Shown one piece after another: positions 1 to 64,000 of a DNA stretch of 64,000 nucleotides. Origin of the DNA: Eledone cirrhosa (Eukaryota); assembly GCA_964016885.1 (NCBI GenBank), contig OZ024741.1, forward strand, positions 55,862,001-55,926,000. The letters are read 5' to 3'. The notes beneath the pieces were generated by a model, which saw only the letters and a list, made by a program, of their open reading frames with translations, was not told the DNA's origin and searched no databases. Both the position numbers and the translations under genes were made by a program. The stretch's first letter is position 1; each line of letters opens with the position of its first letter.

Positions 1-1019
1 AGATAGTATTAGCAATTGGAAAGACCAACGGAAACATTGTTCCCTCGGTCCGATTCGACGAGAGTCGATCGTTCCTATCGTTCCTATACATATATATATA
101 CACGCACGCGCGCGCACATACGGAGGCGTTCGTGTACATATACAGAAAGTATACACACATATAGACGCTCAGACACATAGATACAGGGTGTAAAAACGGC
201 CTTGTGAATAAGTGAGTACAAATATAAAAATATAAAAATATATAAAAATGGCTGCGAAATAACAGAAAATATCTGGAGTGGAAAACGCAAGTGACTAGTT
301 GTATGTATGTGTGTGTGTATGTGTGTGTGTACGTACTGAATGTATGGATGTGTAAGTGTGCGTATGTATATAAGTATGTATATATTTATGTGTGTGTATG
401 AGTGTATGAGTATACAGTCACGTACGTACGCGTGATTAGATATACATGGGGCGAGGTGTATGTATATATATATGTGCATCCTGTGTGTGTATGTATACTT
501 GCATACGCTTTTGTCTGCACGTTTTGCGTGTATGTATATATATTGTTTATAGATATACGTTTCTTATAGATATATGTGTGTATGTACGCGTGTACCATAA
601 ATTATTGTTCCATTTTTATAAATATATCGAGAATGATACTTTCTTTTTACTATTACACTCCCTTACCTCTTTTTCTTCCACATATAAGCGTACGCGCGCG
701 TGCGTGTGTTTATACGCGCGCCTTCATATTCTTATAATGTATCTAATACCCTGTTTTTCTGTATACCTGTCAACCGGACACCCTTATCATGTCTGTGTCT
801 GTAGTTACATATACACAGATATACTTACCCTCATATATATATTTACGCACACATTTTCACTATACACACACATTTGTACATACATACATATGTACATATG
901 TGAGTGTATATACATACATATACACACACCTAACTATATTTCTTTAAAAAAATTTTATATATTTTATGTCTATTGTATTACCTTCATCTATATTTACATA
1001 ATTTTTTTTACATTTCTTG

Positions 1020-4000
1020 TGTGATGAAGACGCCTCTGCGGTTTCTCTGCCATCAAGGAGGCGAATATCGTCACCATTTTCAAGAAGGGAAATAGAAACT
1101 TTTGTGGAAACTATCGTGTAATATTCTCTCTTGTCCATCACAGGGAAGATCCTATCCAGGATCCTTCTCAAGCCCCTCCTGACCTTGTAATATTCTCTCT
1201 TGTCCATCACAAGGAAGATCCTCGCCAGGATCCTTCTCAAGCCCCTCCTGACCGTGTAATAGTCTCTCTTGTCCATCACAAGGAAGATCCTCGCCAGGAT
1301 CCTTCTCAAGCCCCTCCTGACCGTGTAATAGTCTCTCTTGTCCATCACAGGGAAGATCCTCGCCAGGATCCTTCTCAAGCCCCTCCTGACCGTGTAATAT
1401 TCTCTCTTGTCCATCACAGGGAAGATCCTCGCCAGGATCCTTCTCAAGCCCCTCCTGACCGTGTAATATTCTCTCTTGTCCATCACAAGGAAGATCCTAT
1501 CCAGGATCCTTCTCAAGCCCCTCCTGACCTTGTAATATTCTCTCTTGTCCATCACAAGGAAGATCCTCGCCAGGATCCTTCTCAAGCCCCTCCTGACCTT
1601 GTAATATTCTCTCTTGTCCATCACAGGGAAGATCCTCGCCAGGATCCTTCTCAAGCCCCTCCTGACCTTGTAATATTCTCTCTTGTCCATCACAAGGAAG
1701 ATCCTCGCCAGGATCCTTCTCAAGCCCCTCCTGACCGTGTAATATTCTCTCTTGTCCATCACAGGGAAGATCCTCGCCAGGATCCTTCTCAAGCCCCTCC
1801 TGACCGTGTAATATTCTCTCTTGTCCATCACAAGGAAGATCCTATCCAGGATCCTTCTCAAGCCCCTCCTGACCTTGTAATATTCTCTCTTGTCCATCAC
1901 AAGGAAGATCCTCGCCAGGATCCTTCTCAAGCCCCTCCTGACCTTGTAATATTCTCTCTTGTCCATCACAGGGAAGATCCTCGCCAGGATCCTTCTCAAG
2001 CCCCTCCTGACCTTGTAATATTCTCTCTTGTCCATCACAAGGAAGATCCTCGCCAGGATCCTTCTCAAGCCCCTCCTGACCGTGTAATATTCTCTCTTGT
2101 CCATCACAAGGAAGATCCTATCCAGGATCCTTCTCAAGCCCCTCCTGACCTTGTAATATTCTCTCTTGTCCATCACAGGGAAGATCCTCGCCAGGATCCT
2201 TCTCAAGCCCCTCCTGACCTTGTAATAGTCTCTCTTGTCCATCACAGGGAAGATCCTCGCCAGGATCCTTCTCAAGCCCCTCCTGACCGTGTAATATTCT
2301 CTCTTGTCCATCACAAGGAAGATCCTATCCAGGATCCTTCTCAAGCCCCTCCTGACCTTGTAATATTCTCTCTTGTCCATCACAGGGAAGATCCTCGCCA
2401 GGATCCTTCTCAAGCCCCTCCTGACCGTGTAATATTCTCTCTTGTCCATCACAAGGAAGATCCTATCCAGGATCCTTCTCAAGCCCCTCCTGACCTTGTA
2501 ATATTCTCTCTTGTCCATCACAGGGAAGATCCTCGCCAGGATCCTTCTCAAGCCCCTCCTGACCGTGTAATATTCTCTCTTGTCCATCACAAGGAAGATC
2601 CTATCCAGGATCCTTCTCAAGCCCCTCCTGACCTTGTAATATTCTCTCTTGTCCATCACAGGGAAGATCCTCGCCAGGATCCTTCTCAAGCCCCTCCTGA
2701 CCTTGTAATATTCTCTCTTGTCCATCACAAGGAAGATCCTCGCCAGGATCCTTCTCAAGCCCCTCCTGACCGTGTAATATTCTCTCTTGTCCATCACAAG
2801 GAAGATCCTATCCAGGATCCTTCTCAAGCCCCTCCTGACCTTGTAATATTCTCTCTTGTCCATCACAGGGAAGATCCTCGCCAGGATCCTTCTCAAGCCC
2901 CTCCTGACCTTGTAATAGTCTCTCTTGTCCATCACAGGGAAGATCCTCGCCAGGATCCTTCTCAAGCCCCTCCTGACCTTGTAATAGTCTCTCTTGTCCA
3001 TCACAAGGAAGATCCTATCCAGGATCCTTCTCAAGCCCCTCCTGACCTTGTAATATTCTCTCTTGTCCATCACAGGGAAGATCCTCGCCAGGATCCTTCT
3101 CAAGCCCCTCCTGACCGTGTAATATTCTCTCTTGTCCATCACAAGGAAGATCCTATCCAGGATCCTTCTCAAGCCCCTCCTGACCTTGTAATATTCTCTC
3201 TTGTCCATCACAGGGAAGATCCTCGCCAGGATCCTTCTCAAGCCCCTCCTGACCGTGTAATATTCTCTCTTGTCCATCACAGGGAAGATCCTCGCCAGGA
3301 TCCTTCTCAAGCCCCTCCTGACAGTGTAATATTCTCTCTTGTCCATCACAAGGAAGATCCTCGCCAGGATCCTTCTCAAGCCCCTCCTGACCTTGTAATA
3401 TTCTCTCTTGTCCATCACAGGGAAGATCCTCGCCAGGATCCTTCTCAAGCCCCTCCTGACCGTGTAATATTCTCTCTTGTCCATCACAGGGAAGATCCTC
3501 GCCAGGATCCTTCTCAAGCCCCTCCTGACCTTGTAATATTCTCTCTTGTCCATCACAAGGAAGATCCTCGCCAGGATCCTTCTCAAGCCCCTCCTGACCG
3601 TGTAATATTCTCTCTTGTCCATCACAAGGAAGATCCTCGCCAGGATCCTTCTCAAGCCCCTCCTGACCGTGTAATATTCTCTCTTGTCCATCACAAGGAA
3701 GATCCTCGCCAGGATCCTTCTCAAGCCCCTCCTGACCTTGTAATATTCTCTCTTGTCCATCACAAGGAAGATCCTCGCCAGGATCCTTCTCAAGCCCCTC
3801 CTGACCGTGTAATATTCTCTCTTGTCCATCACAAGGAAGATCCTCGCCAGGATCCTTCTCAAGCCCCTCCTGACCTTGTAATATTCTCTCTTGTCCATCA
3901 CAGGGAAGATCCTCGCCAGGATCCTTCTCAAGCCCCTCCTGACCGTGTAATATTCTCTCTTGTCCATCACAAGGAAGATCCTCGCCAGGATCCTTCTCAA

Positions 4001-6680
4001 GCCCCTCCTGACCGTGTAATATTCTCTCTTGTCCATCACAAGGAAGATCCTATCCAGGATCCTTCTCAAGCCCCTCCTGACCGTGTAATATTCTCTCTTG
4101 TCCATCACAGGGAAGATCCTCGCCAGGATCCTTCTCAAGCCCCTCCTGACCGTGTAATATTCTCTCTTGTCCATCACAGGGAAGATCCTCGCCAGGATCC
4201 TTCTCAAGCCCCTCCTGACCGTGTAATATTCTCTCTTGTCCATCACAGGGAAGATCCTCGCCAGGATCCTTCTCAAGCCCCTCCTGACCTTGTAATATTC
4301 TCTCTTGTCCATCACAAGGAAGATCCTCGCCAGGATCCTTCTCAAGCCCCTCCTGACCGTGTAATATTCTCTCTTGTCCATCACAGGGAAGATCCTCGCC
4401 AGGATCCTTCTCAAGCCCCTCCTGACCGTGTAATATTCTCTCTTGTCCATCACAAGGAAGATCCTCGCCAGGATCCTTCTCAAGCCCCTCCTGACCGTGT
4501 AATATTCTCTCTTGTCCATCACAAGGAAGATCCTATCCAGGATCCTTCTCAAGCCCCTCCTGACCGTGTAATATTCTCTCTTGTCCATCACAAGGAAGAT
4601 CCTCGCCAGGATCCTTCTCAAGCCCCTCCTGACCGTGTAATATTCTCTCTTGTCCATCACAGGGAAGATCCTCGCCAGGATCCTTCTCAAGCCCCTCCTG
4701 ACCGTGTAATATTCTCTCTTGTCCATCACAGGGAAGATCCTCGCCAGGATCCTTCTCAAGCCCCTCCTGACCGTGTAATATTCTCTCTTGTCCATCACAG
4801 GGAAGATCCTCGCCAGGATCCTTCTCAAGCCCCTCCTGACCGTGTAATATTCTCTCTTGTCCATCACAGGGAAGATCCTCGCCAGGATCCTTCTCAAGCC
4901 CCTCCTGACCTTGTAATATTCTCTCTTGTCCATCACAAGGAAGATCCTCGCCAGGATCCTTCTCAAGCCCCTCCTGACCGTGTAATATTCTCTCTTGTCC
5001 ATCACAAGGAAGATCCTCGCCAGGATCCTTCTCAAGCCCCTCCTGACCTTGTAATATTCTCTCTTGTCCATCACAAGGAAGATCCTCGCCAGGATCCTTC
5101 TCAAGCCCCTCCTGACCGTGTAATATTCTCTCTTGTCCATCACAAGGAAGATCCTCGCCAGGATCCTTCTCAAGCCCCTCCTGACCGTGTAATATTCTCT
5201 CTTGTCCATCACAAGGAAGATCCTATCCAGGATCCTTCTCAAGCCCCTCCTGACCGTGTAATATTCTCTCTTGTCCATCACAAGGAAGATCCTCGCCAGG
5301 ATCCTTCTCAAGCCCCTCCTGACCGTGTAATATTCTCTCTTGTCCATCACAGGGAAGATCCTCGCCAGGATCCTTCTCAAGCCCCTCCTGACCGTGTAAT
5401 ATTCTCTCTTGTCCATCACAAGGAAGATCCTCGCCAGGATCCTTCTCAAGCCCCTCCTGACCGTGTAATAGTCTCTCTTGTCCATCACAGGGAAGATCCT
5501 CGCCATGATCCTTCTCAAGCCCCTCCTGACCTTGTCAAAGGATATCCTCCTTGAAAGTCAATGTGGTTTCAGAGCCAACCGAGGAACCATCGATATGATT
5601 TTCTCCGTGAGACAAATCCAGGAAAAGTGTAGAGAGCAACAAAAACCCTTGGAAATGATTTCCTACGATCTTGAAAAAGCGTTTGACAGTGTTCCAAGAT
5701 CAGCCATGTGGCAGGTCCTCAAATACTATGGCTGCCCCGAGAAATTTACGACATTCATCTGAGCTCTAGAGGAGGGAATGATGGGTCATGTCCAACATCA
5801 AACCGACCTTTCGGATCCCTTCCCCACCATAGGAAGCTTGAAACAAGGATGCGTACTTGCTCCTACCCTCTTTTCCATTAACTTGGCGGCAATGATTGGG
5901 GAGATTCCAGACGACAACCCAGGAATCGACCTTCGATACCGCACCGATGGAGGCCTCTTCAACATAGCTCGCCCTCGATCCAGGACTCGAACAATAGACG
6001 CTCGAGTCACAGAGCTCCAATACACCGATGACAACTGCAGACCTCCAGAACTCAGCGGACAACTTCTCCAGAGCGTACGTGTGCTACAGACTCACCATCA
6101 ACGTGGTAAAAACCAAATTCCTGCTCCAACCACGATCAGGACATCAACCACCACCTGGAGTCAAAATTACCATCAGCTGACTTGACCCGGAGAATTTTGA
6201 ACCATTTCCATACCTTGGCAGTGTACTAACATCTACTGCATCCGCTGAAAAAAACGTCGATAACCGAATCAAGGCCGTCCAAGCAGCTTGCGGGAAGCTA
6301 TTCAAAAGAGTCTTCGGCAATCCTGAACTAACACAAACCACCAAGTTCATGGTCTACCAAGCTGCTGTAATTTCGACAATCCTGTACGCAGGTGAAACCT
6401 GGGTACTCTACCGAAGAGACGTCCACAAACTTGAACGATTTCATCTCATGAAACTTGTCAAATCCTACAGATTCTGTGGCAGAACCGGATCACAAACACC
6501 AAAGTTCTCTTCCACGTTAAGATGGAGAGCCTAGAAACCATCATGACAAGCTGCCAACTTCGATGGGCCGAACACCTTGCTTGAAAGCCAAACATCCAAC
6601 TACCCAAACAAATCTTCTTCTCTGAGCTTGCATCTGGCAAGATACCACGTGGCACGTCGTCGATTCAAGGATCAGCTCAC
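1020..6680 (+). mobile_element. 5'-truncated, decayed RTE-clade LINE interrupted by a tandem expansion
   Basis: IVTIFKKGNRNFCGNYR, then after the array SITGKILAMILLKPLL..ESQCGFRANRGTIDMIF..DLEKAFDSV, KQGCVLAPTLF, QYTDD, FPYLGS, ILYAGETW, RFKDQL; frameshifts and stops. Confidence 0.9.
1118..5533. repeat. 63-bp minisatellite, ~70 copies, derived from LINE RT sequence
   Basis: Unit GTAATATTCTCTCTTGTCCATCACA(G/A)GGAAGATCCT(CG/AT)CCAGGATCCTTCTCAAGCCCCTCCTGACC(G/T)T, directly visible. Confidence 0.98.
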
Positions 6681-9604
6681 AATATTTGATGAAAATGCAG
6701 GATATTACAATGATGCGCTAAAAAAGGCAGGTTATAAAAATAATATAGAATATATAGACAGTAATAATCCGAGTCTTAATCCTGATAAAAATAATGGCAT
6801 ATATAAACGAAATTCTATATATTCTAATAATTGTAATTCAAACACCTGTACTGTGAATAAATCGGGGCAAAGAACCAGAACTAAATCAGTTATATGGTTT
6901 GCCCCCCCCCCCCCCCCCCCCCCCCCTGCGTCTGTAGCAGTAAGAACACCAATAGCTAATCTATTTTTTAAAGCTTTAGATAGTTCATTTCCTAGTCAAC
7001 ATAAATACCACTCCATATTTAATAGACACACAATTAAACTGTCTTATTCTACAACTATGAATATGGCCCATAACATCGCTAAAATAAACAGTATAATTCT
7101 AAACCAAAATCAACATAATGCTATTAATAATAGTGTTAATATAAATAATAACAAATCAAAATGTAATTGTAGAAATAAACCAGATTGCCCTCTGCAAAAT
7201 AATTGTCTGGATAGAAATCTGGTGTATAAATGCACCGTAAAAACAAATAACAACACATACAACTATATAGGAGCAACTTCTTCGACATTTAAATCGAGAT
7301 TTGCGAATCACAAATGCTCATTTTCGAATTTTAATAGGAAGTCTTCGACTTCTTTATCACAACTTATATGGTCATTAAAAGACAAAAATTTAAAATACTC
7401 GATCTTTTGGACGAAGCTTTGTAATAGTAAAATATATACCAACTCATCCATATCAATTAACTGCAACCTCTGTACAAAGGAGACCCTATTAATAATTAAT
7501 AATTATGAAAACTTAATTAACAAAAAAAGTGAATTATTCTCAAACTGCCTTCATAAAACTGTGTCTACATTCCAAGCCTCGCAAAACGTCAGGAAAAAAA
7601 CAGTAAACAATCAGGCCTGGTTTTGACGTCTCCTATCAACTGTTTGACATAAAAAGTCATAACGGTTTATAAAACTTTAATAATGCTTTATCTTCTAATC
7701 ATTTATGGTAGAATTAATGTTAGAATGAAGGACACTCGTTTGATAACTTGTTTAATTGATAGATATTCATATCTTATGATTTTTTGGATATTTATAATTT
7801 TGATTCAGATCTGTATTTATTTGTCTCTGTTTTAAATATATAGTTTAGATATTTAACTTGTAAATTTACTGATTATAATTGAACTGTGGATCATTCATGC
7901 GTTTCCATATTTTATTTTATATATTTTACTCATTTCGAGTATGTTTTGGGGGACTCAGAAAGTTAGATTTGCATTTATTTTTTATGTATATCTAGGTATA
8001 AATATAATAAACCATAATAGCCGACAAATATTGGTCTATCTCTCCACTGAACTGGAGGTAAAACTACATTTTTAGCATTACTAATAATGATTATAATTAT
8101 TATTTTTTATTAAATGTATGCCGTTTCATTAATACCTATAATAATATCTCTATATAGTTGTACAAATATCTTTATCTAGTGTAATAACATAATCGTAGTT
8201 ACATTTATAAATAATTTAGACACTCAAATGACCTTATATTGTTATAAGTGTTTGATATTCCCTGGAAGGTCGAACTTATATAATCATTTACTTAATATAA
8301 TATAATAAAATATAATTTAATTTAACTTATTTTATTTTATTTTATTTTATTTTATTTTATTTTATTTTATTTTATTTTATTTTAATTATATTTAGATTAC
8401 TTTCGGCTTTTTCAAATATTTAGCTCCTCTTTATATCACATTCGCTAAATTTTATTTGTATATCCATTTTGTATCATTAGGACTGATATAGTTTTGACTT
8501 ATATCTTTATAGTATATATCAACTAAATGAAAATAATTGATATAAAACATTAATTCTTTAGCAATATTTTTAACAACATTTTTAACTATATATATTTTTG
8601 AACAATATTTTCAGTAACTTATTTACTATATTACATTATTGTATTATATTATATATATTTGAAAGGTATCACCTCAATTATAAACAAATAATAAACTATA
8701 ATCTTTGTATTTTTTTATCAATACATATATATAATTAAAAATTCGGACTTATTTATGTTTAGTTATAAGGCCGGTTGATACTTTAGGCACTCCAACTATT
8801 TAACAATAAATTCTTTAATAATTATAACTATAATTATTTTATAAATTATATTATAGAAACGGTTGTCAATATTATAAATAACTTTGGTAAAGATTACCTT
8901 CGTGAAGTTATAAAAGCATTATAGATATTTTCTTTCTCGTGTTTCGTAAATCCTTTAAATTTGTTTTCATAAAATTTGAATTTTAGAAATTAAACATAAT
9001 TATATTATAATATTAATACAAATACCTATTAACTTTTAAAACCTAAAATATTATTCATTACCCTGAAATAACTTAAATTAAATATTTTGAAAATTAACCG
9101 CCAACTATATTATTTTGGACATGTGTTGCTTATATGGAGATCTGTGTATATAAACTTGAACATAAATTACTCCCCTTTGTCTCTCTCTCTCTCTTTAATC
9201 ATCTTTCATCTGTTTTTTCAAGCCACCTACTAAATATATTATCACATCAGCTGTTTCTTCCTCTATGCTTTCCTTTCCCTCCTCTTTCTCCAGTAGTTTT
9301 TAAAAATTAAAAAAATATATAACTGTTATATTGATGCCATGTATTTCTTAAACTCTAATACACGCACCTTCTCTATTGTTTGTATTATGTTATCTCATTT
9401 TCTCAATATTAGGGTATAAATATTGAGTTTTGTCATAAGTTAATCACTACCATGACTGAATCTTAACCATCTACTATGTCAGGGTATCTTATGTATCATT
9501 TTATTTTATCTGATGAGGACGTACTGTTGAACTTAGCCCAATACCTCTGAAATATGTATAATAAAATATAATTGATCACAAGAATATCTATTTTGTTAAT
9601 ATTT

Positions 9605-9608
<4 letters not shown>
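6681..9608 (+). mobile_element. Penelope-like (Naiad-type) retroelement, 3' part with GIY-YIG endonuclease and long AT-rich 3' region
   Basis: ORF to 7626: YYNDALKKAGY, IFNRHTIKLSYS, CNCRNKPDCPLQNNCL..LVYKC..YIG..FKSRFANHK, CNLCTKE; terminal hammerhead, then (TA)n. Confidence 0.85.
9502..9568 (+). ncRNA. Minimal type-I hammerhead ribozyme (Penelope-associated)
   Basis: TATTTTAT-CTGATGA-stem II-GAAA-TATGTA-TA-ATAAAATA; stem I is perfectly complementary. Confidence 0.7.
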
Positions 9609-9671
<63 letters not shown>

Positions 9672-9676
<5 letters not shown>

Positions 9677-10546
9677 ATAAATTAACGGAGGCATAGGCCC
9701 TCGCTATTCCCTGTAAATAATGTGCTCAAAGGAGAAGAGATCCTGAGCTCTTTAAAATACAATATGTTGAAAAGGTAACACACCAGAGAGAGATATATAG
9801 TGCGTTATCAATAATACAGGGGAAAAAACCACCAGTGTCTGGAATCTATAACCTATGAAAGGCAGACTATAGACACGATAATTAAAAATATAAATTAAAG
9901 CGTAAATAAATACCTCTATAACTATATAACACACGTACAAATCCAAAGATATGTTTCACCAGTAATTTGTTGAAAGAAATGGGTTAGTCTCGGTTCATCA
10001 GCGTGTGTAAGGCTATACATTTCAGACAACACTAAGAGAATTTTAAAATTGACTGTCCAGCTACACGTGGGAGAGAGAAGTCCCAGCGTGCTTAATGGCA
10101 GTGAACCAGTGGCCTCTAAGGAACGAACTGCTAGAAAGGGCAGCCCAAAGCCACTCAGAGAAGTGTGCTCAACCAAACAGAGATAGGAAAGACTGTTATT
10201 AGGAGCGAAATATCACGATAAATTAACGGAGGCATAGGCCCTCGCTATTCCCTGTAAATAATGTGCTCAAAGGAGAAGAGATCCTGAGCTCTTTAAAATA
10301 CAATATGTTGAAAAGGTAACACACCAGAGAGAGATATATAGTGCGTTATTGGTGAAACATATCTTTGGATTTGTACGTGTGTTATATAGTTATAGAGGTA
10401 TTTATTTACGTTTTAATTTATATTTTTAATTATCGTGTCTATAGTCTGCCTTTCATAGGTTATAGATTCCATACACTGGTGGTTTTTTCCCTGTATTATT
10501 GATAACGCACTATATATCTCTCTCTGGTGTGTTACCTTTTCAACAT

Positions 10547-10553
<7 letters not shown>
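9672..10553. repeat. Tandem plus inverted duplicated unit (Penelope pseudo-LTR-like) between (TA)n tracts
   Basis: 9672-9808 repeated at ~10212-10349; 10350-10553 is the inverse of ~9758-9961; degenerate hammerhead core on the minus strand at ~9950-10005. Confidence 0.75.
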
Positions 10554-10597
<44 letters not shown>

Positions 10598-11103
10598 CTA
10601 AAACTCTCTGATGGCTTGCTTGTCTGTAATGTAATACAGCCAAAAAGGCACGCAATGGGAAAATACTTTGAAAGGAAGTTGACCCTGAAATGGGAATACA
10701 AATGGAATAAAACAAGTTTCGCGTAAGTAGGAGAACGGATTCCCGAGATAAGGGTTTTTTTTCTGGGTACCTTCATAAACAGAGAGAGAGAAACATTGAG
10801 AGAAAGTGATAGTGGTTGTGAGAGAGTATATATATAAAATTATTTTAAAGTGAACATGATTTTTAAAAGATATTTTGAAGTGAACGTGACCCAATGGGTC
10901 ACAGGTGGTCTAATAGATATATATATATAAAATAATTTTTAAATAATTAAAATATACAGACATGTATATAATGTGAAATGAAACTGGAAGGTCTGTATAT
11001 ATATGTGTGTATGTATATATATAAATGTGTGTGTGTGTATACATATATATATATATATAATATAATATATAAGAACAAAAGATGGTTAAAAGAGTTCCAT
11101 GTA

Positions 11104-11170
11104 TTTTATTATGCGCATTTCAAAAACAAATATCATCATGCAATAATATTTGTGTTTTCATCAGATAAAA
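11104..11170 (-). ncRNA. Minimal hammerhead ribozyme
   Basis: TTTTAT-CTGATGA-AAACACAAATATTA..TGATATTTGTTTTT-GAAA-TGCGCA (palindrome)-TA-ATAAAA. Confidence 0.8.
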
Positions 11171-12163
11171 CAGGAGGACATGATATGAAGGTTAAAAAAC
11201 ACTTGTGGATAGTTCAGTTTTAAATCAACATATGAGAAGTAGTTTTAGATTGATGTGTGATATTGGGAAAAATATTTTATTTAGAGGGGGGGTGGAAAGG
11301 ATGAAAAAAAGAAGGAGATGAGAGTGAAGGTGGAGAAGGAGGAGTATAATGAGGAAGGATGAGATAGGAGGAGAGATGGGTGATAGAGAGAGAGAGATAG
11401 CTTTTATAACTGAGAAAGATATATTGTTTTACATAGAGAGGTTGAAAACCGTTGGAAGATAATGTATAAATTAAAAGAATTTGAAAATTAACGAAGAGAA
11501 AAATAATGTAAAGTTAAGGTTTGTATATTGAGGGGTTTGATAATATGTGCGAAGAAAAAGAAAGAGTTAATATGTATTGAGAATAATGAGTTAGATGATA
11601 GGGAGAAAAGAATAATGAATTGAGGATGAATAATCTGACGTCAAAAAAAATGTATATGTTTACGAAGGATTTTTACAAGGTGATATAGAGTAAGAATGTG
11701 TTGTATTATGTAATAATTGATTCTATGTTAGGCAAGAGTGAGAAAAGGTACAGATTAGGGGTTAGATATTAGAAGAGAAGAAAAGGAAGTGATAAATATG
11801 GGTGATGTAGAAAGAGTAAACAAGTATTATAGAATTTGAAAATTAACGAAGAGGTTTGTATATTGAAGGATTTGATAATATGTGCGAAGAAAAAGAAAAT
11901 GTAAATATGTATTGAGAATAATGAGTTAGATGATAGGGAGAAAAGAATAATGAATTGAGGATGAATAATCTAGCGTCAAAAAAAATGTATATGTTTACGA
12001 AGGATTTTTACAAGGTGATATAGAGTAAGAGTAATGAGTAAACAAGTATTATAGAATGTATAATAACCTTTGAAATAAGGTAGAAAGATGGGTATATTTT
12101 TAAAAGAAGTGTATATATATGTGCCTTTGAGAAAAAGATTCTAAATTGATAAAGAATTGAATA

Positions 12164-13906
12164 TTAGCTGTATACTTTGTGAAATGTTTTATGGAATTTA
12201 TGCAAGCAGATAGAAAACAAGTCAGTGCGTCTATTTATTATAGAATCTAGATTAGAGATAATGGTAAACTTTTCATTTAGACAGAGATTGCAGATTTTAG
12301 ATAGAGAACTGTTCAAGTTCAATGAGGAGGCAGAAGAAACCTTCTTCCAAAAGATGCTATATTTAATGTTTTTGTCTTTCAAGGACCATATGAGTTCTGA
12401 GAGAGCCGTGTTAGTTCTTTTAAGTTTGTATTTAAAAGACGAATGACGGTTATAAAGACGAGCTTTAAAAGAGGTGGAAGTGGAGCCAAAATAGGTGAAG
12501 GAATTGGTGTCAGTTATAACTTTACATTCGTAAATTAAGTTTTTATCAAGACAGTGGTTGTTGAGAGGACATTTATTTTTAATAGGGCAATTGCAATTGC
12601 AATTAGAGAGATTATTAATGAGTGACCTAGTGTTATCTATAGAAGGAATTGGATTGGAGAAGTTGTTTGCGATAGGAATAATAGTTTCTTGATTTAGAAT
12701 GGGATTATGAACATTTAGCGAAGTTGTGTTTGACGTTGTATTTGGGTTTGTAGAAATTAGCCTAGGGTTTACAATGACGTCGGGAGTACTATTATTATGA
12801 AATTCAGTGTTGGAAGGAAGAGATTTAGTATTTAGTATTTTATTGTTGTGTTTAGAGATAATGTTGGAAATGTTGGAGGATGTAGAATAAGAAAATTTTA
12901 TGGTGTGTTTGTTAAATATTTTACTATAGATATATGAGGGAGGGAAGCATTTATTTAAGGCACTAAAGAATAATTTAGGAATATTGTTATTAATAGAGAT
13001 GGAGAAAGGAGCATTATACCAGATTATGTTTTTGTATCTAGGTCTTTTATTAAAGTTATTGGAATGATCATGATTAATTATTCTACTGTAATTTCTTCTA
13101 GAATTTGTTTCTTTACTATATTTGATTTTATCAGGATAGCCGGCTTTAGAAAGCGCGTTATTATAGTAATTGGCGTTAGCATCAAAGATGTTTTTATTAG
13201 AAGATAGGTTAGATATTCTTTTTCCAATATTACTAACTATAGCATTCTTGATATTAGTAGGATGGTTAGATTTAAAGTTAACATAATTTAGGTTCTCATA
13301 GTTTTTATGGTAAGGGTAATATAGGCCAGTGTCAAGATTAAGAGATACATCCAAGAAATTAGCTAGTTTGATACTGTTATCAAATTCAATTTTTAGGTTA
13401 TGTTGGTTAAAGAGATTACGTATATTGTTCTTAATAATATTAAGGTTAACTATATTGCAATTTAAGATAGTAAAGAGTCCATCGTCACGATAAATTCCAC
13501 CGCGAAGTTGAGGAATTTTCCGACTCAAAAAGTTCAAAATAAAGATACCAATTAAATCAGTCAATTGGGATGAATCGGATGCTCCCATTGTGATGTCGAA
13601 GTTGTTAGAGGTATCGGCTCTGGTCCAATATTCGTTGTTGAACTCTAGGATGGTTTTACGTGCGGTGAGAATGATGTGAAGTTCATCTGTGGTGATGTCA
13701 GAATATTTAAGTGCGAAAGATAGAGCATTATTGAGAAGTGAAGGCGAAATGGAGGAATAGTAGCTGGCAATATCAAATTGAACAAATTTTAGTTTGTTTT
13801 TATTATTCAATTTGTTGAACCAGCTAATCACTTCAGAAGTACCAAACCATAAATTTAGGTTCAAAGAAGAGCAATTAGAACGAACCTGTGGGATAATTCT
13901 ATCCAA
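12164..13906 (-). CDS. Penelope-type reverse transcriptase plus GIY-YIG endonuclease (partial, 580 aa open)
   Basis: QFDIASYYSSI, FDITMGASDS, GIYRDDG, NFLDVSL, SNHP, CNCPIKNKCPLNNHCL, IYEC..YFG..FKARL, CNLCLNEK. Confidence 0.88.
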   Translation of the reverse strand: MDRIIPQVRSNCSSLNLNLWFGTSEVISWFNKLNNKNKLKFVQFDIASYYSSISPSLLNNALSFALKYSDITTDELHIILTARKTILEFNNEYWTRADTSNNFDITMGASDSSQLTDLIGIFILNFLSRKIPQLRGGIYRDDGLFTILNCNIVNLNIIKNNIRNLFNQHNLKIEFDNSIKLANFLDVSLNLDTGLYYPYHKNYENLNYVNFKSNHPTNIKNAIVSNIGKRISNLSSNKNIFDANANYYNNALSKAGYPDKIKYSKETNSRRNYSRIINHDHSNNFNKRPRYKNIIWYNAPFSISINNNIPKLFFSALNKCFPPSYIYSKIFNKHTIKFSYSTSSNISNIISKHNNKILNTKSLPSNTEFHNNSTPDVIVNPRLISTNPNTTSNTTSLNVHNPILNQETIIPIANNFSNPIPSIDNTRSLINNLSNCNCNCPIKNKCPLNNHCLDKNLIYECKVITDTNSFTYFGSTSTSFKARLYNRHSSFKYKLKRTNTALSELIWSLKDKNIKYSIFWKKVSSASSLNLNSSLSKICNLCLNEKFTIISNLDSIINRRTDLFSICLHKFHKTFHKVYS

Positions 13907-14180
13907 GATGGCTTTACTAACAACCCCCAGATCAGATTTAGAGGGGGCGATTAATCTAACAGGTAGTTAAGTGCGAAAATTGTTTTTGTGATCCTTGAGA
14001 TTTATCCTCGAGTTCTTGGGAGGAATGGTTCTGTCTTTTTTTCAATGCCAAGTTTTGACATAATCTCAGAGGCTTTATTGTACTACAATAAAACTCACCT
14101 CCTACATATATATATAATATATATATATATGGCTGTCTGTGATCTATATACACTGGTCATAGACATACACACACACACAT

Positions 14181-14223
<43 letters not shown>

Positions 14224-14298
14224 CACTCTCACATATATATATATGCACAACACCAACAGCTCTCTCTCTCTCTCTCTTCCATGCTCCTTCTCTGTCTA

Positions 14299-14362
<64 letters not shown>

Positions 14363-15003
14363 CAAATTTATACGGGAACAAAACAGAGAGGCAGACAAAT
14401 AAAGGTTTATTAGGTTCACGCTTTTGAGAGGGGGGTGAGGAACGATGTTTCTGGCATAAGCCCTTCTTCAGGAGTAAATAGGTTAGGAAGAGAGTTCATA
14501 TATATATATATATATATTCAAACAAACAAACAAACATAAGTCTAACCGTCAAGACATGCATGGGCGGCTGTTGCCGCCATTACTCCATTCATTTTTTAAA
14601 TCGTGACGGCGTTCATATTTCTGACATAATTGCTTTATGTTATTACTCATCTACCTTTGAATAATGGCGCAACCTTGACAGCTTTATACTTGAATGAATG
14701 TCTGCATAGTACAGGCAAGTATTCCACAATCAGCAGAAAAGAAATTCGTCTAGAAAAGCAGTTATCTAGATAAAAACTGAAACAGTATAGCGGTGACTCT
14801 TGTGGCAGACAACCCCAATGGTGGTGTTTTGGTCTTTTGAATATTGTATTTATTGTTATTATTGGTTTGGCAGTATCGGTAGATCGTCAGACACCATGCT
14901 TTGCAGCATAGAGTTATGTCCCTTTAAGTTTTGAGCTCAAATCCCGCCGAGGTTAGCTTTGCCTTTCATCCTTGCGGGGTCGATAAAATAAAGCACCAGT
15001 AAT

Positions 15004-16690
15004 GTTCTGTACGTATTGACTCTAGAGCCACTACTGCGGAAGTTGGAGATTTTGCAGGGCAACCCTTTAGAACCGGGACTGCGAAAAGCGGCGTCGGCTT
15101 ATGCCGACGACGTGGCGGTAATGGTGTCGAAAACCTCGGAAATCGAGGTAATCGGCAACTTACTACAGGAATACGAAAGGTTCACAGGAGCAAAACTGAA
15201 CCCGGACAAATCTGTCGGTTTGCAACTCGGAACGTGGAGAGGCAAACCAATGCCGTCCGACAGCGACGTCGGACGCTGGATGGAAGGACCAGTGAAATTG
15301 CTCGGAGTCTGGTTCGGTCCAGACCTCCAGGTGGAGAAAAACTGGAACGAGGTCATGGCCAAGGTATTTGCGCTCACCCAGAAGCTGGCAGAGTGCAAAA
15401 TATCTTTGAAAGATCGAGCGGAGGTGACGAACACTTTCATAGCGTCCGTCATCTACTACCTTGTCCCCATGAATACCTAACCAAGATAGAACACATGCTC
15501 TTCCAGTTCCTGTGGAAGAAGCAGGCTCCACTGGTGAGGAGATCCGTCTGCTGTCAACACCCTTCCAACGGAGGGCTGGGCATGCCGTGGCTAATGATGC
15601 GCAAACATGCGCTGAGGCTACGGAATCTCCAAGTATTCTTCATCGACCATCCGGTGTGGGCACCGTTTGTGAGACAGGCTTTCCCACAACTTGTCTCGCT
15701 GACGGAGCTGCAGTTCTGGGTCAAGCAAAGACCGAAGAAGATGGGCGCCTGGCACATTGAATGCGCCCAGGCGCTCACAGTTCTCTGTCAAGCGGGCACA
15801 GCAATCAGTGGAGACTCCACTTCGACATTCTATAGAGGGTTAGTACTTTACACGTGCGACGACGTGCTCGGGGAGACTCTGGGCGTCTAAGACGACGAGC
15901 TCACCAGTCTGTTTGGTAGGACTTTCCGCCCGAGACCTAAGGACAACTTCCAGAGGTCCCTGGCCTGGCAGTGCTACCGAGGAGCTCTACCCGTTCGAGA
16001 TAAGATCTAGAGGCACGGACGCCCTGGCATGGATCCTTCCAAGAGGACGTGTCCAAGATGCGAGCAGGACATTGAAATCGTCTTGCACGCAATTGTACAC
16101 TGCCCGAGTGTAACCGACCTGTGGAACTACGCAGAACAACTGCTGTCGCGTATGGGACAAATCCAGTTGACTGCCGAGTCCATAGTAAGGATCAAACCAC
16201 CAGCCTCTTTCAAAAACGAAAGAGAGGCGGTTTTCCTCTGTACAGTGGCTATGGTGAAAGAGGTTATACGGTGGACGAGATTGAGAGGACTGAGGACAGA
16301 TGCCTTTCTCTCCGGACAACAATTGATTCCCTTCTTTAAGTATCACTTTAGAAGGAGAATCAGAGTGGAGAGAGAGGCACTGCACCCCAGTAAATTTACC
16401 TGAAAGGTGGGTGAATGAAGCGAAAATGGCCCGAGTGATTGGGCCTTCTCTGTTTATAAGCCTGTAGGTTAAAGAAGAGAGCAAAAGGAAGAAAGGAGCA
16501 CTTGCACAACACGCTCCTGAAGTTGACGGTTGTTCTATCTACGGGGTATTAAACAACCCATTTGTGACGCCTCCCCCCTATTGGGGATTTCGATTGTTAT
16601 AATTGTTTGTTTAATATTTTTACACGATTGTATGTAATATCCCCGGCAGTGTCCTTGTTTTGTCCCCTTTTCTTGTTCGCGCTTGTGGCA
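15004..16690 (+). mobile_element. 5'-truncated L1/Tx1-clade LINE ORF2 remnant
   Basis: LEPLLRKL, SAYADD, GAKLNPDKS, VKLLGVWFG, GGLGMP, C-terminal CPRC..HAIVHC zinc knuckle; frameshifts and stops. Confidence 0.85.
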
Positions 16691-16717
16691 AATATAGAAA
16701 TATATCTATCTATCTAT

Positions 16718-16758
<41 letters not shown>

Positions 16759-17489
16759 CATATATTTATGTGTATGCATATATATATGTGTATATATATA
16801 TAATATGTATATATGGTGGTGGTTGGTGGTGGTGGTGGTTGCGAATGGTACTATCGATAGATCCATAAAGGCTTAGAGAGAAGGGCATGAGGAGATTGAA
16901 AGAGAGGTCGAGAAGAACAGAACAAATATCAGGGAGCTGAAAAAGAAGCTAGACGCCAGGTATTTACAATAAATCAAACAATCAAGTCCCCATAACTTCT
17001 GCAGCCAATTATAGGGGGTTCCATTCTAGAATTATGATTGTATCCTACATGATTAGCGGTGCCTATCTCCTACTATCTGCTGCAACTATTCGCTGAGGAG
17101 CCACTCTATTGGTTTAACAGTGTGTCCCTCGTGATATTTCAATAGACCTTAGAAATGCCTGTCGGTTCCCATCTCTCTAAGTATATACAGATGTGAGAGA
17201 ATTTCAGAGTTGCAAGTTAATTTGTCGGTAGGAATCTAGACGTCGGTATGGAAAAGTATTTAGAAAATGATAGCGCCGTGCTTTCCCTTACTGATACCTG
17301 GATGAAAAGTATGGTGTGATGAATACCGAAATATCTAGATGTCTCCCGCGGAAACATGTAATAAATAGTCCGTGTTTTCTTTATGTTGTATTTTTCCCCG
17401 TTTGTTTAATCCGCATAAACATAAACTTATCGCACCAACTACCAGTTTTAAATATCTCACTGAGATTAATCAAAATTACACTGCCTAGG

Positions 17490-17528
<39 letters not shown>

Positions 17529-17886
17529 GTTTCTACTTTTGGCACAAGGCCAGCAATTATCTCAGTGCATTACTGGTACTTTATTGTAATAATTGCCAGA
17601 GAACGTCTCTATGAACCACCTAATATAACATTAGTCTACGACTTCTTTTATACCAATTGTAATTGTTTTTCACCGCCCCTATTAATGACGTATTATATAC
17701 GTTTTTTCCCGTTCTTTGCCAGAGAACGTTTACACGAACCAAAGTATCGTCTTCCTGTCTTCCTCCGGTTGCAACGTTTTTTGAAATATGCACCTCTGCG
17801 TTCACAGATTGACTTTGTTAGTTTCAAAAGATCCCGTTAAGGGTGAAAGCAGCGATTCTTTGCTTAAACTTTAATCTGTTATTTTA

Positions 17887-17928
<42 letters not shown>

Positions 17929-17967
17929 GATATTAACAAATGGAAACTATATTTATAAAACCATATC

Positions 17968-18032
17968 TATTTTATTATACATATTTCAAGGATACCATGT
18001 TAAATTATGGTATGCTTTCATCAGACAAAATA
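17968..18032 (-). ncRNA. Minimal hammerhead ribozyme in a short Penelope 3' remnant
   Basis: TATTTTGT-CTGATGA-AAGCATACCAT..ATGGTATCCTT-GAAA-TATGTA-TA-ATAAAATA. Confidence 0.75.
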
Positions 18033-18134
18033 CAATATATACCAGTTTTATAAATAAATAAATACTTGTCGAGTGCTTTATATCAGTTATAAAAATATTT
18101 GCTTGTTGTATCCCAACAATTTAAATAGAACTTT

Positions 18135-18202
<68 letters not shown>

Positions 18203-18207
<5 letters not shown>

Positions 18208-18534
18208 TTCCCCGGTATTCGCGGGGATTACGTTCCTACAGCACCTGCGAAATGTGAAAAACCACGAATATTGGACGTGGGCCATAAAAATGCCTATAAA
18301 TATGAAAATATAACGTAAAATATAATTTTTTGCGAAGGGGCGTCCAATATGTCGGGAAATACGGTATATTGTATTAATAATTAAGCGTTAAAAATATATA
18401 TTGCCACGAAAAAAGCCATAAAATGTCGCGGAAGATATTTACGATTCCGTGAATATGTGGTGGTTTCCACGAACAATTATAAGTTAGGTTCTAAGGAAAA
18501 TTCTGCGAATAACAGGGACCGTGAATGCCGGATA

Positions 18535-18539
<5 letters not shown>
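18203..18539. mobile_element. MITE-like element with imperfect terminal inverted repeats, inside (TA)n
   Basis: TAGT..CCGGTATTCGCGG / CCGTGAATGCCGG..ACTA ends; TA tracts on both sides. Confidence 0.55.
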
Positions 18540-18600
<61 letters not shown>

Positions 18601-19654
18601 TTTTATTCAGTTTCTTACAACATAGCTATAACCTTTCGGCAAAGTGAGCAGTTTGTTCATTGAGCTTCTTCATTTATAGAACATTCATTGAATTTTCATT
18701 TTTTTCATTTTTTAGTCAGGAGAAAGTGTAACCCTTTTTATGGCCTCTTATATGTTTGAGAGGAAGGAAGAAAAGTATTCTCAAATCAAAGAACACGGGT
18801 GGACACCGTTAAATGTATCCAAGAGTCAGGTGAAAGTGTTAAATATGGCGACGGATTAAGTCTACCAATCGAGTGAGTCACGGCTGGATTTGGACTTAAG
18901 ACGCTACACACTGGAATAAATACGACAGGACATTTCTGTCCTATGCTCTAGCGAATGTACTAACCCACCGCCTTGATATGGTACTTTATTTATCAACTCC
19001 AGAATTGTGAAGGGACAAATTTGACCTCGGTGCGATTTGAGCTCAGAACACCAGGGCCGGAGCAAATACCGTAAACCCTCTTGTCTGACGCTCTAACGAT
19101 TCCGTCTGTTAACCGCACTAAAATGGAATTTTATCTATCGACTCCTATAAGGATGAAACCTCAGTGCGATTTGAACTCAGAATAGAAAGAGACGGAACAA
19201 ATACCGTAAACACTCTAACGATTCCCTCTGACACAAGACGCTCTAACGCTCTAACGATTCCATCTGGTATTTTATCCATCGACTCCCAGAAGAATGAAAG
19301 TCAAGGTTAACCTCAGTGCGATTTGAACTCAGAATACAAAGAGCCGGAATAAATACCACAAACCATCGCGTCCGATGTTCTGACGATTCAATCTGTCCAT
19401 CGTATTAGACTAGTGCTTATTTAATTTTCTCAGGAAGATGAAATATATTTAAGTCGGTCTCGGTAGAAATTGAACTCAGAACGCAAGGTTTGGGATTAAA
19501 TACCACGTGGTATTTTAGCTGACACTCTAGGAATTTTGCCAATTCTCCGCGTAAAGAGTCCGAACTGAAAAGAAAATCAGCCGTTCCCAAACTGTCGCCC
19601 CCGGGACTACTAGGATCCGCAAAGGGGATAGGTCCATGGGTTTATTTTGAGACA

Positions 19655-19935
19655 TAGCTTTCGAAAAGCCTATGATCTGTAGGGGAACATTTATTTAGAC
19701 AGATCTTTCGAAAAGCCTACGATCCGTAGGAGAACATTCATTTAGACAGATATTTCGAAAAGCCTACGATCCGTAGGAGAACATTCATTTAGACAGATAT
19801 TTCGAAAAGCCTACGATCCGTAGGAGAACATTCATTTAGACAGATATTTCGAAAAGTCTACGATCTGTAGGGGAACATTCATTTAGAAAGATCTTTCGAG
19901 AAGCCTACGATCTGTAGGGGAACATTCATTTAAAT
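19655..19935. repeat. 47-bp tandem repeat, ~6 copies
   Basis: TTCGAAAAG recurs at 19707, 19754, 19801 and onward. Confidence 0.9.
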
Positions 19936-20454
19936 AAAGAGATTTTCCTCATTTAAATTATAGAATAACCAGGAATATTTCTGTTGTTTATTTCTTCAGA
20001 TTATCAACAATATTTCACGTGTACTACACATATGTTTCACTGTCGAACTTTGATCACAAACTTAAACAAGCATAGAAATATATACACAGCACGTTTTCTA
20101 ACATGCCACATTTTTTTACTTTACTTCCCATCACCACTAGACGATCTTATTGTCAGTCTTTGTTTCTTTAGTGTGTCTTTCATTCTTATATTTACCGCCT
20201 GCAACTGAAACAATCACCACAATGGCTCGGTGAGAGCAATGTAATGGTTTATTCACACAACGTTTGGTTTTTATTAGCTACAACTGGTTTGTTTATTGTT
20301 TATAAAAATTAATTATACATTTGGTAGATACACACAAACACACACACACACACACAAGTATATGTATCTGTGTGTGTGTATATACAGTATATATGGTAAT
20401 GTCCTCATTTCCCCAGTTATATTGTGATAATGAAACAACGCCCAAACATCAACC

Positions 20455-20895
20455 ATCTTCTAATCCCACTTATTCCTGGGAAGGTCATGGGGGCAAAGTC
20501 CTCAAACATTCCTTCCAGTAAGTCCTGCCAGGAGTAACCGTCGCCAATTGATCCGGCTGGATCCACAAGCAAAACCAACCAAGCTCATAGATGTTATCCA
20601 ACCCTCTTACTTGGGGTCTAATCCCTGGGTCTCCTACCGGTTGGTTTTGCCTGTAAAATCTGTCCAACGATTCTTTCCTGAGACATTCTAACCACATGCT
20701 CTTAGTATCAGAGCTGTGATCTCTCAATTCGGAGAAATAGTGGCTCTCCCTGGAGTGACTCTCTGATCTCCAAGCTACACACTCTATCGAGTAATCTTAC
20801 TCCAAAATCGCTTCGGAGGAACCCCGTGTCGGCAGCTTGTATTCGCTATCATATTGCTTCGGTAATTACCCAAGATTCATGACTATGAGTAAGGG
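20455..20895 (-). mobile_element. Decayed RTE LINE 3' fragment
   Basis: Inverse of the same family seen at 45590-46320 (GHESWV, QLRYYGH, PVGRRP-type motifs, degraded). Confidence 0.6.
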
Positions 20896-21314
20896 TTGAC
20901 ACGAATACAGAATTGAGGATAGCGAATTTGCCTTTTACTCCGAATTTCAGATTTAGGCACAAGGCCAGTAATTTGTGGGGAAGGGAAAGTCGATTATACC
21001 GACTCGAGTAATTTATTGGTAATTTAATTTATCAACCGCGAAAGGATGAAATACAATGTTGACCTTGGCGAAATTTGAGCTCAGAACGTAATGATGTCTG
21101 ATGCTGTAATGATTCTATATGATTTCTAAAATTTGACAGAAGGCCAGCAATTTGTGAGGCGGGGGAAGTGGATTACACCGACCACAATAGAGATCTCATT
21201 GTCATTGGCCCAGCTCCCTCGAATATCTTGAATGTTGGTGTTACAACTCACACCTATGTAGGTTTAGCTGGCCCCCTCTAAGGTATATCTCGTTGGCGGT
21301 GTCCTGGGTGATTT

Positions 21315-21482
21315 AATAATAGGGACCCCAGTCCTACATCTCATTTCTACAGCTGAATAAACTGGAGCAACGTGAAATAAAGTGTCTTGCTCAAGGAAAC
21401 AACACATCACCCGGTCCGAGAATTGAACTCACAATCTTTCGATTGCAAGCCCAATACTCTAACCACTAAGCCATGCGCCTCT
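21315..21482 (-). mobile_element. tRNA-derived SINE (family A) fragment
   Basis: Inverse of the GGCGCATGGCTTAGTGGTTAGAG..GTTCAATTC head plus the CCTTGAGCAAGACACTT body. Confidence 0.75.
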
Positions 21483-22509
21483 TGAATATCTTGAATACCA
21501 CAGACACATTATAACATGTACAGGGTCGGATTAAACTAACGACAGGGCCTATAGTTTATCTTATAAATGGACCCGAATTTTTTTTTTACTTGTATATTAC
21601 CTGAAAGTTCTAAATGGACTTCTTTCGGTTTCATGAAATTAATGTGTAAGTGTTTGAGCATTCCACAGACACATGTACCCCTAATGCAATTCTCAAAGAT
21701 ATTTATCGGGACACACACCGTGTGCAGCAAGGCGGGCGCTTTGAGTTATAGGTATAGTCCATCGGACAAGCTTCCAAAAGTGTTCGTCTACCGAATTTCA
21801 TTCACAAGACATAGGTCGACCTGGTGCTATGGTAAATAACACCCAAGATGCTACGTATCGAACTTCTTAACCATTCGGCCATGATGTAACACTTGTAAAA
21901 GTACAAGGGAGAAACTAAATAATTCTTCCCTTCAACGTACTGAGTTCAAATCTAGCCGCGGTCAACTTTGCCTTTTAATCTTTCAGGGGTCGATAAAATA
22001 AGTACCAGTCGAGGACGGTGGATTAAGGGTATTGTTACAGGGTTAGACGAGATGCCTTGCGGTATATGTCCCGGTTCTTGGTGTTCTTTGTCCTTGGATG
22101 GTAGACTTAATCCGTCATTTTCCCGGTTTAACACAACCCTATTGTACTTGAGTTCCTTCAGTGGTACCCACTCTGTTGCTGGTGTTTAAGCCATGTTCCC
22201 GGTTAATAACTTCCTACTTTACTCCCACCCATCCTAGAGAGCTAAAAATAACATACTTCCATGTCCTTTACTCCCCACCTACTCTGATTATTCAGCTTAT
22301 ATTTAGTAAATTAGGTTATCTAACATGAAAAAATAACTTCTTGTTAGTTCCGGATGTATTTTTCCTAGTATTTAGGTTTTGTTTACTCATACCTTGAGCA
22401 AGTCTCCTTTCAAACGGGTTTATTGATTTTACCAGAGTCGCTTTTTATTCTTGTTTATCCTTTGTCTATTGTTTCTGTTAAATTTTCTACAATGTCCACT
22501 CTGCTGATT

Positions 22510-23485
22510 CTGTTGTGAGATAGGAGACAAGTGTGTAAGCTATATTGTTGTTGTGAGATAGGAGACAAGTGTGTAAGCTATATTGTTGTTGTGAGATAGG
22601 AGACTGATATGTAAGATATATTGTTGTTGTGAGATAGGAGACTGATATGTAAGATATATTGTTGTTGTGAGATAGGAGACAAGTGTGTAAGCTATATTGT
22701 TGTTGTGAGATAGGAGACTGATATGTAAGCTATATTGTTGTTGTGAGATAGGAGACTGATATGTAAGATATATTGTTGTTGTGAGATAGGAGACTGATAT
22801 GTAAGATATATTGTTGTTGTGAGATAGGAGACTGATATGTAAGATATATTGTTGTTGTGAGATAGGAGACTGATATGTAAGATATATTGTTGTTGTGAGA
22901 TAGGAGACTGATATGTAAGATATATTGTTGTTGTGAGATAGGAGACTGATATGTAAGATATATTGTTGTTGTGAGATAGGAGACTGATATGTAAGATATA
23001 TTGTTGTTGTGAGATAGGAGACTGATATGTAAGATATATTGTTGTTGTGAGATAGGAGACTGATATGTAAGATATATTGTTGTTGTGAGATAGGAGACTG
23101 ATATGTAAGATATATTGTTGTTGTGAGATAGGAGACTGGTATGTAAGATATATTGTTGTTGTGAGATAGGAGACTGATATGTAAGATATATTGTTGTTGT
23201 GAGATAGGAGACTGGTATGTAAGATATATTGTTGTTGTGAGATAGGAGACTGGTATGTAAGATATATTGTTGTTGTGAGATAGGAGACTGGTATGTAAGA
23301 TATATTGTTGTTGTGAGATAGGAGACTGGTATGTAAGATATATTGTTGTTGTGAGATAGGAGACTGATATGTAAGATATATTGTTGTTGTGAGGCAGGTA
23401 TGTAAGCTATATTGTTGTTGTGAGATGTGATACAGGTATCTAAGATAAATTGCTGTTGTGAGATGTGATACAGGTGTGTAAGTTA
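22510..23485. repeat. 38-bp minisatellite, ~24 copies
   Basis: Unit GAGATAGGAGACTGATATGTAAGATATATTGTTGTTGT. Confidence 0.97.
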
Positions 23486-23834
23486 TAGCGAAGGGACTAC
23501 CTTTACGTCTCCACTCGTGTCCGGACTGAATCTCCCTGCGTGATGCTCACTTGTTTCGCGTCTGGCCAGAGAACATAGCAAAACTCACACCCATTCGCTC
23601 CAGTCATCACAAAACGTCCACGCCCTGCCGCGGCCAACTAAGAGACCCGGCCCACTCTTCCGATGTGATATCGCAGGCCCTCATTGCCCCTGCACTTCCG
23701 GTTCCCTAGCTCCACAGTTATCATATGGGAGAATATAATATGAACATAAATATAAATAAAAGAAATATTATTAAGAAAACATAACATAAGAAATAATCGC
23801 TACAACATATATCAGATGACGTGTATTCCTTCCT

Positions 23835-24110
23835 ATGAAGCAATGCGACTATTTTGCTCCCTCCCACATCATGGATGCCACGGTAAATGTGAGGGTCACT
23901 GCTTCCGTTGCCGAACGGAATAAAATCCGAACATACCAAGAACTATCAAACAATTATTTTTTCCAGCCTGTGGCGTTCGAGACTTTTGGAGGAGTTGGGC
24001 CGATGACAGCGAAGTTCTTGTCATCGTTGACGACTCGCCTTACCGAGGTGTCAGGCGATGCCCATGGGGAGTTCAGCGACTTAGCCTCGCCATCACCCGC
24101 GGTAAGCTTC
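23835..24110 (+). mobile_element. Restriction-like endonuclease fragment of a CRE-type non-LTR retrotransposon
   Basis: DYFAPSH..TASVAERNKIRTYQELSNNYFFQPVAFETFGGVGP fits the AE..K..kY..F.P.a.ET.G RLE pattern. Confidence 0.7.
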
Positions 24111-24293
24111 GAGCGTAAAGGAAAAGAATGTTTGTCGATGAATGGACAATTCATCGTTTCTCTTTGTATGAATAAATGACTCCAGAAAGGGGGTGAACAA
24201 TCAAAAATTAACGATCCTTTATTAAATGTGACATTTAATAAATTACCTACAACGTCAATTTAAACATAACTTGTGGGTTAATAAAAAAAAAAG

Positions 24294-24464
24294 TGTCATA
24301 TATTCTCCGGTGCAGGAATAAGCGAATCCTTTCTCGTCTGTTCGTGTCCGCGGTTCGTGAGAAAGCTCCTGGTGTGTGACCGGATGTATCTTGCCCCCCG
24401 CTCTCTGAAAAACCATTAAGGGCAGGCAACTGCTAGTTGCTAAGCGACCATCTCAGTCACTACA
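24294..24464 (+). repeat. 171-bp direct repeat, copy 1 (LTR-like or long target-site duplication)
   Basis: TGTCATAT...CACTACA; 3 substitutions versus copy 2; preceded by A10G. Confidence 0.95.
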
Positions 24465-24863
24465 TTCACCTCGGAGCAGATTTTTTGTCGAAAAATCGAT
24501 AACGATGAAGCGAAGGACCCAAAAGGTAGTTAACAAAATGTAGAAACATGTATCAACAAATTATGAAAGAGGAAAAAAAAAAAAAAAAAATAGGTTCATG
24601 CCTGCAAGCATTAACACAGAAAAATGTACAGCAATAAATGCAAAATGCATTTTTAAAAATACCATTCGCAGTAAAGGGGCCCCATATGCGATAAACAAAA
24701 TAATTGTGCTAGGCAATGAAAATGCCATATGTAGCAAGGTTACAAAAATGCACTGAACAATGAAATGCATTTAAACTGGCAACAGCCGTAATGTTACGGG
24801 ATGTAACGAAAAATAATATATATTGATACCGCCGTAGGCAGTCAGGAGTCAAAAAGCAACACA

Positions 24864-26079
24864 ATGAAATATACAGCAAAAACAATTGGAGGAAGAAAAT
24901 AATACAATTCAGTTTATATTACTGCATAGCTTACGGGGCCAATGCTTTATCTTAACAAAAGCTAACACTCAGGAGATCCTCCCGAAACACGTCCTGCACT
25001 TTATGATTAAATACTGCCAATCCTACCTCAAGTTTAATATCAATACGGATCTCCAGAACTACGAATTTATCAAACAGAAAGAGTCAGTTACCCCTGCTGA
25101 TTTTTTTAACATCACCGAAGATACCAGCTTCCCCACACCAACCGCAACAACCTCTATTAAAAATCACCACCACGGGCTAATGTTGTACATAGTTACTCTT
25201 TACAGAGTGGAGAATGCAGGCACCGGTCTAGAGGTAAGGGATTACAAGCAGAACATCATTAAAGCCTTCAACAATCATCGTATGACGCACCCGTACAGAT
25301 ACGACCAGGACATGCTCCTCAACGGTGCCCTGAGCCATATAGTCAGGAACTATCAAGTTTTCCAAATGATGGCAGCAATAGACTATTTCCTCTATAATTA
25401 CAACACTCATGATCTGTCGCTGTTGAGACGGGGGACCATATTGGCAAGGTATGAAGGAATGCATATTATAGAGGTCATTGACCACTTCAGAGACACGCTC
25501 AATCTAACCATAACTGATTTGGTTTGTTTAGTGGTCAATGAAGCTGGAGTTAACGAGACCATGAGAGTACTGAAATCTTTAAGCGCAGGAGCATCGGATA
25601 CAGGGATTTTCCCCTACCAAAAGTCCCTGGGACTAATTAACAAATGTGTCTTTTCCGCAGGGTCAAACCCATACCTGCACACTTTCTTTGGTATGATAGG
25701 GTGTCTGGATAAAGACAAACGTTTCATTCATTCTAAGAACATAGAGCCAGGACATGTGGAAGGCGCACTCATGGACGCGCTTGCTTTCAGAGTCGCCTTC
25801 CGGTCCAAATCGTATAAACACCACTTTGTTCCGAATTAATTATTAGCAGAAGAGGCGGCTGTTGCAGACACCAAACATGCAGGATACATGATAGCTGGAC
25901 TGATGATCCAGCTTTTGGATCAGTACCCAAATCCGTCTAGCTTTATATCAACATTCAGGAAAAATCAATTGACTAAAGTTAGATCAGGAACCCTAGGCCA
26001 AGCCTTCAACGAAGCTATATCAGAAGCCCAACGAGCAGAAGCGTACCCAGGATTGCTGGAACTCATGAGAAATTCCTGA
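24864..26079 (+). pseudogene. Endogenous viral element: rhabdovirus-like nucleoprotein (N)
   Basis: MMAAIDYFL..HDLSLLRRGTILARYEG..GIFPYQKSLGLINKCVFSAGSNPYLHTFFGMIGCL resembles vesiculovirus N (AAVDMFF..FRYGTIVSRFKD..SYMPYLIDFGLSSKSPYSSVKNPAFHFW, recalled). About 400 codons overall, with a frameshift near 24890 and an in-frame TAA at 25837-25839. Confidence 0.85.
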
Positions 26080-26149
26080 TTTTAAGACCAAATCATTCAC
26101 CACCGAAAAGACATTTTTATATATATAGAACTACATTAGAAAAAAAAAG

Positions 26150-26320
26150 TGTAATATATTCTCCGGTGCAGGAATAAGCGAATCCTTTCTCGTCTGTTCG
26201 TGTCCGCGGTTCGTGAGAAAGCTCCTGGTGTGTGACCGGATGTATCTTGCCCCCCGCTCTCTGAAAAATCATTAAGGGGAGGCAACTGCTAGTTGCTAAG
26301 CGACCATCTCAGTCACTACA
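26150..26320 (+). repeat. 171-bp direct repeat, copy 2
   Basis: TGTAATAT...CACTACA; preceded by AG-A9-G. Confidence 0.95.
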
Positions 26321-26887
26321 AGCGTGTTGGCTCGCCTCAAAAATTCCCGTTGACCCTTGTGATGTGTAACTGATTGTCGCACTTGGCGAATTGATGGTCG
26401 TTTTGTTTTTGTTTCCCCTTTTGTTTCTCTCGCTTTGATCGTATATTTTGGTGTGTTGTATTCGTTAGATTCATAGTTAATTGTGTTTATTGTATGTTTT
26501 ATATTTGTGTTAATTTTTTTTTTCTCAATATAGTTTTATTATACAAAGCACATAGATAAATTTACAGTAGAATAACATAACAAATATGTTTTAAATATAT
26601 ACATAAATAACCTTACAAATGCTTACATAATATTATAAATTGCTCGCGATTCTTCCAGAAGAATATATTCTTTTAATGTTGCGATATTAAAGAAAATATA
26701 AAGGAAGAGGTGAACAACCGAGCCAACACCAGAGCAAAAGACAACAGCGTCGCGAGGAGTACCGGGCAACATTTCATTCTGAAAGAATTGTGAACAATTT
26801 GTAATGGTATTTATACAACTGTGAATAAAATTATTCGGTTTTAAAAAATAAAGTAATGTAAGTATCGTTGCTTGGAAAGGAAAAAAG

Positions 26888-27175
26888 GAAAACACAGCTC
26901 TCATGATTTTCGGAAACATTTTTTCACGCTCAGAATTGCTGAAGCATGGAACAAACTACCTGCATCAGTTGTTGGCTGTCGAAACACGGCATCTTTTAAA
27001 ACTTCCATGCTTCCCGAAATTCGTCAACACTACACCTGATATCCACCACCCCTACACACGCACGCATGTATCTGTGTGTATATCATGACTCATACACTGT
27101 TCACTTTCCTGACATTTATACATTATTCTATGCACTATACATGCACCTTTCATGAGTTGAAGTGCACCTGGGCAG
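26888..27175 (+). mobile_element. CR1-like LINE 3' end
   Basis: RKHFFTLRIAEAWNKLPASVVGCRNTASFK, typical CR1 ORF2 C-terminus. Confidence 0.7.
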
Positions 27176-28608
27176 GGTACACAATAGTTTTCATTTTCAT
27201 CGGTAGAGGGTCGGACGCCATGCTTTGCAGCAAAGAGTTACGGCCCTTTATGATCTGAGTTCAAATCCCGCCGAGGTTAACTTTGCCTTTCATCGTTACG
27301 AGGTCGATAAAATAAAGTACCAGTAATGCACTGGTTAATTGCTGGCCTTGTGCCAAAAGTAGAAACAATTATTATTATAAAACATGGAATGAATGTTTAG
27401 CTCTAGAACACAATTAATCAAACATTAAGAAAATACGACATTTAGAGAAAATATATTTAATGATTTTAACAACAAAATGGTGTGTTTCATCAAGCAGACT
27501 TTCGCCTCACCGCACTACTTTCTTCCTAGTTTAACCAGAAGGCTCTCTGGTGCATCTACTTCTATCAAGTATTCTTTTCTTTTTAATTCTGAGTTGTTTG
27601 CCTTTGTTTGGATTTCTTGAATATTGTTCAACAATGTTTACCTCAACTCGATACAGGTATAGTTGTAGCGAAATCTGTCCACACCTTGACCCCTGGGTGA
27701 CATTTAACAGTCAAATTCTGGGTTACCTTCTTTTTGGCGTAAACAGATCTCTGGAGGTCACCCTGGTGGTCCTCGAGGCAGGGCACAGAGAAAGCGACAG
27801 ATATAAATAGCCTGTCTTAGACCAAGCAAAAGGCAGTTCGAAGCAGTTCCTGATAGAGTAACGATGTAAAACATTTGCTTTCTACAAATACATTTGGGGT
27901 CTACAGACTATTACTCTTTCTACGGATCTTACGAACTCTCACCTTCTCTTGTTACTGGGCTTTGACTACTACCTTGCTGCTACGACTAACGAACGACATC
28001 TTGCCACTCTCTATTTCAGCAGAACGAAATAACAGCAAAACCATCGTCAACCTTTATGACTTGTAGTAATCTTATTCTTTGTTCCTTTATTCACTGAAGT
28101 AAAGTAAATTTTATATTTAAACGAAACCATTTATTTTGTCGTGTTATTTCACCTCTAACACGCTTACTAACTTCGCTTCGTTTCATCTCCTTATAATATA
28201 TAACCAGCAATTTCTCTGTCTGTCTGTCCGACAGTGGAAACACGTGCGCGCGTGCGAATGTTTTTTGCGCGTGCGAATGTTTTTTGCGCACGCGTAGAGA
28301 GAGAGTGAGAGTGAAAGAAAGAGACAGACTAAGAGAGGGGGATAGCGAGAGGGAGAGAGAGAGAGAGAGTGAATAGACGCTAAAACACGTGCGCACGTGC
28401 GAATGTTTTTTGCGCACGCGTAGAGAGAGAGTAAGAGTGAAAGAAAGAGACAGACTACAAGAGGGGGATAGTGGGAGGGAGAGAGGGGGGAATTTCTGTG
28501 TGTGTGAAATATATATATATATACACACACAGAAATATATATACATTTCTGTGTGTGTAATATATATATATACTAGCAGAAAACCGCCCACGGGTGGTTT
28601 TCTGCTCG

Positions 28609-29063
28609 TCTATATATCTAAAACAGAGAATGTCTGTCTGTCTGTCTGTCCGATCCCTAAAACTAGAGAACCACCCAGCCGATTATTTTCAAACTTTACA
28701 CATGTAATACTTATGGTCCTGTGAGTGTTTTGAGAAATTTCAAATTTTCAATGCCCTAGGGACCGCATTAGGCGATTTAGCGATCTCTCTCTATAATTCT
28801 TAGGCTTTCTCTTTTTAGATAGATACATAGATATAACATTGCGCCCTTATAATATCTGTCTGTATGTCTGGCTGTCTGCATTACGACATTATGACGCGGT
28901 GTGTGTGTATATATGTTTATATAGTGTCTGTATATATATATATATAGTGTGTGTAACGTTTTTCGAAATATTTACTTCTACGTTCACAGATTGAATTTTT
29001 TAGTTTCAGAAGATTCTGTTAAGGGTGAAATCAGCGATTCTTTGCTTAAATTTTAATCTGTAA

Positions 29064-29104
<41 letters not shown>

Positions 29105-29243
29105 GTGAACAGATATTTTTGCATACACAATAACAAAATATAAACAAACGTATTTATTTCACGAGGCTCGATAAGGATAAATATATATCAAATATATAAG
29201 AACCCTAGAGCAAATCCCGAGCAACGCCGGGCCATTCTGCTAG
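28609..29243 (+). mobile_element. Non-autonomous Helitron
   Basis: 5' TCTATATATCTAAAAC..(GTCT)n; 3' hairpin CCCGAGCAACGCCGGG followed by CTAG|T. Confidence 0.7.
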
Positions 29244-29855
29244 TAGTCTCTATAAAACTAAAATGATCATACTGGCCACGTTAAATATGTTAGTACTCGA
29301 TTTTTTCTTGCGTATGAGAGCTGCAATTATGTGATGTCCCCAAGCGTTGTAACGAGATCATGGTAGTGGGTTTAGAGTATGTGAAGTAGGGTGTATGTGA
29401 GGCGGTGGAAGTATTTCTGAATTGGGCGGGGTCCAAATTTGGTCAATTTAGTTGTAGTGATTAGTTTAGCTGTTATTATCAAATATCAACCAAGATATAA
29501 AAAAAACTTCGATATGCGATAAACATAACATGTACATAAATTGTAGCGCATATACAAATAGATGTGTGTTTTGGTAGTTTGGGGAGAAAAATATAACTAT
29601 TGGGGGAGGGAGCATGCCTTTACCACCCTCCCCTCAGTTCCACCGACCCTGTAAGGTCCATATTCTTAGTATATGTTCAGCTGTCTGCTCCGGTGAGCCA
29701 CACAAGCAAGCTACTGATGGTTACAACCCCCAGTAGTGCATAGCTGCATTGAATCGGTCGACACCTGTGTGTAGCCGATTCAGAGACACCTACTTCCTCT
29801 GAGAGGTTAGCGCCTGTCGTGATGGCAATATTAGGGTTGACAGTACGGCGGTGGA

Positions 29856-30035
29856 TTGGCAGTATCGGTAGAGGGTCGGACGCCATGCTTTCCAGCATAG
29901 TTACGTCCCTTTATGATCTGAGTTCAAATCCCGCCGAGGTTGACTTTGCCTTTCATCCTTACGGGGTCGATAAAATAAAGTACCAGTAATGAACTGGGTA
30001 TTTGCTGGCCTTGTGCCTAAAGTAGAAACAAATAT
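29856..30035 (+). mobile_element. SINE family B (Meta-domain-like core); other copies ~14868, 21940, 27198, 34210, 34345, 41895, 42040 and degenerate minus-strand copies at 18975-19560, 20955, 38770
   Basis: GAGTTCAAATCC B-box then GCCTTTCATCCTTACGGGGTCGATAAAATAAAGTACC, repeated many times in the window. Confidence 0.75.
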
Positions 30036-31429
30036 TAGGGGTGACAGTCATTTGGGTATGCCGAGATGCCTGTTGCCAGCTAACTCTCCCCGTCTGAAAC
30101 ATTTAGTACTTAGCAAGCAGAAGATCGCAAGCTATCAAGGTATCGGTCACTCTCCAATAGGTTTGTCGTCGAACCTGAAGCAGTAAAGACTTCTGGTGTT
30201 CTTGGTTCTTGGACCACTTACATACTCACTACTACCGGGACGTAGCTGGCCACCCGCAGGAGTAAGCCCCACCCTGCCAGTTGGAATGGCTATCCAACGC
30301 ACCTTTCTCGCTATCTTTGAAGGTAACGTTTTCTCCTTTCTGTCCTATAGAACCACTAGGCGACCTCTGCACGGACTCCCACACACCAGAGGACGCTTGC
30401 TCACACCACCCGGGCCTGCATCACTGTGGTAGCGATTTTGAGTTATACTGCTGTTATACATATATAGACACATACATACACGCATACTTCAAAATATTGT
30501 ACTCTTGGCTCTCGAATAATCGCCACCTCACCGCTTATTAAGTTTTTCCACACCCCACCCCCACTCTTATCCCTCCATCCCATCCCTCGCTTAATAAACT
30601 TTGCTAATCTATCTCCAGCGGAATTATATTTTAAGTGGTAGCATTCCTGCAACAATTAATTTTCTTTATATACTAAAAACATACATAACAAAAAATACAT
30701 TACACGAAATCCCATACGTTATAAAAGAAATAGGATGAGTTATGGTCTCAATATGTAAACTAAACGACTAATTCTACTTTTTAAAAAATGAACGGAGACA
30801 ACCTAGAAAAATTACCGATTTCCAACACCACCACCACTTATTCCAACCCCCTCCCCCTATTATTGGGGACCCGAAAGTAATTAAGACGATAATTGCAAGG
30901 GGGGTAACTCTAACATTCAAGGACAGTTAAATATTTATTCATATAAGTATAAAAGCGGCTGAGTGGTTAGTACGTCGAGTGGAATGCTTTTCGGTATTTG
31001 TTCCGGTCCTCTGCGCTCGCGGTTCAAATCCTTCCAAGGTCAACTTTGACTTCTATCCTTTCGAGATCGATAAAAAAAAAGTACCAATCCAATACTAGGG
31101 TCGATTCTTCCTCTGTATCTCTTTCTCACTTCCTCTCTGTCACTCTCATTCTCCTTTTCTGGAAGAAATCAGCTGTGTTCAAACTCTAAGAGGTTTTTAA
31201 ATGCTCAAAACATTTACTGAGGGCATTTTGTATGTCACTACAGCGAACCCTAAGACTCCATTAGAAGTTACGGGCCCATACATGAAAAAAAAAAAGCATT
31301 CTGCCAATTCGCCACCTTCACTATACGTATAGATTGGTGTAAACACATTGTCTACGTGATTACTGGATATCACCCCTAGTCTGTCATGGCTTACTACCTC
31401 TGTACGGGCGTTTAAATTCGGAGGAACCC

Positions 31430-32300
31430 CCTTTCGATCAATTGTATGTATTCGCGATCATATTCTTTCGGTCATTACCCAAGATTCATGACCATTGGAA
31501 AGGGTTGGAACGAATACTGATTTGAAGATAGTGAGTTTGGCTTTTAAACTTACTACTTCTGATTACCGAAGGCTGAAGCTAACACATTACTACACCAGCT
31601 CCTGCAACTCTTGCACTAATCCAGCCTCCTGCCTTCCATCACTCATGAACACAACCCTGAGATACTTGAACTTTTCCACCTGCTTCAGTAGAAGTCCACT
31701 TACATGTAGAGTGCACTGCGCAAGCTTCTTTGAGATGACAAGTGTCTCAGTCTTCGCAGCACTGATTTTCATTCCAGCCGTGCAGCACTCAGCATCAAAC
31801 CTATCAAGTGCATGTCGGAAATCACCTTCTGACGACATAAGTAATACCATATCGTCTGTAAATTCCAGCTGACAGTTGTGATACCACTTCCATCCCGGCT
31901 GAACATGTCAATCTAGTTCATGAAGATTATGATCAGGAGAGGTCACAGTATGCACCCTTGACAGAGTCTGACACCCATATTGAATGGTTCCGGTTTAGCA
32001 CCATTTATCCGAACACAAATATTAGGGCATTTGAATAGAGCAGTGGTTCCCAAAGTGGGTTCGGCAAAGGAGTGTCAGGGGTTCCATGAAAAAAGGTAGA
32101 GGAGTATATTTATATCACGACCATATAACAGTATTAGACTTTGGGGTTTCCTCAAAAGTTTCTGAACCAAAAAGGGTTCCACGTTTGAAAAAGTTTGGGT
32201 TACCCTGGTATAGAGACATCAGGGCAATAAGAAGCTGTCAATCAATCCCACACCCTTGCACAAACCTCCATGGCAGGTCCCATGGTATCTAGATGGTTAA
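31430..32300 (-). mobile_element. Decayed RTE LINE RT fragment
   Basis: VRLCQGCIL, DDMVLL, GMKISAAKTETLV, QVEKFKYL on the minus strand. Confidence 0.75.
32041..32207. mobile_element. hAT-type MITE nested in the RTE fragment
   Basis: TIRs CAGTGGTTCCCAAA / TTTGGGTTACCCTG; 8-bp TSD GAATAGAG / GTATAGAG. Confidence 0.75.
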
Positions 32301-33179
32301 TTAAGATATTCAGTCATTCACAAAATCCCAACACAACTGGAACTAGGTCGTCTTTGTGTACCTTCAATGAAGTCAATAAGACATTTTTCTTTATTCAAGC
32401 AGCACTCATAGAGACCACAACTGTACAGTAAACAAGTGGCTTTATATGACATGATAGCATAAAGAGATCAGGGAGTGGCGTTATAACAATTAAGTTGATA
32501 TGGAAATTTTGAATTATATTAATTTGTGGACCTTTTCTTATTATCGTGTTGAAGGCGTAGACAGATTTTCAATACAATTTAACTCAATTTAATTGGTGGT
32601 GGGGCGTATGTGTGTATGTGTTGTATGTGTACGTGTGTGTTGCATATGTGTGGGCGCTGTGTATGTGTATGTTTGCTGTGTGCGTGTATGCGTGTGTGCG
32701 TGTATGTGTGTAAGCAGCATGGTCGAATGGTTAAGGTTCGCATCCTATTCATTAAGTCCAGGTTCGATCCCACTGCGTGTCATCTTGGGCAAGTGTCATT
32801 GTGTATGTATGTGTGTACGTATATGTATATATGTATGTGTGCGAGTGCGTATGTGCTTGTCTGTGTCTGAGTGTGCGATCACGTGTTTGTTGTGTATGTT
32901 CGTGTCATGGATGTGTGTGTGTACATGTATATATGTGTGCGAGTGCGTATGCGCGTGTCTGTGTGTGCACGAACGTATGTGTGTATGTGTATGTGTGTAT
33001 GCATATGTGCGTGTCTGTGTGTGCGATCACGTGTATGTATGTGTATGTTCGCGTCGTGGATGTGTATGTGTGTGTGTGCGAGCAAGTGTGTAATATTTAT
33101 ATTTTAAAATGTTTATTGCCATATGTTCACAAATGTTATATCATTTCACTCCTCGCGGAAATTTCTTTCAGTTAACAAC

Positions 33180-34120
33180 ATATATGTATTTATATATGTA
33201 TGTTTATGTATTTATATATGTATGTTTATGTATTTATATATGTTTATGTATTTATATATGTATGTTTATGTATATATATATGTATGTTTATGTATTTATA
33301 TATGTATGTTTATGTATTTATATATGTATGTTTATGTATTTATATATGTATGTTTATGTATTTATATATGTATGTTTATGTATTTATATATGTATGTTTA
33401 TGTATTTATATATGTATGTTTATGTATTTATATATGTATGTTTATGTATTTATATATGTATGTTTATGTATTTATATATGTATGTTTATGTATTTATATA
33501 TGTATGTTTATGTATTTATATATGTATGTTTATGTATTTATATATGTATGTTTATGTATTTATATATGTATGTTTATGTATTTATATATGTATGTTTATG
33601 TATTTATATATGTATGTTTATGTATTTATATATGTATGTTTATGTATTTATATATGTATGTTTATGTATATATATATGTATGTTTATGTATTTATATATG
33701 TATGTTTATGTATTTATATATGTATGTTTATGTATTTATATATGTATGTTTATGTATTTATATATGTATGTTTATGTATTTATATATGTATGTTTATGTA
33801 TATATATATGTATGTTTATGTATTTATATATGTATGTTTATGTATTTATATATGTATGTTTATGTATATATATATGTATGTTTATGTATTTATATATGTA
33901 TGTTTATGTATTTATATATGTATGTTTATGTATTTATATATGTATGTTTATGTATTTATATATGTTTATGTATTTATATATGTATGTTTATGTATATATA
34001 TATGTATGTTTATGTATTTATATATGTATGTTTATGTATATATATATGTATGTTTATGTATTTATATATGTATGTTTATGTATTTATATATGTATGTTTA
34101 TGTATATATGTATGTATGTA
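33180..34120. repeat. 22-bp low-complexity minisatellite, ~42 copies
   Basis: Unit TATATATGTATGTTTATGTATT. Confidence 0.97.
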
Positions 34121-36304
34121 TTTCACATCAATTGTATTACATGTATTACACTTTTACTATTTTACCTGTTCTAGCCAACTGGTTATAACTGGCGTGCCAC
34201 CATTATGTTGCAGTCTGAGTTCAACCCCGCCCAGGTTAACTTTGCCTTTCATCCTTACGGGGTCAATAAAATAAAGTACCAGTAATGTACTGGGTAATTT
34301 CTGGCCTTGTGCCAAAAGTAGAAACAATTATGTTGCAGGTTGATTGGCAGTATCGTTAGAGGGTCGGACGCCATGCTTTGCAGCAAAGAGTTACAGGCCT
34401 TTATGATCTGAGTTCAAATCCCACCGAGGTTAACTTTGCCTTATGGGGTCGATAAAATAAAGTACCAGTAATGCACTGAGATAATTGCTGGCCTTGTGCC
34501 AAAAGTAGAAACAATTATGTTGCAAGTAATTTCAATAGTTTCATTTTCTTACATATTCTACATTTATTTATTTCCTAATATCGTTACATCATATCCATCT
34601 TTTCACTTTCGGTTTTAGTGAATTTCTACTTGCATTTTTTTTTTTTTTTTTTACAGAACTGAATTAGGAATTTACCATGATTTTAATATAGAAAGGCATT
34701 TAGGTTTTCTTATTTGAGCTTCATTTTTTTTATCACTTTGTCTATGCTGGTTTTGTTTCCTAACTTTTTATGGTGTCCACAAGAGTGTCAGCTACAAAGC
34801 TTGGCTAGATGTGGTTCCACCACAGCTGAACACATTGCTGTCCTTTCTCATTAAACTCTGCCAAGTCCAATGCTGTGCAGGGGTGTTCTAGCTTGGGATA
34901 TATCAGGAGGTGCTGCGTAGTTTGTGGTTTCATAACTGTAAGGGGTACTAGATACCTCACTCTGGTCTACCATGGCTTATTAGCTCTATACGGACGTTTA
35001 AATTGATTAAATGAATAAATAAGTGAGGATTAAATATTGCATCTACTGGATGCATTTTATCATAAAACAAACTCTACCTCCATACAGAGTGGACTGGGTG
35101 CATTTTATCGTGGCACCAGCATTACCACTTTGCATGGTAGGCTGGGTGTATTTTGTCGTAGCACCAGCACTGCGGTGCTTGTTGGTCATTTACTAAACTA
35201 AAGAACCCTTCACTACTATATGGGGGTGGAGGAAGAGGGAGGATACTGTGTCCCAGGGCAGCAGTATTTAGGGAGTGAGAGAGTGGGTAAGAAGGGTGGT
35301 AAATATGAAGTCATGGGTGTATGACAATAGGTGGGGAGGGGATATGGAAGGGTAGCAAATATGAAGTTATGTGTGACAAGAGGTGGGGGGGGGACCAGAG
35401 GTGTGGGGGCAGACCAGAGGTGGGGAGGGGGACAAGAGCTGTGAGTGATCAAGATTAGATTGGATAAGGGGATACGGTAATGATGAGTTTAAGTACTGAA
35501 GAGCTATGGGATGTGAGGTTGGATTAAAGGGGTGGAGGAAGGGATTGATCTCGGATAGAGTTGGAGGGTGGGGTGTACAATAAAGGAGACAAGGGTGGGA
35601 GTGAAGGGAAAGACAGTTCAGTGTTAAAGACAAAAGTTACTAAAAACAACTATGGTGAGCGTGCCTGAGATTTATACAGGTAAATAAGATGAGAGAAGCC
35701 CCTACCTGATTGCTTGACACGCTAGATAGCAGCAAAATTGCCCTAGTAAAGTGGTTGTGATGGCAACACGACAAATAGCCCCCAGCCCATACTGTAAAGT
35801 GGTCGTATAGGAGTCACAATAAAAATCACCCAGTCCACACTGTAAAGTGATCATGTAGGCGACATGACAAAAAGCACCCAGCCCACACTGTGAAGTGGTC
35901 ATGTACAAGTCACAATAAAAATCACCCAGACCGCACTGTAAAGTAATCATGTAGGTGACATGGCAAAATGCACCCAGTACCCACTGTAAATGAGGTTGGC
36001 ATTAGGAAGGACATCCTGCTGTAGAAACCAAGCCAGAATCAATTCTATATAAGCAAGACATGGTCACCAGACCTGGCATTGCTTACAACAGGGCAAAACT
36101 CGTCTAACCCATGCCAGCGTGGGAAAATACATTATATAAAACCCACAATATAAAAAAATGCAATATATCTTGGACATAAAAAAAGACTGTATGGTCATGG
36201 TTGAAACTTCAGAGCTGACTTAGTACAACACAATAACAACAAAAAGAAAAAAAACAGTATGTTAATTTCAACTATATTTCTCAAAATATAAACAATCGGA
36301 TGAG

Positions 36305-36355
36305 TCAGTCTTTCGGCAATAATCGTCCTTGTAAAAGCTCCCATGCTTTCTCAAC
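36305..36355 (-). CDS. COASY: CoA synthase terminal coding exon
   Basis: CAG acceptor; VEKAWELLQGRLLPKD-TGA, like the COASY C-terminus VEKAWALLQKRIPK. Confidence 0.92.
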   Translation of the reverse strand, partial: VEKAWELLQGRLLPKD

Positions 36356-36458
36356 CTGTTGTAACGACAAATAAAAAAATTATTTTTAAACTTCATATAT
36401 ATATAAATAGTTCAAGGAGACAACAAACAGGTACAAAAAGTCTTATTAGTTACATGCT

Positions 36459-36554
<96 letters not shown>

Positions 36555-37539
36555 TATATATATATAAATATTAATATTCTACCCAATTAAGGTAGGACTC
36601 ATTGAGGTATTTAGAACTCAATGTACTGTAGATATGAATATCTCATTGAAACACAGCAAAATTTGTTTTTATGAAAAAGTTGTATCTTATTGCATGTCAC
36701 TGAGTATTCAAAAACTAGTCAGATATATAATGTTGAACCACGAAAACAAATAAGTCAAGGTCTAGTACGTAAATTAATCCAATGTTTACGATTGTTTCAA
36801 AAGGCAAAATAAACTAAGATATTATCAATATATTGTCTAATTGGTAGCAGTTATTCAACTACATAGTATTAGCCTTGGTAAAATACATCCAACTGAGGCT
36901 AACAAAATGGAATTGCATAAATGCTAATGATTAGTCAATATAACAATATCTTAGTTCATTTTAGCCTGTGAAATAAAAAATAAAATAATAGATTAAATAA
37001 GCACTAAACTGTATCTTATTTGTTTCCATATATAATTTGACACCTTTTAAAATCTGAAATTCCTCAGCACACTGACATCAGCCATACTCACTGAACCAGA
37101 ACACTCCAATTCTTCTTCTCTTCTCTCACTTTCTGACCATCATTTTTGGTGCAAAAATTACTGTGCCCAATTACATGATTGTCACCAACAAATAAAATGG
37201 CAAATACAATTTTGAGCCACTTTTTCTGGGCGCGAAATTTACTGTACCTTATCACATGACAGTCATCAACCAAACAAATTACATTTTAAAGAAATGGCAA
37301 TCTGAACCACTTTTTTCATATAAAACAGAAAGAATTTTCAAACTCCAACTAGATGCAAGACAAACCACAAAAGAAATACAAACTCTTCATCTCAATTTTA
37401 TTTTTGAAAATCATAAGAACTGTGAAACCGATAAAGTAAATGAATATTCTTAAAAAGACTCCAGTTAAATTTTCAATTTCTTTTCCTTACATTTTTACCC
37501 ATATGGGACATTTTAAAAAACCTTACGTTCTTATATATA

Positions 37540-37935
37540 GAGAGAGAGAGAAAGAGAAAAGGTGAAATTGGAAATAGCACGGAAAATATATATTTAGGAT
37601 CTGTTTTTCTTTTTTTTTCCTTTCGTCAAAGTAACATTATTGAAAAAATGAGAGGGACAATTCTTTTAAAAAAAGAGTTTTATAATGTATATAAAATATA
37701 ACCGGTTTCGATGTATTAGCAAAATCCATCTTATCAAATGTTGAGTATTACAATTAAAAAGAATTAATAAGAATTAAAAACTAAAGATTTAAAATTAAGT
37801 GTTGAGGCAAGTTTTTTTCATTTTCCTCTCATTTTTTTCAATAATGTCACTTTGACAAATCAAAGAAAAGGAAAAAAAAGAAAAACAAATCTTTAAATAT
37901 ATTTTCCGTGCTATTTCCAATTTCACCTTTTCTCT
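37540..37935. repeat. ~120-bp inverted repeat enclosing a degenerate hammerhead-like core
   Basis: AGAAAAGGTGAAATTGGAAATAGCACGGAAAAT.. versus ..ATTTTCCGTGCTATTTCCAATTTCACCTTTTCT; loop reads TTGATAA-GATG..CATC-GAAA-CCGG on the minus strand. Confidence 0.8.
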
Positions 37936-37987
37936 ATAACCACTGTTTTGTATAGAACCTTACTTCCCTTTTCAAATATATATATAT

Positions 37988-38135
37988 ATTATTTCTGAAG
38001 ACGGCATATATATGTGTTGGTATGTATATTTAATTTTGATAGTTTGTATAATTTTGTATAATTTTGTACATAGATCTGTTGAATATACATGCCAATTCTA
38101 ACACATATATATCCTAGAAACGATCGTTAAATAAT
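37988..38135 (+). ncRNA. Hammerhead ribozyme with long stem II
   Basis: ATTATTT-CTGAAGA-(~115-nt foldback)-GAAA-CGATCG-TT-AAATAAT. Confidence 0.7.
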
Positions 38136-38513
38136 GAACTTTTTTTGTTTAATATAAGGAACTGTTTCATTGTTTTATTCATTATTTTTTTAATATTTTA
38201 TCTTGACTCTGTATTCCGTTTATCTTTCACCGAAAGTGATTTTTCATTGCATCTCTTCTTTCCATGATATCCGGATTACATTGAGTTCTTCATACGGATT
38301 GGACACTACCGTAAACTCTTGGTAGATTTATCTACATATATATATATATATATATATTTGTTGTATGCAAAGTATCAACATTTCGAAGCACTGAGGAGTT
38401 ATGAAGTTCATAGAAAATGTAGGAAACTGGGACACAGAAATAACTTTAAACACTGTTGGTTGCTAAAAATAATAGCTTTGAAAATCAGGTAAAATACCCC
38501 TATGAGGGGGAAG

Positions 38514-38595
38514 TGGCCAGTGGTCACTGCGAGGAATCAAACTTTGCATCTTTCGAATATTGGCTGACTGCTCTAACCATTGAGCTAAATGGCCC
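38514..38595 (-). pseudogene. tRNA-derived (Ile-like) pseudogene or SINE head
   Basis: GGCCATTTAGCTCAATGGTTAGAGC..AAT..GTTTGATTCC..CTGGCCA; stems broken. Confidence 0.45.
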
Positions 38596-38900
38596 CTGAC
38601 AATCCCCATCTAAATTAGAAAGCTAAATTGTAGGGGCACCATCCTGACATACAGCGTATCTTGGGCATTTTAAACCTGGCAGAACCCATCCCTCTCCAGG
38701 TTTGAGCACAGCCAATTTCTTCCAGAGAAAGGAAGTGAGAAAGAGAGGAAGAACCAACCTCAGTATGAGACTAGTACTTTATTTATTGACTTTGAAAAGA
38801 TGAAAGGTAAAGTTGACCTCGGTGGGATTTGAACTGAGAGTGCAGTGAACCAAAACAAATGCCAAGGGGATTTTAATTTTATATATATTTATATATATAT

Positions 38901-40155
38901 ATCATCATCATCATCATCATCATCGTTTAACGTCCGTGTTCCATGCTTGCATGGGTTTGGACGGGAGTTTTCCCACTTGAGGCAAGAGTGGTTGTCTTGC
39001 TCGCATAGGACTGTCTGGCGGGTTTTCTACAGTTGGATGCCCTTCCTAACACCAACCACATTTACAGTGTGGGGCTGGGAGGTTTTTACCGTGTTGCCTA
39101 CACGGCCACATTACAGCGTGGACTGTCTGGCAGGTTTTCTACAGCTGGATGCCCTTCCTAACACCAACCACATTTACAGTGTGGGACTGGGACGTTTTTA
39201 CCGTGTTGCCTACACGGTCACATTACAGCGTGGACTGTGTGTTTTTTTTTCGTGACACCTACACGATCTCATTTGTTTCAGCCTGGATTTTGTGGCACCA
39301 ACATAACTTTACATTGAAAGGGGCGGTGTGGATGGGGTGGGGGTGGTGGGACGGGGGTGTATTTTGTTAGAGATGCCTACTGACTGTAGTAGGTTTTACT
39401 TTGTATTTAGGTAAGGCGGGTCTTCTCTGTTACTGAGTACCGCCAAAGGTCTCGGTCCAGTGACATTGTCTTGGAGAGGTGTAAGTGTGTGAGGTCGGAA
39501 TTTATCAGCTCGTCCCAGGTTTTTCTGGGTCTGCCTACTCCGTGGCTACCATCTATCTTTATTGCCCTGCACTTTGTTATACAGCTGTCGTCTTTCATGC
39601 GCATCACGTGACCATACCAACGTAGCCTTCTCTCGAGTAAACAACATCTGATCCCTCTTATTTCTAATTTTTTCCTTAGTTCGTTTATGCTTTGCCGTTC
39701 GCGTATATTACTATTACACATCCAGCGGAGCATGCAAGCTTCGTTCCTCTCTAGTCTGCGTATATCCTCTGCACACAATGCCCAGGTCTCACTGCCATGC
39801 AACATTGTTGTTCGTATGCAGGCATCATACAACCTGCCTTTCACTTTTAGGGAGAACCCTTTAGCGGCTAATAGTGGTATAAGCTCTCTGAACTTTTTCC
39901 ATCCAGTTCTGACTCTAGCTACTGTACTTTCGGAGCACCCTCCCCCACTGCTGATTTTGTCACCCAGGTAACGGAAGCTGTCCACTATTTCTATAGAACC
40001 CTCTGCGCAGTTGAAAGAGCTAGTATTTTGTGGGCACTTGCTGCTACTTATTGCACCAGAGCACCGGCCACATGTAAAATCTGTGTTCTTAGTTAGCTTA
40101 CCTGTGATCCCACTACATCTTTTATGCACCCATACTTTGCATTTGGGACATAAAA
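38901..40155 (-). mobile_element. 5'-truncated RTE LINE copy (young subfamily) with (GAT)n tail
   Basis: ORF 39407-40129: FRYLGD, MLHGSETW, RRLRWYGHV, GRPRKTW. Confidence 0.92.
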
Positions 40156-40310
40156 TATATAATACTTAATCTAGAAATGGCTTCTACACCCTTTCCTAAT
40201 GATTTCCTTCGAATGAAACAGTTCTAGTCCTGTAGAAACCATTTCTATATTAAATATTGTATATACTCTACTATGTATTGAGTACCTTACTTACTGCGGC
40301 TACCCAAGAT

Positions 40311-40346
<36 letters not shown>

Positions 40347-40461
40347 TATATTATAATATATTATTTATGTTCATACATGTAACAAAGGCACTATCCATGG
40401 TATATATAACCATAATTACGATAAAAATTCTGGTTCAGAAAAAATAAATCAATTTCCTCAC

Positions 40462-40608
40462 CTGTCTCTGTGTTACTTCATAGTCCCACTCTGTACACAG
40501 GACCACATTGGCTGCTTCAACCCTTTCTTTGTTTGTTATTTGGCTTTTGATTCTTGCCTCAGCATCTTCTTTACTCAGCTTGTTTCTTTCCATAATCCGT
40601 TTCACAGC
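40462..40608 (-). CDS. COASY: CoA synthase exon
   Basis: CAG acceptor, GTGAG donor; 49 codons AVKRIMERNKLSKEDAEARIKSQITNKERVEAANVVLCTEWDYEVTQRQ. Confidence 0.94.
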
Positions 40609-40808
40609 CTGAATACAAACAACAGTGGCTTCACTAGGGTATTAAAGTGCTTATGCATTAGATTTTATAATAACGAACACTTATGCAATACAAGAACCAT
40701 TCTCTAAATGTTTGAAGCCTTTAAGCTAACAAGCAAAAACAAAGTAAGATGCCTGGTGACTACAAACACTGCAGGCTTCAAATAAGAGCATCTTTTTCTT
40801 ACATGTCA

Positions 40809-40858
<50 letters not shown>

Positions 40859-41666
40859 GGAGGATGACCGATGGGTGAAGAAGTGCCAGGAAGTCTCAGT
40901 GGAGGGAAGACGCAGTAGAGGTAGACCACAAAAACATGGGCGGAGGTGGTGAGAGCAGACTTCAGATCGCTGAAACTCGCGGAGGAGATGACGAAGGACC
41001 GTGATGGGTGGAGAGATGCTGTGCTGAATAGGACCCGTCCAACCCTTGCAAGCAGGGAAAAGCGGACATAAAATGATGATGATGATGATGTAGGTGATTC
41101 AGTGAATTACTGGTGGTGGTACCAAAACAAACACTCTATGCACAGGCAGAGTGTATATATTAGAGAAAACAAGGAAGTTCTGTTTACTGGATGACCTTCA
41201 GCCAAACCTCTGTGAAACATCCAAAACAGGTCAATACATAATAAATATCTTATACGTGTAAACGAAACTTCCTCATTTTCACTAATATGTATATAGATTT
41301 GTTTTGTTTAATTGCTGGAAAGGTAACTGAATTTTTGAAATATATGGAATTCATCAGTGTTTTTCTCCAAAAAAGGAAGACAACTTATGGATAGATATAA
41401 GAACTAGTTAAACTTTTGCTACCACAATGATATGAGCCAAGACAGTGTAAGAGAACCCTCACTGGCTGGCAGAATCCCAAGCACAATTTTCCACAGGGTC
41501 CCAGCAGAGAAAATGTAGAAAGTGTTACTCCAGAAGACAACAAGTGAGACACATTGAACACACATTGTCAAAACTAATGGAGGTCTATTCCAATAATCAT
41601 TTGCTTCTATATGAGATGTGAGTGTATGTAGGGGAATTTCTCAGATATATATTAGAGACCACAAAC

Positions 41667-41767
41667 CTCAGGTTTGGCAATAATTGCTACCCAAGTTTCA
41701 TGCACCATGTTGGTCCACTTGGCCTCCATCAGGACAGCAGCTTCAATAACAACAACATTTTTACCTT
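41667..41767 (-). CDS. COASY: CoA synthase exon
   Basis: CAG acceptor, GTTTGT donor; (E)[33 protein letters not shown], like COASY [26 protein letters not shown]. Confidence 0.93.
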
Positions 41768-42264
41768 CTGAAAGAAGAAGAAAAATGACAATGAAACCAT
41801 ACTGTATTAACTCTAAACAACCTGTATCACATTAGCAAGACATTCTTCAAAAGTACAGAGCAGCACGATGATACAGTGATAGTGCTGCTTTCCTTGAGTT
41901 CAAATCCCATCAAGGTTAACGTTGACTTTCAACCTTACAGGTTCGATAAAATAAAGTACCAGTAATGCTCTGAGTAATTGCTTACCTTGTGCCAAAAGTA
42001 GAAACAATTATTATTATTACTATTATATTAGGGTGTTGGATTGGCAGTATCGGTAGAGGGTCGGACGCCATGCTTTGACGCATAGAGTTACGGCCCTTGC
42101 CATTCTGAGTTCAAATCCCACCGAGGTTAACTTTGCCTTTCATCCATTATGGGGTCAATAAAATAAAGTACCAGTAATGCACTGGGATAATTGCTGGCCT
42201 TGTGCCAAACGTAGAAACAATTATTACTATTATTATCACCATCATCATCATTATTATTATCACT

Positions 42265-42730
42265 TGAAGCCTGGCAGATCTTCAACCGAATTTAAGCTTT
42301 GGAAGTGAGTCATAACCAATGACCAGAGGTTCCAAAGCTTCCTTCAAATTTAAGTCTCTAAGACTTTTCTCAAAATTCTTGCTATTCCTAACAAGGCTGT
42401 AGTTGTTGCTTTAATCTTTTTCCTTCCATTCAATTTAGTCAACATTACAAGTCTCACCTGTCTGAGGTATTCTTTTTTTTTACATCTTCATTTCTTTCTC
42501 TTTGATCTTATCCAACTCAAAGACTCCCAAATACTTGTATCCATCTTCTCCCACTTCTTTAATATTCTCGCCATTTGCAAGCTCATTTGTAAGCTCTTTG
42601 TTAGTTTTCCACATTTTTTATCTCAAACTTCATCCCAATATCCTGACTAATCAGGTTTACAGTAGATGTTAAGCTGTCAATTTTGTCCTCTTTTTTCACA
42701 AATAGCTTTAAATCATTTATCATATTTATT
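42265..42730 (-). mobile_element. R4/Dong-like non-LTR remnant
   Basis: Minus strand GEDGYKYLGVFELDKIKEKEMK and C-terminal TALLGIARILRKVL. Confidence 0.6.
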
Positions 42731-42996
42731 GTTTATGTTTTTCCTTTTCATTCAACTTTGTTTCCATTTCTTGCTGAGTGTCTTTCCGACACCCAGAGCA
42801 GAGAAATTTACAGCATGCAATATATATATAAGAGGTTGGTGCTAGGAAGGGCATCAAGCTGTAGAAACCTAGCCAAAATCGGTTCTGTATGAGCATGACA
42901 TGGTCACCTGACCTACCATTGCTCACAACAGGATAACTCATCTAACCTATGCCAGCATCAAAAATTGGACTTTAAATGGTGATGATGATGATGATG

Positions 42997-43027
<31 letters not shown>

Positions 43028-43409
43028 GATGGTTCAGTAGACCTTAATGTGAAGAAACCTCGCTTTGTTTTCAATATATATATATATATATATATATAGG
43101 TTTAAAGAGAGTCAACCAAAAAATCAATCAATTCAAAAATTTTTTTTTTTCTACAATTGTTTCAATTAATGCAGAAAAATATACAATTTTGTTTTGTTTT
43201 GTAACATCTTGTAATTTCAAATTTATAACATCCAGTATTTCAACATTCTACTTATTGGTAAATTTATACTTTCATAATTTGTTGATACAGCTTATTCCAG
43301 TATGAGAAACTTAAGAACACGATAGGAAACATAGAAACATGATAATCATTGATGATGTCACAGATATGTGTGATGAAAGAACTCTTGAGAAACTATATAT
43401 ATATATTTT

Positions 43410-43740
43410 TTTTTTTTTTACGTCCGCTTTTCCCTGCTTGCAAGGGTGGGATGGGAACTGATTCTGGCTTAATTTCTACAGCTGGATGCCCTTCCTAACA
43501 CCAACCTCATTTACAGTGAGTGCTGGGTGCTTTTTTGCTGTGGCACCTCCACGACCACTTTGCAGTGGAATGATAGGGACCCCAGTCCCTATCATCTCAT
43601 TTCTATAGCTGAGTAAACTGGAGCAATGTGAAATAAAGTGTCTTGCTCAAGGAAACAACACATCACCCGGTCTGAGAATTGAACTCACAACCTTTCGATT
43701 GCAAGGCCAATGCTCTAACCACTAAGCCATGTGCCTCCAT
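43410..43740 (-). mobile_element. SINE family A, full length
   Basis: Inverse of the copy at 62950-63290. Confidence 0.85.
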
Positions 43741-43742
43741 AT

Positions 43743-44905
43743 ATCATCATCATCATCATCATCACCGTTTTACGTCCGTTCTTCCACGCTAGCATGGGTT
43801 AGACGGGTTGTCCTGTTGTGGGCAGTGTCTGGTCGGCTGACCATGCCTTGCTCATACAGGAACTGATCTGGCTTGATTTCTACAGCTGGATGCCCTTCCT
43901 AACACCAACCTCATTTACAGTGAGTGCTGGGTGCTTTTTCGTGGCGCCTACACGTCCACTTTACAGTGTGGGCTGGGTGCTTTTTTGCCGTGGCACCTCC
44001 ACGACCACCTTGCGGTGGGGGGGGGGGGGGGCATATTGTTTATATGCTTCAGCATGTACCCATGGGAGGTCGGGTACCCTGTATTACTGCGTGACGCCAG
44101 AAGTCACGGTCGTGTGTCATTGACTTTGAGAGGTGTAGTTGGGTAAGGTCGGCTTTTATCACCTCATCCCAAGTCATCTTGGGTCTCCCCACTCCGCGGT
44201 TTCCATCAACTTCTAGTGCTCTGCACCTTTTTATGCAGCTGTCATCCTTCATACGCATCACATGTCCATACCAGCGTAACCGCCTCTCCTGCACGCAGCA
44301 TTTGATTCCTCTTATGCTCAGTCTCTCTCTCAATTCATTTATGCTTTGTCGTTCACGTATATTACTGTTACACATCCATCGGAGCATGCAGGCTTCGTTT
44401 CTCTCTAATCTACGTAAGTCTTCCACCTTCAGCGCCCAGGTCTCACTACCATGCAACATCGCTGTTCGGATACACGCATCATACAGTCTGCCTTTCATTC
44501 TGAGGGAGAAGCCTTTTGCAGCTAGCAGTGGTAGTAGTTCCCTAAACTTCTTCCATCCTGTTCTTACCCTAGTTATTGTACTTTCTGAGCACCCACCTCC
44601 GTTGCTAATTCGGTCACCTAGGTAGCAGAAGCTGTCTACTGTTTCTACAGGGCCCTCCCAGAGATTGGTGGTACTTGTTTCCTGTGGCTGTTTGCTTGCT
44701 GTTTCAGCACAGCTGCTGCATGTGAATCCTACATTCTTAATTAAGCTTCCTGAGATCCCGCTACATCTCTTGTGTACCCATTGTTTGCATTTGGGGCAAA
44801 GAATGGAGTTCCTACCTACACCTTTCCTACATACTGAGCAAGGCCATTTCCCTGAGGGGATCTGGGTTCTGTTTTCTCGTCTACTTATAAGGACCTTAGT
44901 CTTAT
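43743..44905 (-). mobile_element. 5'-truncated RTE LINE copy (older subfamily)
   Basis: WPCSVCRKGVGRNSILC..HKRCSG, MLHGSETW, LRWYGHV; (GAT)n tail. Confidence 0.9.
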
Positions 44906-45589
44906 ATATATTTATATTTTTAACTGTTGGTTAATCAATGATAAACATTGATTGACAGCTAAATTATTTATAGAAATATACAGATATACTGAAGCGAAAA
45001 GCAAACCAAACAGTGAGTGTGTTTTACTATATATTTTTTCTGACAATATTAGAACAACATAACTCTCCCTAAATAAAAAAAATATCAATTAATATCCATC
45101 TACTGGTTATTCTGTCAATATAAACTAACACTTTAAGTAAGTAAGTTTTGAAACAGCGAGTGAGCCTGAAATTAAAAATAGAAACTTTCGCCGTATTTTT
45201 GACTAAAGAAATTTTAGCCTGATAGTGGAGTTTAGAACCCTCAAAGAAATGGAAAAAGATATACATGTACGTCAATACTCATCTTTTTCTAAAAATAAGG
45301 CGAAAGTTTCTATTTCTAACACTTCAATTTTAATCAATTGTTTTTCCAGATGAGATTATGTAGATAAATTGATAGATAATCATTATGTATATTACATCAA
45401 TAATGCAATTATTTTACTGTTAACTGTATATTTCTCTGCATTAATCAAAAGAATAGGCCACTTGCAACCCACAAACTACTTTTCTATGACCTGCAACAGA
45501 ACAATTTTTGTGACTAATATTTGCCTAAAACTTGATAATTTGACCCTCACTCCTTCCATACTGTTGCAATTTACCCAAGAAATACAATA

Positions 45590-46320
45590 AATGACTGGAA
45601 TGAAAATCAATGATGTGAAAACTGAGACACACGTCCTCTCGAGGAAACTTGCACAGTGCACTTGAATTGTGAATGGAGTTCCACTGAAGTAGGTAGAGAA
45701 ATTCAAGTATCTCAGTGATGGAAGGCATGAGGGTGAATTAAGTGCAACAATTGCAGGAGCAGATGCAGTAATGCACCAGCTTCAGCATTCAGCAATCAGA
45801 AGAAGGGATGTAGGTGGAAAAGCCAAGCTCACTATCTTCAATTCAGTATTCATGCCAACCCTTACCAATGGTCATGAATCTTGGGTAATGACTGAAATAA
45901 TATGATCGCGAATACATACAATTGGTCAAAGGGGGTTCCTCCGAAGGGTCTTCGGAGTAATGTTACTCAATAGAGTGCATAGCTTGGAGATCAGAGAGTC
46001 ACTCCATGTAGAGCTGCTACTTCTCTAAAATTGAAACTTGAAAGATCACAGCTCTGACACTATGGGCATATGGTTAGAATGTCTCAGGAAAGAATCGCTG
46101 GACAGATTTTATGGGCAAAACCAACTGGCAGGAGACCCAAGGGCAGACACCGAGCAAGATGGTTTTGATAACATCCATGAGTTTGGCTGGTCTTGATTGG
46201 TGATCCAGCTGGATCAGTTGGAAATTATTGCTTCTGACAGGACCTGCCGAAGGGAATGTTTGAGGACTCTGCCCCTAAGAACCCTCTCGGGAATATGTGG
46301 GTGAAGGAGGAGGAGGAGTA
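45590..46320 (+). mobile_element. Decayed RTE LINE 3' fragment
   Basis: GMKIN..KTET, VEKFKYL, FMPTLTNGHESWV, PTGRRPKGR. Confidence 0.75.
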
Positions 46321-47156
46321 GTCAAGGAGCAGCAACAGCAGCAGCAACAACAACAACAGCAACAACAACAATAACAAATAATAATAATAATACAATGAAA
46401 TGGAAAATATGTAATTTAACAAAAGTGAAAACAGAAAGAAGGGAATTTACCAAAAGTAAAAATGGAATTAAGGAAAATTTGTCCCCCTGCATTATGTAAT
46501 AATTCACATATGCCACATACTATCCTATGTGTATTTATTTTGATGAAAAAATAAATATATAGCAAGCTATCAGCTGTATTACAGATTAGCATTATAAAAT
46601 ATAGAAATCACAGACACCCCATCTCACTATTGGCCTTTTGTGTGGCTACCCCAGGAAATAATAGCCCATTTGAGTTCATGAGTTTGAGACCCATGATCTA
46701 CATAGTCCTTCCAACTGCTAAAAATAATAGCCAAATCTTCCTCAAATTACACTTTACTATCATAAAAAAGGACACATTAGACAATGTATCCCTAAATATA
46801 TTATGACTGGGTGGAAGTTAGGATCATCACTAACTGGGATTTCTTTGATCACATGTTTACTAGAACAGAAGAATAAACAAAAACAACCACAAGGGCTAAA
46901 ACAACAAATGAAGAAGAAAAATACAAAAGCCACAATACGGGGATGGGCTAAAAAGTTCATAGGCTGACTGTGGACATGAATTGTTTCATTCAAGGGACTA
47001 TGTTGAAAAATAAACCTCATTTGGTCATTCCATGAGAGTATCTTGGTCAGCCTATGAACTTTTCAGCCAACCCTCGTAAACACACAAAAAAAATACCCGA
47101 TATAAAATTTTAAAAAGAAACAGTGAGAAATAGTAAACAGAAAATGTGTCACTAAC

Positions 47157-47238
47157 CTTTTGCAAATTTCGCAATTTCTTGTTTAACAACAGTCGCTATT
47201 GCAGGCCAAACCATATTATTGAGTTCATTCAGTTTGTT
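47157..47238 (-). CDS. COASY: CoA synthase exon
   Basis: CAG acceptor, GTTAGT donor; NKLNELNNMVWPAIATVVKQEIAKFAK plus one G; phases fit both neighbouring exons. Confidence 0.92.
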
Positions 47239-47278
47239 CTGTCAAATGGAAATAATTAGCAAAAAAAATGATCCTATA

Positions 47279-47327
<49 letters not shown>

Positions 47328-47383
47328 TATTAAGAATATTAAGAAATGGAAAATATCTTTATAAAACCATATTTATTTTATTA

Positions 47384-48280
47384 CTAGCATTAAAGCCCGG
47401 CGTTGCTCGGGGTCATTTAGTTACCAAAGTTAGGTTGCACCACCCATTTTATGGCAGCACTTTTTTGTCTGCCAGGCACTGGGTGAATGAATTGCAGACC
47501 TGGAAGCATGAGCTGCGCCAGCAGTGACAATTGTAGTTTCGCCTATGGACATTATCTCTGTGCAAAAAAGTGTTGAAATTTATTGTTTCACAGTACTTGC
47601 GCAACACACGCGTAGACGATGCCAGCCGAACAACAGAGCTGCGATGGAGTTGTTCTGCATGGTTGTCTGTGTGTTTTCTAAATTTAAGACAGTAGGGAGG
47701 GTTGTGATATGAGGGAGAGTTAGCTGTTGTTTCTAGCAGGTTTAGTGACCTCATAGAGGATATGTGTTTTCTAAATTTAAGACAGTAGGGAGTGGTGTGA
47801 TATGGGGGAGAGTTAGCTGCTGTTTCTAGCAGGTTTAGTGACCTCATAGAAGATATGTTTTCTAAATTTAAGACAGTGGGGAGGGGTGTGATATGGGGGA
47901 GGGTTAGCTGCTGTTTCTAGCAGGTTTAGTAACCTCATAGAGGATATGTGTTTTCTAAATTTAAGACAGTAGGGAGTGGTATGAACGGACAGTATCACCA
48001 TCAAGCTTGGAAAGAGAAAGTAGCAGAAAGTATGAAGTTGTATAGATTTTGAATGGTAGTAGAAACAGTTCAGCAGTTTAAATGAGAGAGAAAAATCGTA
48101 AAATACTGAGTTTTATCTATTTTTTGCGTAATTGTGGGTGAAATTGAAAAATTTATCTGCGTCAAGACGCAATCGAAGCTATTTCGAATACTGAATTGTA
48201 AATTTCAATTGAAGAAATTCTATATCGTAGATTTCTATAACGAAGGAGCATGACCACACACTGAGCTTTATAGATTATGA
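47384..48280 (-). mobile_element. Non-autonomous Helitron carrying an internal ~95-bp x3-4 repeat
   Basis: Minus strand A|TCATAATCTATAAAGC...CCCGAGCAACGCCGGG-CTTTAATG-CTAG|T; canonical A|T insertion, and the flanks rejoin into the 17968-type hammerhead. Confidence 0.85.
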
Positions 48281-49346
48281 TACGTATTTCAAGGGTACTA
48301 ATATTTAAATATGCTTTCGTCAGATAAAATATAATATTTGGTGTTAAGATAGTGACATATCTTCATGTGAACTTAATGGTATAAGTTCAGTGAGGATAGT
48401 GAATTGAAAAATTCAAAACTCAAGGGATATATGCTAATGAGGATAACGTTAAAACTGAAAAAACCCGTTAAATTTAGACACTTGATAAATTTGAAAAACC
48501 CTTATTTATATTGTTTATGGGTTTGCTATTATAAGTTCAAAAATTATTGTAGAGTTGTTTTAGAGTTAGTTATAGATATATACACCCAAATATATATACA
48601 TGAGTTTAGAAGGAATCACATAATTTTACTTATTTATTTTTTAATTTCCTAATATACATTTTAAGAATATGGATATATTTATAATATTTAGATGAGAATT
48701 ATAATGTATTGTATTAAATTATAAACTATTAATTCGTTAAAACAATTACAACAATATATTTATGTGGTTATGTGAATGAATATACATTGTATTTACATAT
48801 ATATATACAAGTGTATTTTTCAACCTATAATAGCAAACCCATAAACAATATAAATAAGGATAGATTGATAGATATATAAATACACATATATATGCCCCCG
48901 CTTCCATACATCTCCTATGTCCTAACACTCCACCCTTCACCCACATCATACCACTCCACCCTTCACCCACGTCGTAACACCCCACCCTTCACCAGCTAAA
49001 TGCCCCACCCTAAACCTATCTCTCCATTCCCCCACCCTACATACAAGTACCCCCTACATAAGCCCCCAGTCCACACTGTAAAGTGGTCATGTTGGTGATA
49101 CAGCAAAAAGTGCCCAGTCCATACTGTAAAGTGGTTGTGTAGGTGTCATGACAAAAAGCACCCAGTACATACAGTAAATGTTGTTGGAAGGGCATCCAGC
49201 CATAGAAACCAAGCCAAAATCAGTTCTGTATGAGAAAGACATGGTCATTTGACCTGGCTTGTCTAACAATGGGACAACTTCTCTTACCCATACCAGCATG
49301 GAAAATGGACATTAAATGGTGATGATAATGATTATATACATATATA

Positions 49347-49980
49347 TCTTTTCAATGTTATTCGATAATTCTGTCAGACCTTCAAAACAATCTTCTTGTA
49401 TTTTAAACTCCCATAATTCTGTCAGACCCTCGAAAACAATCTTCTACTTGTATTTAAACTTTGATTACTGTTATACACTCGTTTAATTATGGCTGAATTT
49501 CTAGGATTATATTATAAAATAACCTTCTAGTCGTTTCGCGAAACTGCTTCTTACTCCCTTCTCTGTCCCCTTCATATATTGTATATATGCCTGCAGGTTC
49601 TCTCACCCCCTCCCTCTCTCCGCAAATATAAAATAAACCTGTTGTGAGTTACGAATCTCAGAGTTTGTCGATCCCTTATCTTGGCTGAACGCTTGTTTTT
49701 GAGAAATGTAATGTATTTCACCCTATTTTCTTGTCTCGCCATGTTTTCCTAGTCCATTCACCTATCGGTATTATATCGTCCGTTTAACTTAGAATCCAAT
49801 CTTTTCAATGTTATTCGATAATTCTGTCAGACCTTCAAAACAATCTTCTTGTATTTTAAACTCCCATAATTCTGTCAGACTCTCGAAAACAATCTTCTAC
49901 TTATATTTAAACTCTGATTACTGTTATATGCTCGTTTAATTATGGCCGAATTTCTAGGATTATATTATAAAATAACTTTC
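49347..49980. repeat. ~180-bp direct repeat pair (Penelope pLTR-like)
   Basis: ATCTTTTCAATGTTATTCGATAATTCTG.. at ~49346 and ~49798. Confidence 0.75.
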
Positions 49981-50099
49981 TCGCTAACTCCTCCAGATCC
50001 CTCTCCCCTGCCCCCACTCGCCACCATTATTATTTGATCAAATCATAATTCAGCGGCTTATAATATGTTTCTCTTACCAATCTCTTTCACAAAACCCCT

Positions 50100-53000
50100 G
50101 CCTCGGCTATCACTCCTTAAGTTTAAACCTGGCTGCTTTCCGATATGCTAGATGGACTACAGAATTCTGGAGAGTCTGAAAAATCTGGACACTCAACGAC
50201 AATGTCAAAGATAAAGATAAATTCACCTCATGTTGCCGGACGAGAATGCAAGGACTTCTCTTTATTTCGGCCGCGGATAGCTAACATAACCCCATCTCTC
50301 TCACCCCTCCCTACACCTCATCCTTCCCACCCACCAAATGCAATCGAAAACTTCAGAGTTGGTACCATGAATGTAGGCACTTTAAAAGGTCGCTCTAACA
50401 AGGTTGTAGAGATGCTTGAACATAAGGAAGTTGATGTTTGCTGTGTTCAAGAGACCAGGTGGAGGGGTGGGTCTGCTAGATTCATTGTGGGTAAAATAAC
50501 GATGCTATAAACTTTTCTGGGTGGGAAATGACAATGGGCTGGGTGGAGTAGGAATCATGTTAGCAGAAAAATGGGTAGATAAGGTAATAGACGTAAATAG
50601 AGTGAACGACAGAATAATTAAAATAAGACTTGTCCTAAATAGAACTACTGTGACAATAATATCCGCGTATGTACCCCAATCCGGACTGCCTGGCGCTATA
50701 AAAGACAGATTCTATGAGTCGCTAATGCTCACTACCTCCCAAATAACCAACAGTGACTACATAATTATTGCTGGCGACCTAAATGGTCATGTTGGACAAC
50801 ATTGTGACGGCTATGATGGAATCCACGGAGGCTATGGGTTTGGTATTAGAAATGAGGAAGGCTCCAGAATCCTTGAATTCTGTGACGCTAATAACCTAAC
50901 TATCTGTAACACAAACTTCAAAAAACGAGACAATCACTTGATCACCTATAGATCAGGGGAACACGCCAGTCAGATAGATTATATCCTTACCAGAAGACGT
51001 GACAGAGTGTCTGTTGTAAACAGTAAATCCCTCACCCATGAAGAATGCACCTCCCAACATAGCCTCATAGTTAGCGACCTCATAGTCAGGACGAGACATA
51101 CTCAACAACAGAGGAGGACTACCCTAAGGAGAAGAATATGGAAATTAAAGGACCCCACAGCCAGTAACAATTTAAAAGCATATTACTTGATGCTTTTGAC
51201 AGTAAGGAAGAGCAATTAGAGACGTACAATATAGAGGAAAAGTGGGAATTCCTGAAAGCTAACCTGCTGAAGGTGACAGATGAAATCTGTGGCTGGAGCA
51301 GACCTATAGGCAGGAGGAGAGTAACATGGTGGTGGAACAGTAAGGTGGAGGAGTCAATCAAGGCCAAAAAGCAGGCTTGGAAAGTATGGCGGGATGGGGG
51401 AAGTAGAGAAGACTATCAAGTGGCCAGGAGGGAAGCTAGGAGACAAGTATACTTTGCAAGAAGGGATGCAGAGGAAAGAAAGTTCAAGCATGTTCTACAA
51501 CGTGAGGTGTTCAGGATTGCTAGGCAATGTGTCAAGGAAAACCGTGATATTGTCGGAGAGAAGTGCATCCGTAATGATGATGGTGTACTTGCCATCACTT
51601 ACTCTGATAAGAAGTAGCTTGGAAGTGTCACTACGAGAGGCTACTAAATGAGGAGAATAAATGGGAAAAAGATAGTCTGCCCCACATTGATCCAATAGAG
51701 TGACCAGCAGTGCAGGTTGAAGGTAGTATAATAAGTAAGGCAATCAAAGATATGAAGACAGGCAAGGCAGCTGGGCCTTCGGAGATAGTTGCTGAAATGG
51801 TGAAAGCATCTGGAACGGTGGGACACACTATGGTCACCCGGATAAGAAACCAAGTCATACAGAATGGGGTCATACCAAATGACTGGTGTAGCAGCATCAT
51901 CATTAACTGCTACAAAGGTAAAGGAGATGCCCTAGATAGGGGAAACAATAGAGGCATTAAATTAATTGACCAGGTCATGAAGGTCACAGAAAAAGTTATA
52001 GCGCAACTAATCAGAGAGCAAATTGATCTAGACGAAATGCAGTTTGGGTTTGTGTCAGGTAAAAGTACCAGACGCCCTTTTCCTTGTACGACAACTATAG
52101 GAGAAGTACCTAGCTAAAAGTAAACCCCTATACTTAGCTTTTGTTGACTTGGAGAAAGCACTTGACAGAGTCCCCCGTGCCATTATCTGGTGGGCCCTTA
52201 GAAAACTAGGGGTTGATGAATGGCTTGTGAGAGCTATACAAGCCATGTATAAAGAAACAGTCAGCAAGGTTAGAATTAACAACGAATATAGTGAAGAATT
52301 TAGCGTAAAAGTTGGTGTTCATCAGAGCTCTGTCCTTAGCCCCCTCCTATTTATTATTGTCCTTCAGGCTATAACAGAGGAGTTCAAGACCGGCTGCCCA
52401 TGGGAACTTCTCTATGCAGATGATCTAACGCTCATAGCTGAATCGATGGCTGAACTAGAGAAGAAATTCGAAACATGGAAGCATGGCCTAGAATCAAAAA
52501 GCCTTAAAGTTAACTTGTCTAAGACTAAAGTTCTAGTATGTATGAAGGAAAATAGGGCACAGGTCCCCTCTGGGAAATGGCCATGCTCAGTGTGTAGGAA
52601 AGAAGTAGGCAGAAATTCCATTTTATGTCCCAAATGCAAAGTATGGTAGCATAAAAGATGTAGTGGGATCACAGGTAAGCTATCTAAGAACGTAGATTTT
52701 ATATGTGGCCAGTGCTCAGGTGCAATAAGTAGCAAGTGCCCACAGGATACTAGTTCCTTCTATTGCCCAGATGGCTCTAGAAATAGTGGACACCTTCCGT
52801 TACCTGGGTGACAAAATCAGCAGTGGTGGAGGGTGCTCAGAAAGTACAGTAGCCAGAGTCAGAATGGGATGGAAAAAGTTCAGAGAGCTTATACCACTAT
52901 TGGCTGCTAAAGGTTTCTCTCTAAAAATGAAAGGCAAACTGTATGATGCCTGCATACGAACAGCTATGTTACATGGCAGTGAGACATGGGCATTGTGTGA

Positions 53001-53742
53001 AGACTAGAGAGGAACGAAGCTTGCATGCTCCGTTGGATGTGTAATAGTAATATACGTGAACAGCAAAGCATAAATGAACTAAGTGAGAAATTAGGTATAA
53101 GAGGGATCAGATGCTGTTTACTCAAGAGAAGACTACGTTGGTATGGTCACGTGATGCACATGAAAGATGACAGCTGTATAAAAAAGTGCAGGGCGATCAA
53201 AATAGACAGAAGTTACGGAGTAGGCAGACCCAGAAAAGCCGGGGACGATTTGATAAATTCCAACCTTACACACTTACACCTCTCTAAGACAATGTCACTG
53301 GACCGAGATCTTTGGCGCTATGCAGTAATACAGAAGACCCGCCTTACCTAAGTACAAAGCAAAACCTACAGTCAGTAGGCACCTCTTAATCAAATATACA
53401 CCCCCATCCCACTACCCCACCCCCATCAACACCACCTCTTTCTCTGTAAAGTTATGTTGGTACCACAACATCCAGTCCTAAATAAATAAGGTTGTGTAGG
53501 TGTCACGACAAAAAAAACACACAGTCCACGCTGTAATGTGGCCATATAGGTAACACGGTAAAAACCTCCCAGTCCACACTGTAAACGTGGTTGGTGTTAG
53601 GAAGGGCATCCAGCCGTAGAAAACCTGCCAGACAGTCCCATACGAGTGAGACACGGTCTCCCGACCAATCTTGCCTCAAGTGGGACAATTCCCGTCTAAA
53701 CCCATGCTAGTGTGGAAGATAGACATTAAACGATGATGATGA
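50100..53742 (+). mobile_element. Near full-length RTE LINE (APE endonuclease, RT, Cys-rich insertion), inactivated
   Basis: VGTMNVGTL..VQETRW, SAYVPQ, GDLNGHVG, QIDYIL, QFGF, DLEKALDRV, VHQSSVLSPLLF, LYADD, RYLGD; several frameshifts and stops; (GAT)n tail. Confidence 0.93.
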
Positions 53743-54025
53743 TATATATGTGTGGGTGTCTGTGTGTGTGTGTGTCTGTGTGTGTGTGTGTATGTGTGTG
53801 TATGTAGATATATTTATGTTTATAAATGTTTGTATGTATGTATGTGTATACGTACATCTTTATATAAGTGTGTGTGTGTATATATATCTGTATCCCTAAT
53901 TTTACGCATGTGTGCATCTATGTACATCTGATTCTGTGCATACATGTATTTTTTTCCATTATCTTATTTCAGCCTCACTTTCATTTATAATAGATTTTAA
54001 TTTTATAGCTTATATCCAAATAAAG

Positions 54026-54099
54026 ATTCCTTCTGATGAGCGATATCAGACGTTTCTGTTTAGAATCGTCTAACTTCGTGAAACCTTGGGTAATGGAAT
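54026..54099 (+). ncRNA. Hammerhead ribozyme candidate
   Basis: ATTCCTT-CTGATGA-GCGA..TCGT-GAAA-CC TTG GG-TA-ATGGAAT (GUA cleavage triplet). Confidence 0.65.
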
Positions 54100-54139
54100 A
54101 ATTATATTGTGTTATTTATTACATAATTAAATATATATA

Positions 54140-55543
54140 TTCCAAACATGGAAGCACGGCCTAGAATCAAAAGGCCTTAAAATTAACCTGGCTAAGACTA
54201 AAGTTCTAGTTTGTAAGAAAGAAAATAAGGCGACGGTCCCTTCCGGGAAGTGGCCATGCTCAGTGTGTAGGAAAGGCGTAGGTAGAAACTCCATTTTATG
54301 TCCCAAATGCAAATTATGGGTGCATAAAAGATGTAGTGGGATCACAGGTAAGCTAACTAAGAACATAGATTTTACATGTGGCCGGTGCTCTGGTGCAATA
54401 AGTAGCAGCAAGTGCCCACAAAATACTAGCTCTTTCAACTGCGCAGAGGGTTCTATAGAAATAGTGGACAGCTTCCGTTACCTGGGTGACAAAATCAGCA
54501 GTGGGGGAGGGTGCTCTGAAAGTACAGTAGCTAGAGTCAGAACTGGATGGAAAAAGTTCAGAGAGCTTATACCACTATTAGCCGCTAAAGGGTTCTCCCT
54601 AAAAATGAAAGGCAGGTTGTATGATGCCTGCATACGAACAGCAATGTTGCATGGCAGTGAGACCTGGGCATTGTGTGCAGAGGATATACGCAGACTAGAG
54701 AGGAACGAAGCTTGCATGCTCCGCTGGATGTGTAATAGTAATATACGTGAACAGCAAAGCATAAACGAACTAAGGAAAAAATTAGAAATAAGAGGGATCA
54801 GATGTTGTTTACTCGAGAGAAGGCTACGTTGGTATGGTCACGTGATGCGCATGAAAGACGATAGCTGTATAACAAAGTGCAGGGCAATAAAGATAGACGG
54901 TAGCCACGGAATAGGCAGACCCAGAAAAACCTGGGACGAGCTGATAAATTCCGACCTCACACACTTACACCTCTCCAAGACAATGTCACTGGACCGAGAC
55001 CTTTGACGGTACTCAGTAATAGAGAAGACCCGCCTTACCTAAATACAAAGTAAAACCTACTACAGTCAGTAGGCATCTCTAACAAAATACACCCCCGTCC
55101 CACCACCCCCACCCCATCCACACCGCCCCTTTCAATGTAAAGTTATGTTGGTGCCACAAAATCCAGGCTGAAACAAATGAGATCGTGTAGGTGTCACGAA
55201 AAAAAAACACACAGTCCACGCTGTAATGTGACCGTGTAGGCAACACGGTAAAAACGTCCCAGTCCCACACTGTAAATGTGGTTGGTGTTAGGAAGGGCAT
55301 CCAGCTGTAGAAAACCCGCCAGACAGTCCACGCTGTAATGTGGCCGTGTAGGCAACATGGTAAAAACCTCCCAGCCCCACACTGTAAATGTGGTTGGTGT
55401 TAGGAAGGGCATCCAGCTGTAGAAAACCCGCCAGATAGTCCTATGCGAGCAAGATAATCACTCTTGCCTCAAGTGGGAAAACCCCCGTCCAAACCCATGC
55501 AAGCGTGGAACACAGACGTTAAACGTTGATGATGATGATGATG
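54140..55543 (+). mobile_element. 5'-truncated RTE LINE copy (young subfamily)
   Basis: ORF 54263-55006; nearly identical to the 38901 and 60622 copies. Confidence 0.92.
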
Positions 55544-56444
55544 ATATATACATTTTTTTTCAACCCATCTAGTCACAATGACAATACGCCCATCCCATAC
55601 AAGCATGGAAAGCAGATATAAAATAACGACATATGCACAGCAGACACACACTCATGTATAAGTGCATGCATGAGTATATTTATTGTTTGTATAGTGGTTC
55701 TATGAATTGAGGTCGATAAAATAAGTACAGTCATTACAGAATATTAGCTAATAGCTATATATCTTTTTGTGCTAAATGATTACAATATGTTAAGAGCTAA
55801 TAGAGCTATAAATATCATCCTCGGAAAAATACACATTCTAGGCTAAACCTTATAAGGTTGGCAATGTATGTTTTATTAAAGGCGTCTAAATATCTGATGG
55901 TTTGTGGAGTGTTGTGCTTAGAAAGACCGATATAGAATCTCCTCATCATCAGAGGAAATGAATACACATTCTCACTTAATCCTTGAAATATTTATTGTAA
56001 GTTTTATTATAACAGGTCTCTTCACATCTATATACTTGCTTAAGTGTTTGTATGTTTAAAATACCCACATAAAATCAATGACATGTAGTGCATGCATGTG
56101 TATATATATATATATGTGTGTATGTGCGTGTGTCTTCGTATATATATGCATGTGTATATATATATATATATATATATGTGGTCATACAGATAATTGAGAT
56201 GAGAGAAGCCCTTACAATATTGCTTGACATGCTAGATAGCAGCATAATTGCCCTAGTAAAGTGTCACGACAAAAAGCACCCAGCCCACACTGTAAATTGG
56301 TTGTCTAGGTGTCACAACAAAAAGCACGCAGCCCACACTGTAAAATGGTCGTATAGTATGTCTGGTAGCCCAGATTGAGATGCATAAGCAAATATAACTG
56401 AAACGGTTGTTCTATTTAGCACTAATATAGTTTTAATGATTCAG

Positions 56445-57120
56445 TCATTAGCAGAAAAATGGATAGATAAGATAATTGCTGTAAATAGAATGAATGACAG
56501 AATCATCTAAACTAGACTAGTACTAAATAAAACAACCATGTCAGTTATATCTGCTTATACACCCCACTCTGGGCTAGCAGACGTACTAAAAGACAGGTTA
56601 TATGAGTCCCTAATGCACTCTACTTCCCAAATAAGCAACGGTGACTTCATAATCATTGCGGGTGACTTTAATGAGCATGTCGGACAACATTGTGATGACT
56701 TTGATAGGATCCACAGGTGTTATGGGTTTGATACTAGAAATGAGGGCGGTCTCAGACTCCTGGAATTCTGTGATCCCAATAATTTATCAACCTGTAACAT
56801 GAACTTCATAAAACAAGATAATCACCTAGAGATCAAGGGAGCATACCAGTCAGATAGATTTTATCCAAACCTGAAAGCATGACCTAGAATCAAAAGGTCT
56901 TAAAGTTAACTTGTCAAAGACTAAAGTCTTAGTATATAGAAAGGAAAACAGGGCCTTGATTCCCTCGGAGAAATGACCATGCTCAGTGTACAGGAAAGGA
57001 GTAAATGCAAGCTATGGATACACAAAAGATGTAGTGGAATCACAGGCAGGCTATCAAAGAACATAGGTTTTATATGCAGCTGATGCAAAGATGGAGTAAG
57101 TAGCAAAAGCCCACGGAATA
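56445..57120 (+). mobile_element. Internally deleted RTE remnant (APE joined to post-RT region)
   Basis: SAYTPH, GDFNEHVG, then LESKGLKVNLSKTK. Confidence 0.75.
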
Positions 57121-57390
57121 TATTAGTGTTTGTATGTCTTGTGGGTGTGTGTTTGTGTGGGATGGTGTGCGTGTGTGTGGGATGTGTGTGTTTGTCTCCA
57201 TATGTACCATTATGGTGACACTATGCCATTTTACTTTCAACTGATGAAAATCAACAAAATACCTTCCTTAAAAACTAGTAAATGTTGTTTTCTGGAAGGG
57301 TATCTGACCATAAAACATCTCTACTAACCTATACTAAAATGTAACAGTGAGCATGATAATGAGGATGCTGATGAAGATTAGCAAACTGAC

Positions 57391-57518
57391 CTTATCAGAG
57401 AAGACAATCTTCCCTAATGATGATCGCTGGATTTCTCCACTTGGAGCCAAAATCTCCTTTCCAAAATATTCCACAATTTTATTGTAGACAGGGGTATCTT
57501 TGCAGTACACTTGATGAC
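57391..57518 (-). CDS. COASY: CoA synthase (dephospho-CoA kinase domain), internal exon
   Basis: TAG acceptor, GTCAGT donor; encodes (G)HQVYCKDTPVYNKIVEYFGKEILAPSGEIQRSSLGKIVFSDK, resembling human COASY [43 protein letters not shown] (recalled). Upstream exons were not found in this window. Confidence 0.93.
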
Positions 57519-58165
57519 CTATGAAGTAAATATGTATACGTATATATATATAATCATCATCACCGTTTAACGTCCATTTTTCCATGCTAGCATGAGTTAA
57601 ACAAGTTGTTCTGTTGTGAGAGAAGTCAGATCAAGTGACTGTATCTTGCTAATACAGAACTATTTCTGGCTTGGTTCTGTGGCTAGATGCCCTTCCTAAT
57701 GTCAACCTTTACAGTATGGAGTGGGTGATTTTTTTCAAGGCACCAAAATGACCACTTGACAGGTTGGACTGGGTGCCTTTTGTTAAGTCACCAACATGAC
57801 CACTTTACAGTGTGGATTTGCCTTCTGTGCATACCTTCTCTTCTTGGCTAATATGTTGGGCTTTGTTTCTATCTCTTCTTCTCAGTTGCAGCACATTGGT
57901 TTGTAGCAAATTTTATTTATTTTTAAATAGTTGAAAAACCAATTATCCTGTCTTGCATCCATTTGTTATTGTCCCATGTACACTGGAGCTAGTAGTATTG
58001 ACCATAAAAACCGAAACTACAATGACCTCCAGTAGTTAACTGATGAGAAGGGACTCTAATGTGTTTCATCCATTTTCCGTTGTCTTTACCCATTATGTTT
58101 GATTCATTGTATGACCTTAGCCATGCAGGACACGGTTTCAAATTGATATATATGTGTGTGTGTGC

Positions 58166-58278
<113 letters not shown>

Positions 58279-58310
58279 TATACATATATATATTATATAT
58301 ATATACATAC

Positions 58311-58344
<34 letters not shown>

Positions 58345-58345
<1 letters not shown>

Positions 58346-58563
58346 GTTTACTCAGCTGTAGAAATGAGATGATAGGGACTGGGATCCATATCATTCCACT
58401 GCAAAGTGGTCGTGGAGGTGCCACGGCAAAAAAGCACCCAGCACTCACTGTAAATGAGGTTGGTGTTAGGAAGGGCATCCAGCTGTAGAAATCCAGCCAG
58501 CATCAGTTCCCGTCCCACCCTTGCAAGCAGGGAAAAAGCGGACGTAAAATGAAATGATGATGA
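58345..58563 (+). mobile_element. SINE family A, 3' half
   Basis: Same sequence as ~63072-63290. Confidence 0.8.
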
Positions 58564-58579
58564 TATATATATATATATA

Positions 58580-59885
58580 CAGGGTGTTCGGGATAAATTT
58601 GACAGAATAATATTTGGTTGTTTTTTCAGATGTTTTAAATTCATTCATGCCCACTAGGCTTTATTTGAAAGTTTAAACCCTCCTTCATTCATATATGTGA
58701 TAACAACGAGAATGGATGACTGGGAGCCACCTGAATCATGGAAGAGAATAACTTGTATCATGATGATTCGCGCCAGCCATTAAAATAAGGAGATTATGGT
58801 CGCTGCTCAATGCTCCCTGAACACTGTAAAAACAATCCGGCATGAACTGGAGAATTGCAATGGAGACTACGAGGCTGTGGCTAGAAGAAAGAAACATAAC
58901 AGAAGATCTGATTGCTCTCGCACAGCAGAATTCATCGAAAATCTGCAGAAAAAAGTGTTGGGGGACCCTGGCATCGGAATTCGGTTTTTGTCGCGTGAAT
59001 TGAATGTTTCAGCCTCTACTATGAAAATTGCACTCAATGAAGACCTTCGCTACTACTCATACAAGCGTCGCAGAGGTCAACTTCTCACAGAAAAGGCCCG
59101 CGAAAATAGTCTGACAAAGGCGAAGAAACTTCTGAGCAAAGTGAAACATCCTGCTGAAGCACAAACAATCTGGTTCTTTTCCGATGAGAAAAACTTTTGC
59201 CAAAATCAAAAACACAACACGCAGAATAACAGATGACTTGCATACAGTCCAAAGGACACTCCTCGAGTCATGCAGAGTAAATTTTCACAAACTGTCATGG
59301 TTTTTGGATGTGCGTCCTCCGAGGGTGATGTGATGCCTCCGCATTTTTTCAAACAGGGTCTCAGGTTGAATTCAGATGCCTACGTGGAATTGCTAACCAC
59401 TGTAGTTAAGCCCTGGATAACAAGGGTATCAAATAATAGGCCGTATGTATGGCAGCAGGATTCGGCCCCCTGCCACACCTCGGGGAAAAGTCAAAAATGG
59501 TTGTCAGCCAATTTTTACGACTACACCAGTCCCAATGTTTGGCCTCCGAACTCCCCTGATCTTAACCCGATGGACTATTATGTATGGGGCGCTGTAGAGA
59601 AAGACACCAATCGCCGTGCCAGTACTACAAAAGCCCAGTTAATCGACAGAATTAAAGTAGTTTTTGAGGGCCTTCCCAGGGAAAGTGTAAAATCAGCTTG
59701 CTCCAGGTTCCGGGCCCGGATTGAGGCTGTAATAGACGCTAATGGCGGTTATTTTGAGTAAAACTCTTTGACAATAGCGTAATTTCCTTGTCCATTGAAT
59801 TTCTTTTAAATCAAATAAATTTTGTAGATACCAAGCACTTTTTCATTTTCCTGATGAAACTGTCAAATTTATCCCGAACACCCTG
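58580..59885 (+). mobile_element. Tc1/mariner DD37D (maT) transposon, full length, with nonsense mutations
   Basis: Perfect 26-bp TIR CAGGGTGTTCGGGATAAATTTGACAG, TA flanks; FSDEK, QQDSAPCH, SPDLNPMDY with 37 residues between the last two Asp; stops near 58781 and 59234. Confidence 0.93.
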
Positions 59886-59929
59886 TATATATATATATAT
59901 ACATACATATATATACATATCTACATATA

Positions 59930-59961
<32 letters not shown>

Positions 59962-59989
59962 CATACATATATATATATACGTACACAAA

Positions 59990-60460
59990 CATTCTATGAC
60001 TAAGAAGAATCTCTCGAATACAACAACTCTCGCCAATAAAATCTGGCAACTCAAGAATGCAAACATAGAATATGAAATCAGCTGGACAAAACTGTCAAAA
60101 GCAAGGGCCTTTCAAATTTGTATGTCCCACTGGAGTCTCTGTAATATGGAACTTTTCCAAATTCTAAATTTCAGCAAAATTCTTCTTAACAGTAGAATTG
60201 AACGAATTATTTTTTGTCAGCATAAATCAGCAACAAAATTCAAGAACTTTAGACCAACTTAATCCCATCTTATCAATCCCAGTTTTAAATCAACATATGT
60301 TGATTTAAAACTGCACTATCCACAAGTGTTTTTTAGCCTTCATATCATGTTCTCCTGTTTTATCTGATGAAAACACAAATATTATTGCATGATGATGTTT
60401 GTTTTTGAAATGCGCATAATAAAATACATGGAACTCCTTTAACCATCTTTTGATCTTATA
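59990..60460 (+). mobile_element. Penelope-like 3' fragment with hammerhead at 60358-60424
   Basis: TTLANKIWQLKNANIEYEISW..SLCNME; the hammerhead is almost identical to 11104-11170. Confidence 0.8.
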
Positions 60461-60470
60461 TTATATATAC

Positions 60471-60507
<37 letters not shown>

Positions 60508-60621
60508 CATACATACATATATATATACATACATATATATATATATATATACATACATATATATATATACATATACATACATATACATATATATACATAT
60601 ATATATATATATACATATATA

Positions 60622-61803
60622 TCATCATCATCATCAACGTTTAACGTCCGTGTTCCACGCTTGCATGGGTTTGGACGGGGGTTTTCCCACTTGAGGCAAG
60701 AGTGATTATCTTGCTCGCATAGGACTATCTGGCGGGTTTTCTACAGCTGGATGCCCTTCCTAACACCAACCACATTTACAGTGTGGGGCTGGGAGGTTTT
60801 TACCGTGTTGCCTACACGGCCACATTGCAGCGTGGACTGTCTGGCGGGTTTTCTACAGCTGGATGCCCTTCCTAACACCAACCACATTTACAGTGTGGAG
60901 CTGGGAGGTTTTTACCGTGTTGCCTACACGGCCACATTACAGCGTGAAATGTGTGTTTTTTGACGTGACACCTACACGATCTCATTTGTTTCGGCCTGGA
61001 TGTTGTGGCACCAACATAACTTTACATTGAAAGGGGCGGTGTGGATGGGTGGGGGTAGTGGGACGGGGGTGTATTTTGTTAGAGATGCCTACTGACTGTA
61101 GCAGGTTTTACTTTGTATTTAGGTAAGGCGGGTCTTCTCTATTACTGAGTACCGCCAAAGGTCTCGGTCCAGTGACATTGTCTTGGTGAGGTGCAAGTGT
61201 GTGAGGTCGGAATTTATCAGCTCGTCCCAGGTTTTTCTGGGTCTGCCTATTCCGTGGCTACCGTCTATCTTTATTGCCCTGCACTTTGTTATACAGCTAT
61301 CGTCCTTCATGCGCATCACGTGACCATACCAACGTAGCCTTCTCTCGAGTAAACAACATCTGATCCCTCTTATTTCTAATTTTTTCCTTAGTTCGTTTAT
61401 GCTTTGCCGTTCACGTATATTACTATTACACATCCAGCGGAGCATGCAAGCTTCGTTTCTCTCTAGTCTGCGTATATCCTCTGCACACAATGCCCAGGTC
61501 TCACTGCCATGCAACATTGCTGTTCGTATGCAGGCATCATACAACCTGCCTTTCATTTTTAGGGAGAACCCTTTAGCGGCTAATAGTGGTATAAGTTCTC
61601 TGAACTTTTTCCATCCAGTTCTGACTCTAGCTACTGTACTTTCAGAGCACCCTCCCCCACTGCTGATTTTGTCACCCAGGTAACGGAAGCTGTCCACTAT
61701 TTCTATAGAACCCTCTGCGCAATTGAAAGAGCTAGTATTTTGTGGGCACTTGCTGCTACTTATTGCACCAGAGCACCGGCCACATGTAAAATCTATGTTC
61801 TTA
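60622..61803 (-). mobile_element. 5'-truncated RTE LINE copy
   Basis: Open frame 61119-61803 of the young subfamily. Confidence 0.92.
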
Positions 61804-61829
61804 TATATATATACATATATATATATACA

Positions 61830-62802
61830 TACATGTGGCCGGTGCTCAGGTGCAATAAGTAGCAAGCGCCCACAGGATACTAGCTCCTTCTATTGCCCAG
61901 ATGGCTCTATAGAAATAGTGGACACCTTCCGATACCTGGGTGACAAAATCAGCAATGGTAGAGGGTGCTCTGAAAGTACAGTAGCTAGAGTCAGAACAGG
62001 ATGGAAAAAGTTCAGAGAGCTTATACCACTATTGGCTGCTAAAGGTTTCTCTCTAAAAATGAAAGGCAGACTGTATGATGCCTGCATACGAACAGCTATG
62101 TTACATGGCAGTGAGACATGGGCATTGTGTGCAGAGGATCTGCGCAGACTGGATGTGTAATAGTAATATACGTGAACAGCAAAGCATAAATGAACTAAGT
62201 GAGAAATTAGGTATAAGAGGGATCAGATGCTGTTTACTCAAGAGAAGACTACGTTGGTATGGTCACGTGATGCACATGAAAGACGACAGTTGTATAAAAA
62301 AGTGCAGGGCAATCAAAATTGACAGAAGTTATGGAGTAGGAAGACCCAGAAAAGCCGGGGACGATTTGATAAATTCCAACCTTACACACTTACACCTCTC
62401 TAAGACAATGTCACTGGACCGAGATCTTTGGCGCCACGCAGTAATACAGAAAATCCGCCTTGCCTAAGTACAAAGTGAAACCTACAGTCAGTAGGCATCT
62501 CTTAACCAAATATATGTTCGTACCACAACATCCAGTCCTAAATAAATGAGGTCGTGTAGGTGTCACGACAAAAAAAACACACGTCCACGCTGTAATGTGG
62601 CCGTGTAGGTAACACCGTAAAAACCTCCCAGTCCACACTGTAAACTTGGTTGGTATAAGGAAGGGCATCGAGCCGTAGAAAACCTGCCAGACAGTCCCAT
62701 ACGAGCAAGACGACCAATCTTGCCTCAAGTGGGACAATTGCCCTCTAAACCCATGCTAGCGTGGAAGATAGACGCTAAATGATGATGATGATGATGATGA
62801 TG
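61830..62802 (+). mobile_element. 5'-truncated RTE LINE copy, head-to-head with the previous one
   Basis: ORFs 61830-62160 and 62150-62467; (GAT)n tail. Confidence 0.9.
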
Positions 62803-62949
62803 TCATCAACATCATCATCATTTAACGTCTATCTTCCACGCTAGCATGGGTTAGACGGGAGTTGTCCCAATTTGAGGCAAGGTTGGTCGGGTGACCGTGT
62901 CTCGCTCGTATATATATATACATATATATATATATACATATATATATAT

Positions 62950-63285
62950 GGAGGCACATGGCTTAGTGGTTAGAGCATTGACCTTGCAATCAAAAGGTTG
63001 TGAGTTCAATTCTCAGACCGGGTGATGTGTTGTTTCCTTGAGCAAGACACTTTATTTCACATTGCTCCAATTTACTCAGCTGTAGAAATGAGATGCTAGG
63101 GACTGGGATCCATATCATTCCACTGCAAAGTGGCCGTGGAGGTGCCATAGCAAAAAAGCACCCAGCACTCACTGTAAATGAGGTTGGTGTTAGGAAGGGC
63201 ATCCAGTTGTAGAAATCAAGCCAGAATCAGTTCCCGTCCCACCCTTGCAAGCAGGGAAAAGCAGACGTAAAAATGATGATGATGA

Positions 63286-63290
<5 letters not shown>
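62950..63290 (+). mobile_element. SINE family A: tRNA head, CORE/V-like body, RTE-derived 3' tail
   Basis: A-box TGGCTTAGTGG, B-box GAGTTCAATTC; tail GGTTGGTGTTAGGAAGGGCATCCAG..(GAT)n shared with the RTE copies. Confidence 0.88.
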
Positions 63291-63368
<78 letters not shown>

Positions 63369-63682
63369 ACCTAAAAACAGTTATAGAACATTAGTAAAAG
63401 AGACATTAAAGAGCAGTGTGACTGGATGACATGATACAAAGTGTTGATTAGTCACTGAAGCAATTATATATAATGGAAAAGTGGAATGGGTAAAGATAAG
63501 TAATATGTGTGAGAAAAGAGACAGATTGATTAGAGAGAGAAAAGTGAAAGAAAGAGAGAAAGATGAGGAATTCGAGAACAACTACCTACCCAATAGGAGG
63601 CTTGAATGAACTGGGGCTGTGAATTCGATAAATATCAAATTTGAATATTTGATGAAAGATATGTATGTGTGTTTGTGGGAGT

Positions 63683-64000
63683 CTTGGGCGATAAAATCAG
63701 CAGTGGGGGAGGGTGCTCTGAAAGTACTGTAGCTAGAGTCAGAACTGGTTGGAAAAAGTTCAGAGAGCTTATACCACTATTAGCTGCTAAAGGGTTCTCC
63801 CTAAAAATGAAAGGCAGGTTGTACGATGCCTGCATACGAACAGCAATGTTGCATGGCAGTGAGACCTGGGCATTGTGTGCAGAGGATATACGCAGACTAG
63901 AGAGGAACGAAGCTTGCATGCTCCGCTGGATGTGTAACAGTAATATACGTGAACGGCAAAGCATAAACGAACTAAGGAAAAAATTAGAGATAAGAGGGAT
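63683..64000 (+). mobile_element. RTE LINE copy running off the window
   Basis: LGDKISSGGGCSESTVARVRTGWKKF. Confidence 0.88.

Follow-up and report, generated by a model that had tools for sequence, protein, structure and literature searches.

A rhabdovirus nucleoprotein (N) gene lies in the window, the 64,000-nucleotide stretch of the Eledone cirrhosa genome analyzed here (contig OZ024741.1, positions 55,862,001 to 55,926,000), within an LTR chimera at positions 24116-26320 that consists, in order, of a full 3' LTR, gypsy untranslated sequence, antisense N, the A9 run of the viral gene end and a truncated 5' LTR. The original prediction had described a near-complete N gene; the rhabdovirus identity holds, while the gene is the 5'-truncated cargo of this chimera and is not free-standing with a start of its own.

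Organization of the chimeric element

The LTRs are evident as a 181-nt direct repeat (24284-24464 and 26140-26320, 98% identical), which gave 40 scored matches among 190 candidates in the genome, many of them paired 5 kb apart; that it is a long target duplication was rejected because it recurs genome-wide in such pairs. The complete 3' LTR of Ty3/gypsy type (24116-24464, minus strand, 349 nt) reads TGTAG...CTTTA in the sense of the element, has a predicted poly(A) signal at 24218-24223 and is 95-97% identical to the LTRs at C2:336.02M and C3:130.17M. It is followed by the gypsy 3' UTR, the pre-LTR tract and the last eight codons of pol, all that the window retains of this gene (24465-24945, minus strand, 84% identical to the intact element L061). 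At the other end, the truncated 5' LTR (26140-26320, minus strand) comprises the outer 181 of 349 nt and lacks R-U5, and the tRNA primer-binding site expected after a 5' LTR is not present in the window copy. The outer ends of the LTRs are TG...TA, and they are flanked by a target-site duplication, AGCG (24112-24115 and 26321-26324), which has a probability of ∼0.005 of arising here by chance and matches in length the 4-bp duplications of intact gypsy members. Neither the 181-nt repeat nor this duplication featured in the original prediction. The site struck was a host repeat, a retroelement-like fragment whose left (23945-24115) and right (26321-26525) halves, both on the plus strand, are continuous in a paralogue (L065:1085-1462). 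The left half has no Pfam match, and the repeat may be CRE-like non-LTR sequence.

Intact LTR pairs of this family enclose gag-pol with the order RT-RNaseH-integrase (L061, L097), as in Ty3/gypsy, and their primer site matches tRNA-Trp genes of the same genome, of which ARAGORN found 12 in two clusters and none at the first four pattern matches. These arrays lie at C4:353.39-353.49M (L128) and C4:277.41M (L129), with 8 and 4 genes in 9.9 kb. Since its primer-binding site is deleted, the window copy is a derivative of gypsy and not a functional element. The two LTR copies differ at 4 of 182 sites (2.2%, 95% range 0.6-5.6%), which places the insertion at about 2-11 million years ago at an assumed rate of 1-5e-9 per site per year. 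The truncated 5' LTR contains a TATA-like box (26154-26158) that points into the antisense N and is a predicted promoter, and the retained U3 would be expected to drive an antisense-N RNA of ∼1.9 kb.

Elsewhere in the window there are long tandem repeats at 944-5557 and 22359-23532, with a 69-nt-type unit containing stop-free frames of ∼1500 codons and a 38-nt unit, and long AT-rich frames resembling RT/GIY-YIG proteins at 6547-7626 and 12164-13966, which are presumably Penelope-like elements.

The nucleoprotein gene

The open plus-strand frame spans 24868-25836 and is closed by a TAA (25837-25839), beyond which 79 further codons extend to 26079. The viral portion, a pseudogene of 377 codons at 24946-26079 (plus strand, antisense to the retrotransposon), begins abruptly at 24946 and lacks ∼50 codons at its 5' end, as seen in sister copies where N extends that much further upstream. 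An ATG at 24864 had been proposed as the start, followed by a frameshift; the ATG is gypsy UTR read backwards and occurs in two of the four intact gypsy copies printed, and the apparent frameshift is not viral, as 24465-24945 is the minus-strand gypsy 3' end. Consistent with this, 32 of 51 genome matches to the frame as originally drawn span only its residues 1-28, and a probe from 24900-25000 gave 40 scored matches, of which 39 stop at 24945 and only the window continues across. The single in-frame TAA and the end of the frame (TGA, 26077-26079) were placed correctly, and the supposed interval of about 55 nt before CATTAG-A9 is 54 nt. This interval (26080-26133, plus strand) is a viral 3' UTR, in that a similar UTR follows N at C5:61.19M and 26030-26094 can be aligned with other copies. 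CATTAG-A9 (26134-26148, plus strand) reads as a viral gene end, as originally proposed, because in two more divergent N copies the 3' UTR is followed by CATCAG-A9 in one and CACT-A9 in the other. Its A-run coincides with an A10 run of the LTR and forms the second junction; a mere polypurine tract was rejected, the element being on the minus strand and the gene end common to other copies. Among the motifs originally cited, AAxDYF and RRGTILARY are present, whereas "KSPYS" is not literal and reads KCVFS in the window.

The N sequence scores 74.1 bits against the Pfam rhabdovirus nucleocapsid profile PF00945 (curated cut-off 26, E = 1.3e-20), and a comparison with the PDB listed 15 sequences at E ≤ 1, 12 of them rhabdovirus N (best E = 6e-8). 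An AlphaFold model of 24946-25836 has a pLDDT of 91.8, and in Foldseek it matched VSV N (TMq 0.75-0.81) and lyssavirus N (0.77-0.78) far better than Nipah, Ebola or Sendai N (≤0.50). The model leans on a 119-row alignment of rhabdovirus-like hits and is not independent of the sequence match; folding from the single sequence gave an unusable pLDDT of 39, and a search of the ESM Atlas with the window N returned no usable match. Profile and model together point to a real rhabdovirus N whose predicted fold is nearer to that of rhabdoviruses than to other Mononegavirales N, as had been predicted.

Relationships of the virus

Searching 1.84 billion proteins by HMMER with the window N protein retrieved 184 hits. 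Identity is 43-60% for P0018 and the four top-ranking hits. Three of these five are named octopod proteins, from Octopus bimaculoides (UniRef A0A0L8FVJ3) and Argonauta hians (GAB1603531.1, GAB1610042.1), and two are unnamed; the other hits listed are all 20-34% identical. The N phylogeny (FastTree, 71 rows) was built from eight genome copies and those hits from P0003 to P0089 that were named or had ≥380 aa, leaving out P0018, P0081 and the remaining hits. Eleven rows, namely seven of the eight genome copies, the three named octopod proteins and one unnamed protein, formed one branch with support of 100; the C1 fragment fell elsewhere on a long branch.

Matches to the viral polymerase (L) were found at at least four places (seven matches of 10 candidates, a floor), none physically linked to the window N. 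The longest, ∼4.9 kb at C3:130160000-130173467 (L097, L073), covers the RdRp, capping and part of the methyltransferase regions. It lies antisense and adjoins the 3' UTR of a gypsy element from the subfamily found in the window, with no 3' LTR seen, and is 3'-truncated and rearranged, with stops, frameshifts and a duplicated piece. For the L core, identity is 45-52% to the 120 hits listed, most of them named alpharhabdoviruses, and the scores are 460 bits for VSV, 364 for rabies and ≤44 for other families; in a tree without outgroup, made with 59 of the 120 hits as references, the core forms a long branch with no close named genus. The glycoprotein profile PF00974 had no match in the genome, but its controls were also silent.

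Between the window and three sister copies, dS is 0.37-0.68 and dN 0.025-0.028, so that dN/dS is 0.04-0.07 (dS was saturated for the more distant copies). At such divergence these low ratios indicate that the window and sister copies derive from different viral strains through separate captures. Changes private to the window amount to 42 synonymous and 10 non-synonymous ones at 866 sites, the non-synonymous being near the number predicted from the 2.2% LTR divergence. The window copy cannot yield an intact N and now likely decays neutrally, and is likely the fossil of an undescribed octopus virus.

Related copies in the genome

Ten N loci were found: the window, C2:336.02M, C4:337.14M, C5:74.85M, C2:47.05M, C219 (unplaced), C2:46.93M, C5:61.19M, an array at C28:117.48M and a fragment at C1:314.57M. 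Nine of the ten adjoin LTR-element DNA of four families, the third of which is known from a repeat, one LTR-like end and flanking sequence, the full element being unseen. Seven loci are antisense to the element and two are sense, and in both of the latter N extends to the beginning of the gene. A recurrent feature of the antisense copies is a terminal 5' LTR that is broken off within U3 (181 nt in the window, 132 nt in the C4/C5 pair, 169 nt at C2:46.93M and ∼21 nt in the C28 array), and at the four junctions checked (window, C4/C5, C2:46.93M and C219) 5-9 letters are shared. The gypsy subfamily of the window also includes a sense N between two LTRs with a primer site and a target duplication, GCCT. 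The letters ACG at the C2:336M junction, considered as a viral terminus, are those of gypsy.

The copies at C4:337.14M (L064) and C5:74.85M (L065) are one chimera with identical junctions and no primer site. They differ by 2.7% over 1144 N sites and have separate target duplications, GTTC and TATA, the latter weak as it lies in a TA repeat; this chimera was copied after it had formed. Their dN/dS of 0.23 (19 synonymous and 16 non-synonymous changes) is below the expectation for neutral decay.

The C2:47.05M and C219 copies differ by 1.8% and are flanked by different sequences; both carry a full gene junction (an A7+ gene end, a short intergenic region and an AAC start) in which N precedes an ORF that has no Pfam match and is P-like by position only. 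At C219 (L072:4260-6800), N, the junction and the whole P-like gene come first, and the sequence then re-enters the element with 54 nt duplicated. Compared with C2:47.05M, this copy has two expanded G-runs; the C2:47.05M copy has a 102-nt flank duplication.

At C28:117475500-117487800 (L069, L070), five tandem units of 1796 bp, each combining the end of an LTR, internal element sequence and the 5' half of N, precede a nested gypsy. The degraded fragment at C1:314565714-314566028 (L092/L098) belongs to a second, more distant rhabdovirus lineage and has no match to gypsy family 1, the family with which it was compared. In addition, two high-copy non-autonomous LTR families of ∼2.3 kb and 2.2 kb (L118-L123; L133/L136) have 2046 and 1610 first-look candidates and tRNA-Trp-type primer sites, with no long ORF in the first.

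Mechanism of capture

The order of the parts, the correct outer LTR ends, the target duplication and the recurrence of the layout at other loci can be read directly from the DNA, and from them we infer jumps by the reverse transcriptase and insertion by integrase. In a germ cell, the reverse transcriptase of the element would have jumped onto viral RNA and back, and its integrase would have inserted the chimera and generated the 4-bp target duplication. Capture of N through template switching by the gypsy reverse transcriptase has a probability of roughly 0.8, given the identity of the LTRs, the gypsy order of pol, the duplication and the association of nine of the ten N loci with LTR elements. 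Against it stand the weak likeness of the parental sequences at 24945/24946 (6 of 11 letters, assessed on a sister copy with 8% divergence), a junction that none of the listed contigs bridges; the A-run junction, which also fits LINE-type priming at a T-run; and the C1:314.57M locus, which lacks a gypsy family 1 match and represents a different virus lineage. The opposite orientation bias of the EVEs in Aedes cells and the dN/dS of 0.23 for the C4/C5 pair also count against it.

Two routes can be envisaged for the template switch, which are indistinguishable at the window locus. In the somewhat favored one, minus-strand synthesis would leave the element RNA just inside pol, switch to the negative-sense genome of the virus and copy it from near codon 50 of N as far as the gene end, where the A-run would pair with the T-run of plus-strand strong-stop DNA. 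This pairing would replace the normal primer-site transfer and would explain why R-U5 and the primer-binding site are missing. In the other, to which we give appreciably less weight, a nascent plus strand would be primed via its T-run on the poly(A) of an N mRNA. The genomic template is favored by the preserved N-P junction, the short A-runs, junctions away from poly(A) and the returns to internal element sequence at C219 and in the last C28 unit; the succession of N, junction, P-like gene and return at C219 is as expected of copy choice on a genome-length or read-through RNA. At the window the mRNA route is also plausible, since the insert stops exactly at the gene end.

An insert that lacks its 5' end and stops in an A-run at the viral gene end could also arise if an N mRNA had been retroposed by a LINE, target-primed at the T-run of the LTR, or had been patched by break repair into a resident gypsy, with ∼4.5 kb deleted between U3 and the end of pol. 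The window has many RT-like LINE frames, and the context of the T-run resembles a LINE cut site. Such an event is improbable, as it needs the 4.5-kb target deletion, the A-run of 9 is shorter than the LTR's own run of 10, three other LTR families have the same arrangement with junctions outside poly(A), and LTR elements adjoin nine of the ten N loci.

Present function and inheritance of the locus

It is very unlikely that the copy was co-opted by the host to encode a truncated N, such as a dominant-negative restriction factor, and it likely has no function as a protein today. A stretch of 297 codons is still open with a predicted N-like fold, and the dN/dS of 0.23 for the C4/C5 pair leaves room for constraint at a sister locus; the window copy, however, has no start of its own, contains an internal stop and is antisense to the sole nearby promoter candidate, the features that also speak against the original suggestion of a source of truncated N protein, and its low dN/dS relative to sister copies is explained by evolution in the virus. 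A role as a piRNA template is plausible.

Contigs from three runs of one sample (X1-X3) cover most of N at a depth of 3-11 per piece. An exact contig of 429 nt bridges the N-LTR junction, the flank-LTR junction is crossed by a contig with 30 letters on its short side (threshold 31), and no contig among those listed for these runs bridges the UTR-N junction (24945/24946). A contig over 25777-26301 has eight differences and lacks 18 letters at 25812-25872, otherwise following the window into the LTR; it resembles the deletion of the C4 copy and may be an allele, a conversion or an assembly-graph artefact. A contig joining 24105 to 26316, considered as an empty allele, differs in its letters from the window flank and was read as a paralogous repeat. 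In all three other samples, RAD reads that begin at L065:5272 (8, 10 and 5 molecules) extend into N; only ∼22 of their letters lie in the element. For the C4/C5 chimera at least, N is thus inherited as DNA. One RAD run (X4) had no depth over the window N, and there is no GCATGC site between 15585 and 29612.

Contamination or misassembly of exogenous virus sequence is largely refuted and hardly credible, for although X1-X3 are one sample, perhaps the source of the assembly, and one of three junctions is bridged under the 31-letter rule, the locus lies on a 416-Mb contig in a window with no ambiguous letters, has a target duplication and LTR ends, is one of ten diverged loci and derives from an RNA virus with no DNA stage, and the N of the C4/C5 chimera was read as DNA in three of three other samples. 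Germline integration from a divergent rhabdovirus of an octopod, as first proposed, is thus supported by the profile, the target duplication, the N clade, the DNA reads elsewhere and the predicted fold.

Implications

If the template-switching interpretation is right, these chimeras are base-level fossils of an LTR retrotransposon reverse transcriptase jumping onto a negative-strand virus, events that in insects are mostly inferred from proximity. At several independent loci one can read the two junctions, the target duplication and a signature that recurs, namely cargo in antisense and a 5' LTR truncated in U3. The copies also document that octopods were repeatedly infected by several strains of a rhabdovirus lineage without a close named genus. 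We raise as a speculative proposal that octopod gypsy elements might be a standing capture system for an undescribed rhabdovirus genus, in which every wave of infection would deposit LTR-driven antisense-N cassettes that can be re-mobilised and would feed a somatic piRNA pathway and provide a heritable, sequence-specific antiviral memory, and that part of the rhabdovirus signal in cephalopod transcriptomes might come from such cassettes. The loci offer a direct test of antiviral piRNAs derived from endogenous viral elements (EVEs) in a mollusc, and they advise caution, as rhabdovirus reads in cephalopod transcriptomes may be endogenous.

Comparison with known systems

Gypsy-associated capture of rhabdoviruses is already known in mosquitoes, and the cephalopod case is unreported in the literature searched, as far as the available texts go. 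No report of rhabdovirus EVEs in cephalopods was found in the main texts searched, and supplements of EVE or virome surveys could list octopods; the main text of PMC12548735 mentions neither octopus nor cephalopods. The available text of PMC10707223 deals with mussel rhabdoviruses only, and that of PMC6128900 describes PIWI/piRNA expression as ubiquitous in molluscs. The Octopus bimaculoides protein is already labelled as a rhabdovirus nucleocapsid domain in UniRef, and it and the Argonauta hians proteins, known as database entries, share the N clade (support 100) at 43-60% identity. A 2023 paper, to go by its title, reportedly concerns a rhabdovirus in cephalopod metatranscriptomes and may discuss an endogenous origin. 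The Alpharhabdovirinae (the dimarhabdovirus group, with vesiculo-, sigma- and spriviviruses) have the same N fold, as far as it is predicted, the same gene-junction pattern and an L core 45-52% identical, and differ in that their N is only 20-32% identical and that the L core found here is on a long branch among 59 references.

Endogenous bornavirus-like N (EBLN) sequences are LINE-1-retroposed copies that resemble processed pseudogenes with poly(A). Like the window copy they are mononegavirus N sequences ending at the viral gene end, whereas the window copy is bounded by LTRs and a 4-bp duplication. The LCMV-IAP recombinant DNA reportedly described by Geuking et al. in 2009 is said to have arisen by an LTR retrotransposon reverse transcriptase switching onto a non-retroviral RNA; that case is somatic and experimental, in mouse cells, and the present ones are in the germline, fixed in sequence and repeated.

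In Aedes, rhabdovirus EVEs are associated with gypsy and template switching has been proposed (10.1101/127498; PMC5497376). As in E. cirrhosa, these NIRVS/EVEs, in the accessible parts of both sources, include rhabdovirus N and L beside Ty3/gypsy and are a possible source of antisense piRNAs (10.1101/127498; PMC5497376). The differences are that here the host is a mollusc and the viral piece is enclosed by one element that has both outer LTR ends and a target duplication, its junctions being readable; that the EVEs in Aedes cells are mostly oriented like the nearest transposable element, an enrichment of the same orientation (10.1101/127498), while those found here are mostly antisense; and that a P-like gene has been captured here, P being undetected in the available portion of PMC5497376. 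Anakin, a chuvirus glycoprotein in BEL-Pao, is likewise a gene of a negative-strand RNA virus placed between LTRs and spread by retrotransposition, and is, in the accessible text, a glycoprotein of possible use to the element that results from a single or few captures (PMC7642597). In contrast, the octopod chimeras represent repeated captures of a broken, antisense N by non-coding shells of four LTR families.
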